A stretch of DNA of 63,983 nt, the filler included, from Reticulomyxa filosa (taxonomy: Eukaryota; Protista; Foraminifera): the NCBI GenBank assembly GCA_000512085.1. It is 26 parts of 26 records of this genome, joined end to end, with 100 filler letters (N's around TTAATTAATTAA, not from the genome) between each part and the next. Parts side by side here need not be neighbours in the genome. Positions count along the whole stretch, not along the records: positions 11,327 to 14,085 come from ASPP01011322.1; 25 more parts are not named here. The stretch is one strand, 5' to 3'. Positions 1 through 63,983 of this stretch are shown in pieces. Position numbers and translations under genes: made by a program. The notes under the pieces are model-generated. The model was not told the DNA's origin. It was given only the letters and a program-made list of their open reading frames with translations, and did no database searches. Position 1 is the first letter of the stretch. Each line of letters starts with the position of its first letter.

Positions 1-890
1 AAAACGTCGACGATATAATGTGGCATTGCAAAGTTAACTTTGTTTTTTTATTGTTGTTGCAATAATATCAAATTTTTTTTGTTGTGACTTGTATATAGGA
101 ATACGTAAAGAGGAAACATACGGCCAAATTGTGTTTGAATTGGAGGAGCGGCATATAATAAATGGCACTTGCTGTGGCAATCAATATGAATGGTGCATTG
201 CAATACTATACACCAAAGAAGGTAAATTTTTTTTAGTTTATGTCTAACTTAAGCTGTAGATTGTGTTTGTTTAAAATAGAACTTCCATTGTGATGAGAAA
301 AAAAAATGAACACGGGGTAGAAACCAACCCCCGTCTCCGAAAGGAGTATATCAGGTTTATTATCTTTTTTTTTTGGATAATGTAACTGCTTTATGCTTTG
401 TATTATAGGTTCCTCCGTCCGTCAAAGATTGTTCCATTATCCTCCACCTATACACACACAAAACATAAAAAATGAAAAATAAAAATCGTGGTTGAAATCC
501 ACCCCGTCTCCAAAAGGAGTAAAAAAAGTACGCATGTGTTTATATTTATGTGTTTATATATACTTTTATCAAATAATGTGGTTGTGTTTGTGAAGAAATA
601 GGAATTCCCCTCCAAAGAAAAAAATATATATGTACTTATCTTTGATATACCTCCATCCCTTAAAAAAAAAAATGTTTGTCACAGGAAAATAAATTTTAAA
701 TCGTGTTCCAATAGTCCAGTTATAAATATATTTTTGTTTGATCTAAAAATTATAAATTGACTTTTTGTTTGTGTAGATATCATGTTCCAAAAACGTTAAA
801 GATTTTATGTTGTTTTCTTGAAGTGGGTTTGGGGGAAAATGATGAAAAAAAGTGACAAGTTGGGAAAAAAAAATGGATTTATAAAAAAAA

Positions 891-1038
891 GAATAATAAA
901 TTAGAAAAAAGGGGGAAGTGAATAAGAAGTGGAAGAAAAAAAAGAGTATAATAAAAAGAATAAAGAATAATAAATTAGAAAAAAGGGGGAAGTTAATAAG
1001 AAGGGGAAGAAAAAAAAGAGTATAATAAAAAGAATAAA
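891..1038 (+). repeat. Tandem duplication of a 74-bp purine-rich unit
   Basis: GAATAATAAATTAGAAAAAAGGGGGAAGT...GAGTATAATAAAAAGAATAAA at 891-964 is repeated at 965-1038 with about 2 mismatches. Confidence 0.85.
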
Positions 1039-4000
1039 GAAAAGAAAAAAGGAAAAAGAAAAAAAGAAAAAAGAAAATAGAAAATGGGAAAAAAAAGAAT
1101 ATTGTAAAGAAAATAATAATGAAAGAAAAAAATAATAAGATTATAATTAAAATTTTATTTTTTAATTTTTTTTTATGTTGGAAAGAATGGTTAGTATCCC
1201 GCTTGAGGATAACAACAGTTAAGTAAATATTTTTTTATTTGTGTTTGTTCAATAAAACATATTTTTAACATTATAGTGTCGGCTCAAAAAAGAACACAAT
1301 TGCCAGTGACAACAGTGGCACCATCAAGACAAATTAATCTGTATATTCGCCGTCGAATAAATGTGGTATCTTCAAATTGACAATTAATGTTATTGACGAA
1401 ACAATTCAAGTCTAGTTATGCATACTCAAATTTTTCAATCGAAAGAAGAAAAGATCAACTAGCTGAAGTGAATTATGAACAAGTAGTTACCTTCTTCTTT
1501 TTTAATTATCCACAATTTATGTGCTATTTCTGCATATATAGATTTCAAACAAAATATGTTGTCCAAGTGAACCATTGGCGATTATTAATAATTTCAGAAC
1601 ATATTTGTTATGTAATATATTCCATATATGACTATGTCTTGGATGAACAGGAACATTCAACGTCTTCTCCTCTGCAGCAGATAATATCGATATTGTTATA
1701 AGCCACATGAACCTTTCAAATAATCAATCTTCAAATCGGTTTCCACAAACAATCAATCAAATACGGCCATCGGCTTATCAGCACGGTTTCCAATTATTGA
1801 TAACATTTGTCAAGTAAATATATCATTCTTCGGGAAAAAGTTTGAACAAGTGCATTTTGAAACGACCAGAAAATAAGTGAATCGAGATCACACTAAGCAA
1901 TCTTGGGATCGGCTCCACAAATTTACAATTGGTATGCGAGAAGAATCCACAATTGCATTGCCTGCTTTAAAGTGTAACCTGTATCACGAGTGATCATCGA
2001 GAATGACAAAGACAGTATCTATATTTGAAGGTATATATTGTTTTTATCACATTTTAATTTGGTGTAATATGTTACTTAAAACAATGTGAGAATGAACCTT
2101 TTCATTGCACAGTAATTTACCTTAGATTTGGAATGAAAGAAAAAGAAAGAAGAAGATAAGAAGAGCAGGAGAAGAAGAACAATAAAAACAAGAACAAAAA
2201 GAAAAAGAAAAAGAATAGCTTAAGGAAAGATGAAAAAAAAAAGCAAAAATATCGGCCAATAGTCTTAGTGATATATGAATCATTTCAAGGAATATAGCAA
2301 ATGGCGATGAGTCTTTCAAGAAGTATCTTATCAATAGAAGAAAGGAGATAATGTTAGTGAAGAGAATCAACACAACAAATCCCGATAATAAGTGATTATT
2401 GATAAATTTATGGAAATGAAATATAAATTACAATGAAATGTTATGTGCTTGCAATCACACAACGACATTCAGATTAGCAATCACTACTTTCATTCAATTC
2501 ACTCCAAATCAACAATGCGCATAATCAATCAAACATCAATAGTCTCCATTTACATATATTTGTGATTATGCTATATGTGGTTCCCCAGATGCCGACGCAC
2601 CAAATACGCATCGAATCATTCCCAAGATACAATTGATATTGATTTGGTGGAAAATATTAAAATCATAGTATACTTCCAGTCAAGTAAAATTACCAGAGAA
2701 TGATTAGCATTATTGCCTCGAATGCATTTGAAAAAATATTGAAGTTAAAAAAACAACACATTATTTTTATCTTTCTAAGCAACTTAAATTAATGTGTTGT
2801 TTGTTGTTTTTATTGTTACAACAACTAGAATATGCTAAGTCCACAGGAGGTAGGTGGTGAAACCAGTGTTGCAAAAATGCGGAAGCAAGTACTGTTGTCT
2901 TGGTGAGAACGGAAGCATCACAAAAATAAAGAAGATTTGACGTGTAAGCGGTATTCAGATAATAGTAATAATATATTGACAACAGCGAACAGTGTTAATG
3001 CAAAGATACATGAAGAGCTTAGGCCTGAAAATAATATCAGTCCATCCACAATATCTGGGATACCATTTACACTCAATCAAACAGATTGGTAGATCTTTTC
3101 CATGGCGACATGAATCAAGAAAGTAATGGTTATCTCATAATGCACAAATTCTCAATACACATCTTATCTTGCAGTAATACCTGAGTTCTCAGAAGTCACT
3201 ATGTTCCACCAAGTACACGAACAGCCATGATAACACAACTCCATTATTCCACGTCGACGCAGTACCTGTTTTACCTCCATTCATGCCAAGTCAAAGCGAC
3301 AGATTAACACATTAAACAATGACCAAATCATTGTATTAAATGTGAGTTAGAACAAGGCCACGAATACCGCCTTCCAATCGACTGCCATTTCTATTGGCTC
3401 CGTTTCGTCGCTATTTTGTCATTGGCACTTGAGGTGACGTTGATGTCATGGTTTAATCTTGGGACCACAGTTATATCAACGTATCTTCTCCTTTCTTTTT
3501 CTTTGCTTCTTGCATTTGCTGCTGCCAAAGATGCCTTCGATTTAGTCTCAAAGATGCGATGATGATACAGTTTGTATCATCAAAGCGTGTTATTGATGCA
3601 CCAGCCGAAGTAAATCAAATGCACTTACCATGGCCTCGGAATGCGCACAAGCAATCCGGAAATGAAAAACAGCATTGCAACAATATACAAAATTGTGCAA
3701 TGTTGTCTGTCCATTTCCTTCGTTGACATGGAGTACTCTGCAACAAGGACATATCGATCCGTCTTTATTTGTTCTTTGTTGTTTAGTCTCATTGTGTGAA
3801 TTGTTGTTAGTACTGTGATCAAATGTGTTGTGCCTGATTGTTGTTGCCTGTTTTTCAATATGATTATATTTTCGATATGTATTTTCTCAGCCATTCTTTA
3901 TTCTCGTCAATATCTGAACCAATTGATTGAAATAAGCAACTCAAATAAGGTTGAATCAATCCTTTCTTGCACTCTTCTCTGTTTCTGCAGTCTAAAGCAT

Positions 4001-4887
4001 CTCATCTCCAATTGTTTCCTCATTGGAGAGTTTGTTTGTGCATTAGTTTTTCTACTTCACTAAACTTTTGCGATGAATAATGGTTACCTGAGAAAAAAAA
4101 ACAAATAATCCTTTTTTTTTTAAAAATAACAAAAAAAGTGAAAAGATAACAAAATATATACTATTAATGCGATCCAACTGATTGAAAAACAATGGGAACA
4201 AAAGAATGAACAAAATGACACGTATAATAAGTTAACTAACGTACACAAAAAAATGACACGTACAAAAAAAATCATTAATCGCCTAAAACGTGTATATGTA
4301 TATAAAACCACAGCTAATAAAAAAAAAAGGATCGACAAGAGGGCAGAGCAGCTATACGAGACAGTGACATGCTGTGACGTGGTGATCTTAGCATCACCAA
4401 AGTATAGCAGGAACTGGTAAGATGGACAGCAGCTGCGACTTTGTCTGCACCACGCGCGCGCACGCGCGTGTTGGATATGTTCACAAGTGATAACTCGTGC
4501 ATAAGGAAATTGCTCCATTGACATGTGTCAGTCGCTCAAAAACATGTTCGCTCTTTCATATTGCTTCGCTTGTGTCTCTGCTACACAATATCTCCACCAA
4601 AGACTTCTTTCTGTTTTGCTGCTTAATCACAACTTCGCCCCCTTTTCTTTGCACTCTGATAACAGGTACTACTAGGGTGTTGGCTCTATTACCTTCAATT
4701 GCGAACTTTCCATTCGACGTCCATCACAACTATATTGCACATGCGTATATGCATTATTCGATTACATTTGCTGAAAGGATTTCGTCCATTGATGCTATGC
4801 GCAAGTATGTATTGCAGATCTTCTCTTTCAATAATAAGTACTTGTGTTTGTTTTCGACTGTTCTTCCCTTTTCCAATTGCTCGTTCA

Positions 4888-4987
4888 NNNNNNNNNNNNN
4901 NNNNNNNNNNNNNNNNNNNNNNNNNNNNNNNTTAATTAATTAANNNNNNNNNNNNNNNNNNNNNNNNNNNNNNNNNNNNNNNNNNNN
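4888..4987. other. Artificial 100-bp contig linker (44N-TTAATTAATTAA-44N); first of 25
   Basis: Identical linkers start at 4888, 9929, 11227, 14086, 18063, 19306, 21137, 23498, 25787, 28702, 31156, 32965, 36839, 43088, 44546, 45976, 47393, 48508, 51641, 53136, 55020, 56547, 58458, 60695 and 62774. TTAATTAATTAA gives stops in all six frames. Confidence 0.99.
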
Positions 4988-4993
4988 AAAAAA

Positions 4994-5030
<37 letters not shown>

Positions 5031-5406
5031 TGCGGACACATACTGGAGAGAGACCCTATTCCTGCTCACATTGCAATAAGTCGTTCACACAAAAAGGTGC
5101 TTTGAAAAGACACTCACGTCTGCATACTGGAGAAAAACCATTCAAGTGCTCTTATCCAAACTGCGAAAGGGCCTTCAGTGATTCTGGAAATATGCGCAAG
5201 CATATGAAAGTTCACCAAAGGTGTGTTCTTGCAAATTTTCATTGGTACATATATGTATATGTATATTTATTTATTATCTATTTATGTTGCAACGATAACA
5301 TAAAAAAAAAATAAAAAAAATAAAAAAAATAAAAAAAAGATACATTGTCAACCGGATGCATCCTTCCAAAACTCATAGCTGTGAAGAATCGGAAGAAATG
5401 CCTTAA
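5031..5406 (+). CDS. C2H2 zinc-finger protein, 3' part (exons 5031-5220, 5340-5406)
   Basis: [16 protein letters not shown]...[22 protein letters not shown]...HMKVH: two fingers with TGE(R/K)P linkers. GT-AG intron 5221-5339 restores an in-frame tail ending at TAA 5404-5406. Confidence 0.92.
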
Positions 5407-7592
5407 AATTAAAAATTACATTATTCAATTTCAAAAAAAAAAAAAATAATAAAAAATAAAAATAATTCTTTTTGCTTTTGTTTTTTTAATTTTTCTTATT
5501 TTTTTTTTTTTTTGCTCACAAAAACACATTGTTTTACATTCTCGCTTTCTCTTTTTTGGAAACATTTGAAACGTACATGTGCATGGTAGTGGGTGATGGG
5601 TTTGTAAAATGGTTATTCTATTTTCCATCAGAAGTATTAATTTTTTTTTTTTTTTTTTTGCTGTTAATTTTTCAGGGATGTTTCTTGCTTTGTTTGTTAT
5701 TTGTTTTTCCCATGTTTGATTTTGTCGTGTGTCAAATTTGTCTGACTGTAAGTTTTTTATTTATTTCTTTGTTTATTTGTTTTTATGTTACAATGTTCTG
5801 TTTTCCATTTTTGTGATGTGCAAACAATGCATCTTTTTCTTTTTTTTAAGAAACATCAAAAATGGAGAAGGAGAGAAAAAAAAAAAAAAGCACTTAAATA
5901 AAATATTCCACTTTACTTTTTTTGGTGGCAAGTTTTTTTTTTCTCCTACCCAAATCCACTTGTCATATTATGTGTATCGTGATTTCTGTTTGCTTTGGTT
6001 TGTTTTGTTTTGCCACCGGAAAATTTAAAATAAAGTGCATAATTGAGCTAGCACTGGTTGTTTAGGTGGGCAGCTTGGCTGCCAGGTTTTTCTTTTCAGT
6101 GTTCATCGATGTATTTTTTTCTTGCACTATTTCCTTTGTCAAATAAGTTTTCTTTCCGTGTGACACAAATCTTCTTTCCATTTTAGTGGTTCTTTGTGAA
6201 AGAAGAGGAAAGGTGAAACACTTTTCTTTTGATCTTTGGAAATCTTAAACACTCAACTTTTTTTTTTTCCTTCTTCGATAAATTGGAGTGTAAAGAGATT
6301 GGTAACAACAAAAAAAAAAATTAGGCTTGGTGAATGTTGTTGTTTTGTTTTGAATTATTCGAAGCTATAGAATGCGGTTATATTCGACGATGGACCTTCC
6401 TTATATTTCTTTGGTTTCTTTTTTCAGTTTCATTGGTGTTATTTAACTTAGTTGACTGTGAATCCTGGAGGGTGGTATTATTCACTTTCTCATTGGATGA
6501 ATGTGTTAAGACATTACAATTTATTTCTTCGCAAAGTAATTCACTTTAAAAGAAATAAATATTTGGAAAAATACAAACAATTTGGCATAGCAACAGTAAT
6601 TGCTTGTGAAACAATATATCGAATATTTGATTTTTTTGGATGGTGCAAATTTGGAAAAAACTGTCTAACTGACGTTGGTCATCTTTCTCTTGACACAAAA
6701 AACAAAAGCAAATAGGTGTTTTAATATCAGCAGACAAACATGTTATTAGAAGTGAAACGATCCAAAAAAAGATTAATCTAAAATGAACCACTATAAATAT
6801 TTCAATTTTGTTCGTTTAAAATGATATATACACTAAACCTAAAAATGTATTTGGTTTTTAATAAACGTGCAAAAAACGATGAAAAAATCGTTAATATTTT
6901 TTAGTTTTTTGAAAATTTTGAAAAGGGGTTAACGATTCGTTAAAAAAAAAATTCAATCAATTAATTATCAATATCAAGTTTGCCACTGAAAGTTGTTTAT
7001 TAAATGGATCTGTTTAACAGATACTTCAACATATATTAGACCGAAGTTTATTTTACGTAAATGTTTGATATTGTTGAAAGAATTTTCGTTGGAAGAAAGC
7101 AAAAGTTTTTGTGCGATTGATGATCAAAATAAAAGTATAATAGAATGACGAAATACTACAATCAAGTGACAAACATTTAACTAATTGACTCGTTTGGAGA
7201 ATGTTTCGATATCAAGTCAATTGTTGGCACAAGACCAAATAATATAATGAGGCAATAATAACAAGAACTGGAAAAATATTTGAAAGCGAATTCGATATGT
7301 TCGAAAATGCATGATCGACAATGAGAGAATATTGTCGTATTGAAATGACAAATACGTACAAATGCGATGAAGAAGAAAATGAAAACCAAGAACAAGAAAA
7401 AAACTAGAATAAAAAGAAAATAAAATTACCTAAGAAGTGCAAGATAATCAGTCATTGAATGCAGCACAAACAGATAAAAGTAAACAAATATTCAATGACA
7501 AAACTATTTGAGAGTGTATTAAAAGATTTAATAAGAATAATTTGAGTAAGTAGTTACAATCGATAAAAAAGAGATAAACATAAAATGAACAC

Positions 7593-7817
7593 TATGTAGA
7601 TTCAAATGTTTCTTCATGAAAAATCAACATTTATTCAAAATTTTTTAAAAAGTGATATATACGCATACCAGAGAATCAAAAACGTATTTGATTTTTAATA
7701 AAAGTGTATAAACTATACAAAAATCGTTTAATTTTTCTAATAATCTTCAAAAAATATTTAAAAAAAGAATTTTGAATAAATGTTGATTTTTCATGAATAA
7801 ACATACGAATCGATATA
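7593..7817. mobile_element. ~225-bp MITE-like element with 50-bp terminal inverted repeats and TA ends
   Basis: 7593-7642 is the reverse complement of 7768-7817 at 45/50 positions, with a perfect 30-bp core TTCATGAAAAATCAACATTTATTCAAAATT. TA at both outer ends. No ORF inside. Confidence 0.7.
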
Positions 7818-7819
7818 AT

Positions 7820-8442
7820 CTTACTCTTTCATCAAATAATAACATTTCATTATTTTTTTACTTTTTTGATATTAAGACAAAATAATGATATCTTGTAACA
7901 AATTTGATGGATAAAATATCACGTTTAATATATTGAAATGTACTAAAATCAAATAAATCAATATTTGGAAAATTATGTTTACTTTCTCCAATTACTGCAT
8001 GCGCTCCAATATAATCACAATTATATCTCTTTCAAGAATTATTGAATTATCTTTCTTATCAGTAAATGGAATACATTGATTATAATTCTTTTATTAACAT
8101 TATTTTCACTTATATATTTCATATTAATGTATATCTTGTGTTTTACTTTTATTTCCACCAAAAGACAATAAAGAGATTTCATTTTTATTCTATGATCCAA
8201 AAGTTTTACTACACAATGTTCATCCATAATGATCCAACTGGATAAGAACAAATAATTTTATATTTATTTTTATTGGTGTGATAAAATTAGCACACGTTTT
8301 CATAAAAGCTTCCACAAATAACTATTTCGTCTTTGTACGCCACACGTTGAGATCGGAAAAGTGTTGACAGGAAGGCTAAATCATCAAAGACCTCGCCCAA
8401 ACCTTGATATTGTGCTGATTTTTCTTCAAGAGGGGTTTGCAT
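7820..8442 (-). pseudogene. Kelch-repeat beta-propeller pseudogene, truncated at the MITE
   Basis: Reads MQTPLEEK...YKDEIVICGSFYENVC*FYHTNKNKYKIICSYP...HCVVKL...LSFGG...NEMLLF. Stops and frameshifts. Homologous to the Kelch copies at 21.2-22.0 kb and 44.7-45.7 kb. Confidence 0.8.
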
Positions 8443-8739
8443 TGCTGCTTTGTTTCCCGTCTGGTAAAGATGAACAATGAAAGATGAGTTTGTTTGAGTC
8501 CCTTGGAGAAAAAAATACTACATTGCTTTTCACTTTTTTATTAATTGAGATTATCGTTTGAAAGAAAAACTGGAATCATCATTATGTTTTATTACTTCCT
8601 TTCAATACGGATGTGATATAATATCACTGTACTTACCATGCATTTTGCACTCAACTTTGCCGATACATATTTACGGCAATGCTGAATAAAGCTCAGAAAT
8701 CGATTTGAACATTGACAATGAAACACGAATTTGATCAAA

Positions 8740-9728
8740 TAAAGGCTTTTCCAGTACTTCCAAATTTGGTGCATTTAAACTTGCATGCGTTAAAATCGAC
8801 AGCTGTTTCAAGTCAATTCATATAAATGCAACAATGCCACAATTGAGGACTCAATATCGTGTTTTATTGATAAGTCCGTGTAGGTATTGCAATTGGAAAC
8901 AAATGATCGAAGTCGAAGATGTGTGTGATTTTGGCGGAGACAAGGCTTTTTTGGCATTAGCTTCTGACCCATACAAATTTAATAATGGCCGAGAACATTT
9001 GGAAATTGAATTTGTTAACCACTTGCTACTCTCTTGCCCAAACTTAGTGGCGCTAAATTACATTGCTCAAGAGAGTTCAGAAAAGATGCTCGAAATTCCG
9101 TCAACTTTGGAATGGTTAGCGGTCGAACGGAAGGAGGAATCACGATGTATTCAATTAGATTTAAGTCAATGCAAGAGTAAGTTTAAATTTTTTTTAATTT
9201 TGGTGTGTATGAAGGAAATAATTTTTAAATAATCCAAAAAAAAGAAAAGACGTGGCTTCACCTATAATCAAATGGCCGGCGGAAACAATACTGAAAATTG
9301 GTTGTTTGGTAATTCAACATGAATGTGATATTAAATACTGGAATGACTTATTATCATTTCCCACAAGACATTGTGATGTGCAATTTTGTGCAGTTCTACA
9401 AAAAACGATTATATACGACTTTACACTCGATAACTCGATCTTTTCCATGTTGTCTAGATCTTATTCTACACTTAATAAGACCGAACAAATTTTTGCGAAA
9501 AGACTTGGAAAATGTTATCAAGATAATGTATCGTCTGCATCTATTGAAAAGGATTCCAACAATAGTAATATTCGCTGGACATCAGTGTATTTTTTTCAAA
9601 AAATTGCTGAGGTTATGTGAACTGATAATACCAAAGTAAAGGAGTATCAAAAGTGGTTTGATGTTGATGATGCTCGTTGGATTCTCGATTTGTTCTCTCT
9701 TCATGTTGTGGATCATCAGTGTTGCTAG
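8740..9728 (+). pseudogene. Hypothetical protein, possibly LRR/RNI-like, two exons, degraded
   Basis: ORFs 8834-9232 and 9252-9620 separated by a GTAAGT...AG intron. LPNLVHLNL and CPNLVALN resemble LRR segments. In-frame TGA at 9618 with the frame continuing to 9728. Confidence 0.35.
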
Positions 9729-10028
9729 ATCGTTTTAACATATTTCATACAACTTAAAACTTTACAAAAGAATTGTTTATATTCTGTTAACTATATACAT
9801 TATGATTACTTTTTTCATTTTAACTACATTAGTTTGCAAAAAAAAGTACAAAAAAAAGAGCTTTTTTAGTATTTGACTTATATATCTTTATTGAAAAGAG
9901 CTTACAGTATGTTGCAAAGAAAACTGAANNNNNNNNNNNNNNNNNNNNNNNNNNNNNNNNNNNNNNNNNNNNTTAATTAATTAANNNNNNNNNNNNNNNN
10001 NNNNNNNNNNNNNNNNNNNNNNNNNNNN

Positions 10029-10722
10029 AAATATATTTAAGTGGGGTGGTAGCAAAGATTTTGAATCATTGAAGAAAAATTTAGCTAATTATCGTCGAGG
10101 AGCACCGATTGGTAATAGACCTTATTTTGTTTTCTTGAGACAAGTACATGATTATAGAGCTGTAGAAGCATTATTGAAAGCAAGTATTCCAATCCAATTT
10201 AAAGATAAAAAATCTGGTCAAAATGAGATCGTACATTGCCATCATCGAGTACTTTTTCGACTGGTGGAATCGGCAATGATTGTGCTAAAGGATTATTCAA
10301 AGAAGTTTGCAATTCAGTGAATGAAATGCAACGTTCATTAACAGAAGAACCATTGGATTTGCCTGAAATTAATCTCAATGATCTGGAAGATCCTGATGAA
10401 AAAAACAAAGAAGAACAAAGTAATGATAAAGAAAAAAACAAACGAAGATGATCCATTAACAAATGAAGAAATTGCAACAACTGAGACAGCAATCTTAAAT
10501 TTGCTACAGAAAATTCAACAATTAAAATCGCATTGTGGATCACTGACGCAAGCACTTAGTGCAATTCCAAGGAAAAGAATAATCAAAGAAAGTAATTTAA
10601 GAAATGAAATAAAACAAGTGGCGTCGACGAATAATATGGGATGCGATTGTGTCGCATTGATGAAGATGATCAAATATGCTGCAACAATCAATATAAAATT
10701 AAAAATTTCATATTCAGAGTGA
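10029..10722 (+). pseudogene. Frameshifted hypothetical gene fragment
   Basis: Three overlapping protein-like ORFs in successive frames (10069-10320, 10236-10451, 10378-10722). No family recognised. Confidence 0.35.
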
Positions 10723-11383
10723 TTTGATTTATTTATTTTTTTGTTGTATGTGTTTACAATCAAAAAGATCATTACAAATGATCAATGAATTTATTCAATT
10801 AAAAAAGCCAAATACAAAGAAATACATTTTTAATTGCAAATTTTTTTTGTTACCCAGTTTGATAAGAAACAGTCAGGAATCGCTATTGTCCAAAAAATTG
10901 GGAACTATTATTTCATTAATTGCGAAAGAACGCAAAAAATTTATCAAAACCAACTTGAAACAAATCACATAAACCCCTTTTTTTAAAAAAAAGTATAAAA
11001 ATTTTTTTCGAAAAAAGGGTGGAGGTACAAAGACAAATCAGGTGAAAATAAAATAAAATGCTTCAACAGCAAGCAAATGGAGTCATTCAATATTGTATTC
11101 TTTTTTTCATTTTTTACTAACGTGTGCAATTCCGAAATGATACCATCGTTGCCTTGACAGCCTTCTAACAGATCTACATACGTTGCAAAAATATCAGGCA
11201 AAAAATATATAATTGATTCAATCATTNNNNNNNNNNNNNNNNNNNNNNNNNNNNNNNNNNNNNNNNNNNNTTAATTAATTAANNNNNNNNNNNNNNNNNN
11301 NNNNNNNNNNNNNNNNNNNNNNNNNNAAAAAAAAAAAAAAAAAATAATAATAATAATAATAAAATAAAAAACAAAAAACATAC

Positions 11384-13047
11384 CATCGTACGAAGACATC
11401 GAACCGGACGTATCCAACACCAATGAAATACAGGAAGGTCGTTTAATTTTGTGCCACACCTTCACCACTTCGGTCATTATATCAGCAGTCGGGAATGTAA
11501 TGAGGGGAGTGGTCTCAATGTTTTGGGTGGATCGGTGCCATACTTTTTCGTAATGATCGAGTTGCAACAGGTGATGTCAGTGATACCTGAACCTTCGTAA
11601 GGTCGAATTCCATACTGAAGCATTTCCTGCAGCTTGTCTTTTTGACTGGCAAACTCCACAAAGAGACGGGCCGCTTCCACTTGTTCAGAAGTCGCCCAAT
11701 CAGCTTTGTCCAACACACAAAGAGGCTGATCCACCCAAAACGTACCATCGCTTAAGTAAATAAATACCCAAGTGTCGTTCCAATAATACCGCAATTCCGA
11801 TTCAAACTCTTTGTTCCAAAGCGCAACGTTGGATTCATACGTAGCCACAGCGTCCAAGTAGTTGGGTCCGTGATGTTTCATCCTGGCCAATAAATCGGTA
11901 TCAATGCTGCCTTTATAAAAAAAGTAAAGTATTGTTTGTTATTCAAACGCAAGCCATTTTGTAACTAGTTATATACGTTATATAATGTGTTTCTTCTTCC
12001 CAACGTTTGGTTCTTTTCTAAACATCTTACAATGTATACGTTTATAAATATAAACTAGATAAATGTACAAAACCAAAAAAAAAAAAAAAAAAAAAATAAA
12101 GCACACAATAGGTATATAATCAACACACACACACATACATACATACCCAAATGGGTGACACTCTGCTCCACAGCAATAACACGGTCGTTGTATTGAGCTG
12201 CATCGACTTCACTCAAACTCAAACCTTGCTCTGTCGTGGCATTGGTGTGGGCAAAAATGTTATCTATGACTGACAGACGACCGCTATTCGAGCTGTCTGG
12301 ATTACCATGGGCATACTTGAATGCTCCCCATTCGCTGTGCCCGTATAAGCTCCAGCCACTATCGTTTAGTCCCAACAAGCTTATCTGCGCAAATGATATC
12401 GGCTTGTTTGGCCAGCCTAGTGCTTCTGCACGGCTTTTCCACATCGCTAATCCTATATACACGTATACAATTTTATTTTATTTTTTTAGTATACGTCCTA
12501 GCACAATTTACGTTCTCTGATTTTTTTTTTTTTAAGAAAGTTCCACACACCCAGCGGAATATCAGTGACAGCAGTGCATGCGGACGTGTTAGTAATCAAC
12601 TGAACATCATTGTCATCTTGATATTGGGTTACGTATTCCACATTGGAAGAGACCACAATGCTGGTGTTAAACTTTCTTTCAGTAATGATCCGGTGTGGTA
12701 CATGGAAATATTAATCGATTTTCCACTTGAGGTCTTTGGGTTGGAGGCAAGAAATTCTGTCCGCATTGTGTCCATCCATGCTTCCTTTGTATTGCTCGAC
12801 TGAATTATCAGTGTCACTTGGCCGTTGCTCTGCGAACTTGCTTCACTTGATTTTCCGGCTGTTACACCAACTGTCACACCAACAATTATTCCTGCCACAA
12901 CTAACATCACGCAAATCGATATCCATATTGTCTTTGTCGACTTCGGCTCTGTTTTCAATCATTTCACATATTTTTTTTTCTCCTTTGGGAGACGGGTGTT
13001 TACTAAGTACCCGGTGGGGCAGAAGGCTGAGGATATCCTTCTCTCAT
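11384..13047 (-). CDS. Membrane-anchored bacterial-type extracellular solute-binding protein fused to a vWA domain (3' end off contig)
   Basis: Exons 13047-13011, 12948-12551, 12452-12147, 11910-11384 joined by GT-AG introns. N-terminal TM IWISICVMLVVAGIIVGVTVGV. SBP motifs LAMWKSRAEALGWPNKPI, GWSLYGHSEWGAFKYAHGNPDSSNSG, GTFWVDQP, QYGIRP. vWA MIDAS start LVLDTSGSM. Two 1-bp frameshifts in C-runs (~12648, ~11530). Confidence 0.88.
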
Positions 13048-13452
13048 AGCTATTGAATCGACAAGACTTAGTTCTCTAAGAAATGTCACAACAATCGAAA
13101 ACACAAAGAGCTGTTTTTTTGAAAAAACTTAAAGTTGTTATGCAAAAAAAAAAAGGGAAAGTCCTCGTTTGACTTTGTTTTTTTTTGTCGTGGCGTTGTT
13201 AAACTTTCTGTCTTGATATTATAAAACATATGAAACACGCAAAAACAAAAATAGATTGGTTTTCTATCAATTGATTCATAGACATGTTGAGGGCAAACCA
13301 GAATGTTACAATTATTGTGAGAAAGCATTATTTGATTTTTTACATTCTTACAAGTAAAGCATTGAAAAAATATTCAAATACAAACACATAAAAAATATGT
13401 GAAAAACGAGTTTTTTTGTTTCTTTAATGTTTTAGTTTCGCAGTCCCCTATA

Positions 13453-14085
13453 ATGTCAGCATCAAAAACGGGTAGGACAACAACCAGAAAAATTTTCGTA
13501 TGTTATTCAGTCTAATGTTGATATTTGTTGCCATTTTGAAATAGTGACCAAAAGATTGTTAGACAAAACACCTCCGAAAAACGCGTTAGTAAACTCGAAG
13601 TATTTATACAACTTTGGAATTCTAAACGAGAAATCTGGAAAGCATGTTGTATACCAAAGAAAATATTTTTCTGACGCCCAATTTGAGGCTGTGAAAAGGG
13701 ACGGTGCCCCCCTGATATTCTTATTTGGGGACAATGAGCAAGATAAGAAAAGGAAGAGCCATGAATTGAGATACGGAAATGCAGGGCAAGCAAGTGTTGC
13801 TGGAAAAACACAATATGAAAATATTGTATCGTTTGGAATTATCACTGTTTGGTTTACGGTATGTTCGAGCAGAAGTAACGCAAGACAATTGAACACACAC
13901 ACACACAAAAATATTAAGCAACGTTCTGATAAAAAGTTGCTCCGACATTTTTTTAAAAATTTTTTTAAACACAATTTGCACTGTTGGAATTTTCCCCCTT
14001 TCTCCACATTACCACAGACATCCGACATAAGAGTAAAATTGAAGGAATGGGAAACTTCGTTTAGATATTTGCTCGGAAAAATTAA
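13453..14085 (+). CDS. Hypothetical protein with a phage/bacterial-like FGDN...G.xGQA domain (exons 13453-13471, 13545-13858, 14018->14085)
   Basis: ATG 13453. GT-AG introns give the in-frame product MSASKTVTKRLL...APLIFLFGDNEQDKKRKSHELRYGNAGQASVAG...SFGIITVW. The motif resembles the xFGDN...GxGGQA...xGIxT family I recall as DUF7831-like (needs HMM confirmation). Confidence 0.6.
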
Positions 14086-14202
14086 NNNNNNNNNNNNNNN
14101 NNNNNNNNNNNNNNNNNNNNNNNNNNNNNTTAATTAATTAANNNNNNNNNNNNNNNNNNNNNNNNNNNNNNNNNNNNNNNNNNNNAAAAAAAAAAAAAAA
14201 AG

Positions 14203-17159
14203 GGATAGAAAACGCATGGCAACCTCCTGCAAGTATTTTACACCAAGATTCATTCAGCGGCTTTGAATTGAAGGCTTTAGACATGCGATCCATTGGTATA
14301 TTGACGTTTCTGCTGCTGACTGGACAATGTCCCTTTTACAAAGATCAAAATGAACAACCTATTCCAGAAGCCGAGTTTACTATTTATTTTATTTTATCTT
14401 ATTTTATTGTGTGTTGTAAATCTTGCAATGACATGTCTATTTATTTGTACACAACATGTATTTGTTTATAGGAACTGCAAAAAAAAAAAATCACATCTGT
14501 CAACAAGGTACGTCCAGCAAATTCGGGGCATCTCCTCTGACGCACGCAACTTTGTCGCACAGCTGCTGGATGCTCAAATCCATGCTCGATTGACAGCACA
14601 GCAAGCTTTATTGCATCCTTGGATTCTGTCGCAAGTATGTGTGCTTGTGGTTAATACAGATCAACACAAGCTCTCTTCTCTTTTTTTTGTAATTCTTATG
14701 AACAATTTGCAACGAGGTTCAAGAGCCAAAATGAAGAAAGGAAGGGGGGGGGGTACATGTCAAAAAAAAAAAAAAAGTGTCATTGTTTTTTCTGATGACT
14801 ACAATTTGAATATTACAAATGTGTCCTTTTTTTGATGAAAAAAGAAAGAGATGACCCTCAAAATCGATGGTCGAATATTCCGTGCAATGTGCACCTTTCA
14901 TCAGACAAAGCTGTCGAAGAAACAACAAATCATTAACGACGAGCACAAGAAATTATTCCGATCTACTCGATCGTTAATTTTGTCTCGACTGAAGAAGTTG
15001 AAGAATGAATCGGAAATAGGACACCAATCGGCATCACATTTGTTTTCACCATCATCACTACAGTCACCGTCTTCGTCTTCTTCTTCTTCTCCTTCTTCAT
15101 CATCAGCAGCATCATCGGCATCAGCATCCTCAGTATCACCAGCTCCTGTCTCTGCATCAGCATCATCATCAGCATCAGTATCGTCACCTCCTTCGTCACT
15201 CTTATCACCACGTTTGTCCTTCTCTTCGTCCTCGTCGTTGTTGCTGTCGAGTCGCCATCCCTTGACCACGTCTGTGCAGCACAGCCATCAACGTCATGTG
15301 CAGCATAGCCATCAACGTCATGTGCAAGCGCACAAGAGCAAAGAAAAGCGACGAAGCCAAGGTGGTCGGACGATCAGTGGAGTAAAGGCAGTTCCGCACC
15401 ACAAAGAACAAGAAGAGAACAAGAGATCTTCCGCTATTCTGCATCATTCGTCGGTGTATAAAGACTATCATCGTCGCCCTCATCCTGATGTGTCTGTCTT
15501 TGCCAATTGCAATAAAATTGAAGAGGACGAGCATGAGGAGTGTCGTAGTCGCAGCAATAGCAAGACCGTCAAAGATAGGAGCAGCTCTACTCTATTCCCA
15601 CAGCAAAGTGACCATGGCAATATCCATAATATCCCAATGGCCGTTAAAGACAACTTTGAGTCAGGTATGTTTACTCTCGAAATGTTTTAAGTGGTGTTCC
15701 TAACGAAAAAGGTCCCCCTTTTTTTTAAAAAAAAAAAAAAAAATAAATGAATGAAAAGGACGGTGTCGAGGATCAGTTGGTAACGCAAAATATCGGCAAT
15801 ACGGACTTCTCGAGCAGAAGCAAGGCCGAGTATATCGCAGAGGTGTGGATAGTCAAGATGACAGCACAACAGCGCAATCGATGACATGTGACCGCGGCGG
15901 CACAATGGGTTCGACTGCGGACGGATGCACAAACGATGAAAAGGTGATCGAGTCGGACATGATAACGATCGGACGCAAGCATACTCGCGGCCACGAATAT
16001 CAAGCGCAAATGACAGCGTTGAATGGCGACAAAGAACAAGACCACGTGTCGCGACCAATGGTGGCCAGCTCTGTCCACGGCTGTCATCGCAGTGGTGCGG
16101 ACATGAAAAAAAGCAAGCCGAGAAGTAAGTCGGTTATGCACAACGCGTCCGACGTGATGAAGAGCACGTTATTAGTGCAGCCCATTGCAACGCATATCAA
16201 CAAATATCCCGTCCAACACGTGTATGCCGGGACCGCTTATGCATCACCCATCGCCGCGATCGGCCATCTTCCTAATGACCTGCAGTCCAATATTACCCAT
16301 CCCTCCTTGTTATTTGGACACTGCTTTGACGCAACATCGGCGATGGCGTTCCCACAGAACGGCCCCGTCGAGCCGCCGTGGAGATCAAAAACGGAGGTCC
16401 AGATCGCCGATCGAATGGACCCCCGTCTGGATGTCAACGACAACAACGACAATAACGACAATAACGACGATCGCATCATCGCGAATGCATCCGTCGGCAA
16501 GAAAGTCGCGGAAGAGAAGCAGCCAGAACAGAGACCACGGAGTGGATCTGACAAGAAAGCCAAGGCCCACGGACAGAGCGATAATGCTGAGCCACTTACA
16601 TTAGAGGACGGTGCTATTGAAAATCCCCTTACTATCAAGATTGATACCAAGACCGTTGTGACGTCGCAACAGAAGTGTGAAGTTGTGTGTTTTGCTTTTT
16701 TTTTTTTTTTTTATTTGTTTATTTGTTTTGAATGTGTCAAATTATCATCACCATGGTAAATACTTCCTATGGTATATCTCCGCTTTTTGCGCTTGCACAC
16801 AGTCTCCAGTTATCATTCGGTTCGGTAACTCCACTGATGTTCATGCCAATTCCAAGACGCAGACAAGTCGCCAACGCACGGTGACGACGGACACGCCTGT
16901 CGAAAAGAACGTGAAGAAGACGGCAGTACTGAATGCCAACCCTTGTCTCCAAGGTAGCACTTTGTTGTCTTCACACAGAAAAGAGCACTACCAGCATGAC
17001 GCGTTCCATGACCCTTCTGATGACAAGTCCACATTTATGAAAAAGAGACAACGGACTGATATTGATGTCCGCAGTAATAACAATGGCAATGATAATGAAG
17101 ATAAGAATAATGGGAATAATAAAAATGATAGAGATCATGGCAATGACAATGAAGATAAC

Positions 17160-17206
<47 letters not shown>

Positions 17207-17964
17207 TGACAATCCTAATGACAATGATAATAAAACTGCTCTACCAAATTATCATGCTCAGCCTTTGGAACGGAAAGAAAGGCCGATGACAGATATTCCA
17301 ATTCAGTTCGAAGAAACCAATCGATTGTTGGATCATGCTCACTTCTATTCCAAGCCACTCGAAAAAAAGACACTGGCGAAAAATAAAGACAAAGATAAGG
17401 ATAAGAAGAAAGACAAAGAAAAGGAAAAAGAAGTTGAAATGGAAGGGAAACTCGAACCGGGAGAGGTCAAAGATGAGATTTCGTCGCTCGGAGATTTAGA
17501 AAAAACACGCCATGTCGAAATCCCAGAGCAATTCCGACTTATAATACCCAACCGAACGCGCGACAAAAAACAAAAAGATGGAGCCCAAAATCAGGGACCG
17601 CCCAAACGACCTTTCGACTCTGACCAATCCTCCATCGAAACTGAAATCATGAGACGAAGGCTGAGCACAAGCAAAAGCATTGAATCCTTGCTTGTGCAAG
17701 AGGGACTAGGTTTCATCTTTTTTTTCTTTTCTCCTTTTCACAATTATATACAACTATCCAAAGTGCAGCATTCATTTATCAAAAAAAGGTAAACCTGAAG
17801 ATCGCATCTCCGAGTTAGAGAAATGGCATGGCAAGTCGTTTATTCAAGAAAAAATAAATGGCGATGAGCCCATACTATTGTATGAAGAAACTCACGAGAG
17901 CAAACCCAGACAATTAGAAGGAAACAACAGTGACCAAAGTCGACAAGTCCCTAAAGCCACTTAA
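14203..17964 (+). CDS. Divergent CAMK/CDPK-like protein kinase C-lobe with a long low-complexity tail (5' end off contig)
   Basis: Subdomains VIII-XI: WQPPA...DMRSIGILTFLLLTGQCPF...ISSDARNFVAQLL...RLTAQQALLHPWI. Followed by a junction-like IDGRIFRAMCTFHQTKLSKK and Ser-, Asn- and Lys/Asp-rich exons (14851-15690, 15845-16690, 16801-17709, 17789-17964 TAA). Confidence 0.75.
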
Positions 17965-18022
17965 GATAATCCATCATATGGAACGGAGACTTCTTCTTTT
18001 TTGTTAATGTTCTATTTTAGTT

Positions 18023-18062
<40 letters not shown>

Positions 18063-18583
18063 NNNNNNNNNNNNNNNNNNNNNNNNNNNNNNNNNNNNNN
18101 NNNNNNTTAATTAATTAANNNNNNNNNNNNNNNNNNNNNNNNNNNNNNNNNNNNNNNNNNNNATCCCTTTTTTTTTCACACTACGCTTTTCCGGGTTTTT
18201 TTGTGTTACCTTTACTCAAAAACCGATTACCAAATAAATTACAGTCTTGTGAAAAAAAAATCGTGTTTTTGTATGGTTTTTTTTTATTAAAACTTTGACT
18301 AGCATCTCGCAAAGAAAAATCATGTATCAAAAAAATGTCTCTTTTTTTCACCATATCGTTCCAAGGAATTTTTTTAAGATTTTGTCAAAAGTGTTGATCG
18401 AAATATAAAGACTCAATTCAACCTGCAGGAAAAAAGAAATTAAAAAATATTTACTTATAAAACAATTAAACAAAAAAGTGAAAAAAAACAAAATCAAACC
18501 AAAATAAAAAACATTAACACTAGAAGTGAGGTGTTCATTTCTCAATTTTTTAATTTTATTTTAAAAACATCAGATCAAATGTG

Positions 18584-18710
18584 ATGAGCAATCAAACAGG
18601 GAAACAAAATCCTGCTGAAGAGTTGGATGCAACGAAAGAAAAATTAAAGCGACATTACCAAGCACAAGACAATTATTTGATGATCTTGAACAATCCATTA
18701 ATACTTGCTT
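18584..18710 (+). pseudogene. N-terminal remnant of a NACHT-type NTPase family gene
   Basis: MSNQTGKQNPAEELDATKEKLKRHYQAQD-(frameshift)-LFDDLEQSINTC resembles the 'KL..HY..QD..PLFDD.EQ.I..C' segment I recall upstream of foraminiferan NACHT/HEAT proteins. No NACHT core present. Confidence 0.45.
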
Positions 18711-19423
18711 GTGTGTGCATTTCAGCATAAGAAAGTAAAGAGAATCTGAGTAAAATTATTAAACTCAAAATTTCTTGAAAAAATGTTACTCATTTTTGTT
18801 TTCTGTTCTCAAAAAACACAATTTCACAAACAAAAGAGACATATTACATGAAACTGGCAATTATTAGTATGGAGAGAGATTGTCAAATTTTTTAGAAAAT
18901 CAGTGACCCAAATATGTAAATATTTTGGATATGTTTTTTTGTACTGCTTGTTCCATGATTGCTAACATAAATCCAATGTCTGATTGGCCATTATTTTTAT
19001 TGTCTTGTTTTTATTCCCAACAAACGCAAATCTCTTGCAAGAATTAGAATAAGATATTAATACCACCAACATAGAAAAGGACATTGCCCACAAGATAGTC
19101 CCCATATTTCAAAAGAGTACTGTTTTCTCTTCACTTGTTTGTAATGTCGGCTGCTGACCTTTTTCGCATTAACACTCTTGATTTTGCTTGTCTTTCATTT
19201 TCATTTGCTGCACTTGACGAGGTATGAGATTTTTTCAACATTTGCAATAGAAACACATGCAGCAAGTTTTTTTATTTTGTTTTAGCTTGTTGGCGTCCCT
19301 GTTCCNNNNNNNNNNNNNNNNNNNNNNNNNNNNNNNNNNNNNNNNNNNNTTAATTAATTAANNNNNNNNNNNNNNNNNNNNNNNNNNNNNNNNNNNNNNN
19401 NNNNNTATATATATGTAATGTCA

Positions 19424-21002
19424 GGTGACGAGGAGCAGTGTCGTGTGATCAAGAGGAACGCAATAAGATACGTGGAAAAAAAGAAACATTCTTTGGAACA
19501 GCGCTATGAGATGGCTTGGAAAGAGAAACAAGACTGGCTCAATTTGTATTGCGAAATGGCCCAATTCAAAGACGCAGAACAAAACGGCGCGTGCAAGAAA
19601 GAAAAGCTCTTGTCGCAGCGTGTTCATGTGGATGACGACAAGCAGTACCTGCTGCAGAGAGAAGAGCGGCAAAAAATTGTCGAAACCAGAATCCAGTATT
19701 GTCAGGAAAGACTTACAAGCGAGCAATTGGAATACACCGATTGGCAGTCTACCTTTGCCGTCGTCTTTTTAGAGCTCACCAAACAAAAACTGGCCTGCAA
19801 ACAACAAAATGTGTCTTCTCTTGTAAATCAGGAGCCGTCCAAAGCCGACCGCGACCGCGATCGCGATCATGAGCCCACTATCGTGGATAAGCCGATTATC
19901 ACCGCCAAAAACACACTTGTGCCAGGCATTTCGATCCTTCCTACCATTGCGTCAGCTTCGATGCAAACACACTCTCCATTGCCAGCAGCGACAGTGGCGG
20001 CCATTGCTACGACGATAGCTCCGTCCATATCGACATCTACAACGACAACCACAAATTCAAATACAAATACAAATACAAATATAAATGCAAATATAAATGC
20101 AAATAACGTAAATATGACGACAAGTGCGACCGCAGGAACAATAGCAGCGTCAGCCGTGACAACAACAGCGCCGACGACGAACACATCGCAACAGCCCTTG
20201 GGAGTCCAAACAACATATCTCAACAGCTCCTCGGCCACGACGTTAATGGCGAATGGTGGCCCATATTCATCTGGTGCGACACAGACACAGCCCACCGCAA
20301 TAAACATTGGAGTACCCTCTTCTCTCCCCCCTCCCCACCTCCTCCTTCGCTTGTCAACATTGTTGGGCCTCCCCCCACAAATGCAAGTACAGTCTCTGCG
20401 AACGGCGTTATGCCATCACTTGGAATGCCAACCCTGTCGGTTCCAATGCCGAATGACGTTGTCATACAAAACGCTGCAGTTGGAGACACACTGTTGGCGA
20501 ATGTCACTTCGCCGCCTGGGACGCAACAGGGCCCACCCATGGGACCTGGAGTAGTGCTATTGCCTGGATTTGTTTCGTCCACTGCCATGCATACTTCCGT
20601 GATGTACATGCAACCGCCACCTATGTACCATACTGGTCAAAATATGCTTGGCCATTCCTTTCTCGCTTATGTTTGTTTCAACAAACTATATCTATAACGT
20701 ATTCACATACTTTTTTTTTTTGTTTGTTTGGATTATTGTATCGATTGAAAATACAACAGCCACAAATGTATCAAGTCCCATCCAACCCATCAGCCCCAGG
20801 TGTTGCTACCGTCTCGTCGACGGCAATGTTTGAACAGTTCCTACAAAATGCAAATGCAGCACCGCCAAATGGAAATGCCAATCCAATGATACGTGCAAAC
20901 ACAAACATTTCGAATCTTCTCAATACCGCTCCACCAACCAACATGCCCACGCCTGTGTCGTTTGTAACCACCGATGTGATATCGGCGGTTTCAATGTCAT
21001 GA
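19424..21002 (+). CDS. 3' part of a hypothetical protein: coiled coil followed by Thr/Asn/Pro-rich low complexity
   Basis: ORF 19418-20554 shifts by 1 bp in a C-run (~20320-20335) into the frame of ORF 20410-20697. Last exon ends at TGA 21000-21002. Confidence 0.65.
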
Positions 21003-21236
21003 CATATATGTATACACTCACAGTCTAAAACAATAACACAGCAAATATATTACCATTGACGAATCAAAATATCAACAAAAAAATATATTAAATAAGTAAT
21101 ATAACAATGAACAAAAGTAAAATAATAAAAAAAAAANNNNNNNNNNNNNNNNNNNNNNNNNNNNNNNNNNNNNNNNNNNNTTAATTAATTAANNNNNNNN
21201 NNNNNNNNNNNNNNNNNNNNNNNNNNNNNNNNNNNN

Positions 21237-21960
21237 CTTTTTCATTCAATATTGTAGCACAGCCAAACAATCGACTATGTAAAGTCATCAATTTGTTTTC
21301 TCGAATTGAATACTTGTACACTGATTTTAAAGCATAACTATTATAGAAATGCCATCCACCAAGAATAACATGACATCATTGATACGCACATACGCATATT
21401 CACTGAGTGATTTAATATTATTACAAGCATGTAGTTGATGAAATTGAAAAGTGTTGTTATTCTTTGTTGGATAGGTGATAAATAACAAATGATTGTTGAC
21501 TCCACCAATCGCTGCACGCGCTCCATTATAATAACCATCATTTTTTTCCAATGATAATTGGACAATTGTGATTGCCTGTAAAAGGGAGATATTCATTATA
21601 ATTATTTGATTTGTTAGTTTTATTTCATTTTCATTTTCGTCATCATTATTGCTGCCATTACTCCAAACACTTACATATTTCATCACCAATGTATGTTTAG
21701 GATATCCACCAAAAGACAGTAAAGTGATTTGATTATTGTTATCTACCAGTTTCACTACACATTGTTCAAATAATTCAACATCAATTGGATACTCACAGAT
21801 AAACTTGTATTCGTTTTTGAGTGTATGACAAAAATAACAAGCTCTTTGTTTGTGGCGTCCACAAATGAAGAGTTCGTGTTTGTGCAGCAAACATTGAAGA
21901 AGTTGCCCACTCCACAAGAGATTCTCAAAGTTTGAAAGGTTTGGCTGTTTATGTTGAGGA
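21237..21960 (-). pseudogene. Kelch-repeat pseudogene
   Basis: QCLLHKHELFICG...CYFCHTLKNEYKFICEYP...CVVKLVD...TLLSFGG...HTLVMKYVSVW...GARAAIGGVNNHLLFITY. Internal deletions and frameshifts. Confidence 0.85.
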
Positions 21961-23597
21961 ACTATGAAGTATTTGAGATTTTTTGAAAGAGGGAAGTACA
22001 TGAAAAAGGTCCTTCTTTGAACTAAAAAAGAGTCAAAACTTTTTGAAGTGGCCGGACTGAAAAAATTTACAAAAATTGAACTAAATAAGAAATGCAATCT
22101 CTCCAAAAAAAAAATGGTATAGATTATATAGAATTTCTTTCACCTTTTTTTAAGATCATAGCAAATTTAAATGAATTCTTTGCTCCTTTACATTATTGTA
22201 ATTCTTTTCAATGCAACGATAATTTTTTGAAAATAAAAAAGTATTTTTGAATTTATACAATATTGTTGCAATCTTTTTCAAAGAAAATACATAAGAAAGA
22301 GGTTCGAAAAAAGTTCTCTGTTCCTCTGTAGGGCAAGTCCATACTGTAGATGGTTGAACTTTGAGGAACCCCCAGTGGGCTAAACTTCTTCACCAACTTT
22401 CTTCACCTTTTGTTTTGGTTTTCTTTCTTTTATTGTGTTATTATCTTTTAGTTGTTAATTCACTATTGTTTTATCAAAAGCAGTTTTCTTCGGGTAGAAA
22501 ACTTTTGTATTACATTTAGTGCAGCTGACGTCCCACACCTCCAAGGTTTTTTTTTGTTCGTCTAACTATTCACTACAAATTAATACAAAACTTTGTTTTT
22601 CTCGAAAAAAACATAACAAGACTAGAAAAAAAATGGTAAACATAATTATTATGACAATCCTTTTAAAATTTCTAGTAATACTTTTCAAGGTGTTATCAAT
22701 CATCAACAATTAAAAACCACTCTTAGAACACAACTAATCTCATTTTTTATTTGATTTATTCATAATTTTGTTATTTATTTAAAAAAATAATAATTGACAA
22801 AATCAGGAAGAATTGTAAAATATAAAAACAAAAACTGTTGTCTGGAGTAAAAATTGATTTAATGATAATTCAAAAATTATTTAAAAAATCATGTTGTTCA
22901 ATTGGATATTTTTCATTATTATTCATTTCGAATATGTGTGCAAATGCATTCTTGATCAATTAGTAGCATTCCGCCACTGCAAAGTAATTGCAAAATTTGT
23001 GTTCGATTTTCTTTTTTTTTGTTTCATTTTGAAATCTGTCCTTTTCTGTATTATTCCAATTAAAAAAATGTCGAGCAATATTAAAAACTTCAGGAGCTTT
23101 TGTACAGTGGTTTCTTTGTAATAACATCGTAAGCCAAAATCTGAAAGAAATTAGAAAGCCACAGATGACAAGGAGAAATAACACCACATTAATTTCATTA
23201 TAAACATCTTGCATAGATTTAAAGCTTTTTTTAAAAGCTTTTTCTTAGTCTAGAACTTTTTCCCCTCTTTATCGCAAAAATAATATTGATAAGTTTTTTC
23301 ATAAAATATTTTGATGAAAATAAGTTATTTTTATAAAATATAACTATTGAAATTCAAATTACAAACTTCTTTTTTAATGGGTATTGTGCTGTTGGGTAAT
23401 TGTAAAAACTCTTTTTTCCTTTTCTTGGCAAGGTCGGAGTTCTCGGTGCTGGCGTTGGACGTATGATCATGCCATTTCAATATTTGTTACCGAATGANNN
23501 NNNNNNNNNNNNNNNNNNNNNNNNNNNNNNNNNNNNNNNNNTTAATTAATTAANNNNNNNNNNNNNNNNNNNNNNNNNNNNNNNNNNNNNNNNNNNN

Positions 23598-23829
23598 AAT
23601 ATTGTGTGGAAAATCTCAATTTTCAAACAGGACAAGATTAAGTGGATGGAAGGAAGATTATGAATCTCCAAAAAAGAAGAGTATTGAAAATGAATTAAAC
23701 AAATGGAAGATACAAATACGATTGGAACAAGACAAAGGGAACCCAACAGTGTGGTATTTGAATGAAGGTGATGTTGAATTGTTTTTTGAAACAGTACCTC
23801 CGGGTGAAGATTGTTTGAGAGTGAAGTGA
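23598..23829 (+). CDS. C-terminal fragment of a hypothetical protein
   Basis: Open, protein-like frame from the contig edge (…KWKIQIRLEQDKGNPTVWYLNEGDVELFFETVPPG). No family recognised. Confidence 0.4.
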
Positions 23830-24029
23830 AAATGTATTGAATGTGATAGCATTAAGAAAAGAGAGTTACTTGTCGTTTATTTATTTTTATTGAGTGAGCA
23901 GTGATATTTTTGGAATTATTTCATTTCAAAATTTTTGTAGTTTGTTGTTGCTTAATTTTTGTTGAAAATCTATTTCCGTTTATTGATTCGATTATCTTTC
24001 AATTGAATTTCTTGTTTCATGGATTGTAA

Positions 24030-24457
24030 TAATTAAGTTACTAAATCAAAATGTAATTTCATTTTTGATATGAGATGATCATTTATATTTTGCCTGAAGC
24101 AGGTATGATTGCAGCCAAATGGTTTAAATCAACAATCAATTAAATTTAAAGTGCATTCATTGCTTAAATGAGTATTTAAATCTTTTAACTGTGTTGCTTC
24201 TTGAATGCGACAATTGTCATGTGATTGAACTGGACAAGAGTTGTTATTGTTTTTAAGAAATAATTTTAGACAATGATCTCCAGCAATTAGCACTTTATCC
24301 ATATTTGAGTGTTGCGAACGGTCGATATCCACAGGATTGTTTACAGTTTGTTTGCAAATCAAACAAATAAAATGTTTGATGTATTCTTGTTGGTAGGATC
24401 GCAACATCCAGTCTTTGTTAAAGCAAGAATATTCGAGTGAAAGCGAAGCTTGTAAAA
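24030..24457 (-). pseudogene. RING-like / TRAF-type zinc-finger pseudogene
   Basis: CFNKDW...HFICLICKQTVNNPV...GDHCLKLFL...SCPVQSHDNC...LNTHLSNECTLNLIDC*FKPFGCNHTC...DHLISKMKLHFDL. In-frame TGA at a Trp-like position and an apparent internal deletion. Confidence 0.8.
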
Positions 24458-24784
24458 CTAAAAAAAAAGTTTTTTTTTGACAGAAATTCAACTTGCCTAC
24501 TTTAAATTATCTACAGTTTAATGTTTATAACAATTTGCAAATTCGAGTTTTGAATCGACATTGATGTCTTTTTCTTAGTCAATGCAGTTAGACCATTTTT
24601 TTTTTAGCATTCTTAATGTTTTACAGTTTCACACTTTACGGGAGCAATTTACTTTACAATTTTACACTGACTCGTAAAGTAATATTTTCCAACTTGCCAG
24701 CCAGCATTTCTTAAAACAACAATTAAAAATGTCAACAATAAAAAAAATTGAACAAACACATAAAAAAAACAAAAAATTTTATAT

Positions 24785-24842
24785 TTAAAAAATTAGGTCC
24801 AAATGTTTATTTTTCATGAAGAAAATCGATTCTCTTCATATA
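24785..24842 (-). mobile_element. Solo TIR-like end of the same family as the 7593-7817 element
   Basis: TATATGAAGAGAATCGATTTTCTTCATGAAAAATAAACATTT shares 23/24 nt (TTTCTTCATGAAAAATxAACATTT) with the MITE TIR. It starts exactly where the WD40 reading frame breaks. Confidence 0.65.
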
Positions 24843-25786
24843 GCATAATATTCCATTATCTTCTTTCTCATCTCCTTTGATTATATATAATTCATTCTTA
24901 TTTGATCGAATATCCCAAAATCGAATTGTATTATCACTTGATCCAGAACATATCACTTTTGAATTACCATTACTATTCTTTATTGCAAATGGTGAATATT
25001 CAACAGCAAATACAAAACTTTTATGTCCATCGAATACTTGGATCTGTTCACCAGATCGAATATCCCACAAACGAATACTTTTATCTGCAGATCCAGATAA
25101 TATTGTATTCAATAATTCATTTGATCCATATTTTACACTAATCACATGACTTGTATGTCCTTTGAATACATTTAATTGTTTGGATGTTTCAATATCCCAT
25201 ATTCGAATGGTTTTATCATATGATCCAGAACAAATTGTATATCCATTTCCACCAACACACCAATATTATCCATTTTATTATTATTATCATTTTTATTATT
25301 GCTTTGTAATGGTGAAATATCAACACACCAAACAGTATCTTCATGTCCATTGAAAACATGTAATGATTTTGATGTTTCAACATCCCATAAATGAATTGTT
25401 TTATCACCGGATCCAGAACACAAATATCTACCACCATTAAATGATGAAAATTCAATTCCACAAACACACGAAGTGTGTCCACTGAATATTTCTAATTCTT
25501 TATTATGTTTGAAATACCAAAAACAAATGGTTTTGTCAAATGATGAAAAACAAATGACATCTTGACGATGATTATGATAATGATATGATGAAAATTTCAC
25601 ACAGAACACATGACCTGAATGTCCATTGACTGATTGAATTTGTTTGTTATTTTCAACATCCCATACACGAACTGTTTTATCCTCTGAACCAGAACAAATG
25701 AATTGACAATCATCAAATGTTGAATAATCAATACTCCGTACCCAATTAGTATGTCCAGTAAATCCCTTAAGTAATTTAGATGATGA
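24843..25786 (-). pseudogene. WD40-repeat pseudogene, C-terminally truncated
   Basis: Multiple GH...CSGSxDKTIRLWD repeats (SSFNGGRYLCSGSGDKTIHLWDVETSKSLHVFNGH). Frameshift near 25255. Ends at GILC where the paralogue at 41.3 kb continues GIFCLKF. Confidence 0.92.
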
Positions 25787-26339
25787 NNNNNNNNNNNNNN
25801 NNNNNNNNNNNNNNNNNNNNNNNNNNNNNNTTAATTAATTAANNNNNNNNNNNNNNNNNNNNNNNNNNNNNNNNNNNNNNNNNNNNTTTCCCAAAAGTGT
25901 CTTTATATTTTCTTGAATTTGCAAAAAAAACAAGTTGTTGAGCATTCTTTAAATGTATAAACAATCCCCTGAAAACAACAAAAAAACTTTGATGCTCTGG
26001 AATACATTTTTATTCTTATTTACTCCAATAGAAAAAAACGTACCCTTTTAAAAAAGAAAGGTATTTTACATTGCAATAAGTTATTCAAACAAATTAAAAA
26101 GTTGAAATGAAGTCCTTTTTTGTTGGAAAGACTTTGTGTGAGATATATTTATCTTTTTTTAGAACAAAAAAAACTAGAACGAGTTTTTGTGTTGTTAAAG
26201 AATTTTTGAGCAAAAAATTCAAACATTTTTCCTTCCTCTCTTCTTATCTCTCAAAAGAAATGTCAGCGCAACTATCATTGATCAACTTCTTTTCAGTCTT
26301 TCTAAAATGTGTTTAATCTTTACTTTGTGAATCAGTTAG

Positions 26340-26440
26340 AAGAAGAATATGTCCAAATATAATGTTAATTATTCAACATTTAATGATAATCAGCCAATTT
26401 GTTCTGGATCATACGATAAAAAGATTCGCTTATGTGATTA
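26340..26440 (+). pseudogene. Small WD40 remnant
   Basis: YSTFNDNQPICSGSYDKKIRLCD resembles the first repeat of the neighbouring WD40 family. Confidence 0.55.
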
Positions 26441-26774
26441 TATTTCTTTGATTCGTTCGTCTCGTTGATATTATCAACAAATTTTTCAAATTATTTGCAG
26501 ATTTAAAATATTTGACGAGAGGCAAATGGTTTGGTTTAGAAACTGGAAAATATTTATTAATGAACAAATGAAGTTTGAAATACACAAAAGGTAACAAATC
26601 AAAGGATTCCACTCTGGTAGATACCTATAAAGTGTAAAACTTGAGCAAATTCTTTTAAAAGTGAGTTCAATTTTATTTTAATTATACTTGGTTTAATTAG
26701 ACTGAATAGAAAGAGTAACAAGTTGCAGTGTTAGAATGAGATAAAGTTTAAAAATATATTACATTTCGCTATTG

Positions 26775-28701
26775 TCAAGTATTATCGTCATCACTAGAAG
26801 CATTAAAATGATCTTTGGTGTCGTTTGCTATAATTGCACGACCCCGTTTCGGTTTTGTCAAGCTAGTGTTGCCATTACCTTTCCCGAGAGTTGATTCGAG
26901 TCGAGCCTTTGAAGGTGGGCGTGGTTTTGCAACGGCATGAGAATGAGAGTGAAAGTTGACATGTTGATGAACAGGTCTAAAATCAGTTTTGTTTTTTCTT
27001 TTTCTTTTTCTTCTTCTGGCTGGACGACTTTGCGATACCACTGCTGTGCGGATAAAGCAGTTTTGTCGATATTGGACAAATGGATACCGCATTGTTCCAA
27101 AATATGCAAATGCGATACCATTACCCGATTGAGAGATTGATCCACTGTTCAAGTATCGTATGTTAATATTGAGTTTCATACCACTAGACAAAAAAAAGCA
27201 ATCCCTATGTCAAATCTCATCATTCAAAAAAAAAAAGAGCATACCATTTTGTTTAGCGTTATTTTGGGTCAACATCATTTGAATTTTGGAATAGATAAGC
27301 CTCCCTTCGGACATTGGCCTGCCTTTAATACTGCAGGCAAAGCACATCTCCCGGATACGCTAAGGTAGGGTCATTCATTAATACAACACCAATACATTTT
27401 CAGATGCAAAAAAAACAAACAAAAAACGGAGTGACTGTATTGCGAACAAGTATACATGCACATGTATGTATGTATATACAAGAAAATACTCAACAGTTTC
27501 GATTACTTGGTTGAATGAGCGCTGGGCTTTGGCGTGTAAAGGGGTGTACCATTGAATAAAGTTTTGTGAATTGAGGAAATTAGCATAAAGCGATTGGAGT
27601 GTGTCTCCGGACTTCAAACCCGAAAATACCTGCAAGCGCAAAGGAAAGTCTTTGGTTTTGCGTCGAATGTATTTCAAAAACCGATCCCTTTCAAGACCCG
27701 GCCATGCTTCTTCAGTGCTACCACTTCGCAATTTTTCCTTTGGCGAAATCGTTTCGTTACGTTTCTCATTGCTTTCAATTCGATCTGTGCTTAATATCTT
27801 TTTATGTTGTTATTTTGGCATATTCCATTGCATCACTTCCTTTCAGCCATCAGTATATCATTTCAGCAAAATTTAAAAAGTTTGATTCCATAAAACACAC
27901 ACACACACAAAAGAAAAGAAGGGTTACATCTCGGAATTCAGGAGGAGATAAATATGGATCCCATTCTGTCTCGGGCAATTGGAACCGAAAATATTCCTCC
28001 AACGGCGCCAAAAATCTACATACGTTGTAATTCAAGAGAATTTTTATATGTAGAAATGAAAAACTGAGTGCATATACATCCAACTAGACGCCAATAATTT
28101 TCCGTAACTTTTTGGTGAGGTTAACGAAATACTCACGTAACTTCAAGGTGTTCGCTGCGCACACATCGGAGAACTATTGTATTGATTGTTGGATGATTGA
28201 TCCATTAGTACTTCTGTTTCCCCCAATCTCTCTCAGTTGCAAGGAAGAAACAAAAAGAACAAAAGCAAGTATGTTGTAAACACGAACGGACAGCCTCATA
28301 AGTGGTTTTTTCAGTTGAGTCAATGGGGATCAATTGAGATATTAAGTCGCTGTCGGGAGTGAAAGAAGGGGTCATGCGCGATATGATTTTGTTTTCTAAT
28401 TTATCTGCTTTGAATAAGCCAACCTTTGCCATTGCCGATTTGTATGACGCTTTTCTCTTTTTTGTTTTAAAAAAAGATGATTCTCATTGAAAAGAGAGAG
28501 GAGAAAAAAAATAGTAAGACAAATAACCTTTGCGCTGACTCTGAACATTTTAGCCAAGTTTGCACCGAGGGGCGATTTGATATGAAAAGCGGAATCGTCC
28601 GAAGGAGGGAGATCGGATGTGGAAATGTTGACAAAATCATCGTCGACGTCGTCTTTGGCGGAAGGAGCCTCTGTGTCAAAGGCCTCAAACGACGACGACG
28701 A
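26775..28701 (-). CDS. DENND6: DENND6/FAM116-like DENN-domain protein, C-terminal exons
   Basis: LKLREYFVNLTKK-FLAPLEEYF...WDPYLSPPEFRD and LYANFLNSQNFIQWY match the DENND6 C-terminal blocks (LRRHFLELTQSFIIPLERY...PWKSPPQLR; LYRHFLKSPNFDGWF). Several introns; exact last exon uncertain. Confidence 0.72.
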
Positions 28702-28801
28702 NNNNNNNNNNNNNNNNNNNNNNNNNNNNNNNNNNNNNNNNNNNNTTAATTAATTAANNNNNNNNNNNNNNNNNNNNNNNNNNNNNNNNNNNNNNNNNNN
28801 N

Positions 28802-29879
28802 GAGAGGTCCCTTGCTGTTTCGAGTCCTCCTTGTCCGTATCGGAATCTTGTTTCGATCAAATTAGTTGTTATTTGTTATGATAAAAAAAAAAAAAAAGGG
28901 GGTTCATTAAAAAAAGTTCACACAAGCATATACATAAATACATAAATTGTATAAACATAAATACATATATATATATATATATACATATATATATGTATAT
29001 TAAATTTTTTGCAAACAAAAAAGCCAAAAAAAAAAAAAAAAAACTTTTAATATAGATCGGTTTCATTTGTATTTCGAAAGTGTGCTGAGGCGTGGAAAAG
29101 TCATCGAGATGGGACGGCGACTCGACGGGAGCGGCGAGATAAGGAAACAGTTTGGTGTCCAAGGGCTGAAGTTTTTCGTCGATGAAGAAGTAGATTTGAT
29201 GTTGATTCATGTCAAAGGCTTTCTTCTTGTAGATGAAGTCGATGGCATCTTTGACCGTGGTTTTCGTCGTGACCGGGATTGTCACGTATTGCTTGTCATC
29301 GATGTGGATTCGCAATGTCTTGGTGTAATTGATTATATAATTGCCGTTATTCGTCCTCCCTACCGTCTCGGTGCTGTCCTTCTGTTCATTGTCATTATTG
29401 TTGTTATTGTTATTATTATTGTTATTGTTATTGTTATTGTTATTGTTATTGTTATTGTCATTGTCATTGTCATTGTCATTGTTATTGTTATTGTTATTGT
29501 TATTGTTATCTTTGTTCGTTCCCATCACATTCCCATAACCATTACTACCATTCATATTCATATTCATATTACTGTTGCCATTCACAACTAAACCGCCTGA
29601 ATTATAACTACTGCTCAACAGGTTACTGTTCAGACTACCGACGCCGTTACCTGCACTGTACTGACGCATCGTGCTTCGAAATCTATCATTGCTTGCCAAC
29701 GCGTCGCTTTTTGCTATCATGTCCAAGTCGATCACGTCCTCGTCCACAAACTCCATACTTTTCAAATCCACGTCCATCTCCGTTATCTCTTCCGAGGCTG
29801 ACAACTTTTTCGGCGCGTCGTCGGACTGTTGCTTCCATGAATCCTGTTCTGTGTCCTTACGCTTCGTATGACTTGTCAT
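28802..29879 (-). CDS. Asn-rich protein with a Ras-association (RA)/ubiquitin-like domain, 5' part
   Basis: Poly-N tract followed by TLRIHIDDKQYVTIPVTTKTTVKDAIDFIYKKK...IYFF...LQPLD, the pattern of an RA/FERM-N beta-grasp domain. Confidence 0.65.
29390..29510. repeat. (TTGTTA)n/(TTGTCA)n microsatellite encoding poly-Asn/Asp on the minus strand
   Basis: Seen directly in the sequence. Similar tracts at 17160-17200 and 38408-38535. Confidence 0.9.
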
Positions 29880-30714
29880 TTCAAGTGCTATGCAACCTTC
29901 TTTGTTTGTTTGTTTTTTTGTAAAGATAGTAGTATAGTAGTAGTATTAAGGCGCTTTGGAATTGCCGCGGAGGGGGGGAGGAAAAAAAAAAAAGTTCTTC
30001 TTTTTTTTTTTACTCGATCAAAATGTCCACCAGGTGATCCTTTTTTTCTTTAGGTCTCTTTCCACCGTTCAGTCCCTCCCAAGGGACTAGCAAACTGTGC
30101 AGATTATGTATACATACATGCATATGAACCACATTTTACTGGAAAAAATGTAGTCTTGTAAACAGGACGGAGTTTGTATTTACAAAGTTTAGCCACAAAA
30201 AAAAACACACACGCACACGTACACACAGCCATACACCACACACTTTTGCTTTATTTTTTTTTTCTCCCTCTTCAAGAGAGAGGGAGAAGGGAAAATAAAA
30301 AAGACGAAAAAAAGTTTTTATTTTTAGTACATTATTGTGTCACTGTTGTGATACAGTCAGATAACAAACAAAACGAATAGTGTCCAGGATAGTATATAAT
30401 TTAAATTTGGGCTTCTCTCTTTACCATACGTACATTATCAAACATTCAAGTGTTTTTCAATCGATTGCAATAGAAACGTATTCCGTTTGAAAGTAATGAG
30501 AACAAAAAAAAAAATCTTTTGTTTTGTTTTTTTTATGCTTGTTATGAAAGCTATCAACAAACTAGAAAAATTAATGTTACATTGAATGTTACAAAAAAAA
30601 AAAAAAAGATGACGAAGCAATTTTTTTTTTTTATAAATATACTGCATATCTGGAAATTGTAATAACAAGAAAAAAGCTTTGCGAATGAGGGGAGGGGAGG
30701 AGGAGAAAAAAAAG

Positions 30715-31155
30715 CTATTTTGTATGATGAGTGTGGGTAAGACTTTCATCACCATACTCGACCACGTCCTCTTCGTATACGTGTTTGCTTTTGTTAGTGT
30801 GACTCAAGTTGTGAGTGTCTTCGCGTTTGTAGGTGTCATGGGTGTAGCGATGGGTGTGCTCACTCGTCGTTTCCATTTCAATGCTTGCATTCAAGCTGAC
30901 CATCCAAGGGTTGGACGAAGGCAGGATCTGCTTGGCGGGGAATGACTTTTGGCGAAAGTTGTCGTCAACGCTGTCGAACAGCTCGGCACCTTCTTCCTCG
31001 TCGACAGGTCTGTGGTCCTCGTCGTCGCTGTGTAGGCCGCCGAGCGGGCCAAAGTTCGACTCCCTTCCGTGTGACATATCGCTCGGGTTGGATCGCAGCG
31101 TCGGATTCGTATGCGGAATTGACGTCATTGTATTTGTATTGACATTGCCATTGCC
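30715..31155 (-). CDS. C-terminal fragment of a low-complexity hypothetical protein
   Basis: GC-richer open frame from the contig edge to the stop at 30715. Confidence 0.5.
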   Translation of the reverse strand, partial: GNGNVNTNTMTSIPHTNPTLRSNPSDMSHGRESNFGPLGGLHSDDEDHRPVDEEEGAELFDSVDDNFRQKSFPAKQILPSSNPWMVSLNASIEMETTSEHTHRYTHDTYKREDTHNLSHTNKSKHVYEEDVVEYGDESLTHTHHTK

Positions 31156-31255
31156 NNNNNNNNNNNNNNNNNNNNNNNNNNNNNNNNNNNNNNNNNNNNT
31201 TAATTAATTAANNNNNNNNNNNNNNNNNNNNNNNNNNNNNNNNNNNNNNNNNNNN

Positions 31256-32964
31256 TTGATATCATTGATATCATTGATATCGTCCAAATCACTCATATCA
31301 CCACGTTGATTCGAATCGTCCCCTTCCAACAACTCGACCTCCGTCGTGTCCGAGACCGTGGCATGTGCCACGTTTGCGTTACAACGACGATCGTTCTTGC
31401 ACTTGCCACGGATGCTTGTGCGCTTGTCGCGTTGTGGATAGCCCTTTGACCTGAAGCGACCTCTTGTTCCGACCTTGCCAGTATATCCTTACGACTGAGA
31501 GCAGTGTCTGCATATGCTCGACGAGTCAAAGAATAGTGCGAGTGGAGAGGCTCGACGGAATCCGAGGTCTGTCTGCGAGCCGTGGTGTCGACACAAACAT
31601 CCAATGGATTGTCGCGACAGTATTGTTGTTGTTGTTGTTGTTGTTGTGACAAGATCGTTGTGTCGACTGCTATTGGCCGCAATAACATTGTGTCATGTCT
31701 GGTCATTGCTTTACCATTGTCTGTACTGTTGTCCGCAGTGCGAGTTATTTCTCCTTTTGTTCTTTTTCTGTCTTCACTTTGTCTTGTGTCGTTCTCATTC
31801 ACATTCATATCTTCTCTCTCTGTTGCTTTGCATTGATTTGTGCTTGGACTCATCGTTGTTGTCGTCGTCGGGCTTTTTTTTTATTTCGATAACTCTTCTT
31901 TTTATTTTCCCACAGTTCTTTCATTATCCCAAATATTCCGCTCTTACTTTTCGGCGAGGATTCCAACGCATTCAAGCCCTTGCATTCCTTGTTTGGTCCT
32001 TTTTGATGCATTTGCTTCCCAGCTTTTTCGCACAACACAATACATACGCACACGTTCGTCAATCAACAGAGACAACAGTTTGAACATTGTATTATACGTA
32101 AGTACATTAATGGGTATATATACAAATAAATAAATAAAATAAATAAATAAATAAAAAATGCAATCAAAACAAAAGAATGGGACCGAGACGACGTTGCGCG
32201 ACATTCGTTTGGAAGGATTGGTTGTTTGCGCGAAATTGACAGTCGTTTCCGGCACTCGATGTTTGTCGAGTGTGCGCAAAGTAGGAGCCGTATACTGGTC
32301 AGTGTCGCCGCCATCCAAGTCGAACATCGAGTATGGCGTCGACGGCGTGATATTGAAAGCCTCTGCAAAGAGTCTTTGCGACGGACTGTTCACTTGCGTT
32401 GTCGTTGTTTCGGTATTTCTCCACGTGTTGCCGCCATGTGGAGTATATAATACTCCAATGGGAAGATTGAAAGAGCTTTCGTTATTGTTGTGCACATGGC
32501 TATCTGTTATCGAAAAAGGGATATGCGAACCTTCATTTTCGTCATCGGTTTGCACTTCGTCCATTCCCGTTACACTTTTTGTCACTGGCGAATATGGTTG
32601 TACGATTTGATAGTCATCGTCCTCATTACCACTGTCATTGCTATCCCCTGTGGCACTCTATTTATTTTTTTTTTTTTTTTTTAAATGTCCCCCCCACCCC
32701 CTTTGAGAGAGAGAGAGAAAAAAAAAAAATAAATGTACAATAACAAAAACGTACAACAGCATAAGCATGGTCATCGATGGCAGTGCTCATGTTTTCGAAA
32801 AATCTTTTCAAATGGGTATCGTGGTCGTTGGGAAGACTGTCCAACAAATCTTTGGACAAATGAGGCTGCGGAGATGATATAGTCGTCGTAGCATTGGGCT
32901 CATCGAGACATGCACTCTCTTGAACTGGCTTGATAACGACAGTGTCACATATCGACTTGGTTTT
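31256..32964 (-). CDS. Internal exons of a low-complexity hypothetical protein
   Basis: ORFs 32662-32859, 31944-32585 and 31293-31853 separated by GT-AG introns (for example 32658-32754). Poly-Q tract. Confidence 0.55.
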
Positions 32965-33109
32965 NNNNNNNNNNNNNNNNNNNNNNNNNNNNNNNNNNNN
33001 NNNNNNNNTTAATTAATTAANNNNNNNNNNNNNNNNNNNNNNNNNNNNNNNNNNNNNNNNNNNNATATATGTATATATATATATATATATGTGTGTATAT
33101 GCAATTTTT

Positions 33110-33691
33110 TTTTGTATCTGAACTTGGCAAATGCTTAGACGAGTCATGAATAAACGTGTCTGATACATTAGCTGCGACTGTGCTTGTGCTTTGATTTTGC
33201 AATGCGCATACACGCTTCATGTTTGCGACGGTTTGATTGAGTAGCTCAATGTTTCTTGTCTCCACGATCCAATGGAATACGTTTTCGCCAGTTTCTGGTG
33301 CAACTGCGGCAAAGTTCAACTCCACTTGTGCAAACAAATTGTCCGCAAGTGATAACATTTGCTGCGAAATTGCGTGGTACAAAATGTGTCTCCCGTCCGG
33401 CCCGATTGTGTTACAACTCGCCCCGCGCTTTAGTAACTGCTTTGCCAAACCTTCGTCGTGCGCGTTTATCGCGGCAAACAGCGCCGACTGGCCGTTCCCT
33501 CCTCCATTTACATCAATCTCTCCAAAACTTAATAAGTACTCCACTTTCTCATATTGCAATCCATCAATCGCTGCTATTAAACACGTTTCTCCTTTTTGAT
33601 TCGTTCCGTTCAACCAGTCCGGATGCTCTTTCAACAACTTTTCCAATACTGACAATTTTCCGCTGCTTGAGGCACGAATCGCTTTCGACAT
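33110..33691 (-). CDS. Ankyrin-repeat protein, 5' part
   Basis: KGETCLIAAID...VEYLLS; NGQSALFAAI...LAKQLLKRGAS; DGRHILYHAI; TGENVFHWIV: about 4-5 ankyrin repeats. Confidence 0.9.
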
Positions 33692-34574
33692 TGTAGCTCT
33701 TTCTTTTTTTCTTAAATGATAGTATCATACGATGCCATAGTTTTTTTTTTATTGTCGTGGACGTAGACATCCCTTTTCCTTTTGTCTGAAATCAAGTAAC
33801 TTTGTTATCACTCGAAAGATTGATCATTTACAACCTTTTCTTTTTCGAAAGCATATTAAAATGAAGAAACATTGACCAATTTTAACTTGTAAAAACAAAA
33901 GTATATTAACACTGCTCTCAAGCTCGATCAACAATTCGAGGAAAATCAACATTCCTAGCAAAAACAATAACAACAAGAACAAAAAAGCAGAACGAAATGA
34001 ACAAAAGAACATGTGTATCAATCTCAGGAATGAGAGCCTCATAAGCTGTTTGTGACAAAAGATTCAAAAAACTTCTTCTGTCAGAAAACAACTGCGGAAA
34101 TTGTTAAAAGAGGTTGATGTGTTTTTTTTTTCATGTGTACCCAAAAAAAAAAAAAAGGGGGGAAAAAAGATAGGAGAGAAAAAAAAAAGAAGAGAAAAAA
34201 TAATGTATTAAGTGAGCTCAATACTTCACACCAACGACAATTACGACAATCAAAACATTGAAAATATGTAAAGCAAGTTAAAAAGACAGACAAAAAGTGG
34301 CCTTTTTGGTTTTTGTTTTGTGTTATTTTTATTATTATTCGGAAGCCAATTTTGAATTGTCTTTTCAATCACACACGTTGACTCTGTCGCAGATGTCAAC
34401 ACTATGACCACCCCATGGCAAACCAAAAAAAAAGGGGGGGAGGAGAAAGGTGAGCGAAAAGGAGAAACGATGTATACGTATACCAAAAAAATATATATAC
34501 ATAAATATAAACATAAACATAAATTACGTGTGTAAATAAATATATTGAAAAAAAAAAAGGGGGGGGGGCACAAA

Positions 34575-34990
34575 ACATTGTTTTAAAATCAAGGCTTGTT
34601 GTTCATCGTCAGGACTGCGACGAGATCGTTCTAACGTTTGTCTTATTTTGCGTTCTAATTCATCAACGGAGGCGAGTTGTTCATCCAACATTTTTTCCTT
34701 TTCTTTTTCCTTATTGTTTTTCGTGTTCGATGAACCTAAGGTTGGCAGTTTGGTCAGTTTGCTTTTCAATTTCTCCACTGCTGTCAACACACGCTTTTTA
34801 TCAGTCAACGCGTCACACCCTCGAAATACTGCATTTATCACCGCTCGCAATTCTGTCCCGTTCATCGACAACAGCGTTTCAAGGCTTAAAATTCCTTTTT
34901 CTTTCAACTGCGCTCCATATTTATCACCATCACAACCAAAAGCCTTTAACCACACCGTCATATCGGCACGTGCTACATTTGTTGTATTTC
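34575..34990 (-). CDS. SAM-domain plus coiled-coil exon
   Basis: MTVWLKAFG...KYGAQLKEKGILSLETLLSMNGTELR...DKKRVLTAVEKL fits the SAM consensus (W-L...Y...I...LL...L...KKIL.AI..L). Confidence 0.7.
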
Positions 34991-35527
34991 ATTTAGTTGT
35001 ATATAGATTTATTTTTTGTTTTTGTCGTTTTGATTTGTTTACATATTTCTTTTGCTCTTTCCCTATATTCTCCATGCTCCTCAACTTGAAATGCTTCCAA
35101 AAATATTGGAGGAATTATCACTATTGTTTTCCATTGATTGGATCTGTGTTATCGATTCTGGTCTTTTTCCTTCAGCTTACACCTTTTGCCTATCCACTCC
35201 AATCCTTTTTCTCCTAGCAAGATATAAACCAAAATTGATAGTGCCTCGTGAAATTAAGTACATCTTCTCATAAGCAGTTCTGATCTTGTCTCAGTTTTAA
35301 TGAAAATAGCACCATCCTCATATATCCTCAAAAACTTATCCTCTGTTCTACCAGCTACGTTTAAAAACGAGACTTTTGACAGCTTGTATTTGCACTATAT
35401 TTATTTAATTTTTTTGGCAACTGGAATTTCATTGAGATGTGTTGACGTTTAGACGTTCAAGGGAAGAAAAAAAAGTAAATGTGTTTTGACGATGAACCGG
35501 ACACAATAAAAAATTGCAATTAGTACA

Positions 35528-35971
35528 ATGCAACCACAAACACCAACAGAAGTATATTCTCAAAGAATAAGACTGCAATGTACTTTGCAATTGCTTGTTG
35601 GTACTTTATTTTGGGTTTGGGCTGTTGTCAACTCTAACCTTGACGACGTTTTCAAACCTCTTGATTATGGAGTGATAACATTTTTCATGGCAATACTAGC
35701 TGGACTCACAGGATGGGCATCAACCTGTTTGAAGTATGAAAAAGCCAAAGTGCTAAGCGGAAGATATCTGATTTTAACTCCAGTGAGCCATTTTGCAATC
35801 ATTTTAAATTATGTGTTGGGGGCTCTATTTTATGACAAAGGAAAGACTTTTTTTGTCTACTGCTGGATTGCCGCGTTTCTATGGCTTCTATTCGGAGCAT
35901 TGTTTTTCTTTAATGCGTATCGCTGGAAAGCCCGAATGAACTTCTTAGGTTCAACATACGGGCAATTTTAG
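35528..35971 (+). CDS. Intronless 4-TM membrane protein, 147 aa
   Basis: Complete ATG-TAG ORF with four hydrophobic segments. Confidence 0.8.
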   Translation: MQPQTPTEVYSQRIRLQCTLQLLVGTLFWVWAVVNSNLDDVFKPLDYGVITFFMAILAGLTGWASTCLKYEKAKVLSGRYLILTPVSHFAIILNYVLGALFYDKGKTFFVYCWIAAFLWLLFGALFFFNAYRWKARMNFLGSTYGQF

Positions 35972-36400
35972 TTACTTTTCAAATGTCATATCAATTGTTT
36001 TACAAACCTTTCATCAACAAATAAAAATAATTATAAATTTTATTTTTGACACGATACTGCTTACCATAAATCTACATCCCAGAAACAATTAAGAAAATCA
36101 ATTGAGTAAGCAAAGCACAAAAAATACTTGAAGTAAATCAGTTTTTGGTTAAAAATGTATTGTCTTATTTTAATGATTATTGAAATTAAAGTTATTTTAA
36201 TTTGTTTTTATATAATGTTTTTTATTTTATTTTTGATAACAAAAATTAACTTATGTAACTTTTTGTAGTTTTCTTTTTTGATTACATTCAATTATGTTAT
36301 GTTATTTAAATTAATGTTAGAGCTAGCTCAATGATACTTTTTTTTTGCCAAAGCAAAAGAGGTTCAACAACTACTCACAAAAAAGCCATCTGCCATGACA

Positions 36401-36785
36401 ATGATGAAAAGTATTTACTATTTTTTTTTTCATTGTTTTATATTTGCAAAAGCGATGATCTCCAAATGACCCGGATTAATTTTGGGAGTTGTAATTATCC
36501 TCTGCGTCACAAAGAGCAAAATCAGTCATGGCAAAGCATAGTAGCGCGACGCCCAGACTTGTGGATTTGGATGGGTGATGCCGCATATTTGGATTACAAA
36601 GAGGTTAACCTTGAGAGTAATTTAGAGCCTTGGAGAGTGTTGCTGTTGCCAAATTATGCGATCGAACACCCATCTTTATTTCCTCAAATTTTTAACTTTA
36701 CATTTAATCATCCGTCCTATCAGCAGTTGCGATCACAAACAACAATAATCGGGACTTGGGATGATCATGACTTTGGAATGAATGA
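36401..36785 (+). CDS. phoD: PhoD-like alkaline phosphatase D, N-terminal exon
   Basis: RINFGSCN...PDLWIWMGDAAYLD...IIGTWDDHDFGMN are the PhoD metallophosphatase motifs. Hydrophobic N-terminus, probably frameshifted in a T-run. Confidence 0.88.
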
Positions 36786-36938
36786 GTTAAGCGTGCATCC
36801 TCCGAAGCATGTTGTGTATATACATATATTACATATATNNNNNNNNNNNNNNNNNNNNNNNNNNNNNNNNNNNNNNNNNNNNTTAATTAATTAANNNNNN
36901 NNNNNNNNNNNNNNNNNNNNNNNNNNNNNNNNNNNNNN

Positions 36939-39900
36939 CTATCTCTATCTCTATCTCTATCTCTATCTCTATCTTTGTTTCTTTCCGAATTGCGTGTTTT
37001 GCTCTTATTAGGTCTTCTTGATCTTCGACCCTCGTGTTCACCCTCGCCATAGTCGTCATCGTCCTCGTCCTCGTCCTCATCGTCATCATCATTGCCGCCG
37101 CGAATAGTGCTGGCCGCATACGAGAACGTCTGCGTGAGCGTGTTGGTCATATTTTCCATCAATCCCAACGTATACTTCCACGCGTTGTTGAGCAGGCCCT
37201 GATCAAAGTCATCGTCAATCGGGACATTGGAGCCACTGGTGTTGGACAGGGTCGGACGATGGTGCGTATTCGACTTTTTAATGACCTGCTTACCACTCAG
37301 CTGTTTGATGTAGTTGCGCATGTTTTCCATTTCGGTGGAGAACTCCAAGATCAAATGGAGTTTGGAGCGCATCAGTTCTTTGTACTTCTTGCCGAGCAGC
37401 TGCATCTCTTCCTTGTGATTGTCCCACTCCGTCTGCGTGACGGGCATGTTTAAGGGGATGGTAGGATCGTCGCTGCGTGCCAAGATATTGCTTAAATCGA
37501 TATTGGCACGTGACAAGCGATTGGTCAGAGTGCGTTGGTGTTTATTCAGCGACTCGACTTCCTTCTGCAACTCAGCGATTTTGGTGGTCTTTTCATTGGA
37601 CAGAGCTTCGGTTTGTTCTTTGGTGGTTTGCAAATGTTCGATTTCCTTTTTCAACTCCGAGATGTGACTGGTCACTTCGGTGAGATGCAAGATCTCTTGA
37701 TCCTTCTTTTCGTTGTCCAACATGAGTTCCTTGACTTTGTCACTTTCGTTCATCTTCAAGCGATCATTCTTTAGCTCCAGCACGCGCATATCCTTCTTTA
37801 CATTGTTTAACTCTATTCCCTTCTGCAGGATCAGACTGTCATAGCGCTTGATGGTCTCGTACAACTCTTGTCTCTGCTCGAACAACTGCGCCTTGAACAG
37901 CTCCTCGCTTGTCTTGATGCCACCCGTCTTCATTAACTCATTGCATTGCTCCTCGCTGCTTTCCAAGTTTTTGTTACCCTTGTCGATTTCCATGTGCAAG
38001 TGCTTCAACTCCATTGCATGAGTTTGCTTCAGGTTTTCGATATTCGTTTCGTACGTCGCCTGCGTCTCCAATAGCTTTTCCTCCAGTTTCACCACATCCT
38101 CGTCGCGTGCTTCTGCTCCGACCACTGCCGTGGTGCCAATCGTCGCGTCCACTTGCGACGCGATGCCGTTCCAGTCTTCGTCGCCGATCACAATGATGTC
38201 GGTGTCCACTCCGTTCGAGTCCTTCGCCTCCAGACCCAAGTCGAGCTCCATGCCCATGCTGAGGCCCAGACCCAAGCTTTCGTCCAAATCGCTCGGTTTT
38301 TCGATCACCGTTTCGGCATCGGTCGTGTTGGGTGACTGTGCTGTTGCATCAGCATCCTTTGCTGCACTGCCATCGGTTAAATGAGAAGCAGGATTGATAT
38401 CTGTTGAATTATTATTATTATTATTATTATTATTGTTGTTGTTGTTGTTAAGGTTGGTATTGTCATTCTTGCTGTCATTGTCACTAGCATTGCCATTGCC
38501 ATTGTCATTGTCATTGTCATTATCATTGTCACTGTCACGGATAAGTTCATTGGACTGGGCTTGTGCATCCGTCGAGGCTTCATTGAGATTGGCCTTGCGC
38601 TGAGTATTGCGAGTGGCTTCCAACTCAGCCTTGATTTCATTATAATTCTTTTCGGCCATTTCGAACTTGAGTTTGAGTTCTTCGAATTTGAGTTGTTCGG
38701 CCTCGAGTTTGTTCTGCAGAAGCAAGAGTTCTTCTTGTGGAACCACTATTTGCTGTGCTTGTGATTGTGATTGTGATTGTGGTTGTAATTCTTTTTTCAA
38801 TTCGTCGATGAGGTCTTGCGTATCCTTGTAGTTCTGCATGGCGTTCTTCATGACCAACTCGTCTCTTCGCCAAGAGTCAAAGACCAAGTCCAGGAACTGC
38901 TTGAGCTGCTGCTTGCCAGGATTGGGCAAGACTTTTTCCAAGTCTTTGACGGTCATGGACGACACAGGTACGGGCAAGTCCTTTTCGGTGTGGAAAGCGT
39001 GATCATTGGGATCGGAGAGGTCATATCCGACGACGTCTTCGGGCAGTTGGAGATGGTTGTTCTCAATGTATTTTTCGAGGAGTTCTACACGAAGTTGGGA
39101 GCGCTGACATTCGGTCATAAAGTCATGGATGACATCGCAGATGACAAATTTCATGTGTTTATACCATTGCGAGAGTTGATGTCGACTGACACGTTCGGGA
39201 AGTTGCAAAGCCTCGTTGCTGAAGATGGAGCACTGCAGTTCAAAGTTGAGATCGATACTCAAGTTCACGTCTTTGGCGCCGCTAAGGATGAGTTTGCGAT
39301 TTTCCTTCATCAAATGGCCCATATCGATTTTGAGTGACGTGATTTCGTCTTTGCATTGTTCGAGTTCTTTCTGCGTTTCAGTGAAGGCACCATTTCGATT
39401 TTCCATTTGCTTTTCGAAAGCCATTTGATTTTCCTTCATGGTATTTTCATAATGTTTGGTGGATTCGAGCAGTTTGGACGCCGCCTCTTCTTTTTCTTTG
39501 TTGGCGACATTGGCCTGTTCACGGATCTCTTCCACTTGTTTTTGCAAGTCTTTTGTATTTCTTCATCACATTTTCATAGTCTTCCAACTTGGGTTTCATC
39601 TGCTTAATTTCTTGTTCGCGACTCGCCAAAATGTCTTGCATTTCTTTAATCATATCCTTCAGCTGCCTATTATTCACAATCATATTTTGCAATTCATTCT
39701 CCGATTGCTCCAAATCTCGTTCCAATTCATCAAACGCTTCGCGCGACGAATTTTGCTTCAGCTCCGTCAACTCCTTCTGCGTCGCTGTACACAACTGATT
39801 CAGACGATCGTTCTCCGTCTTCAATCCTTTAATCATCTCCTCCTTACACTGCAACGTCGTCTTCCACTCACTCTTCTCTTGGCGCAATGTTGCAATTTCG

Positions 39901-40223
39901 TCCGCATAGTACTGAATGTCCTTATTAAAGCCCTCGTCCTCGTCTGACAAAATCTTGTCTCCCAAACCCAATGACGCACGCAACTTCATGTGGCTCAAAT
40001 CGGCCGATCCTTCGTCGTCTTCTTTGTCGTATCCACGCATCTCTGACAACTCCTGCTCGATTGTCTCGCGCTCTTGTCTCTCCATTTCTGTTTGCTCTTT
40101 GCTCAACATTAACTCTACACTCAAGTCGCGAATCGTCTGGATAAACTGCGTGCGCTCCTGATAGATATCTCTTTGGAGCTGCTCGAACTTGTCCTTATAT
40201 TTCATCTCTGCATTCGTTTCCAT
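36939..40223 (-). CDS. Very long coiled-coil protein (~1095 aa, 3' end off contig)
   Basis: ORFs 39519-40223 and 36887-39547 join if one A is removed from TACAAAAGAC (~39552). Heptad-rich E/K/Q/L sequence, N/D tracts and a terminal DR repeat. Confidence 0.8.
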
Positions 40224-41219
40224 ACGCTTCGAACTTGAGATCTTTGCCTCCTTTGGTGTTGATATATTACCAAAAAAAAATTAATTTGATTATGACACCC
40301 TTTTTTTTCTTCCTGTTAAAAAAAAACGTGCAAACTATTAATAGTAATACTATCAGATCGTAACATTACGATAATACTTTTAACTTGTCATCTGTTTGTT
40401 TAGACTCAAATCTTCAATACCATTTGTTAATCTTTTTTTTTTGTTTATCATTTATTTAAGCAAAAAAATAAATACGACAAAACTGTTTGTAATTTAAACA
40501 CATTTTGCAATCTTCTAATTTGCCCAATCATTGCATTTAACTCATTTACAGTTTCTGATTGGCTAATTTGTTTGATTGAAATCAAATTGCACGATTTAGA
40601 TTTATTTTTGACAGGAAAATCTCCAATTAGGAAGTTCTTCTGCTTTGTAGTAGACTTTTCCAAAGATAGCAGCTTTATTTCTATTAAGTATTTGTAAACT
40701 TTTTTTAGAAATTATTTCTTGAAACCACAAATAACTCTTTTCTAATTCAACCACATTACAAGAATTAAATGGTGATAGTTGTTAATTTAATGAATGTGTT
40801 TTATTTTCAATTTATTCATTGCGCCTTTTAGTATTAAAATATTTATTTCATTAAAAAAAAATGCAAAATTGAAGTAAATGTTTTTATTTCCAGAATCGTA
40901 ACTTTTCATTTATTAAAATTTAAAATTTGTTATTTTTTTGATCAGTCAACAAATAATTAATTAAAAATAAAATTATCATAATTTGTGCAAAACAATAAAA
41001 ATTATTTATTCTCTTTCCAGTTTTTCGATATTACAAAAAAAGATATTTGTAAATAATTAGTCTTTTTAATCCAAGTAACTTATTCATAAATGAATCATTA
41101 GAAAGAAAAAAATAAACCAAACAATACTCCAAATTTTAAAATAAATAATTTTAAAATGGAAATCAAAACAAACTTTGTTAATGTCTTTCAATTTAAAAAT
41201 TTAAACAAAAAATTTATCC

Positions 41220-42609
41220 TCAAACACAAATTGGACCTTTTTTTGAATCATAATATAAATTAATACTATAATTATCTTTTGAATTTTGTTCATTATCATT
41301 TACTTTCTTCTTCAATGACATAAATTTAAGACAAAATATTCCATCTTCTTCATCATTTCCTTTGATCACATACAATTCTTGTTTATTTGATCGAATATCC
41401 CAAAAACGAATTGTATTATCTCTTGATCCAGAACATATCACATTCGAATTACCACCAATACCTTCATTCTTTATTACAAATGGTGAATATTCAACAGCAC
41501 AAACACTATTTGTATGTCCATTGAACACTTGAATTTGTTTACCAGAGCGAATATCCCATAAACGAACACTTTTATCAAATGACCCAGATAATATTGTATT
41601 TAATAATTTATTTGATCCATATTTTGCAATCTTCACATAACTGTCATGTCCTTTGAATACATTGAATTGTTTTGTTATTTCAATATCCCATATTCGAATG
41701 GTATTGTCCCATGATCCAGAGCAAATTGTATATTCATTTCCGCCAATCAAACCAATACTATTATTTTTATTATTGTTATCATTATTGTCATTACTTTGCA
41801 ATGGTGAAATATCAACACATTCAGCACTATATCTATGTCCATTGAAAATATGTAATGACTTTGATGTTTCAACATCCCATAAACGAATTGTTTTATCACC
41901 AGATCCAGAACACAAATATCTACCACCATTGAATGATGAAAATTCAATTCCACAACTCACGAAGTATGTCCATTAAATACTTGTAATTGATTATTATGTT
42001 TGAAATCCCAAAAACGAATGGTTTCGTCACTTGATGAAGAACAAATGACATTTTGACGATGATTATGATGAAAATTTCACACAATTTACATAACTTGAAT
42101 GTTCATTAAATGATTGAATTTGTTTGTTGTTATCAATATCCCACACATAAACTATTTGATCATGTGATCCAGAACAAATGAATTGACAATCACCAAATGT
42201 TAAATAATCAATACTCCACACAGTGTCAGTGTGTCCATTGAATATATTGATTAATTTAGATGACAAAAAAAATGTGTCGAACATGAAGAAAGTATTTGCC
42301 TGTGTTAATAATTGATAAAAAATAACAAAAATATATTTGTTTATTTTATTTTAAATTAAATAAAAGACAAAATAAAAAAAACGTAACATAATTTACGACT
42401 AGTTTATCGAAATCATTTATCCATCCCAATTTAATTTGTAACATTCGAATCCAATGCTGAATAATGATTTGGATCTCGTTTTCCTCTGACTAATTCAATC
42501 ACAAGCAACATAATAAAAACTTAAAGATAATCAACTTTTTAAAAGTTTGTAACAAACTTACCACTACTAGTTGAGTTAAAATTTGTTTATCATTGATAAG
42601 AGTTGTCAT
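41220..42609 (-). pseudogene. WD40-repeat gene, near full length, disabled
   Basis: ATG 42609, two short exons (IQIIIQHWIRMLQIKLGWINDFDKLVVNY), then about 7 WD repeats. Frameshifts at ~42060 and ~41960. TGA at the terminal Trp (GPICV*G). Confidence 0.92.
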
Positions 42610-42999
42610 TTTGCAACTGCTTTTTATTTTTTTGCTTGGCTCGTTTTCAATGATGTAAAATGGAAAATATTTAACTTTTTTTTTTCAGTTCAATAAAGGG
42701 ACTTCAAAAATAGAATTCTGCAATATCTGTGCTTTTTCTTAATGAAGAAAAAAAAGAAAATTAATTATAAATTTTTATGATTATATTAAACTATCTTTTT
42801 TTGCTATTCAATGTAATGTTCATTGTTAAAATGAAAATACAAATATTTTATTATAAAAATTGTAAGCCAGAAAAATATATCATGATCCGTGAACTAATTA
42901 ATTTCAAAAAATAAACAAACCAAAGCAAAGAAAGGAAATATGATTAAAGTCAAAGATGAAAACACAAAGTAAAGTTGACACATAAAACGGCACATTATT

Positions 43000-43039
43000 G
43001 ATTTTCTTCATGAAAAAACAACATCTAGACATATTTTTT
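43000..43039 (+). mobile_element. Degenerate solo TIR-like end, same family
   Basis: GATTTTCTTCATGAAAAAACAACATCTAGACATATTTTTT aligns without gaps to the 24842 copy (about 6 mismatches in 40). Confidence 0.55.
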
Positions 43040-43187
43040 TTTATTTTAAAAAATATCTACAAATTGTGTAGTTTTTAAATATCATTTNNNNNNNNNNNNN
43101 NNNNNNNNNNNNNNNNNNNNNNNNNNNNNNNTTAATTAATTAANNNNNNNNNNNNNNNNNNNNNNNNNNNNNNNNNNNNNNNNNNNN

Positions 43188-44545
43188 CTGTGCCAAGCGC
43201 GTTGCTCCTGCGTCCCGGCGCTCTCCAGCGGCCGGGCGATACCGCGGATATGGCCGTAAGCCTCAGGACACCAGCCGTCTGGTTCGCCAGGCTTGGGGTA
43301 AAAGCTCACGACGTAACCAATGCTTGATGCACTTGGCAGAATATAGAATCGGCAGACCACGAGTGGAATGTCCTGTCGGTCAGATGATCCTGTCGAGGCG
43401 TCGGCCATTATTCCTCCTGTACACGACCCGTGCCGCTGCTCAGAGAGGACCGTGTGAGGTCGAAACGAGAAGTGGCGAAGACAATACGATCTGTCAACGC
43501 TCAGCATTACGGTGATTTCTTCGATTCCGAATGTTTCCGGCTGGCATCCTGCCGTCATGGCGGCCGAGGACGGCTTCCTGCATGTGCCTGACACCCACGG
43601 ACGCCTTTCCAGGTGACAGGCGCGCGGAGACCACCAACGTCTCCATCAATTCGATGAAGGGGCCTGTGTGCCACTGCGACGCTGGAGGCCGTCCGATGGC
43701 GGCTTTTGTTGGGTGTTTGCCGGACTGCTCGGCGGATTGCCCGATGCCGGACCCCCGCGGATTTCGTCCGCAGTCACCTGACAGTCGCGGTTGCGGTCAT
43801 AGCGCGCGAAAATGGGATTCGGCTTGTCGGCAAACTCACGAAGGCTGACCCGGTCATCGAGGTTGTCATCGAAATAGGCGAGGTCCGCCTTCGAAAATAT
43901 CGGCTCGTATTTGCCCAGTGTCGCGAACTCCGTGCGGTCCAGCACGCCGTCGCCGTTCCTGTCCGATCGGATGAAGAGCTGCTCGGCATATCGCTTCCAT
44001 TCCTGGCACGTGAGCACGCCGTCGAAATCCGCATCCCAGCGCGAAAACCGGCGAGCAACGGGTCCGCAGTCTGCCGAGAAGCATGGGCTGACCCCGGCAT
44101 CGGCTGCGCGGGCAAGGGGGCCTCCGTACTGCTCAGCGCCAAAAGGAGAACACCCATACCGAGAACCCGCAGGAACACTCGCGCGGGTCGCGCGGACACT
44201 GCGGGAGGGCCGCCCTTCCGGATCGGGGGAGGTGCAGGGGTAGACCACGCCGGGCAGACCTTGGAGAGGGAGAATGAAGGCCCTTTGTGGGGGACGAACC
44301 CGGCGTGATCTGAGCGGACAGTGCCACATTCATCGCATCCTGGCTCCGGCCGGGCGATGGAGTGTTGTAACGGATCCTGTCGTTCCGCGAGGATGACATG
44401 TTTGGATACGATTGATCCGCTGCCGCCCCATGCAACGGCCCGTTCGCGCACTGATGGCGCAGAAGTCCTGTCGGCATAGAAGTAGCCGCCGCAGGTTTGC
44501 GGGCGGCGGCTCTCGTAGCACGCGGCAGCGAAGGCGGCTCGTCGC
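43188..44545. other. GC-rich bacterial contig (contaminant, food organism or associate)
   Basis: Abrupt switch to high GC (roughly 60%+ by eye). No homopolymer tracts or introns. Bounded on both sides by linkers. Confidence 0.9.
43646..44199 (-). CDS. Bacterial secreted EF-hand protein
   Basis: Four EF-hand loops (DADFDGVLTCQE, DRNGDGVLDRTE, DDNLDDRVSLRE, DRNRDCQVTADE). The signal-like RVLGMGVLLLALSSTEA is in another frame and joins by one extra T at GGTTTTCG (~44045). Start codon uncertain. Confidence 0.8.
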
Positions 44546-44668
44546 NNNNNNNNNNNNNNNNNNNNNNNNNNNNNNNNNNNNNNNNNNNNTTAATTAATTA
44601 ANNNNNNNNNNNNNNNNNNNNNNNNNNNNNNNNNNNNNNNNNNNNAAAAAAAAAAAAAAAATTATACG

Positions 44669-45737
44669 TAACTTTCAAATTGTTAATGTCAACATTTGGC
44701 ATGGCACTCATTTCTCGATTGACCTCTTCCATTTCTCGAAGGCCTTGTTCTTCAGTAATCCAAAGTTTCTCATTTTGCGTATCACATTTCATCCAATACT
44801 TTAGCTCAGCCTTAATATGTGTCAATCCTCCCATAACGTGCACATTCTCATGACCTCCACACACCACAGCAGCACAATCGGCCAAAGAATGTGGCAAAGC
44901 TAATGTGCACATGACCCACTTGTTTTCCTCAATCATATACTTGTGCACATTAGCACTGCTCAAACGAAGCCCGTCAATCCCTCCAAAGAACAGCACCATG
45001 CCACTGGTGCACAAAAACGCATAATGACTCAACGTGCGCATGGTCGAGCACATGTGCACGTTGGCAACGTCAAATTTATTTTGATACTCGTCATAGTCGA
45101 TTGATAGTCCCGTTTTTTGGCAAAACAGCAGCATTTCGGTCTTTATTTTTTTCTGTAATCTCTCCGCAGCTGCGGTGGAGGGCATTGCTGTTTTCAGCAC
45201 AAGGCAATGGTAATTCAACGTATCCACGATTGGCAACGAAAACTTACTCACATACTTGCATGTGCTCATATTAAATACGTCAATCGATTTGGAATACGTA
45301 ACGAACAACAAATTGTTATTACGTCCTCCAACCACTGCACGCACGCCACAATAGTCTCTTTGATTACATTGGATATAAATGGGCTTAGTATTGGTACTAT
45401 TCACCTGGGACAACCATTGTATACCTGCTTTCTTCTTCCAAACGCTTGCGTATTTTATTATACTTACTTTTCCATCATAGCCTCCAAATATCCACAGTGT
45501 CGTATCCTTTTGATCGTTTGCTTTGGGAATCTTCACCACACAATAACCCCAGGTTGTGTAATTGCTTGGAAAACTAGATAAAAATCTGTATTGATTGCCT
45601 CGAATGTGATACGAATAACAGTTCACTTGGCGGCGGCCCCCGAAAATTAACAACTCTCGCGCCAGTGCAACGCACTGAGTTTTAGGAAAGTTTTCTGGCA
45701 AGCGATGCATGCTTTCAAATGGAGATGAGGTCGCCAT
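44669..45737 (-). CDS. Kelch-repeat protein, intact first exon
   Basis: Uninterrupted ~355-codon frame: QCVALARELLIFGG...CYSYH...WIFGG...RAVVGGRNNNLLFVTY...LFFGG...VHVMGG, ending at a GT donor. Confidence 0.9.
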
Positions 45738-46329
45738 ATTGTTTTTGATTTGTATTCTTTTTCGCTAGATACAATTAAATTATAATTATTTGCCGAAATG
45801 ATCGAGCTTGGAAGAAAAAATTGAAAAAAGGGACCACGTTTTCTTTTCTTTTTTTTTTGGTGGTTTTTTGACGGTTGGAAACGCTGTTTAAACTCAAGTA
45901 TTTTGGTAAAAAGTATTAGACGTTAAAATTCCTTTCTAAAGGAGCTAGTCAAAATTCGCTTTTGTGGGAATACAGNNNNNNNNNNNNNNNNNNNNNNNNN
46001 NNNNNNNNNNNNNNNNNNNTTAATTAATTAANNNNNNNNNNNNNNNNNNNNNNNNNNNNNNNNNNNNNNNNNNNNCAATATTTATTCTTTATTTTATTTA
46101 AATTCATGCCATGCGTATGAATGAATGAAATGTTTTTATTAAATATCAAAAAATGAAAAAGAAACAAAAAGTTTTGCTTTGTTGTCGACGCGACATTCTT
46201 GCACCAGCATGCAGAGCACTTTCAAAAAACCCACACTCTACTTTGACTAGCTCAAAGTTATGTTATATTTTTGAAAAATGTTTAGAAAACTTTTGAAAAA
46301 AAAATTTGATAGATTTGGACGTTTTGATG

Positions 46330-47392
46330 TTGTTTGACAGAATTCCAATAATTTCTATACCAATGCATTTCATTTGAATGCTTCTCCACAGTATTTTATA
46401 AAACCATTGATACTAAATGTTTCATTTAATACTATCTTTTCATTATTCTTTGCTTGGTCCATCATTATTCTTTTTCTTATGTCCACATGTTGTTTGCATT
46501 CATATAATACGTGTTGGATTTGATCTTTCCATCATGTCTGGGTTGCATTCATTTAATACTTGTATTAGCGGTTGGTTTGCTATTTTGGATTCAATCTCTT
46601 TTATATCTCTTATATAATCGTTTTTATATATCCTTTTCTTTACAAGCTTGCTACATTCTTGATTTGTCATATAGGTTGGTGGGAAATACCAATAACATAT
46701 CATTATCCGCTATTGCTTTAAAGACTTCAACATTTATCATCGGCGGTATTTTCTTCTTTGTTCTTATTTTTTCAACGTATATTTGTATGTTATCCATTAC
46801 ATAATTGTATTCTTGTTTGATTAATTTCCCAGATAAATGATCATTTTGAATATGTTAAACTAATTTGTGATTAATAGATATTTGTTCCTTGCATCAAGTG
46901 ATGGGATTCCTGAGAAGGAGGTGAGGTACAATTTTAGTATACGTGTCAATGCCAGATGTTGCATTGTATTTAGACGAGCAATCGCGCTTTTTCGAAACAA
47001 TATCGACCGAAATCCGTATTCTATTACAGGTCTGATTATGGCTTTATAATATTTTACTTGTTTATATCAAGTTGTCCACCAATAATTTACATTATTTGAC
47101 TTTGTGTAATAATTGTGTTTCAGTCTCAATTGGAAATGGAGCATAGGACCAGTTACCATTTGTCACAAGTAGCTGTACCTATGTCAGTAGGGAATGTAAT
47201 AATTGCAGCATTTTTCCTTTTACTCCAATTGTACATAATTTATACAGTAGACCATTGTGCCAGACTGAATCGAAAGCCTTATTTATATATCTCATATTGT
47301 ATAGGATATACGTAGTATGACTATGTTATCATCAGTTACTCTTCCTATCATAAATCCATTTTGTTCTTTGTGTATTGTCTTTTCTAGGAGTG
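46330..47392 (-). mobile_element. Degenerate non-LTR retrotransposon (LINE) reverse transcriptase fragment
   Basis: KAFDSVWHNGLLYKL (47236-47280), YKAIIRPVIEYG (~47014-47048) and RLNTMQHLALTRIL...GIPSLDAR (~46888-46975) are characteristic LINE RT and post-RT motifs. The GVPQGS/YADD region is missing and there are many stops. The 3' boundary is approximate. Confidence 0.88.
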
Positions 47393-47492
47393 NNNNNNNN
47401 NNNNNNNNNNNNNNNNNNNNNNNNNNNNNNNNNNNNTTAATTAATTAANNNNNNNNNNNNNNNNNNNNNNNNNNNNNNNNNNNNNNNNNNNN

Positions 47493-48466
47493 TTCTTCTT
47501 CTTCTTCTTCTTCTTCTTCTTCTTCGTCATTGCCGTGTTCGCCAGCTTCTTCTTTTCTTTCCAGTAACTCTGTTTTGCGTAGTCGAGCAGTTTGCAGTTC
47601 GCCCAGTTGAAGTAAGGTTTGATAGGTGACATATTGTTCAAGTCGCTGTTGGAACTCTTCAAACTACTCTCGTCACAATTTACAGAAAAGACACAAATTA
47701 CAAAGCATATTTAATATCGATGGATATATTCTTTTTTTTTTTTTTTTTTTTTTGCTTAACCTTTTCTTTGCAATACTTGTCTTCATGATGCTCGGATATG
47801 TGCCATACGCCTTTTCTGTGCAAAACGACAATATGAAGAGCGACCGCAACGAGACAGATGATATCGCCAATAAGCAGACTCACAATTTGCGTGCTGGACG
47901 ACGCCTTGGTGATCCCGAGCAACTGGTCGAATCTCAATAACGTGGTGGACGCGTTGGGAGGCAAGCAATAGGGGTCGGGTTGGAAGTTGTAAATAAAGGT
48001 ATCCGAGTGAGCACTTCCGAGTGTGGCGACACAAAAGATAGGCAATTGAAATATAAACTTCAAAAACATGGCCATTTGTGTATAACAGGCGATCCAGAGC
48101 CAATACGTTTTGTCCGGTCTTTTGTACTGCAACAGCGCAAAGATGACAAACGAAACCGGCACCACACATGCGATCAGCGTGCCTTGCACCAACAGCACCA
48201 GCCAATAAATGCAGATCACAATCACCTGCGTGTGCGAGGTGAGTGCGATCATTGCCAATCGGAAAGTGTGGAGTCCGTCCAGCCAGTCCAATGTCTTCAC
48301 GTGCACTCGCAGAGCCTCCTCAATAGCTACGTCCTCGTATTCTCGGACGATCGCCTTCGTCTGGCTCTCGACCTTGTTGTACATCATCATCTTCGCTGAC
48401 AACATTTGGCTCGCCAAAAAGCTCATGTGTTCACCACTTTTTTGTTTGTTCAATTGATCGCTGAAG

Positions 48467-48470
<4 letters not shown>
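47493..48470 (-). CDS. PIEZO: Piezo-family mechanosensitive channel, internal TM-repeat exons
   Basis: SHTQVIV...VVPVSFVIFALLQYKRPDKTYWLWIACYTQMAMFLKFIFQL...LLGITK...DIICLVAVALHIVVLHRKGVW parallels Piezo1 AHSELLCY...LVLPVLVFLWAMLSIPRPSKRFWMTAIVFTEIAVVVKYLFQF...ILGLEK...YDLVQLMALFFHRSQLLCYGLW. Confidence 0.88.
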
Positions 48471-48507
<37 letters not shown>

Positions 48508-51328
48508 NNNNNNNNNNNNNNNNNNNNNNNNNNNNNNNNNNNNNNNNNNNNTTAATTAATTAANNNNNNNNNNNNNNNNNNNNNNNNNNNNNNNNNNNNN
48601 NNNNNNNAATGGCATCTCAATTTGATGCTCCACACAAACATACACATATAACCCAAAATGAACTAATTCACATAGAGACGGTCACATGTCATATCGTAGT
48701 TTTTTGCACATTCAAAGGAACAATCTTTTTATCGTCTATTCAACGCAAAGTAATTCAATAGCTCTTTTTCTTTGAGGGTGTCAACATGGACGATGTCTTG
48801 ATCTTTTTTTTCTTGAATATTCGTTGGCCGTGTTCACTAGGTACGTGTCAATTACATCTTTCACAAACAAAGTATCGTACAACCAGGTCTTCTTTGATCG
48901 TAATAACTCTGATTCTCTTTGTGTGCATTTCCATCTCAACCTATATTTTTTGCGCATACTTGAAGGATTAGGTCTCGTTTTGCTATGTGTCAGCAGCATT
49001 TTGTGTTGGGATAATATTCATTCAGGCTATTTTGTTTTATAGAGAAAAATAAAATATATCAACATACATTACCTAACATAAAATTTCAACACTTTGAAAA
49101 TACAAAAATTCAATGAAGATTGATTGACTGATTGACAGTATGCAAAGCCCACATATTGTAAATAATTGCATATTGATTCGTATTCTCTACTGGACACTTG
49201 ATACTTTCTTGTGGTAATTTGTAGTTGTTTTGAGAATTTTGGAGTATATCAAATCCCACAATAAAAATAAATTCTATCAAAGTAGAGATTGCAAAATATT
49301 TCAGAAAGGGCTGCATCCCCAGTCTTGTTGAGGCTCTGTTTCTGCTTTAAACCTCTGCAGAAGGTTTCAATACCACATGCTTTTCAAAAGTCTTCTTGTT
49401 TCTTTTGTATTATCAATGCATTCAATCATGGGATGGTTCTTGCAGGGCTATCTATTTCCGCAGAAATAATTCCTTCTCTATTTTAATTTGGTTCATTTGA
49501 ACTGGCCTTTGTTCTTCAACCGAGCTGCAGTATTGTCTCAATTCGAATTTCTTGAACGTGCCCCTCTTCTTCTTTTTCTTCTTCATTTGTGGTTCTATCA
49601 GTTTCACTTATGGTCTTTGCATATTTATAGAGAAAAAAACAACAAACGACAAATAATTGAAACTATTTACAAAGAAAGATAAAAATAATAGATATTGTTT
49701 AACTTGAATGACTTTGAGCAAATTTTTCTAATTTTCGATTTTCATAACATGATTCCGTGTTTTCACAAAAAATTAAGGCGCAGTTTGCAATTGAATACGT
49801 GTTACACGCTAACTTTACGTTGGATAATTTGTTTATAATCTCTAAAGCTTTCACTTGACTTAGTATTCCATTTGGATCGCCGTCTTGTTGTTTCAAATAT
49901 ATGTTCACAGGAAAAGATCTAAATAATAACAAACCAATCGAAGATAATGATAGAAGAAAGAGGAAAATATTCACTTCAACTGTTATATGAGCACATTTGG
50001 CCTTTTTGCACATGTTAACGCTAGCCGCGACACTTTTGTTACGCCGGAATTCCTTTCGATGGTGATGCTGGGCATGTGGAACCTGATGTTGAATCATTGC
50101 TTGGAAAATTGTTTGTTTGGATTAAAATCGATTTGCTTTCCCAAACAAAACAAGAATCGTGCACATCTTGGAGGTGGCGTTCAATTTGTAAACATATCCA
50201 GATTCTGCAGCAATTGAAATCCCAGATTACAAATTGAAGGTAATGATCAATCATTGTTTATACGCCCTCAGCAAGTCGTGAATATAATAGAGCTTATCTA
50301 TTTGTATTAACATTTGAAAAGTTGCATTTTTGTTCAATACACAGATATTCAAACTGTTGTCGTTGATATTTGTGTTGACTTTTGCAATGTCGCCGTCGGT
50401 TTCAGTGAAGATTTATATGTTAGGCGTAAGAAGATGTTGTGTGATATATTGTTGGTATTTCGTATACGTAAATTCAAATGGAATCTTCATTATCAGATTT
50501 TAGCAAACGGCAAAATACGTCCAGACGTTGGAGGGAGCCGGCGAAAGGGTGGGAAACAATGGAGCAATAGTTGGATTGAATGTGCATGATAAAAATAGTG
50601 GCGCTGTCGGCTGTGTTACAAGCAATAAAATCTCGTGCATTGCACAATAATCCATTTGAAAACATCTTCAGTGTATATGTCCATGTTTCTACAAAAGATC
50701 AACCTCGATTTGAAAGAGGAGATTGTCGTGGTCAAGTCCTTTCCAATGAAAGAATATAGGTACAAACACTCCAAATCCACTGTACAATCTTGGAGCAAAA
50801 CAATATAAATTTACGTGCTCGCCATATCCCACAAATTTAGAGACACGTTACCATAGAATACTGTTATCTCTTCTGCACCGGTCAAACGATTATAATTTTG
50901 AAAATGTCAACAACCACAAAAGAGATCGAGCTCATTAAATACTTTGGTGATTTTGTACTTTTGCAAATACGATTTTTGAAATTGTGGATGAATTCTGGTG
51001 ATTTGCATATTCGACAGGCGTACGCACTTCATGACCTCTGTCCGGATCATTTTCCTTTAGCCTGCTGTTAATGATATCTATCACCAAGTCCAATCTTTTT
51101 TGTTCGTGATCTTTTATTCTTCCGTCTTCAGCATCGTCGTAAATTGATTTGTTGTCATTATTGTTGTTGTTATTCTTTGCAATAATATTCAAATATATAA
51201 ACGATTGCCTTTAATCATTGACAATTTGTGCTTTGCTATTCTTGCAAAATATCTTGCAAATTTTCTTTTTTTCTTTAAATTGTTCAAATTCTGAATTTAT
51301 ATAAATACTCAGCTTGGATCAATTGCTC

Positions 51329-51625
51329 CTACCAAAATTTCTCTCTAATACAAGATAATTTATGCACGCTAATTAAAACGTTAATTGTTTGCCCAAAACA
51401 GCCAAGAAGTAGCCAGGATATTAGTTCGTAGATATAGTAAAATGAATATACAATCCTTCCAACAGTGAGAATGATTGCAAGGATAACAGTTCCATCATTA
51501 GATGTGTTATCGCTAATATTCACAAAGTATGCAATCCACAATATCAATAGATCCATTGGAATGTCTTCCAAATCATTTAGTACAATTCTTTACCACCGTT
51601 TTTCATCATCAAAGTTCAGTGTTAA
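51329..51625 (-). pseudogene. MAPEG-family (microsomal GST-like) C-terminal half with a premature stop
   Basis: DEKRW*RIVLNDLEDIP...LTVGRIVYSF matches MAPEG ERxxRxHxNDLENIP...xRIxHT. TAA at 51590-51592. Confidence 0.7.
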
Positions 51626-51740
51626 AATAAAGTATAAACANNNNNNNNNNNNNNNNNNNNNNNNNNNNNNNNNNNNNNNNNNNNTTAATTAATTAANNNN
51701 NNNNNNNNNNNNNNNNNNNNNNNNNNNNNNNNNNNNNNNN

Positions 51741-52284
51741 TGGACTTGTAAACGTTACAACTCAGATATTTGTTACAAGCAAGGTGATTGTTGATGAGCG
51801 ATTAAAACAATTTATTTATTTAATTCCATGGAATACAAAAATACATCATGATATTCCATTGCAATTTCAAGAACTTGAAGATAATGCAGAAGAATGTAGA
51901 AGACAAAGATTGTTTGATGAATCCGTTGCTTATTCGCAAAAATATGTGCAAATTGCAAGTGATAATTTTGAGTTTTACCATTATGTCGTCATAGGCTATC
52001 ATTTGCTTGGAATAGCCTACCATATCAAAGGAGAATATGAAAAAGCAGTTGAATACCATGAAAATGCGTTGGCAATAAGAAAAAAAATATTCGAAAATAC
52101 AAATATATTTAATGCCGATTTACATTGGAATTTGGGACTAATATTTATGATAGCTGAAAAGATAGAAATAGCAAACAAATGTTTTGAAGAAGCATGGAAG
52201 ATATATAGTATAGTGCTGGGGGAATGGAATATAGAGACATTGCGAGTAAAACAAAAGATGAAAATATTAACTACAAATCAATGA
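51741..52284 (+). CDS. TPR-repeat protein, 3' part
   Basis: YHLLGIAYHIKGEYEKAVEYHENALAIRKKIF and LHWNLGLIF...ANKCFEEAWKIY: kinesin-light-chain-type TPRs. Confidence 0.88.
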
Positions 52285-52529
52285 AAAAAGTAAAAGTACT
52301 GATAATATTTTCTCTTTTTTATTATTTTTTTCATTAATTATGAATGCTGTTTTCTTGTTAGCGTTTCATTCTTTTTTCTTTGACAAAATTTGTAAGTATC
52401 TTTTAAAAAAGTATAAAAGAACATTGCAAACCAACAGATTTGAAGAATCTGCTCTAACAAAACTACTTCAAAAGCAACAGCAAAAAATTTGTATTCATTT
52501 CTTGATCTCTAAAAAAAAAAGAAATTTTG

Positions 52530-53070
52530 TTGATTTATGTTATAACCTCCAAATTCGAATTTTACCATCAATAGAACCTGATGAATTGTATTACCATTTC
52601 GAGAACTATCCACACATTTCACATAATTAGAGTGCCCTTCCCGCGTTTGTACTTTCTTTCCTGATTTTACGTTCCACAATCGAACTGTATTATCGCTTGA
52701 ACACGACACAATTGTTTGGCCATCTGGAAAATATTTTACATCATTCACATGGCTTAAATGTCCTTTCAATACTGTCAATTCTATTCCTGTTTTAATGCTT
52801 CATATTCGAACTGTTTTATCCACCGAACAGGACACAATAAATTTATCGTTTGGAGAAAAATTTGAGCGCATTATATAATCAAAATGCCCTTTGAATTGTT
52901 TCAATATTTTATCTGATTCTACATTCCAGAGTTTAATTGTTTTATCAGTTGATGATGATATAATCATTTTACCATTTGGTGAAAATTGGTACTCAATACA
53001 GCTTTTGAATGTCCCAATATCTGTTTCATTCCAACCAGAGTGTACATCCCATAATCGTATTGTACTGCAG
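52530..53070 (-). pseudogene. WD40-repeat pseudogene (FSPDG/GH type)
   Basis: FSPNGKMIISSSTDKTIKLWNV, FKGH, LKGHLSHVNDVKYFPDGQTIVSCSSDNTVRLWNV. Stop and frameshifts. Confidence 0.9.
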
Positions 53071-53106
53071 TAGATTGCAAAAAAAACTGCCATACCTAAA
53101 TGGCAT

Positions 53107-53135
53107 TATATGAAGAGAATCGATTTTCTCCATGA
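53107..53135 (+). mobile_element. Solo TIR-like end, same family, running into the contig end
   Basis: TATATGAAGAGAATCGATTTTCTCCATGA is 28/29 identical to the 24842 copy. Identity begins exactly at TATATG. Confidence 0.7.
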
Positions 53136-53235
53136 NNNNNNNNNNNNNNNNNNNNNNNNNNNNNNNNNNNNNNNNNNNNTTAATTAATTAANNNNNNNNN
53201 NNNNNNNNNNNNNNNNNNNNNNNNNNNNNNNNNNN

Positions 53236-53395
53236 AGCAGATGTATTTGTATTGTTTTTTCAGAGTATGATACGAGTAACAGTCGTTGAGTTGATAACCT
53301 CCACAAACAAGGAGTTCATCCTTGAACAAAATACATGATGGAGTTGCGAATGGCTTGGGTAAAGTTTGAAAGATGTTGTTGATTTGAGTAGACAT
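53236..53395 (-). CDS. Kelch-repeat protein N-terminus
   Basis: MSTQINNIFQTLPKPFATPSCILFKDELLVCGGYQLNDCYSYHTLKKQYKYIC. Confidence 0.85.
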
Positions 53396-54079
53396 GTTAG
53401 ATGTACTTTTTTTAAAAAAATGTCCTAACAACCCCTTTTTTTTTTATGACAAATTGACTCGCTCAGGAACGATCGAATGTGTTCATTTTCAACAAATAAT
53501 TATATTTTGAGCTGTTTCATCGCGTGAATGATGATTTACAGAGTGATTGATTATTCCATCACTAAAAAATATTTATTTACTGTCGAATTTCCTTGTATTA
53601 TTTCTTTCTTTCTTACTAAACAAAATTACAACGGTAAAGAAACAAAAGTATTGGTAGAAGGTGAATTATTTTGTTGTACTGGAAGAAAAAAGAAAAAGGG
53701 AATTGATTATTGGAGTCAGGAAGGAGAAGATAAAATCAAACTCAACAGCTGAAATTTAAATGGCAAATGATTTCTTAGTGAAAGAAAAAGTGTATTAATT
53801 GAAAAACAAAAGCAAAAAAAAAATCTTTGAAAACGATTTTTTTGAATTTGAGTTATAGTTTCAGTACGTATTACTTTGTTCACTGCAAAAATATAATTTA
53901 AAATGTGTTTTTATGGAACTTATTCAATTAATGGATTCCTTTCACAGATGATCACAATCATTCAATTCATATTCGAAGATATAATGATATTTATCAAGGA
54001 GTGCGTGAGTGATTACTTATTCAATTTATTACAACTTATTATATTAAATCAGATAATGGAATGAAGAAAAAATAATAAT

Positions 54080-54577
54080 AAATATGAAATCTGTTTTGTT
54101 TTGATAAGTATTATTAATTGAATATGATGAAGATAATAACGCTCTTCAATTTCATCAATTATCATTTTGATGATATTACACATATGTGTATATTATTGGA
54201 GAATCGGATAGGCTAATGTTGAGCATTGCTTTGTAATTGACAAATGAAATTCATTTTAGTGTTTTTTAAACAAAAAATAGGAAAAAAACAACTGGAAAAT
54301 CAAAGAGATAATTGAAATATTTAAAACAATGTCAAATGAACAATTTAGAGCATGATTATTGAATGAATGTAAACGGAAACAATGATAAATTATATTGAAT
54401 TGATAATAAGTGCAAAATTGTTGATTTTTTTTTTTGGAAGAATAAAAAAAGGAATAAAAGAATAAATAAAGGAAAACATGCAAAATTAATATCAACAATC
54501 AAAATACAGTTTGTAATGCTTGACACTTGAATTTATGTTATGGTTCATTGAAAGGTCCCATTCGTATTTGGGGATAA
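54080..54577 (+). pseudogene. Mosaic of a Kelch remnant (~54080-54200) and a WD40 C-terminal remnant (~54520-54577)
   Basis: IEYDEDNNALQFHQL (Kelch family) and LNLCYGSLKGPIRIWG* (terminal motif of the WD40 family). Confidence 0.65.
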
Positions 54578-55119
54578 GTTACTTTTTATTGAATAAGAAA
54601 TGAAAATGTTTTTTGTTTGAAAAGTTGATTAAAAGAAAAATAATGTGATATTAAACTTGTTTAATTTGATTAAGTGCAAGTATTGAAAGATATGATTTTG
54701 TCTTACTTTGTTGTTTTCTTTTCTGTTTTGAAGAATACAAAATATTATTTAAAAAATTGAAATATTGAATCTTTTCAAAGACATTCAAGTCTTTTAATTT
54801 GAAATAAATATTTAGCTATTACAAATGTTCAAAACATAAACAAGTGAAATGATTGATATTTTTTTGGAATTATTTGCAATTATTTTAATACATTTAAAAT
54901 AAAAATAGAAATAAAAAACTTGAAAATATCAAACAATGAAGATGGAACCAGAAAAGATACAGAATATACAAAACTAAAAAAAAACAGCACTGATAAACAA
55001 ATCCAAACTCTCACATTTTNNNNNNNNNNNNNNNNNNNNNNNNNNNNNNNNNNNNNNNNNNNNTTAATTAATTAANNNNNNNNNNNNNNNNNNNNNNNNN
55101 NNNNNNNNNNNNNNNNNNN

Positions 55120-55153
<34 letters not shown>

Positions 55154-55156
<3 letters not shown>

Positions 55157-55444
55157 GAGTTTTTTGCAAAGCATCAAGACGCATCTTATACGAGAGATAA
55201 CGGTGAACGAAGCTATGTGACACTGTTGCTTTATTTGAACGAAGGGTTTGAAGGGGGACACACCACGCTACTCCATTTACAGGATGAGAGCAAAAACTTA
55301 CCCATTAAACCCACTCAAGGATCGGTGTTGTTGTTCGATCACTTCATTTGGCATGAAGGGTCTTTGTTGGAAAAAGGGGTCAAGTATTTAGTTCGTTCTG
55401 ATGTCATGTATAGCAAAGATAAAATTAAGGACGAAACAGCTTGA
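55154..55444 (+). CDS. 2OG-Fe(II) oxygenase (prolyl-4-hydroxylase-like), last exon
   Basis: FAKHQD (HxD)...TLLLYLNEGFEGG.T...P..GSVLLF...WHEG...GVKYLVRSDVMY. Confidence 0.92.
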
Positions 55445-56012
55445 TTTTGTTCTTTTTTTTTTTTTTTTTACTGCGATTTTAAGAAGGTGCTTAGTCTACC
55501 AGGCCATTAAACACGTAATCTTCCATTTTCAACTCCGAACATAAAAGTTTTATATAAAAAGCTTGTGTCAAAATTATTGCCTGCTTTTTTTTTTTTTTTT
55601 GAAAAAAAATAAGAATTAGAGGCTTGGCTGATTACCATAAAAATTACGAAAGTTGAATTTCACTCATACTGTTCAAATAATTTTTCATTACCTTTTCAAG
55701 ATTGAGCGCATAATGAGTTTGTGACAGGTGTAAAAGAAAGGGAACGAAAGCTTAATCAAATAAAGAAAAGAGTCCGAAATAAGCTTTTTTTTTATTTATT
55801 TTTTTTTAAAGATTGCAAATAAGTTTGAAAAAAAAAAAGTACAAGACGAACTGAAGAAAAGAAAGAAATTGTCGAAAGCGATTTACTCTTGTTTGAATAG
55901 ATAGATTTTTCTTTTTTTTTTTTTTTTTTAATTAGAAAGTGTTTGCCCTTGTTTCGGATTGACACTATTTTTCAAGCAAATATATTTTTGCGCAAAGTAC
56001 AAAGTAGGGTAA

Positions 56013-56477
56013 ATGTTCTTCCTAAATTTTTTCGGCAAAAAGAAAGACAAGAAGAAGGAGAATGGCAAAGGGGCCGATTCAACAGGGACACTGGCAACAG
56101 GCCACAACAAATCAGCAACGGAGCCAGCATTGTCGACGAACAGCATAAGCGGACAGACGAACCGCAAAAATTCTCTGAATTTTCCGAACAACGGCAAGAA
56201 TGGCAACAACAGCAATGGCCAGCATAGTGGTCACAACACGACGGAGGCCGACTCCAAAGGGAAAGCGAGGCCATTGGACCACGGCAAATACGGAGCGACG
56301 GACACGCAATGGTTGAAGTTGAGCGCGAAAGAGCCGGGACAGTACACAAAAGAAGACATGCTGTCGCACGGACTGCCGCCGTTGCGACAAGTCCAAGATC
56401 TCGAAATCAAAAAGCGGCTGCTTATTTGCAAATTGAGGCTGTGTTGTGTCGTCTACACTTTTGGTGTGGAGGAAGAG
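56013..56477 (+). CDS. PPP2R5: PP2A B56 (B') regulatory subunit, first exon
   Basis: Disordered N-terminus, then LPPLRQV...KRLLICKLRLCCVVYTF, matching B56 LPLLKDV...LFLKKLQQCCVIFDF. Confidence 0.75.
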
Positions 56478-56699
56478 GTATTACTTTTGGAGAAGGAGGG
56501 GGGGGGAGAGGGGAGGAGGGAGAGTTTTTTTTTATAAAAAAAAAAANNNNNNNNNNNNNNNNNNNNNNNNNNNNNNNNNNNNNNNNNNNNTTAATTAATT
56601 AANNNNNNNNNNNNNNNNNNNNNNNNNNNNNNNNNNNNNNNNNNNNATATATTTATATCATTTGTTTTATTAACAACAACAAAATAAACACATAAAATA

Positions 56700-57438
56700 C
56701 ATTGGTTGTAGATTAATCGCTGATCGATAACATTTCCACACATGTGATAATTGAATATTATTATATTGATAATACCACTTATCATTTTCTTTTTTGAATC
56801 CAATATATTGTAAATCTTTTTCCATACCTATTAATACTTGCCCAAAATCCGCACCTAAAGTATGACATTTTTTAGATAAATAGTTATATAAAGCTTGTTT
56901 GTGAATTTGACGATATTTGATATGTTTAGGATATTTCAAAATATTCCACAAAATATGCAAACACATTTCTCGATTTATTTTTAATTCATTTTCTTCTTCA
57001 GACCTATTACAATCATTTTTTATTTTATTCTGCAGTAATGTATACCTTTTATAAGCTAAACTCATTTAAGTTGGAAGTTGTGCATATCTCCAGTAATTTC
57101 ATACGAGTATCAATAAAAATTTGATTGCAATTTCTCCATGTTTGTGATATTGCTGTTTTTTCAAGCTGCGTACCAAAAGATTCAAATAAATTCATTAAAT
57201 ATTGTTGTTGTTGTAAAGTTTTGCTGTATTAAAATATATAATGCAATAATTGTCGAAAAAACATAATGATTATCTATGAAAATAAAATAAAATATGTAGA
57301 AATGTATTATTACGTGTTCTCTGTCAGCCAAGTTAAGACATCCTTTGTCTTGTCAACATTTTCATAACATAGCTTCCATGCCTTTAAGACAACCTCTTCA
57401 TTTATGTTGGGAAACGTTTGTTGAAGTTGTGCAAGCAT
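56700..57438 (-). CDS. CUE/UBA-like plus PUB-like domain protein, 5' exons
   Basis: MLAQLQQTFPNINEEVVLKAWKLCYENVDKT is CUE-like (FP motif). LHILWNILKYPKHIKYRQI...L..IGFK is PUB-like. Confidence 0.7.
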
Positions 57439-58557
57439 GATAATGATGATGTAAACTTCAAAGCAAACTCTTTTTTTTTTTGAAGGTTCAGAAACTTGCT
57501 TTAGAAATTTACAAAAAAATTCAGTTTAAAAGGTTAACAAAAATTAAAATTGATCACATTAGAAAATTTTTTTCCCAAACAAAAATGTCAATTTAGATCA
57601 ATTGTAATATGCATGACACGAGAATAGTGTTGTTGTCTAAGATGTTTATTTTGACGAACTGCAAAGATATGCGTTTCCAGAATTACAAGTGATTGTTTAA
57701 TCAACTAAAATTTTAGATTTATCGGGCTCGACAACGAATACATTAAATTGACCGTTGCATTTTTTAATCCCCTCTTATAACGCTTAAAAAATTTGGGAAA
57801 AAACATCAAAATAAAAACAACAACGAATTTTTATCCACTGGAAAGCCTTTAAAGACTTAAGTCAATATCAATCCAACCCATTGATGGATAAAAAACATGA
57901 ATGAGCCAACTTTGCAACTCATGAAAAAATTGATGAATAGATTTTACGTCAGCGTCAAATTGGGTATGATCAAAGTCAAAAAACTATTAATTGTGAAGAT
58001 GATAATGTGGAGCAACGGATACAAAATAATGAATGTATCAAATAGAATAAACAGTATGATTATTATAAAAATAAAAAAAGGAAAAAAAAGAACAAGCTTC
58101 GTTTTTAGAATTTGTAGAGTTTGCTGTAATATTACCAAAAGAAGAATTGAAAAATATTGTTGGTCGATGTAATCAAGCAAATAAAATAGGTTATTTTAGA
58201 AAAAATACCAAATAAAAGAAAATGTTGTTGATGTGATAATTATTTTGCATGTATTTCAACGTTATCTTCTTTAGAAAAATTGGATTTTGCTTCTTATTCT
58301 TTTCATTTTAGATATTTGAGAACAGCATATTGTTCAAAAGGAATTTGTATTAGATTTAAAACGGTGTTTTATTTGTATTATAAATATGAAAATATATTGA
58401 TTCTGCATTGTAAACATTATACAGTAGGTTGCAAAGAAAACTGAACGCCTAAAACGANNNNNNNNNNNNNNNNNNNNNNNNNNNNNNNNNNNNNNNNNNN
58501 NTTAATTAATTAANNNNNNNNNNNNNNNNNNNNNNNNNNNNNNNNNNNNNNNNNNNN

Positions 58558-60681
58558 TGGGAAAACAATCCACTGGCAAGTCTTACATGTTGAATCATTT
58601 ACTTGGATGTAAATTCGATATTTCTGGTGCTCGTTGCACAGATGGAGTTTGGCTTACTGCAAGGATTGTTGGAGATATTTTATACGTCATTTTAGACTTT
58701 GAGGGACTAGGGTCATTTGAACGATCTTCTCAAGAAGATGCTCTTTTGTCTGTATTCAATGCATCCATTTCAAATTGTACTATGTTCAGATGTGAAAATC
58801 ATTTCGATCAAGATATTGCCAGAATGTTTGAGAGGTTCCAAAAAGGAGTCCAATTTTTACGTGATGACAATGAAAAATTGTTCAAAGGCCGTTTGCTCAT
58901 TGTTGTTAAAGATATCGCAACTACAGACACTAAACAAGTCATGTCTGAATTTTCAAAAAAAATTACATCCTTTTGTCGTGAGAGCAAAGACAAAAATGGA
59001 AAATCAGAGTCATTTGTAATGCAAATGTACAAAGATTCAACAAACATTTACATTGAACCTTATCCTCCATTGATGCACGATTCTTTTTTCAAAAAGTTTT
59101 TGGTCTTGCAAAGACAGATTGAAAGTTTGCCAATAATTCATGGTGATGGTGGTGCTGCCTTCTTGAGACATATGAAAGCAATTATGGCAAGGTTAACGAT
59201 GAAAGATTGGAACTCAAATTTAAGTGAACAGATTGTGAAATCGACAGTGGAGAGAGTGCAACAATACACAGAATGTGTAATCAATTTTGGAACTTTGGCC
59301 ATCTCCAAAACATTTGAATCATTGGAACGCTTTAATGTCAATGAGGATATTGAAGTTGCGGGTTTGACAAAAAAAGAAAAAATTGATGTAAAAAATTCAG
59401 ATGTGATCAACTCTCTTTTGCAAAAACTGGAACATGTTTGCTCTCAAAGTAATGAGCTGTCAAATATAGTGGTGATTGAACAAATCAATCAATTAAAACA
59501 ATGGAAAAAAGGTTTTGAAAAGATATTGGACAATATTCCAAATGGTGGGTTGAATTTAGTCCATAACAACATTTTGAAATTTTTGCACAAAGAATTTGAG
59601 AGACAAATACCCAAATGCAAACGTGGTCATTCCACTCACAGACAATGGTTCATTGCATTTCAATTGTTTTTAAAATTGATTTGTTTGAGACGAGAACTGA
59701 TCTTAGAGAAATGGATTGCTAATGAATTGCATGGATTTGGATTTCAAACACTACGAGGAAATAATAATGCGCAAGAACAAAAAATTGACACAACTGAAAA
59801 ACGTGCAAAACGTAGTCAAGATGAAGTGATGACCAAATTTGTCAAACCTTTCATCAACACTGTACTTAATCAATTACAAGCAACAGAAACTTTACTTGTG
59901 ATGTGTGGAGCCAAATGTAAACATTGCTATTTCTTATGTCTGTTGCAACAATCGCATCAACAAAGTAGTGAAGTTGAACACAATTGTTTGGGATCGCATC
60001 AATGTGATCAAGTGTGTAGTCGTTGTCAACAAAGCGAAGCTGAGACCAAAGAAAATATTTTACCGTGTAAATTGCAATCGGGCCATGAAACGCTTCATGA
60101 TTGCCGTGAGAAAAATCATACGTGTGACAAGGATTGTTCATTGAAACAATATGGCAATTGCGATGGTAAATGTGGCTTGAAATTTAGTCACAGCAACGAA
60201 ATAGATTGTATGTGTAATAGTCTCATCCACTATTGCAATGAAAACTGTTCTTTGCCTGGATGTCCAAATAAATGTGAAATCAACTATTCCAAGGAACATA
60301 TAAGACATGAGTGTTCCGAAAAAAGATGCACAAAACATTGTGAAATACCTGAATGCGGTATTTAAAAAAACAAACACACACATGCATGCATATTTTTGTT
60401 TTGAATAAAAGTTAAAAATTTTGTTTGCAATGTAGAGGCAACATGCGATTGCAATGGAGGTCATTTCCATGACATGGATATAAAAGACAAAAAAAAAATT
60501 GAGAGTGGGATGATTCCATTCCATTGCTGTAATTCAGAAAGACATCCATGTTTGCATGAATGTCAAGAAAATGGAAATTGCAAAGTGGAGTACACGCGCG
60601 TGGTAAATGAAACGAAAATATTTAATCCAAAGACTGTCGGAGCGAAACCATTTGAATACGAGTCATTCATTGCCGCTAACG
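58558..60681 (+). CDS. GBP/atlastin/VLIG-type P-loop GTPase with Cys/His-rich repeats (internal fragment; exons <58558-60357, 60436-60681)
   Basis: G1 GKQSTGKS (58560-58583), G2 RCTDGVW, G3 LDFEGLGSFERS. Helical region, then many CxxxC...H.C repeats. Confidence 0.88.
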
Positions 60682-61444
60682 GTAAGAAATATAANNNNNN
60701 NNNNNNNNNNNNNNNNNNNNNNNNNNNNNNNNNNNNNNTTAATTAATTAANNNNNNNNNNNNNNNNNNNNNNNNNNNNNNNNNNNNNNNNNNNNTGGGTA
60801 TTTTACGCTTGCAGTTTTTTTTTCCAACTTACTGTAGATGCTGAAAGTAAGATAACCTTTGACCATGTCATGGACTTGGATGGTCCGAAAAGTCTGTTTG
60901 GATCAGACCAAAAAATCATATACTATTGCTCCTACGTCTACTTTCATATCTGGAAGGTCCAATAAAAAAAAAGAGGATTGACAGGTCTTTGTGTCAATTT
61001 GAATCTACGTGCACGAGTCGAAGCCAACACACGAACATATCTTTGAATTACCAAGCCAAAATAAGAAGAAGTGCAGGGACGTGTAATTTAATCTACCATC
61101 CATTTCTTTCTCTCTCTCTCTCCTCTCTTTTGAACGACACAAGAGCCTAACATATTGATTGTATTTTTTTAATTTTTTTTGCTTTGTTTATTCCAGTCAA
61201 TGTTATATCTTTGATGTTATTTCAGTTTATTTGTTCAAGTTTTTAAAAATCGAATATGTAACGTTGTCAAACAGTATTTTTGATCTTTGGGAATTGTTTA
61301 GAAAAAAGAGACAGAAGAGGTGCACAAGTATACCCCTTTTTTTTTTAATTTTAAAAAAAAAGGATCAAAGAGAAAGGGAGGGGAAGAATTACACCGTCAA
61401 TTCGAATCAGTAATTTTTCCCCCAAGAGTGAATTTCGGAACTAC

Positions 61445-62503
61445 ATGTCCGTTTCAACAAAGATAGAATCGGAAGCTGGTGCTCGTTCCTGCACAGACGT
61501 TCGGCCGCTGCCCGACCAAAGCAAGGCCAGACAGCCGACGACAAAACGAGCAAAAGCGGGGACAAAGAAGAGAACGAAAGACAGAATGTCAATGGACGGA
61601 ACAAAGTATGTAAGAAAGGTGCCCTGCAAGCCAACCGCAGTACGTACAATACGTTCGCAATCGATTCACTTTGGAGCGATTGCATTGTCACTGTCGGAAT
61701 CGAACGAAGCGCCTTCGGACGCAGCTGCCATCGAAGAAGAAGGTGAAGAAGATGAAGAAGATGAAGATGAAGAAGAAAAAGAAAGCATGAACAAACACAA
61801 AGAAGATGATAATAAAAGTGAACATAAAGAAATGAAACGTGTGGAAAGCGCATCGCACTTGCCAACATACCATATCTGTACATTAGCACATTGCAAGAAC
61901 CCCCGATGTAGGGCGATATCGCGCGAGCGACGCCAGCAAAACAAGATGCGAAAGCACGAGATGGGGACGAGCAAAAAAGAAGAAAGAGAAACAGAAAAAG
62001 AAAAGCATGACTCGAAAGGGACGGACGACCTATCGATAAAAGAGATTGTGGAAAACTACGGAAGTCACTCGCAGTCGCAAGTGCAAAGTGACAGTCAGTC
62101 GATTCTGAGCAACGTGAGTCCGGCCACGCAGGCCGTGCACTTGGAGTTTCAGAGCTTATCTTTCGAAACAGAAAAGGTACATATCATAACTGACAACAAC
62201 GACATTGACATGTTGGACGAGGAAATCCCTTTGGAAAATTTCATCGTCGCTTTGCAAGAAGGTAATATCCGCATCATGACTGAACATGATAAACATATCG
62301 AGTACTCGACTGGAGTCAAAATTGCCAGACACCATTCCATGGGAGATCGCAGACTGCTTGAAACCTTTACCAAAACGCGGCAATTGCATGACATTGCCGA
62401 AACCAATGAACCCAAAACTTCCTCATTCCACAAGTCCGCTCATAGTCACAATTCCAATAGCTCCGACAGCGGCTGGTCTCGTCAAGACTCGGATGATGCT
62501 TGA
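61445..62503 (+). CDS. Low-complexity acidic/basic hypothetical protein, probable last exon
   Basis: 352-aa ORF with coding-like composition, ending at TGA and followed by a T-rich 3' region. Confidence 0.65.
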   Translation: MSVSTKIESEAGARSCTDVRPLPDQSKARQPTTKRAKAGTKKRTKDRMSMDGTKYVRKVPCKPTAVRTIRSQSIHFGAIALSLSESNEAPSDAAAIEEEGEEDEEDEDEEEKESMNKHKEDDNKSEHKEMKRVESASHLPTYHICTLAHCKNPRCRAISRERRQQNKMRKHEMGTSKKEERETEKEKHDSKGTDDLSIKEIVENYGSHSQSQVQSDSQSILSNVSPATQAVHLEFQSLSFETEKVHIITDNNDIDMLDEEIPLENFIVALQEGNIRIMTEHDKHIEYSTGVKIARHHSMGDRRLLETFTKTRQLHDIAETNEPKTSSFHKSAHSHNSNSSDSGWSRQDSDDA

Positions 62504-63983
62504 TCCCGCTTCTAATGTTGTGTCTTTTATTCACACACGGTTAACAACGGCTGCTAACTTTTTTATTTTCTTTTTTTTTTTTTTTTTTCAATTGTTGTAT
62601 TTATCATTTCTTAAATGCTCTCTCCTGCTCGGGTTTTTAATATACGTTGGTCGATTTTCCTTTTGTTTTTTAATATAGTCCCTGTTTTGAAAAGTAAAAT
62701 TAGGTTCAAATATTGCTTGTTTTTTTTTTTGTTGTTTGGATTGATGCAAAAAAAAAAAAAAAAAAAAAAACGTNNNNNNNNNNNNNNNNNNNNNNNNNNN
62801 NNNNNNNNNNNNNNNNNTTAATTAATTAANNNNNNNNNNNNNNNNNNNNNNNNNNNNNNNNNNNNNNNNNNNNAGAAAAAAGAAAAAAAGCAAAAGTGAG
62901 GGAGGGTGAAATAATAATGAAGAAGAAGGAGGCATGCTGTCCAAGTTTGGTTATTTGAATTGTGTGTTATTTCTGGCAATGCGCAAAATCGACACTCGAT
63001 CGTAGACTAACTCACATAGTGCAATCTGATGTAAGTTCGAGCATTGTCAGCACGAAACATTGGAAAACTTATTTTCCATCAACTTATGCACACAAGTATC
63101 TTCAAATAATTATTGGATGACACACCATCAAATACGATATTGAACTGCTACTACATGTGTCAGCAAACAGTGATAAATCCAGGAACAACCGAAACTGATC
63201 GTGTGCGTACGTACATTCGCAACTTTGTGTTTGAACCGTAATTGGAGAAATCGTTTGCGACGAATACACGCCCAAAAATTTAAAAAAAATTATTTTTCAT
63301 CATTAAAGTACCAATCCATATGTTGGTTGTGCTATAAATGCCCGCTCAAAATGTATCTCTCATCAAAGGGATAATATTTTTTTCAAGCACAAAGTCCATA
63401 TGTTTTCGTGGAACAGTTGGGCAGATTTCACACACAAATCTCCGAAATTTTAGCATTGGTGCAGCTAGACGAAAGAAAGGTCACCAAGAAGAAAAGAAAG
63501 CTGTTGCGATACGCGCAAAGTAGAAAAGATGGTATCGCAACGGCTGCAGAAAAAAAGTGGAAGCGATGAAGCAAAGAACGTGAAAGTCGTTAGGAAATAA
63601 TTACTCATCACAATCGAGAAAATCGATCATCGGAAGAATGTTTCATATGAAGTGGTTGAACTTGGAGAGAGTTTTGCGAAACTCCGTGAATATATTGACA
63701 GGCAAGGAGGTAAATAGGAGTAGGAGAAGGATTTGGATGAAGAAAGAGTATCGCGTCGGACAGTTAAAAAAAAACTGTCTCTAAATTTTCTAAATGTTGT
63801 TATGTATGGCTCTTTACACCCACGAGTGAAGATTTTGTGTTTCCAGCCATGCACTACCTTCCCATAGAACGCGCCGATCAAAGACAATGAATAAGTGTAT
63901 GAAAACGTCTTGCAGTGGTAACGCGAGCAATTGGAACGAACTTGACCATTAGTATATGTGCACACAAGTCTCTGGCGCTGTGT

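What the first reader, a model, noticed from the sequence alone, without database searches (positions are those of the whole stretch)
11384..13047. Bacterial-type solute-binding + vWA fusion, now intron-containing and membrane-anchored, in a protist
Seen: three complete GT-AG introns that restore the frame plus a fourth donor at 11383, an N-terminal signal anchor, and a MIDAS DTSGS. Knowledge: the blocks AMW..AEALGWP..PI, GW..YGH.EWG.FK..H.NP..SNSG, YES.V, GTFW.D.P, YG.RP and W...K.P....LVLD.SGSM are those of the bacterial 'extracellular solute-binding (SBP_bac_11-like) + vWA' proteins I recall from Actinobacteria, Chloroflexi and Cyanobacteria. Inference: a horizontally acquired gene domesticated as a cell-surface ligand-binding or adhesion receptor, since eukaryotes generally lack SBP-dependent importers. 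The introns rule out simple contamination.
Basis: partly seen in the sequence, partly recalled or inferred. Interest (0 to 1): 0.8.

Follow-up and report, generated by a model that had tools for sequence, protein, structure and literature searches.

The report
Bacterial-origin surface receptor gene in a foraminifer
This is a real, intron-containing nuclear gene of a Reticulomyxa-like foraminifer for a membrane-anchored protein with a bacterial nutrient-binding domain and an adhesion (vWA) domain. Its family came once from Chloroflexota bacteria and is shared with chytrid fungi and the alga Vitrella, so it is a good but not unique case of gene transfer.

Summary
On the minus strand of 11327-14085 lies a gene with four exons, three GT-AG introns, a fourth donor at 11383, a transmembrane anchor and a DTSGS MIDAS motif. 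The exons are collinear with intron-free full-length homologues. Two single-base frameshifts (about 12647-12650 and at 11528/11529) are present in the sequence.

The nearest relative is a Reticulomyxa filosa contig. It is 81-85% identical in the exons, its introns cannot be aligned, and intron 3 sits at the same place. dN/dS between the two copies is 0.11, so the frameshifts are probably homopolymer assembly errors or very recent damage.

Full-length relatives carry SBP_bac_8/11 plus vWA. An AlphaFold model of the closest full-length relative matches sulfate-, phosphonate- and thiamin-binding proteins (Z 22-24) and a vWA domain (Z 22).

In the phylogeny all eukaryotic members form one clade (UFBoot 100, SH-aLRT 96). 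These are foraminifera, Vitrella, the chytrids Gonapodya and Nowakowskiella, and environmental sequences. The clade is nested (100/100) among Anaerolineae (Chloroflexota) proteins, which already have the membrane anchor and the conserved cysteine pair.

Bacterial origin is therefore supported. A private acquisition by this protist and a newly gained anchor are not. Function is inferred only: a surface ligand sensor or adhesin. No RNA or read data were available.

The parts
13011..13047 (-). Exon 1: start codon at 13047 and a short Pro-rich cytosolic tail (MREGYPQPSAPP, plus the first base of the next codon)
   Evidence: Read directly. The tail resembles the tail of P0002 before its TM helix. 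It depends on intron 1 being spliced.
12949..13010 (-). Intron 1 (62 nt, GTACTT...AG). The least certain intron.
   Evidence: It restores the frame between the ATG and the TM frame. That frame otherwise starts right after a TGA and has no ATG upstream of the TM helix. There is no homology or RNA proof.
12551..12948 (-). Exon 2: TM anchor and N-lobe of the solute-binding domain. It contains frameshift 1.
   Evidence: tblastn of P0002 residues 22-121 on 12955-12650, E 2e-16. P0001 matches 12599-12546 in the other frame.
12860..12928 (-). Transmembrane signal anchor (IWISICVMLVVAGIIVGVTVGVT), with Lys residues on the N-terminal side. Predicted type II orientation (N-terminus inside, domains outside).
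   Evidence: The homologous helix 27-53 appears in the AF2 model of P0002. The orientation is inferred from the positive-inside rule.
12647..12650 (-). Frameshift 1: the reading frame changes by one base between WS (12655-12650) and SNVEYV (from 12647). The old frame stops at 12631-12629.
   Evidence: Homologues read WSP(A/Q)N here. This is consistent with one missing C.
12453..12550 (-). Intron 2 (98 nt, GTGTGT...AG, phase 1)
   Evidence: P0002 and P0001 continue across the junction as IP(V/L)G|(V/L)AMW.
12147..12452 (-). Exon 3: core of the binding domain, with AMW, ALGWP and the GH.NP..SNSGRL motif
   Evidence: phmmer against 1.84 billion representatives gave 511 hits at E<=1e-3 and 144 at E<=1e-10. 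tblastn of P0002 gave E 3e-28.
11911..12146 (-). Intron 3 (236 nt, GTATGT...AG, phase 1), with (ACAT)n and poly-A runs
   Evidence: Homologues read HLG|(K/S)IDTD without a break. There is an intron at the same place in the R. filosa paralogue L001, and the intron sequences cannot be aligned.
11384..11910 (-). Exon 4: C-lobe of the binding domain (YES.V, DGTFW, HPLC, YGIRP), linker and first strand of the vWA domain. It contains frameshift 2.
   Evidence: tblastn of P0002 gave E 3e-51 and 2e-12. P0007 gave 76-88% identity.
11528..11529 (-). Frameshift 2: one base is missing between GATCC and ACCCAAAA relative to the paralogue
   Evidence: blastn alignment with L001. The frame changes here.
11400..11414 (-). 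MIDAS motif DTSGS (DxSxS) at the start of the vWA domain
   Evidence: It aligns with the DxSGS of all family members. The rest of the vWA domain lies beyond the end of the piece.
11327..11383 (-). Start of intron 4 (donor GTATGT at 11383-11378), running into the poly-A/T end of the piece. The last exon (about 180 codons in the paralogue) is missing.
   Evidence: In L001 the same DTSGSMSSYDG is followed by an intron and a final exon ending ...ALEF-stop.

Best explanation
The piece carries the 5' four-fifths of a nuclear gene of Reticulomyxa filosa or a very close relative.

The protein has four parts:
- a short cytosolic tail;
- one transmembrane anchor;
- a complete class II (cluster D, sulfate/iron/polyamine-type) periplasmic-binding-protein domain;
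- a vWA domain with a MIDAS metal site.

The family entered eukaryotes once, from an Anaerolineae-like Chloroflexota bacterium whose protein was already membrane-anchored. Since then it has gained introns, independently in each lineage, and Pro/Tyr-rich cytosolic tails. It has also duplicated in R. filosa.

Most likely mode of action (inferred, not shown). The two domains sit outside the cell. The flytrap domain closes on a small, probably anionic solute at the conserved GH.HP..SNSGR helix start. The vWA domain binds a protein or matrix partner through its metal ion. The molecule would thus work as a ligand-gated surface sensor or adhesin, not as the binding subunit of an ABC importer.

The two frameshifts are most likely homopolymer errors of a draft assembly.
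For: Gene structure:
- Exons and introns are collinear with intron-free homologues.
- The nearest DNA is R. filosa contig ASPP01007091.1: 81-85% identical in exons, introns unalignable, same place for intron 3, similar G+C (36-37%).
- dN/dS is 0.106 over 275 codons with dS 0.85.

Domains:
- P0002 scores SBP_bac_8 28.2 bits against a cutoff of 27.
- Gonapodya proteins score SBP_bac_11 27-28 bits against a cutoff of 25.
- Vitrella and bacterial members have SBP plus VWA.
- The AF2 model has pLDDT 88.4 and pTM 0.85.
- VIA-align gives Z 24.0 to 4r6y, 23.7 and 23.4 to sulfate-binding proteins, 23.2 to the thiamin-binding protein, and 21.9 to vWA 4fx5. Foldseek gives E 1e-9 to 1e-10.
- The family profile hits vWA domains of ITIH4, alpha2delta-1 and CLCA1, and hits 1sbp at E 0.002.

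Origin:
- At least 600 loci were found in bacterial genomes of many phyla.
- The eukaryote clade has support 100/96 and is one group in 99% of bootstrap trees. It is nested at 100/100 with Anaerolineae MAG proteins.
- Named relatives of the sister group are all Chloroflexota.
- The sister group shares the TM helix, both cysteines and the QSANTKE.WM and GHGHP..SNSGRL motifs.
- Eukaryotic status of the others: the Vitrella gene has 18 introns on a 285-kb scaffold, and Nowakowskiella and Gonapodya have 3 and 11 introns.
- There are no ABC transporter genes beside the gene in two Anaerolineae loci.
Against: - No RNA or read data could be obtained: no runs were listed. Splicing and the nature of the frameshifts are therefore unproven.
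- The window's own exons do not reach Pfam or NCBIfam thresholds.
- The vWA domain is represented only by its first strand, because the piece ends.
- Ligand, topology and partner are inferences from fold and motifs.
- The structure was predicted for P0002, not for the window protein.
- Only the best 150 of 511 hits were seen, so the eukaryotic distribution may be wider than found.
- The organism is inferred from the nearest relative, not stated.
Confidence: 0.75

Rival explanations
1. The copy in the window is a pseudogene. The two frameshifts are real, and this paralogue is decaying while another copy does the work.
For: There are two independent single-base frame breaks in about 1.27 kb of coding sequence. 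R. filosa has many duplicated genes, and foraminifera have a high duplication rate (preprint 10.1101/2023.01.27.525846).
Against: dN/dS against the paralogue is 0.11, so almost all divergence accrued under constraint. There are no in-frame stops, no larger deletions, and the splice sites are intact. The paralogue contig has its own single-base indel in a T run. All three indels sit in short homopolymers, as expected of sequencing error in a draft assembly (50,809 contigs, N50 3.6 kb, PMC13746701). That the assembly used 454 reads is from memory and was not checked.
Confidence: 0.25
2. The family is an ancient eukaryotic gene inherited vertically, with very many losses. It was either acquired before the split of Opisthokonta and SAR, or passed from eukaryotes to Anaerolineae.
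For: All eukaryotes form one clade. Inside it, fungi (100/86) separate from Vitrella plus foraminifera (96/93), as in the species tree.
Against: Only a handful of lineages carry it among the listed hits of an exhaustive search. No intron position is shared between R. filosa, Vitrella, Nowakowskiella and Gonapodya. The reverse direction is unlikely, because the family is found in at least 600 bacterial genomes of many phyla and the eukaryotes are a nested twig.
Confidence: 0.2
3. Bacterial contamination of the assembly, or a chance ORF pattern.
For: The family is overwhelmingly bacterial.
Against: Three frame-restoring GT-AG introns lie at junctions verified by homology. G+C is 37%. A second contig of R. 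filosa carries a diverged copy with the same intron place. The closest proteins are eukaryotic.
Confidence: 0.01
4. It works as a tethered binding protein that hands its solute to a membrane transporter, as SBPs do for ABC, TRAP or TTT systems. It would then not be a sensor or adhesin.
For: The complete two-lobed SBP fold is retained. In Nowakowskiella an MFS transporter gene lies about 450 bp downstream on the same strand, and was even merged with it by the annotators.
Against: The fusion is an annotation artefact, because the natural stop after ...ISLEY is skipped. No transporter neighbour is conserved in the bacterial loci examined. The invariant vWA domain has no role in known SBP-dependent transport.
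Confidence: 0.15

Closest known systems
Bacterial SBP + vWA fusion proteins (Pfam SBP_bac_11 or SBP_bac_8 followed by VWA; named 'Ca-activated chloride channel family protein' by IMG and 'VWA / substrate-binding domain-containing protein' by NCBI), especially those of Anaerolineae
   Same: Same domain order, similar length (about 580-630 aa), N-terminal TM helix, the conserved cysteine pair, the AMW / ALGWP / GHGHP..SNSGRL / KIDTDLL / DGTFW / HPLC / DxSGSM motifs, and the C-terminal ...ISxEF end.
   Different: The eukaryotic copies have spliceosomal introns, a longer Pro/Tyr-rich cytosolic tail and low G+C. In foraminifera they also have an extra CC pair (DITCC). No member of either group has a tested function.
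R. filosa ETO27713.1 'von Willebrand factor type A' (contig ASPP01007091.1)
   Same: A paralogue: 76-89% protein identity and 81-85% DNA identity in exons, with the same place for intron 3 and the same exon 4 end.
   Different: It lies on a different contig and its introns cannot be aligned. Its deposited model is faulty: a frameshifted N-terminus, read-through of intron 3 and a wrong C-terminus. The solute-binding domain is not mentioned in its name.
Sulfate-binding protein Sbp / SubI and the other cluster D binding proteins (1sbp, 5um2, 6ddn, 4r6y, TbpA 2qry, FbpA, PotF)
   Same: The same two-lobed class II fold over the whole chain: Z 22-24, 273-300 residues aligned. There is weak profile similarity to 1sbp, E 0.002.
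   Different: Only 10-14% identity. Those proteins are free periplasmic subunits of ABC importers. This one is anchored, fused to vWA and has no importer nearby. The ligand is unknown.
Alpha2delta subunits of voltage-gated calcium channels and CACHD1 (vWA plus bacterial-type Cache sensor domains)
   Same: A eukaryotic cell-surface, membrane-tethered protein that joins a MIDAS vWA domain to a small-molecule-binding domain of bacterial type. The vWA domains are detectably related (E about 3e-10).
   Different: The sensor domain is Cache/PDC, not a periplasmic-binding-protein fold. The domain order and the anchor differ. The likeness is analogy of design, not membership.
Prokaryote-derived LGT genes of Rhizaria (preprint 10.1101/2023.01.27.525846)
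   Same: It fits their general pattern: 69% of such genes in R. filosa have introns, they are enriched among extracellular proteins, and they duplicate often.
   Different: This family was not found in the main text or in the stored parts of the supplements. Here the clade also includes fungi and a chromerid.

Membership tests
SBP + vWA fusion family (SBP_bac_8/11 followed by VWA) | Significant match to an SBP-type profile | tested here: inconclusive
   The window exons alone give SBP_bac_8 E 0.017 and 15.3 bits against a cutoff of 27, and nothing else. The closest full-length relatives pass: P0002 28.2/27, P0019 27.9/25, P0035 27.1/25, P0010 55.5/25. The joined protein was not searched.
SBP + vWA fusion family (SBP_bac_8/11 followed by VWA) | Collinear homology with full-length two-domain members | tested here: met
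   tblastn of P0002, P0001 and bacterial P0003 covers exons 2, 3 and 4 in order (E down to 3e-51). phmmer of exon 3 gave 144 hits at E<=1e-10.
SBP + vWA fusion family (SBP_bac_8/11 followed by VWA) | Two-lobed class II periplasmic-binding-protein fold | tested here: met
   Tested on the proxy P0002 (52-57% identical to the window exons). AF2 pLDDT 88.4. Z 24.0 to 4r6y and 23.4 to 1sbp over 284-300 residues.
SBP + vWA fusion family (SBP_bac_8/11 followed by VWA) | vWA domain with a complete MIDAS (DxSxS ... T ... D) | tested here: inconclusive
   Only DTSGS (11414-11400) lies in the piece. In the paralogue L001 the rest is present (SGGTPLF, LTDGVDT) and the gene ends ...ALEF.
Intron-bearing prokaryote-to-eukaryote transferred gene | Eukaryotic sequences nested within a bacterial clade | tested here: met
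   The eukaryote clade has support 100/96, inside a 100/100 group with Anaerolineae proteins. Other Chloroflexota come next and other phyla are farther. The root is not inferred, but the family's breadth in bacteria makes the direction clear.
Intron-bearing prokaryote-to-eukaryote transferred gene | Spliceosomal introns that are actually removed | not testable with these tools
   The positions are verified by homology, but no RNA run was listed. A Sorites transcriptome protein (MMETSP0191, P0018) shows that the family is expressed in another foraminifer.
Intron-bearing prokaryote-to-eukaryote transferred gene | Recent, lineage-specific acquisition by this organism | tested here: not met
   The same clade holds Sorites, Vitrella, Gonapodya, Nowakowskiella and environmental eukaryotes.
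Substrate-binding subunit of an ABC importer | Encoded beside permease and ATPase genes, and free or lipid-anchored without extra domains | tested here: not met
   There are no ABC genes within 9 kb in two Anaerolineae loci. The vWA domain is fused in all members.
Alpha2delta / CACHD1 family | Cache domains next to the vWA domain | tested here: not met
   There are no Cache hits. The ligand domain has the SBP fold.

The most novel reading that the evidence does not exclude
The eukaryotic clade may be an unrecognised class of cell-surface nutrient or ion receptors. In this class a tethered bacterial flytrap domain senses a small anion, and the vWA domain passes the signal to a partner (a transporter, matrix or prey surface). 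It would have been acquired once from Anaerolineae and then spread between distant eukaryotes (foraminifera, chromerids, chytrids) by eukaryote-to-eukaryote transfer.
Probability: 0.15. Interest if true: 0.7.

Novelty: new member of a known kind. Interest (0 to 1): 0.42.

Why it matters
- It is a clean, checkable case of a bacterial extracellular protein taken into eukaryotic genomes. The donor group is identifiable (Anaerolineae). The membrane anchor came with the gene, and introns were added separately in each lineage.
- Database entries for this family in eukaryotes are named only after the vWA domain, and at least two of them are mis-modelled.
- The patchy clade across Rhizaria, Alveolata and Fungi is a useful test case for ancient transfer with loss against eukaryote-to-eukaryote transfer.
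- The whole family, bacterial and eukaryotic, has no tested function, so a ligand screen would be informative.

Tried and rejected
- Pfam and NCBIfam on single exons gave nothing significant.
- PDB sequence search with exon 3 gave nothing.
- The first scan of bacterial genomes with exon 3 words found no relative. The scan with the family alignment worked.
- Sequencing runs: none was listed. Neither splicing nor the frameshifts could be checked on reads.
- Rfam gave no match. Promoter, terminator and tandem-repeat scans gave nothing beyond low-complexity runs in introns.
- The word-index protein search with the eukaryote alignment returned only 15 proteins and missed the alignment's own fungal members. 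It says nothing about distribution.
- A short intron as an explanation of frameshift 1 (a 26-nt GT..AG candidate) was rejected. It would delete the conserved HTGS block, and it is far shorter than the other introns.
- Shared intron positions with Vitrella and the fungi: none found. The nearest is 5 nt away, which is within chance.
- The MFS fusion in Nowakowskiella was rejected as an annotation artefact.
- The Rhizaria LGT preprint and its stored supplements do not list this gene. Two literature searches for the SBP + vWA architecture found nothing. The R. filosa genome paper is not held.
All searches and trees used single exons by reference, and the structure was predicted for the natural full-length relative P0002.
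Full report
**What is there**

The usable piece (11327-14085, 37% G+C) carries a gene on the minus strand. Its parts, in order of reading:

| Part | Coordinates | Notes |
|---|---|---|
| Exon 1 | 13047-13011 | ATG at 13047; 12 codons plus one base |
| Intron 1 | 13010-12949 | 62 nt, GT..AG |
| Exon 2 | 12948-12551 | |
| Intron 2 | 12550-12453 | 98 nt |
| Exon 3 | 12452-12147 | |
| Intron 3 | 12146-11911 | 236 nt, GTATGT donor, holds (ACAT)n and a poly-A run |
| Exon 4 | 11910-11384 | |
| Donor of intron 4 | 11383 | GTATGT; the piece then ends in a poly-A/T run |

Exon 2 encodes a 23-residue hydrophobic helix (about 12928-12860) preceded by lysines. Exon 4 ends with LVLDTSGSMSSYDG, and the DTSGS lies at 11414-11400.

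**Are the introns real?**

tblastn of an intron-free 628-aa relative (P0002, from a 1,989-bp environmental contig) lies on the piece in strict order, and its residue numbers run on across the junctions:

| P0002 residues | Window coordinates |
|---|---|
| 22-121 | 12955-12650 |
| 155-261 | 12456-12145 |
| 258-395 | 11920-11507 |
| 386-433 | 11528-11385 |

A second relative (P0001) bridges the end of exon 2 and exon 3. Introns 2 and 3 are therefore confirmed by homology, and the donor at 11383 is confirmed by comparison with the paralogue (see below). Intron 1 rests on frame logic only. The transmembrane frame opens just after a TGA and has no ATG upstream of the helix, and the spliced tail resembles that of P0002. 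No RNA evidence could be had, because no sequencing run was listed for this stretch.

**The two frameshifts**

The coding frame changes twice inside exons.
- The first change lies within 12650-12647, between WS and SNVEYV. The old frame stops at 12631-12629.
- The second lies at 11529/11528. There the paralogue reads GATCC-T-ACCCAAAA and the window lacks that one base.

With one base added at each site, all exon lengths and phases fit.

**The paralogue**

The closest known sequence is R. filosa contig ASPP01007091.1 (L001). It encodes ETO27713.1, named 'von Willebrand factor type A'.
- The exons are 81-85% identical in DNA.
- The introns do not align.
- Intron 3 and the end of exon 4 are at the same places.
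- G+C is 36% against 37% for the window.

The window is therefore most likely another contig of R. filosa, or of a very close relative, carrying a paralogue. L001 also shows what is missing from the window: one more exon of about 180 codons. That exon completes the vWA domain (SGGTPLF, LTDGVDT) and ends ...ALEF-stop, which is the family's usual C-terminus.

L001 has its own single-base indel in a T run in exon 3. This explains the garbled start of the deposited protein. That model also reads through intron 3 and has a wrong C-terminus.

**Constraint**

Nei-Gojobori counts over 275 aligned codons of the two copies give dN 0.089, dS 0.85 and dN/dS 0.106. Each in-frame segment was treated apart and the counts were summed. 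Both copies have therefore been under purifying selection for nearly all of their divergence.

All three indels, two in the window and one in L001, sit in short homopolymers. The R. filosa assembly is a highly fragmented draft with 50,809 contigs and an N50 of 3.6 kb (PMC13746701). I therefore favour sequencing error at about 3:1 over recent pseudogenisation, but this cannot be settled without reads.

**What the protein is**

Single exons reach no Pfam or NCBIfam threshold. The best is SBP_bac_8 at E 0.017 on exon 4. A language-model search of exon 3 pointed to SBP_bac_11 at 0.89, which is only a lead.

An exhaustive phmmer search of exon 3 against 1.84 billion representatives gave 511 hits at E<=1e-3 and 144 at E<=1e-10. 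Full-length relatives carry SBP_bac_8 or SBP_bac_11 above the curated cutoffs, followed by VWA/VWA_2/VWA_3.

An AlphaFold2 model was made of P0002, which is 52-57% identical to the window exons, using a 70-sequence alignment. It has pLDDT 88.4 and pTM 0.85, and shows a helix at 27-53, a two-lobed domain at 61-417 and a vWA domain.
- Foldseek and VIA-align match residues 61-417 to whole binding proteins of the sulfate / phosphonate / thiamin / iron / polyamine group:

| Chain | Z |
|---|---|
| 4r6y | 24.0 |
| 5um2 | 23.7 |
| 1sbp | 23.4 |
| 2qry | 23.2 |
| 6ddn | 22.5 |

- The C-terminal part matches a bacterial vWA domain (4fx5, Z 21.9, rmsd 1.8).
- The family profile finds the vWA domains of ITIH4, PTMP1, alpha2delta-1 and CLCA1, and finds 1sbp at E 0.002.

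**Where it came from**

It returned 600 stretches, 599 of them confirmed, in Acidobacteriota, Verrucomicrobiota, Planctomycetota, Pseudomonadota and others.

In trees, the two window exons (kept as separate rows) group with the R. filosa paralogue and then with the following:
- P0002 and P0001 (environmental);
- Sorites sp. (foraminifer, MMETSP0191);
- Vitrella brassicaformis;
- Gonapodya prolifera and Gonapodya sp.;
- two Nowakowskiella proteins;
- four environmental sequences, one of which lies on a contig with split thiolase/SCP2 genes and so is eukaryotic.

The careful IQ-TREE run (LG+C20+F+G4 PMSF, 44 rows, 595 columns) gave these supports:

| Group | UFBoot / SH-aLRT |
|---|---|
| All 15 eukaryotic rows (one group in 99% of bootstrap trees) | 100 / 96 |
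| Eukaryotes plus a set of bacterial proteins including two Anaerolineae MAG proteins | 100 / 100 |
| Foraminifera | 98 / 96 |
| Fungi | 100 / 86 |
| Vitrella + environmental + foraminifera | 96 / 93 |

Other Anaerolineales and Thermoflexales are the next neighbours, and Acidobacteriota-type proteins lie farther out. All named relatives of the sister set are Chloroflexota.

The sister proteins share with the eukaryotic ones:
- an N-terminal transmembrane helix;
- two invariant cysteines (before IP.G.AMW and in HPLC);
- the motifs QSANTKE.WM, GHGHP..SNSGRL and KIDTDLL.

The eukaryotic status of the other members is firm. The Vitrella gene has 18 introns on a 285-kb scaffold among eukaryotic genes. 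Nowakowskiella has 3 introns and Gonapodya has 11. None of their intron positions coincides with those of R. filosa. The nearest is 5 nt away.

**Reading of the history**

There was one transfer from an Anaerolineae-like bacterium into eukaryotes. The anchor and the disulfide-type cysteines came with the gene. Introns were gained separately in each lineage.

The data cannot say which of two routes followed. One is an old transfer followed by many losses, and the inner topology is compatible with that. The other is passage of the gene between eukaryotes.

**How it probably works (inference)**

The lysines before the helix and the cysteine pair suggest a type II orientation, with both domains outside the cell. 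The most conserved block (GH.HP..SNSGR) begins a helix in the model. This arrangement is typical of anion sites in this class of binding proteins, and the nearest structures bind sulfate, phosphonate, thiamin or iron-anion. I could not map it onto ligand-bound structures, because model coordinates are not open to scripts.

In two Anaerolineae loci no ABC transporter genes lie within 9 kb, and the neighbours differ. The ancestral role was thus probably not import through an ABC system. The vWA MIDAS suggests metal-dependent binding of a protein partner.

The design recalls the alpha2delta and CACHD1 proteins (vWA plus a bacterial-type sensor domain). That is analogy, not kinship of the sensor domain.

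I commit to 'ligand-modulated surface sensor or adhesin' at roughly 40%. A tethered binding protein serving a transporter gets about 15%. The rest is unknown.

**Limits**

This is why no profile or structure search was run on the window's own complete protein.
- Only the top 150 of 511 hits were visible.
- The word-index searches were swamped by low-complexity words.
- No reads were available.
- The sequencing technology of the assembly is recalled, not checked.

Noticed in passing
window 13544-13858 (+), possibly continuing after a GTATGT at 13859: An open reading frame of at least 105 codons, divergent from the SBP-vWA gene. It ends at a consensus-like splice donor and runs on to the end of the piece in the mechanical ORF list. 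There was no Pfam hit, and only a low-recognition language-model lead (phage DUF7831, 0.90 with recognition 1874).
   Followed up: partly
L001 (R. filosa ASPP01007091.1) 1-1750: The deposited protein ETO27713.1 is mis-modelled. An extra T in exon 3 shifts the frame and gives a garbled N-terminus. Intron 3 is read through as protein. The C-terminus is wrong: the natural last exon (about 1203-1748) ends ...ALEF-stop.
   Followed up: yes
L090 (Nowakowskiella sp. JADGJK010000027.1) 3164-3611: KAJ3128634.1 (1,091 aa) appears as SBP-vWA fused to an MFS_1 transporter (E 2e-53). The predicted 448-nt intron skips the family's natural end (...VNIATLYQKISLEY-stop). It is therefore probably two adjacent same-strand genes merged by annotation. 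The adjacency to a transporter may still be worth a look.
   Followed up: yes
alignment A2, N-terminal 100-200 columns: Eukaryotic members have Pro/Tyr-rich cytosolic tails before the TM helix. Vitrella has a duplicated APPPYAPEW, and Nowakowskiella has PPY and PPYIPVY. These look like PPxY motifs for WW-domain ubiquitin ligases. The window's tail (YPQPSAPP) has no strict PPxY.
   Followed up: no
L087 and L088/L089 (Anaerolineae metagenome contigs): The bacterial sister genes have no ABC transporter neighbours, and the two loci share no neighbours. One is next to a gamma-glutamyltranspeptidase. The other is next to an unknown 616-aa protein and a CitMHS/ArsB-type anion transporter.
   Followed up: partly
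supplement file 5 of preprint 10.1101/2023.01.27.525846: A different vWA gene (OG0001884, alpha2delta-related vWA plus a PDC/Cache sensor domain) is listed as an LGT from Chloroflexota into the foraminifer coded ElpMar. It is a second Chloroflexota-derived 'vWA plus sensor' surface protein in foraminifera.
   Followed up: no
window 12123-12146 and 13893-13907: Short AC/ACAT microsatellites. The first lies directly at the donor of intron 3. A 26-nt poly-A run (12075-12100) lies inside the same intron.
   Followed up: no
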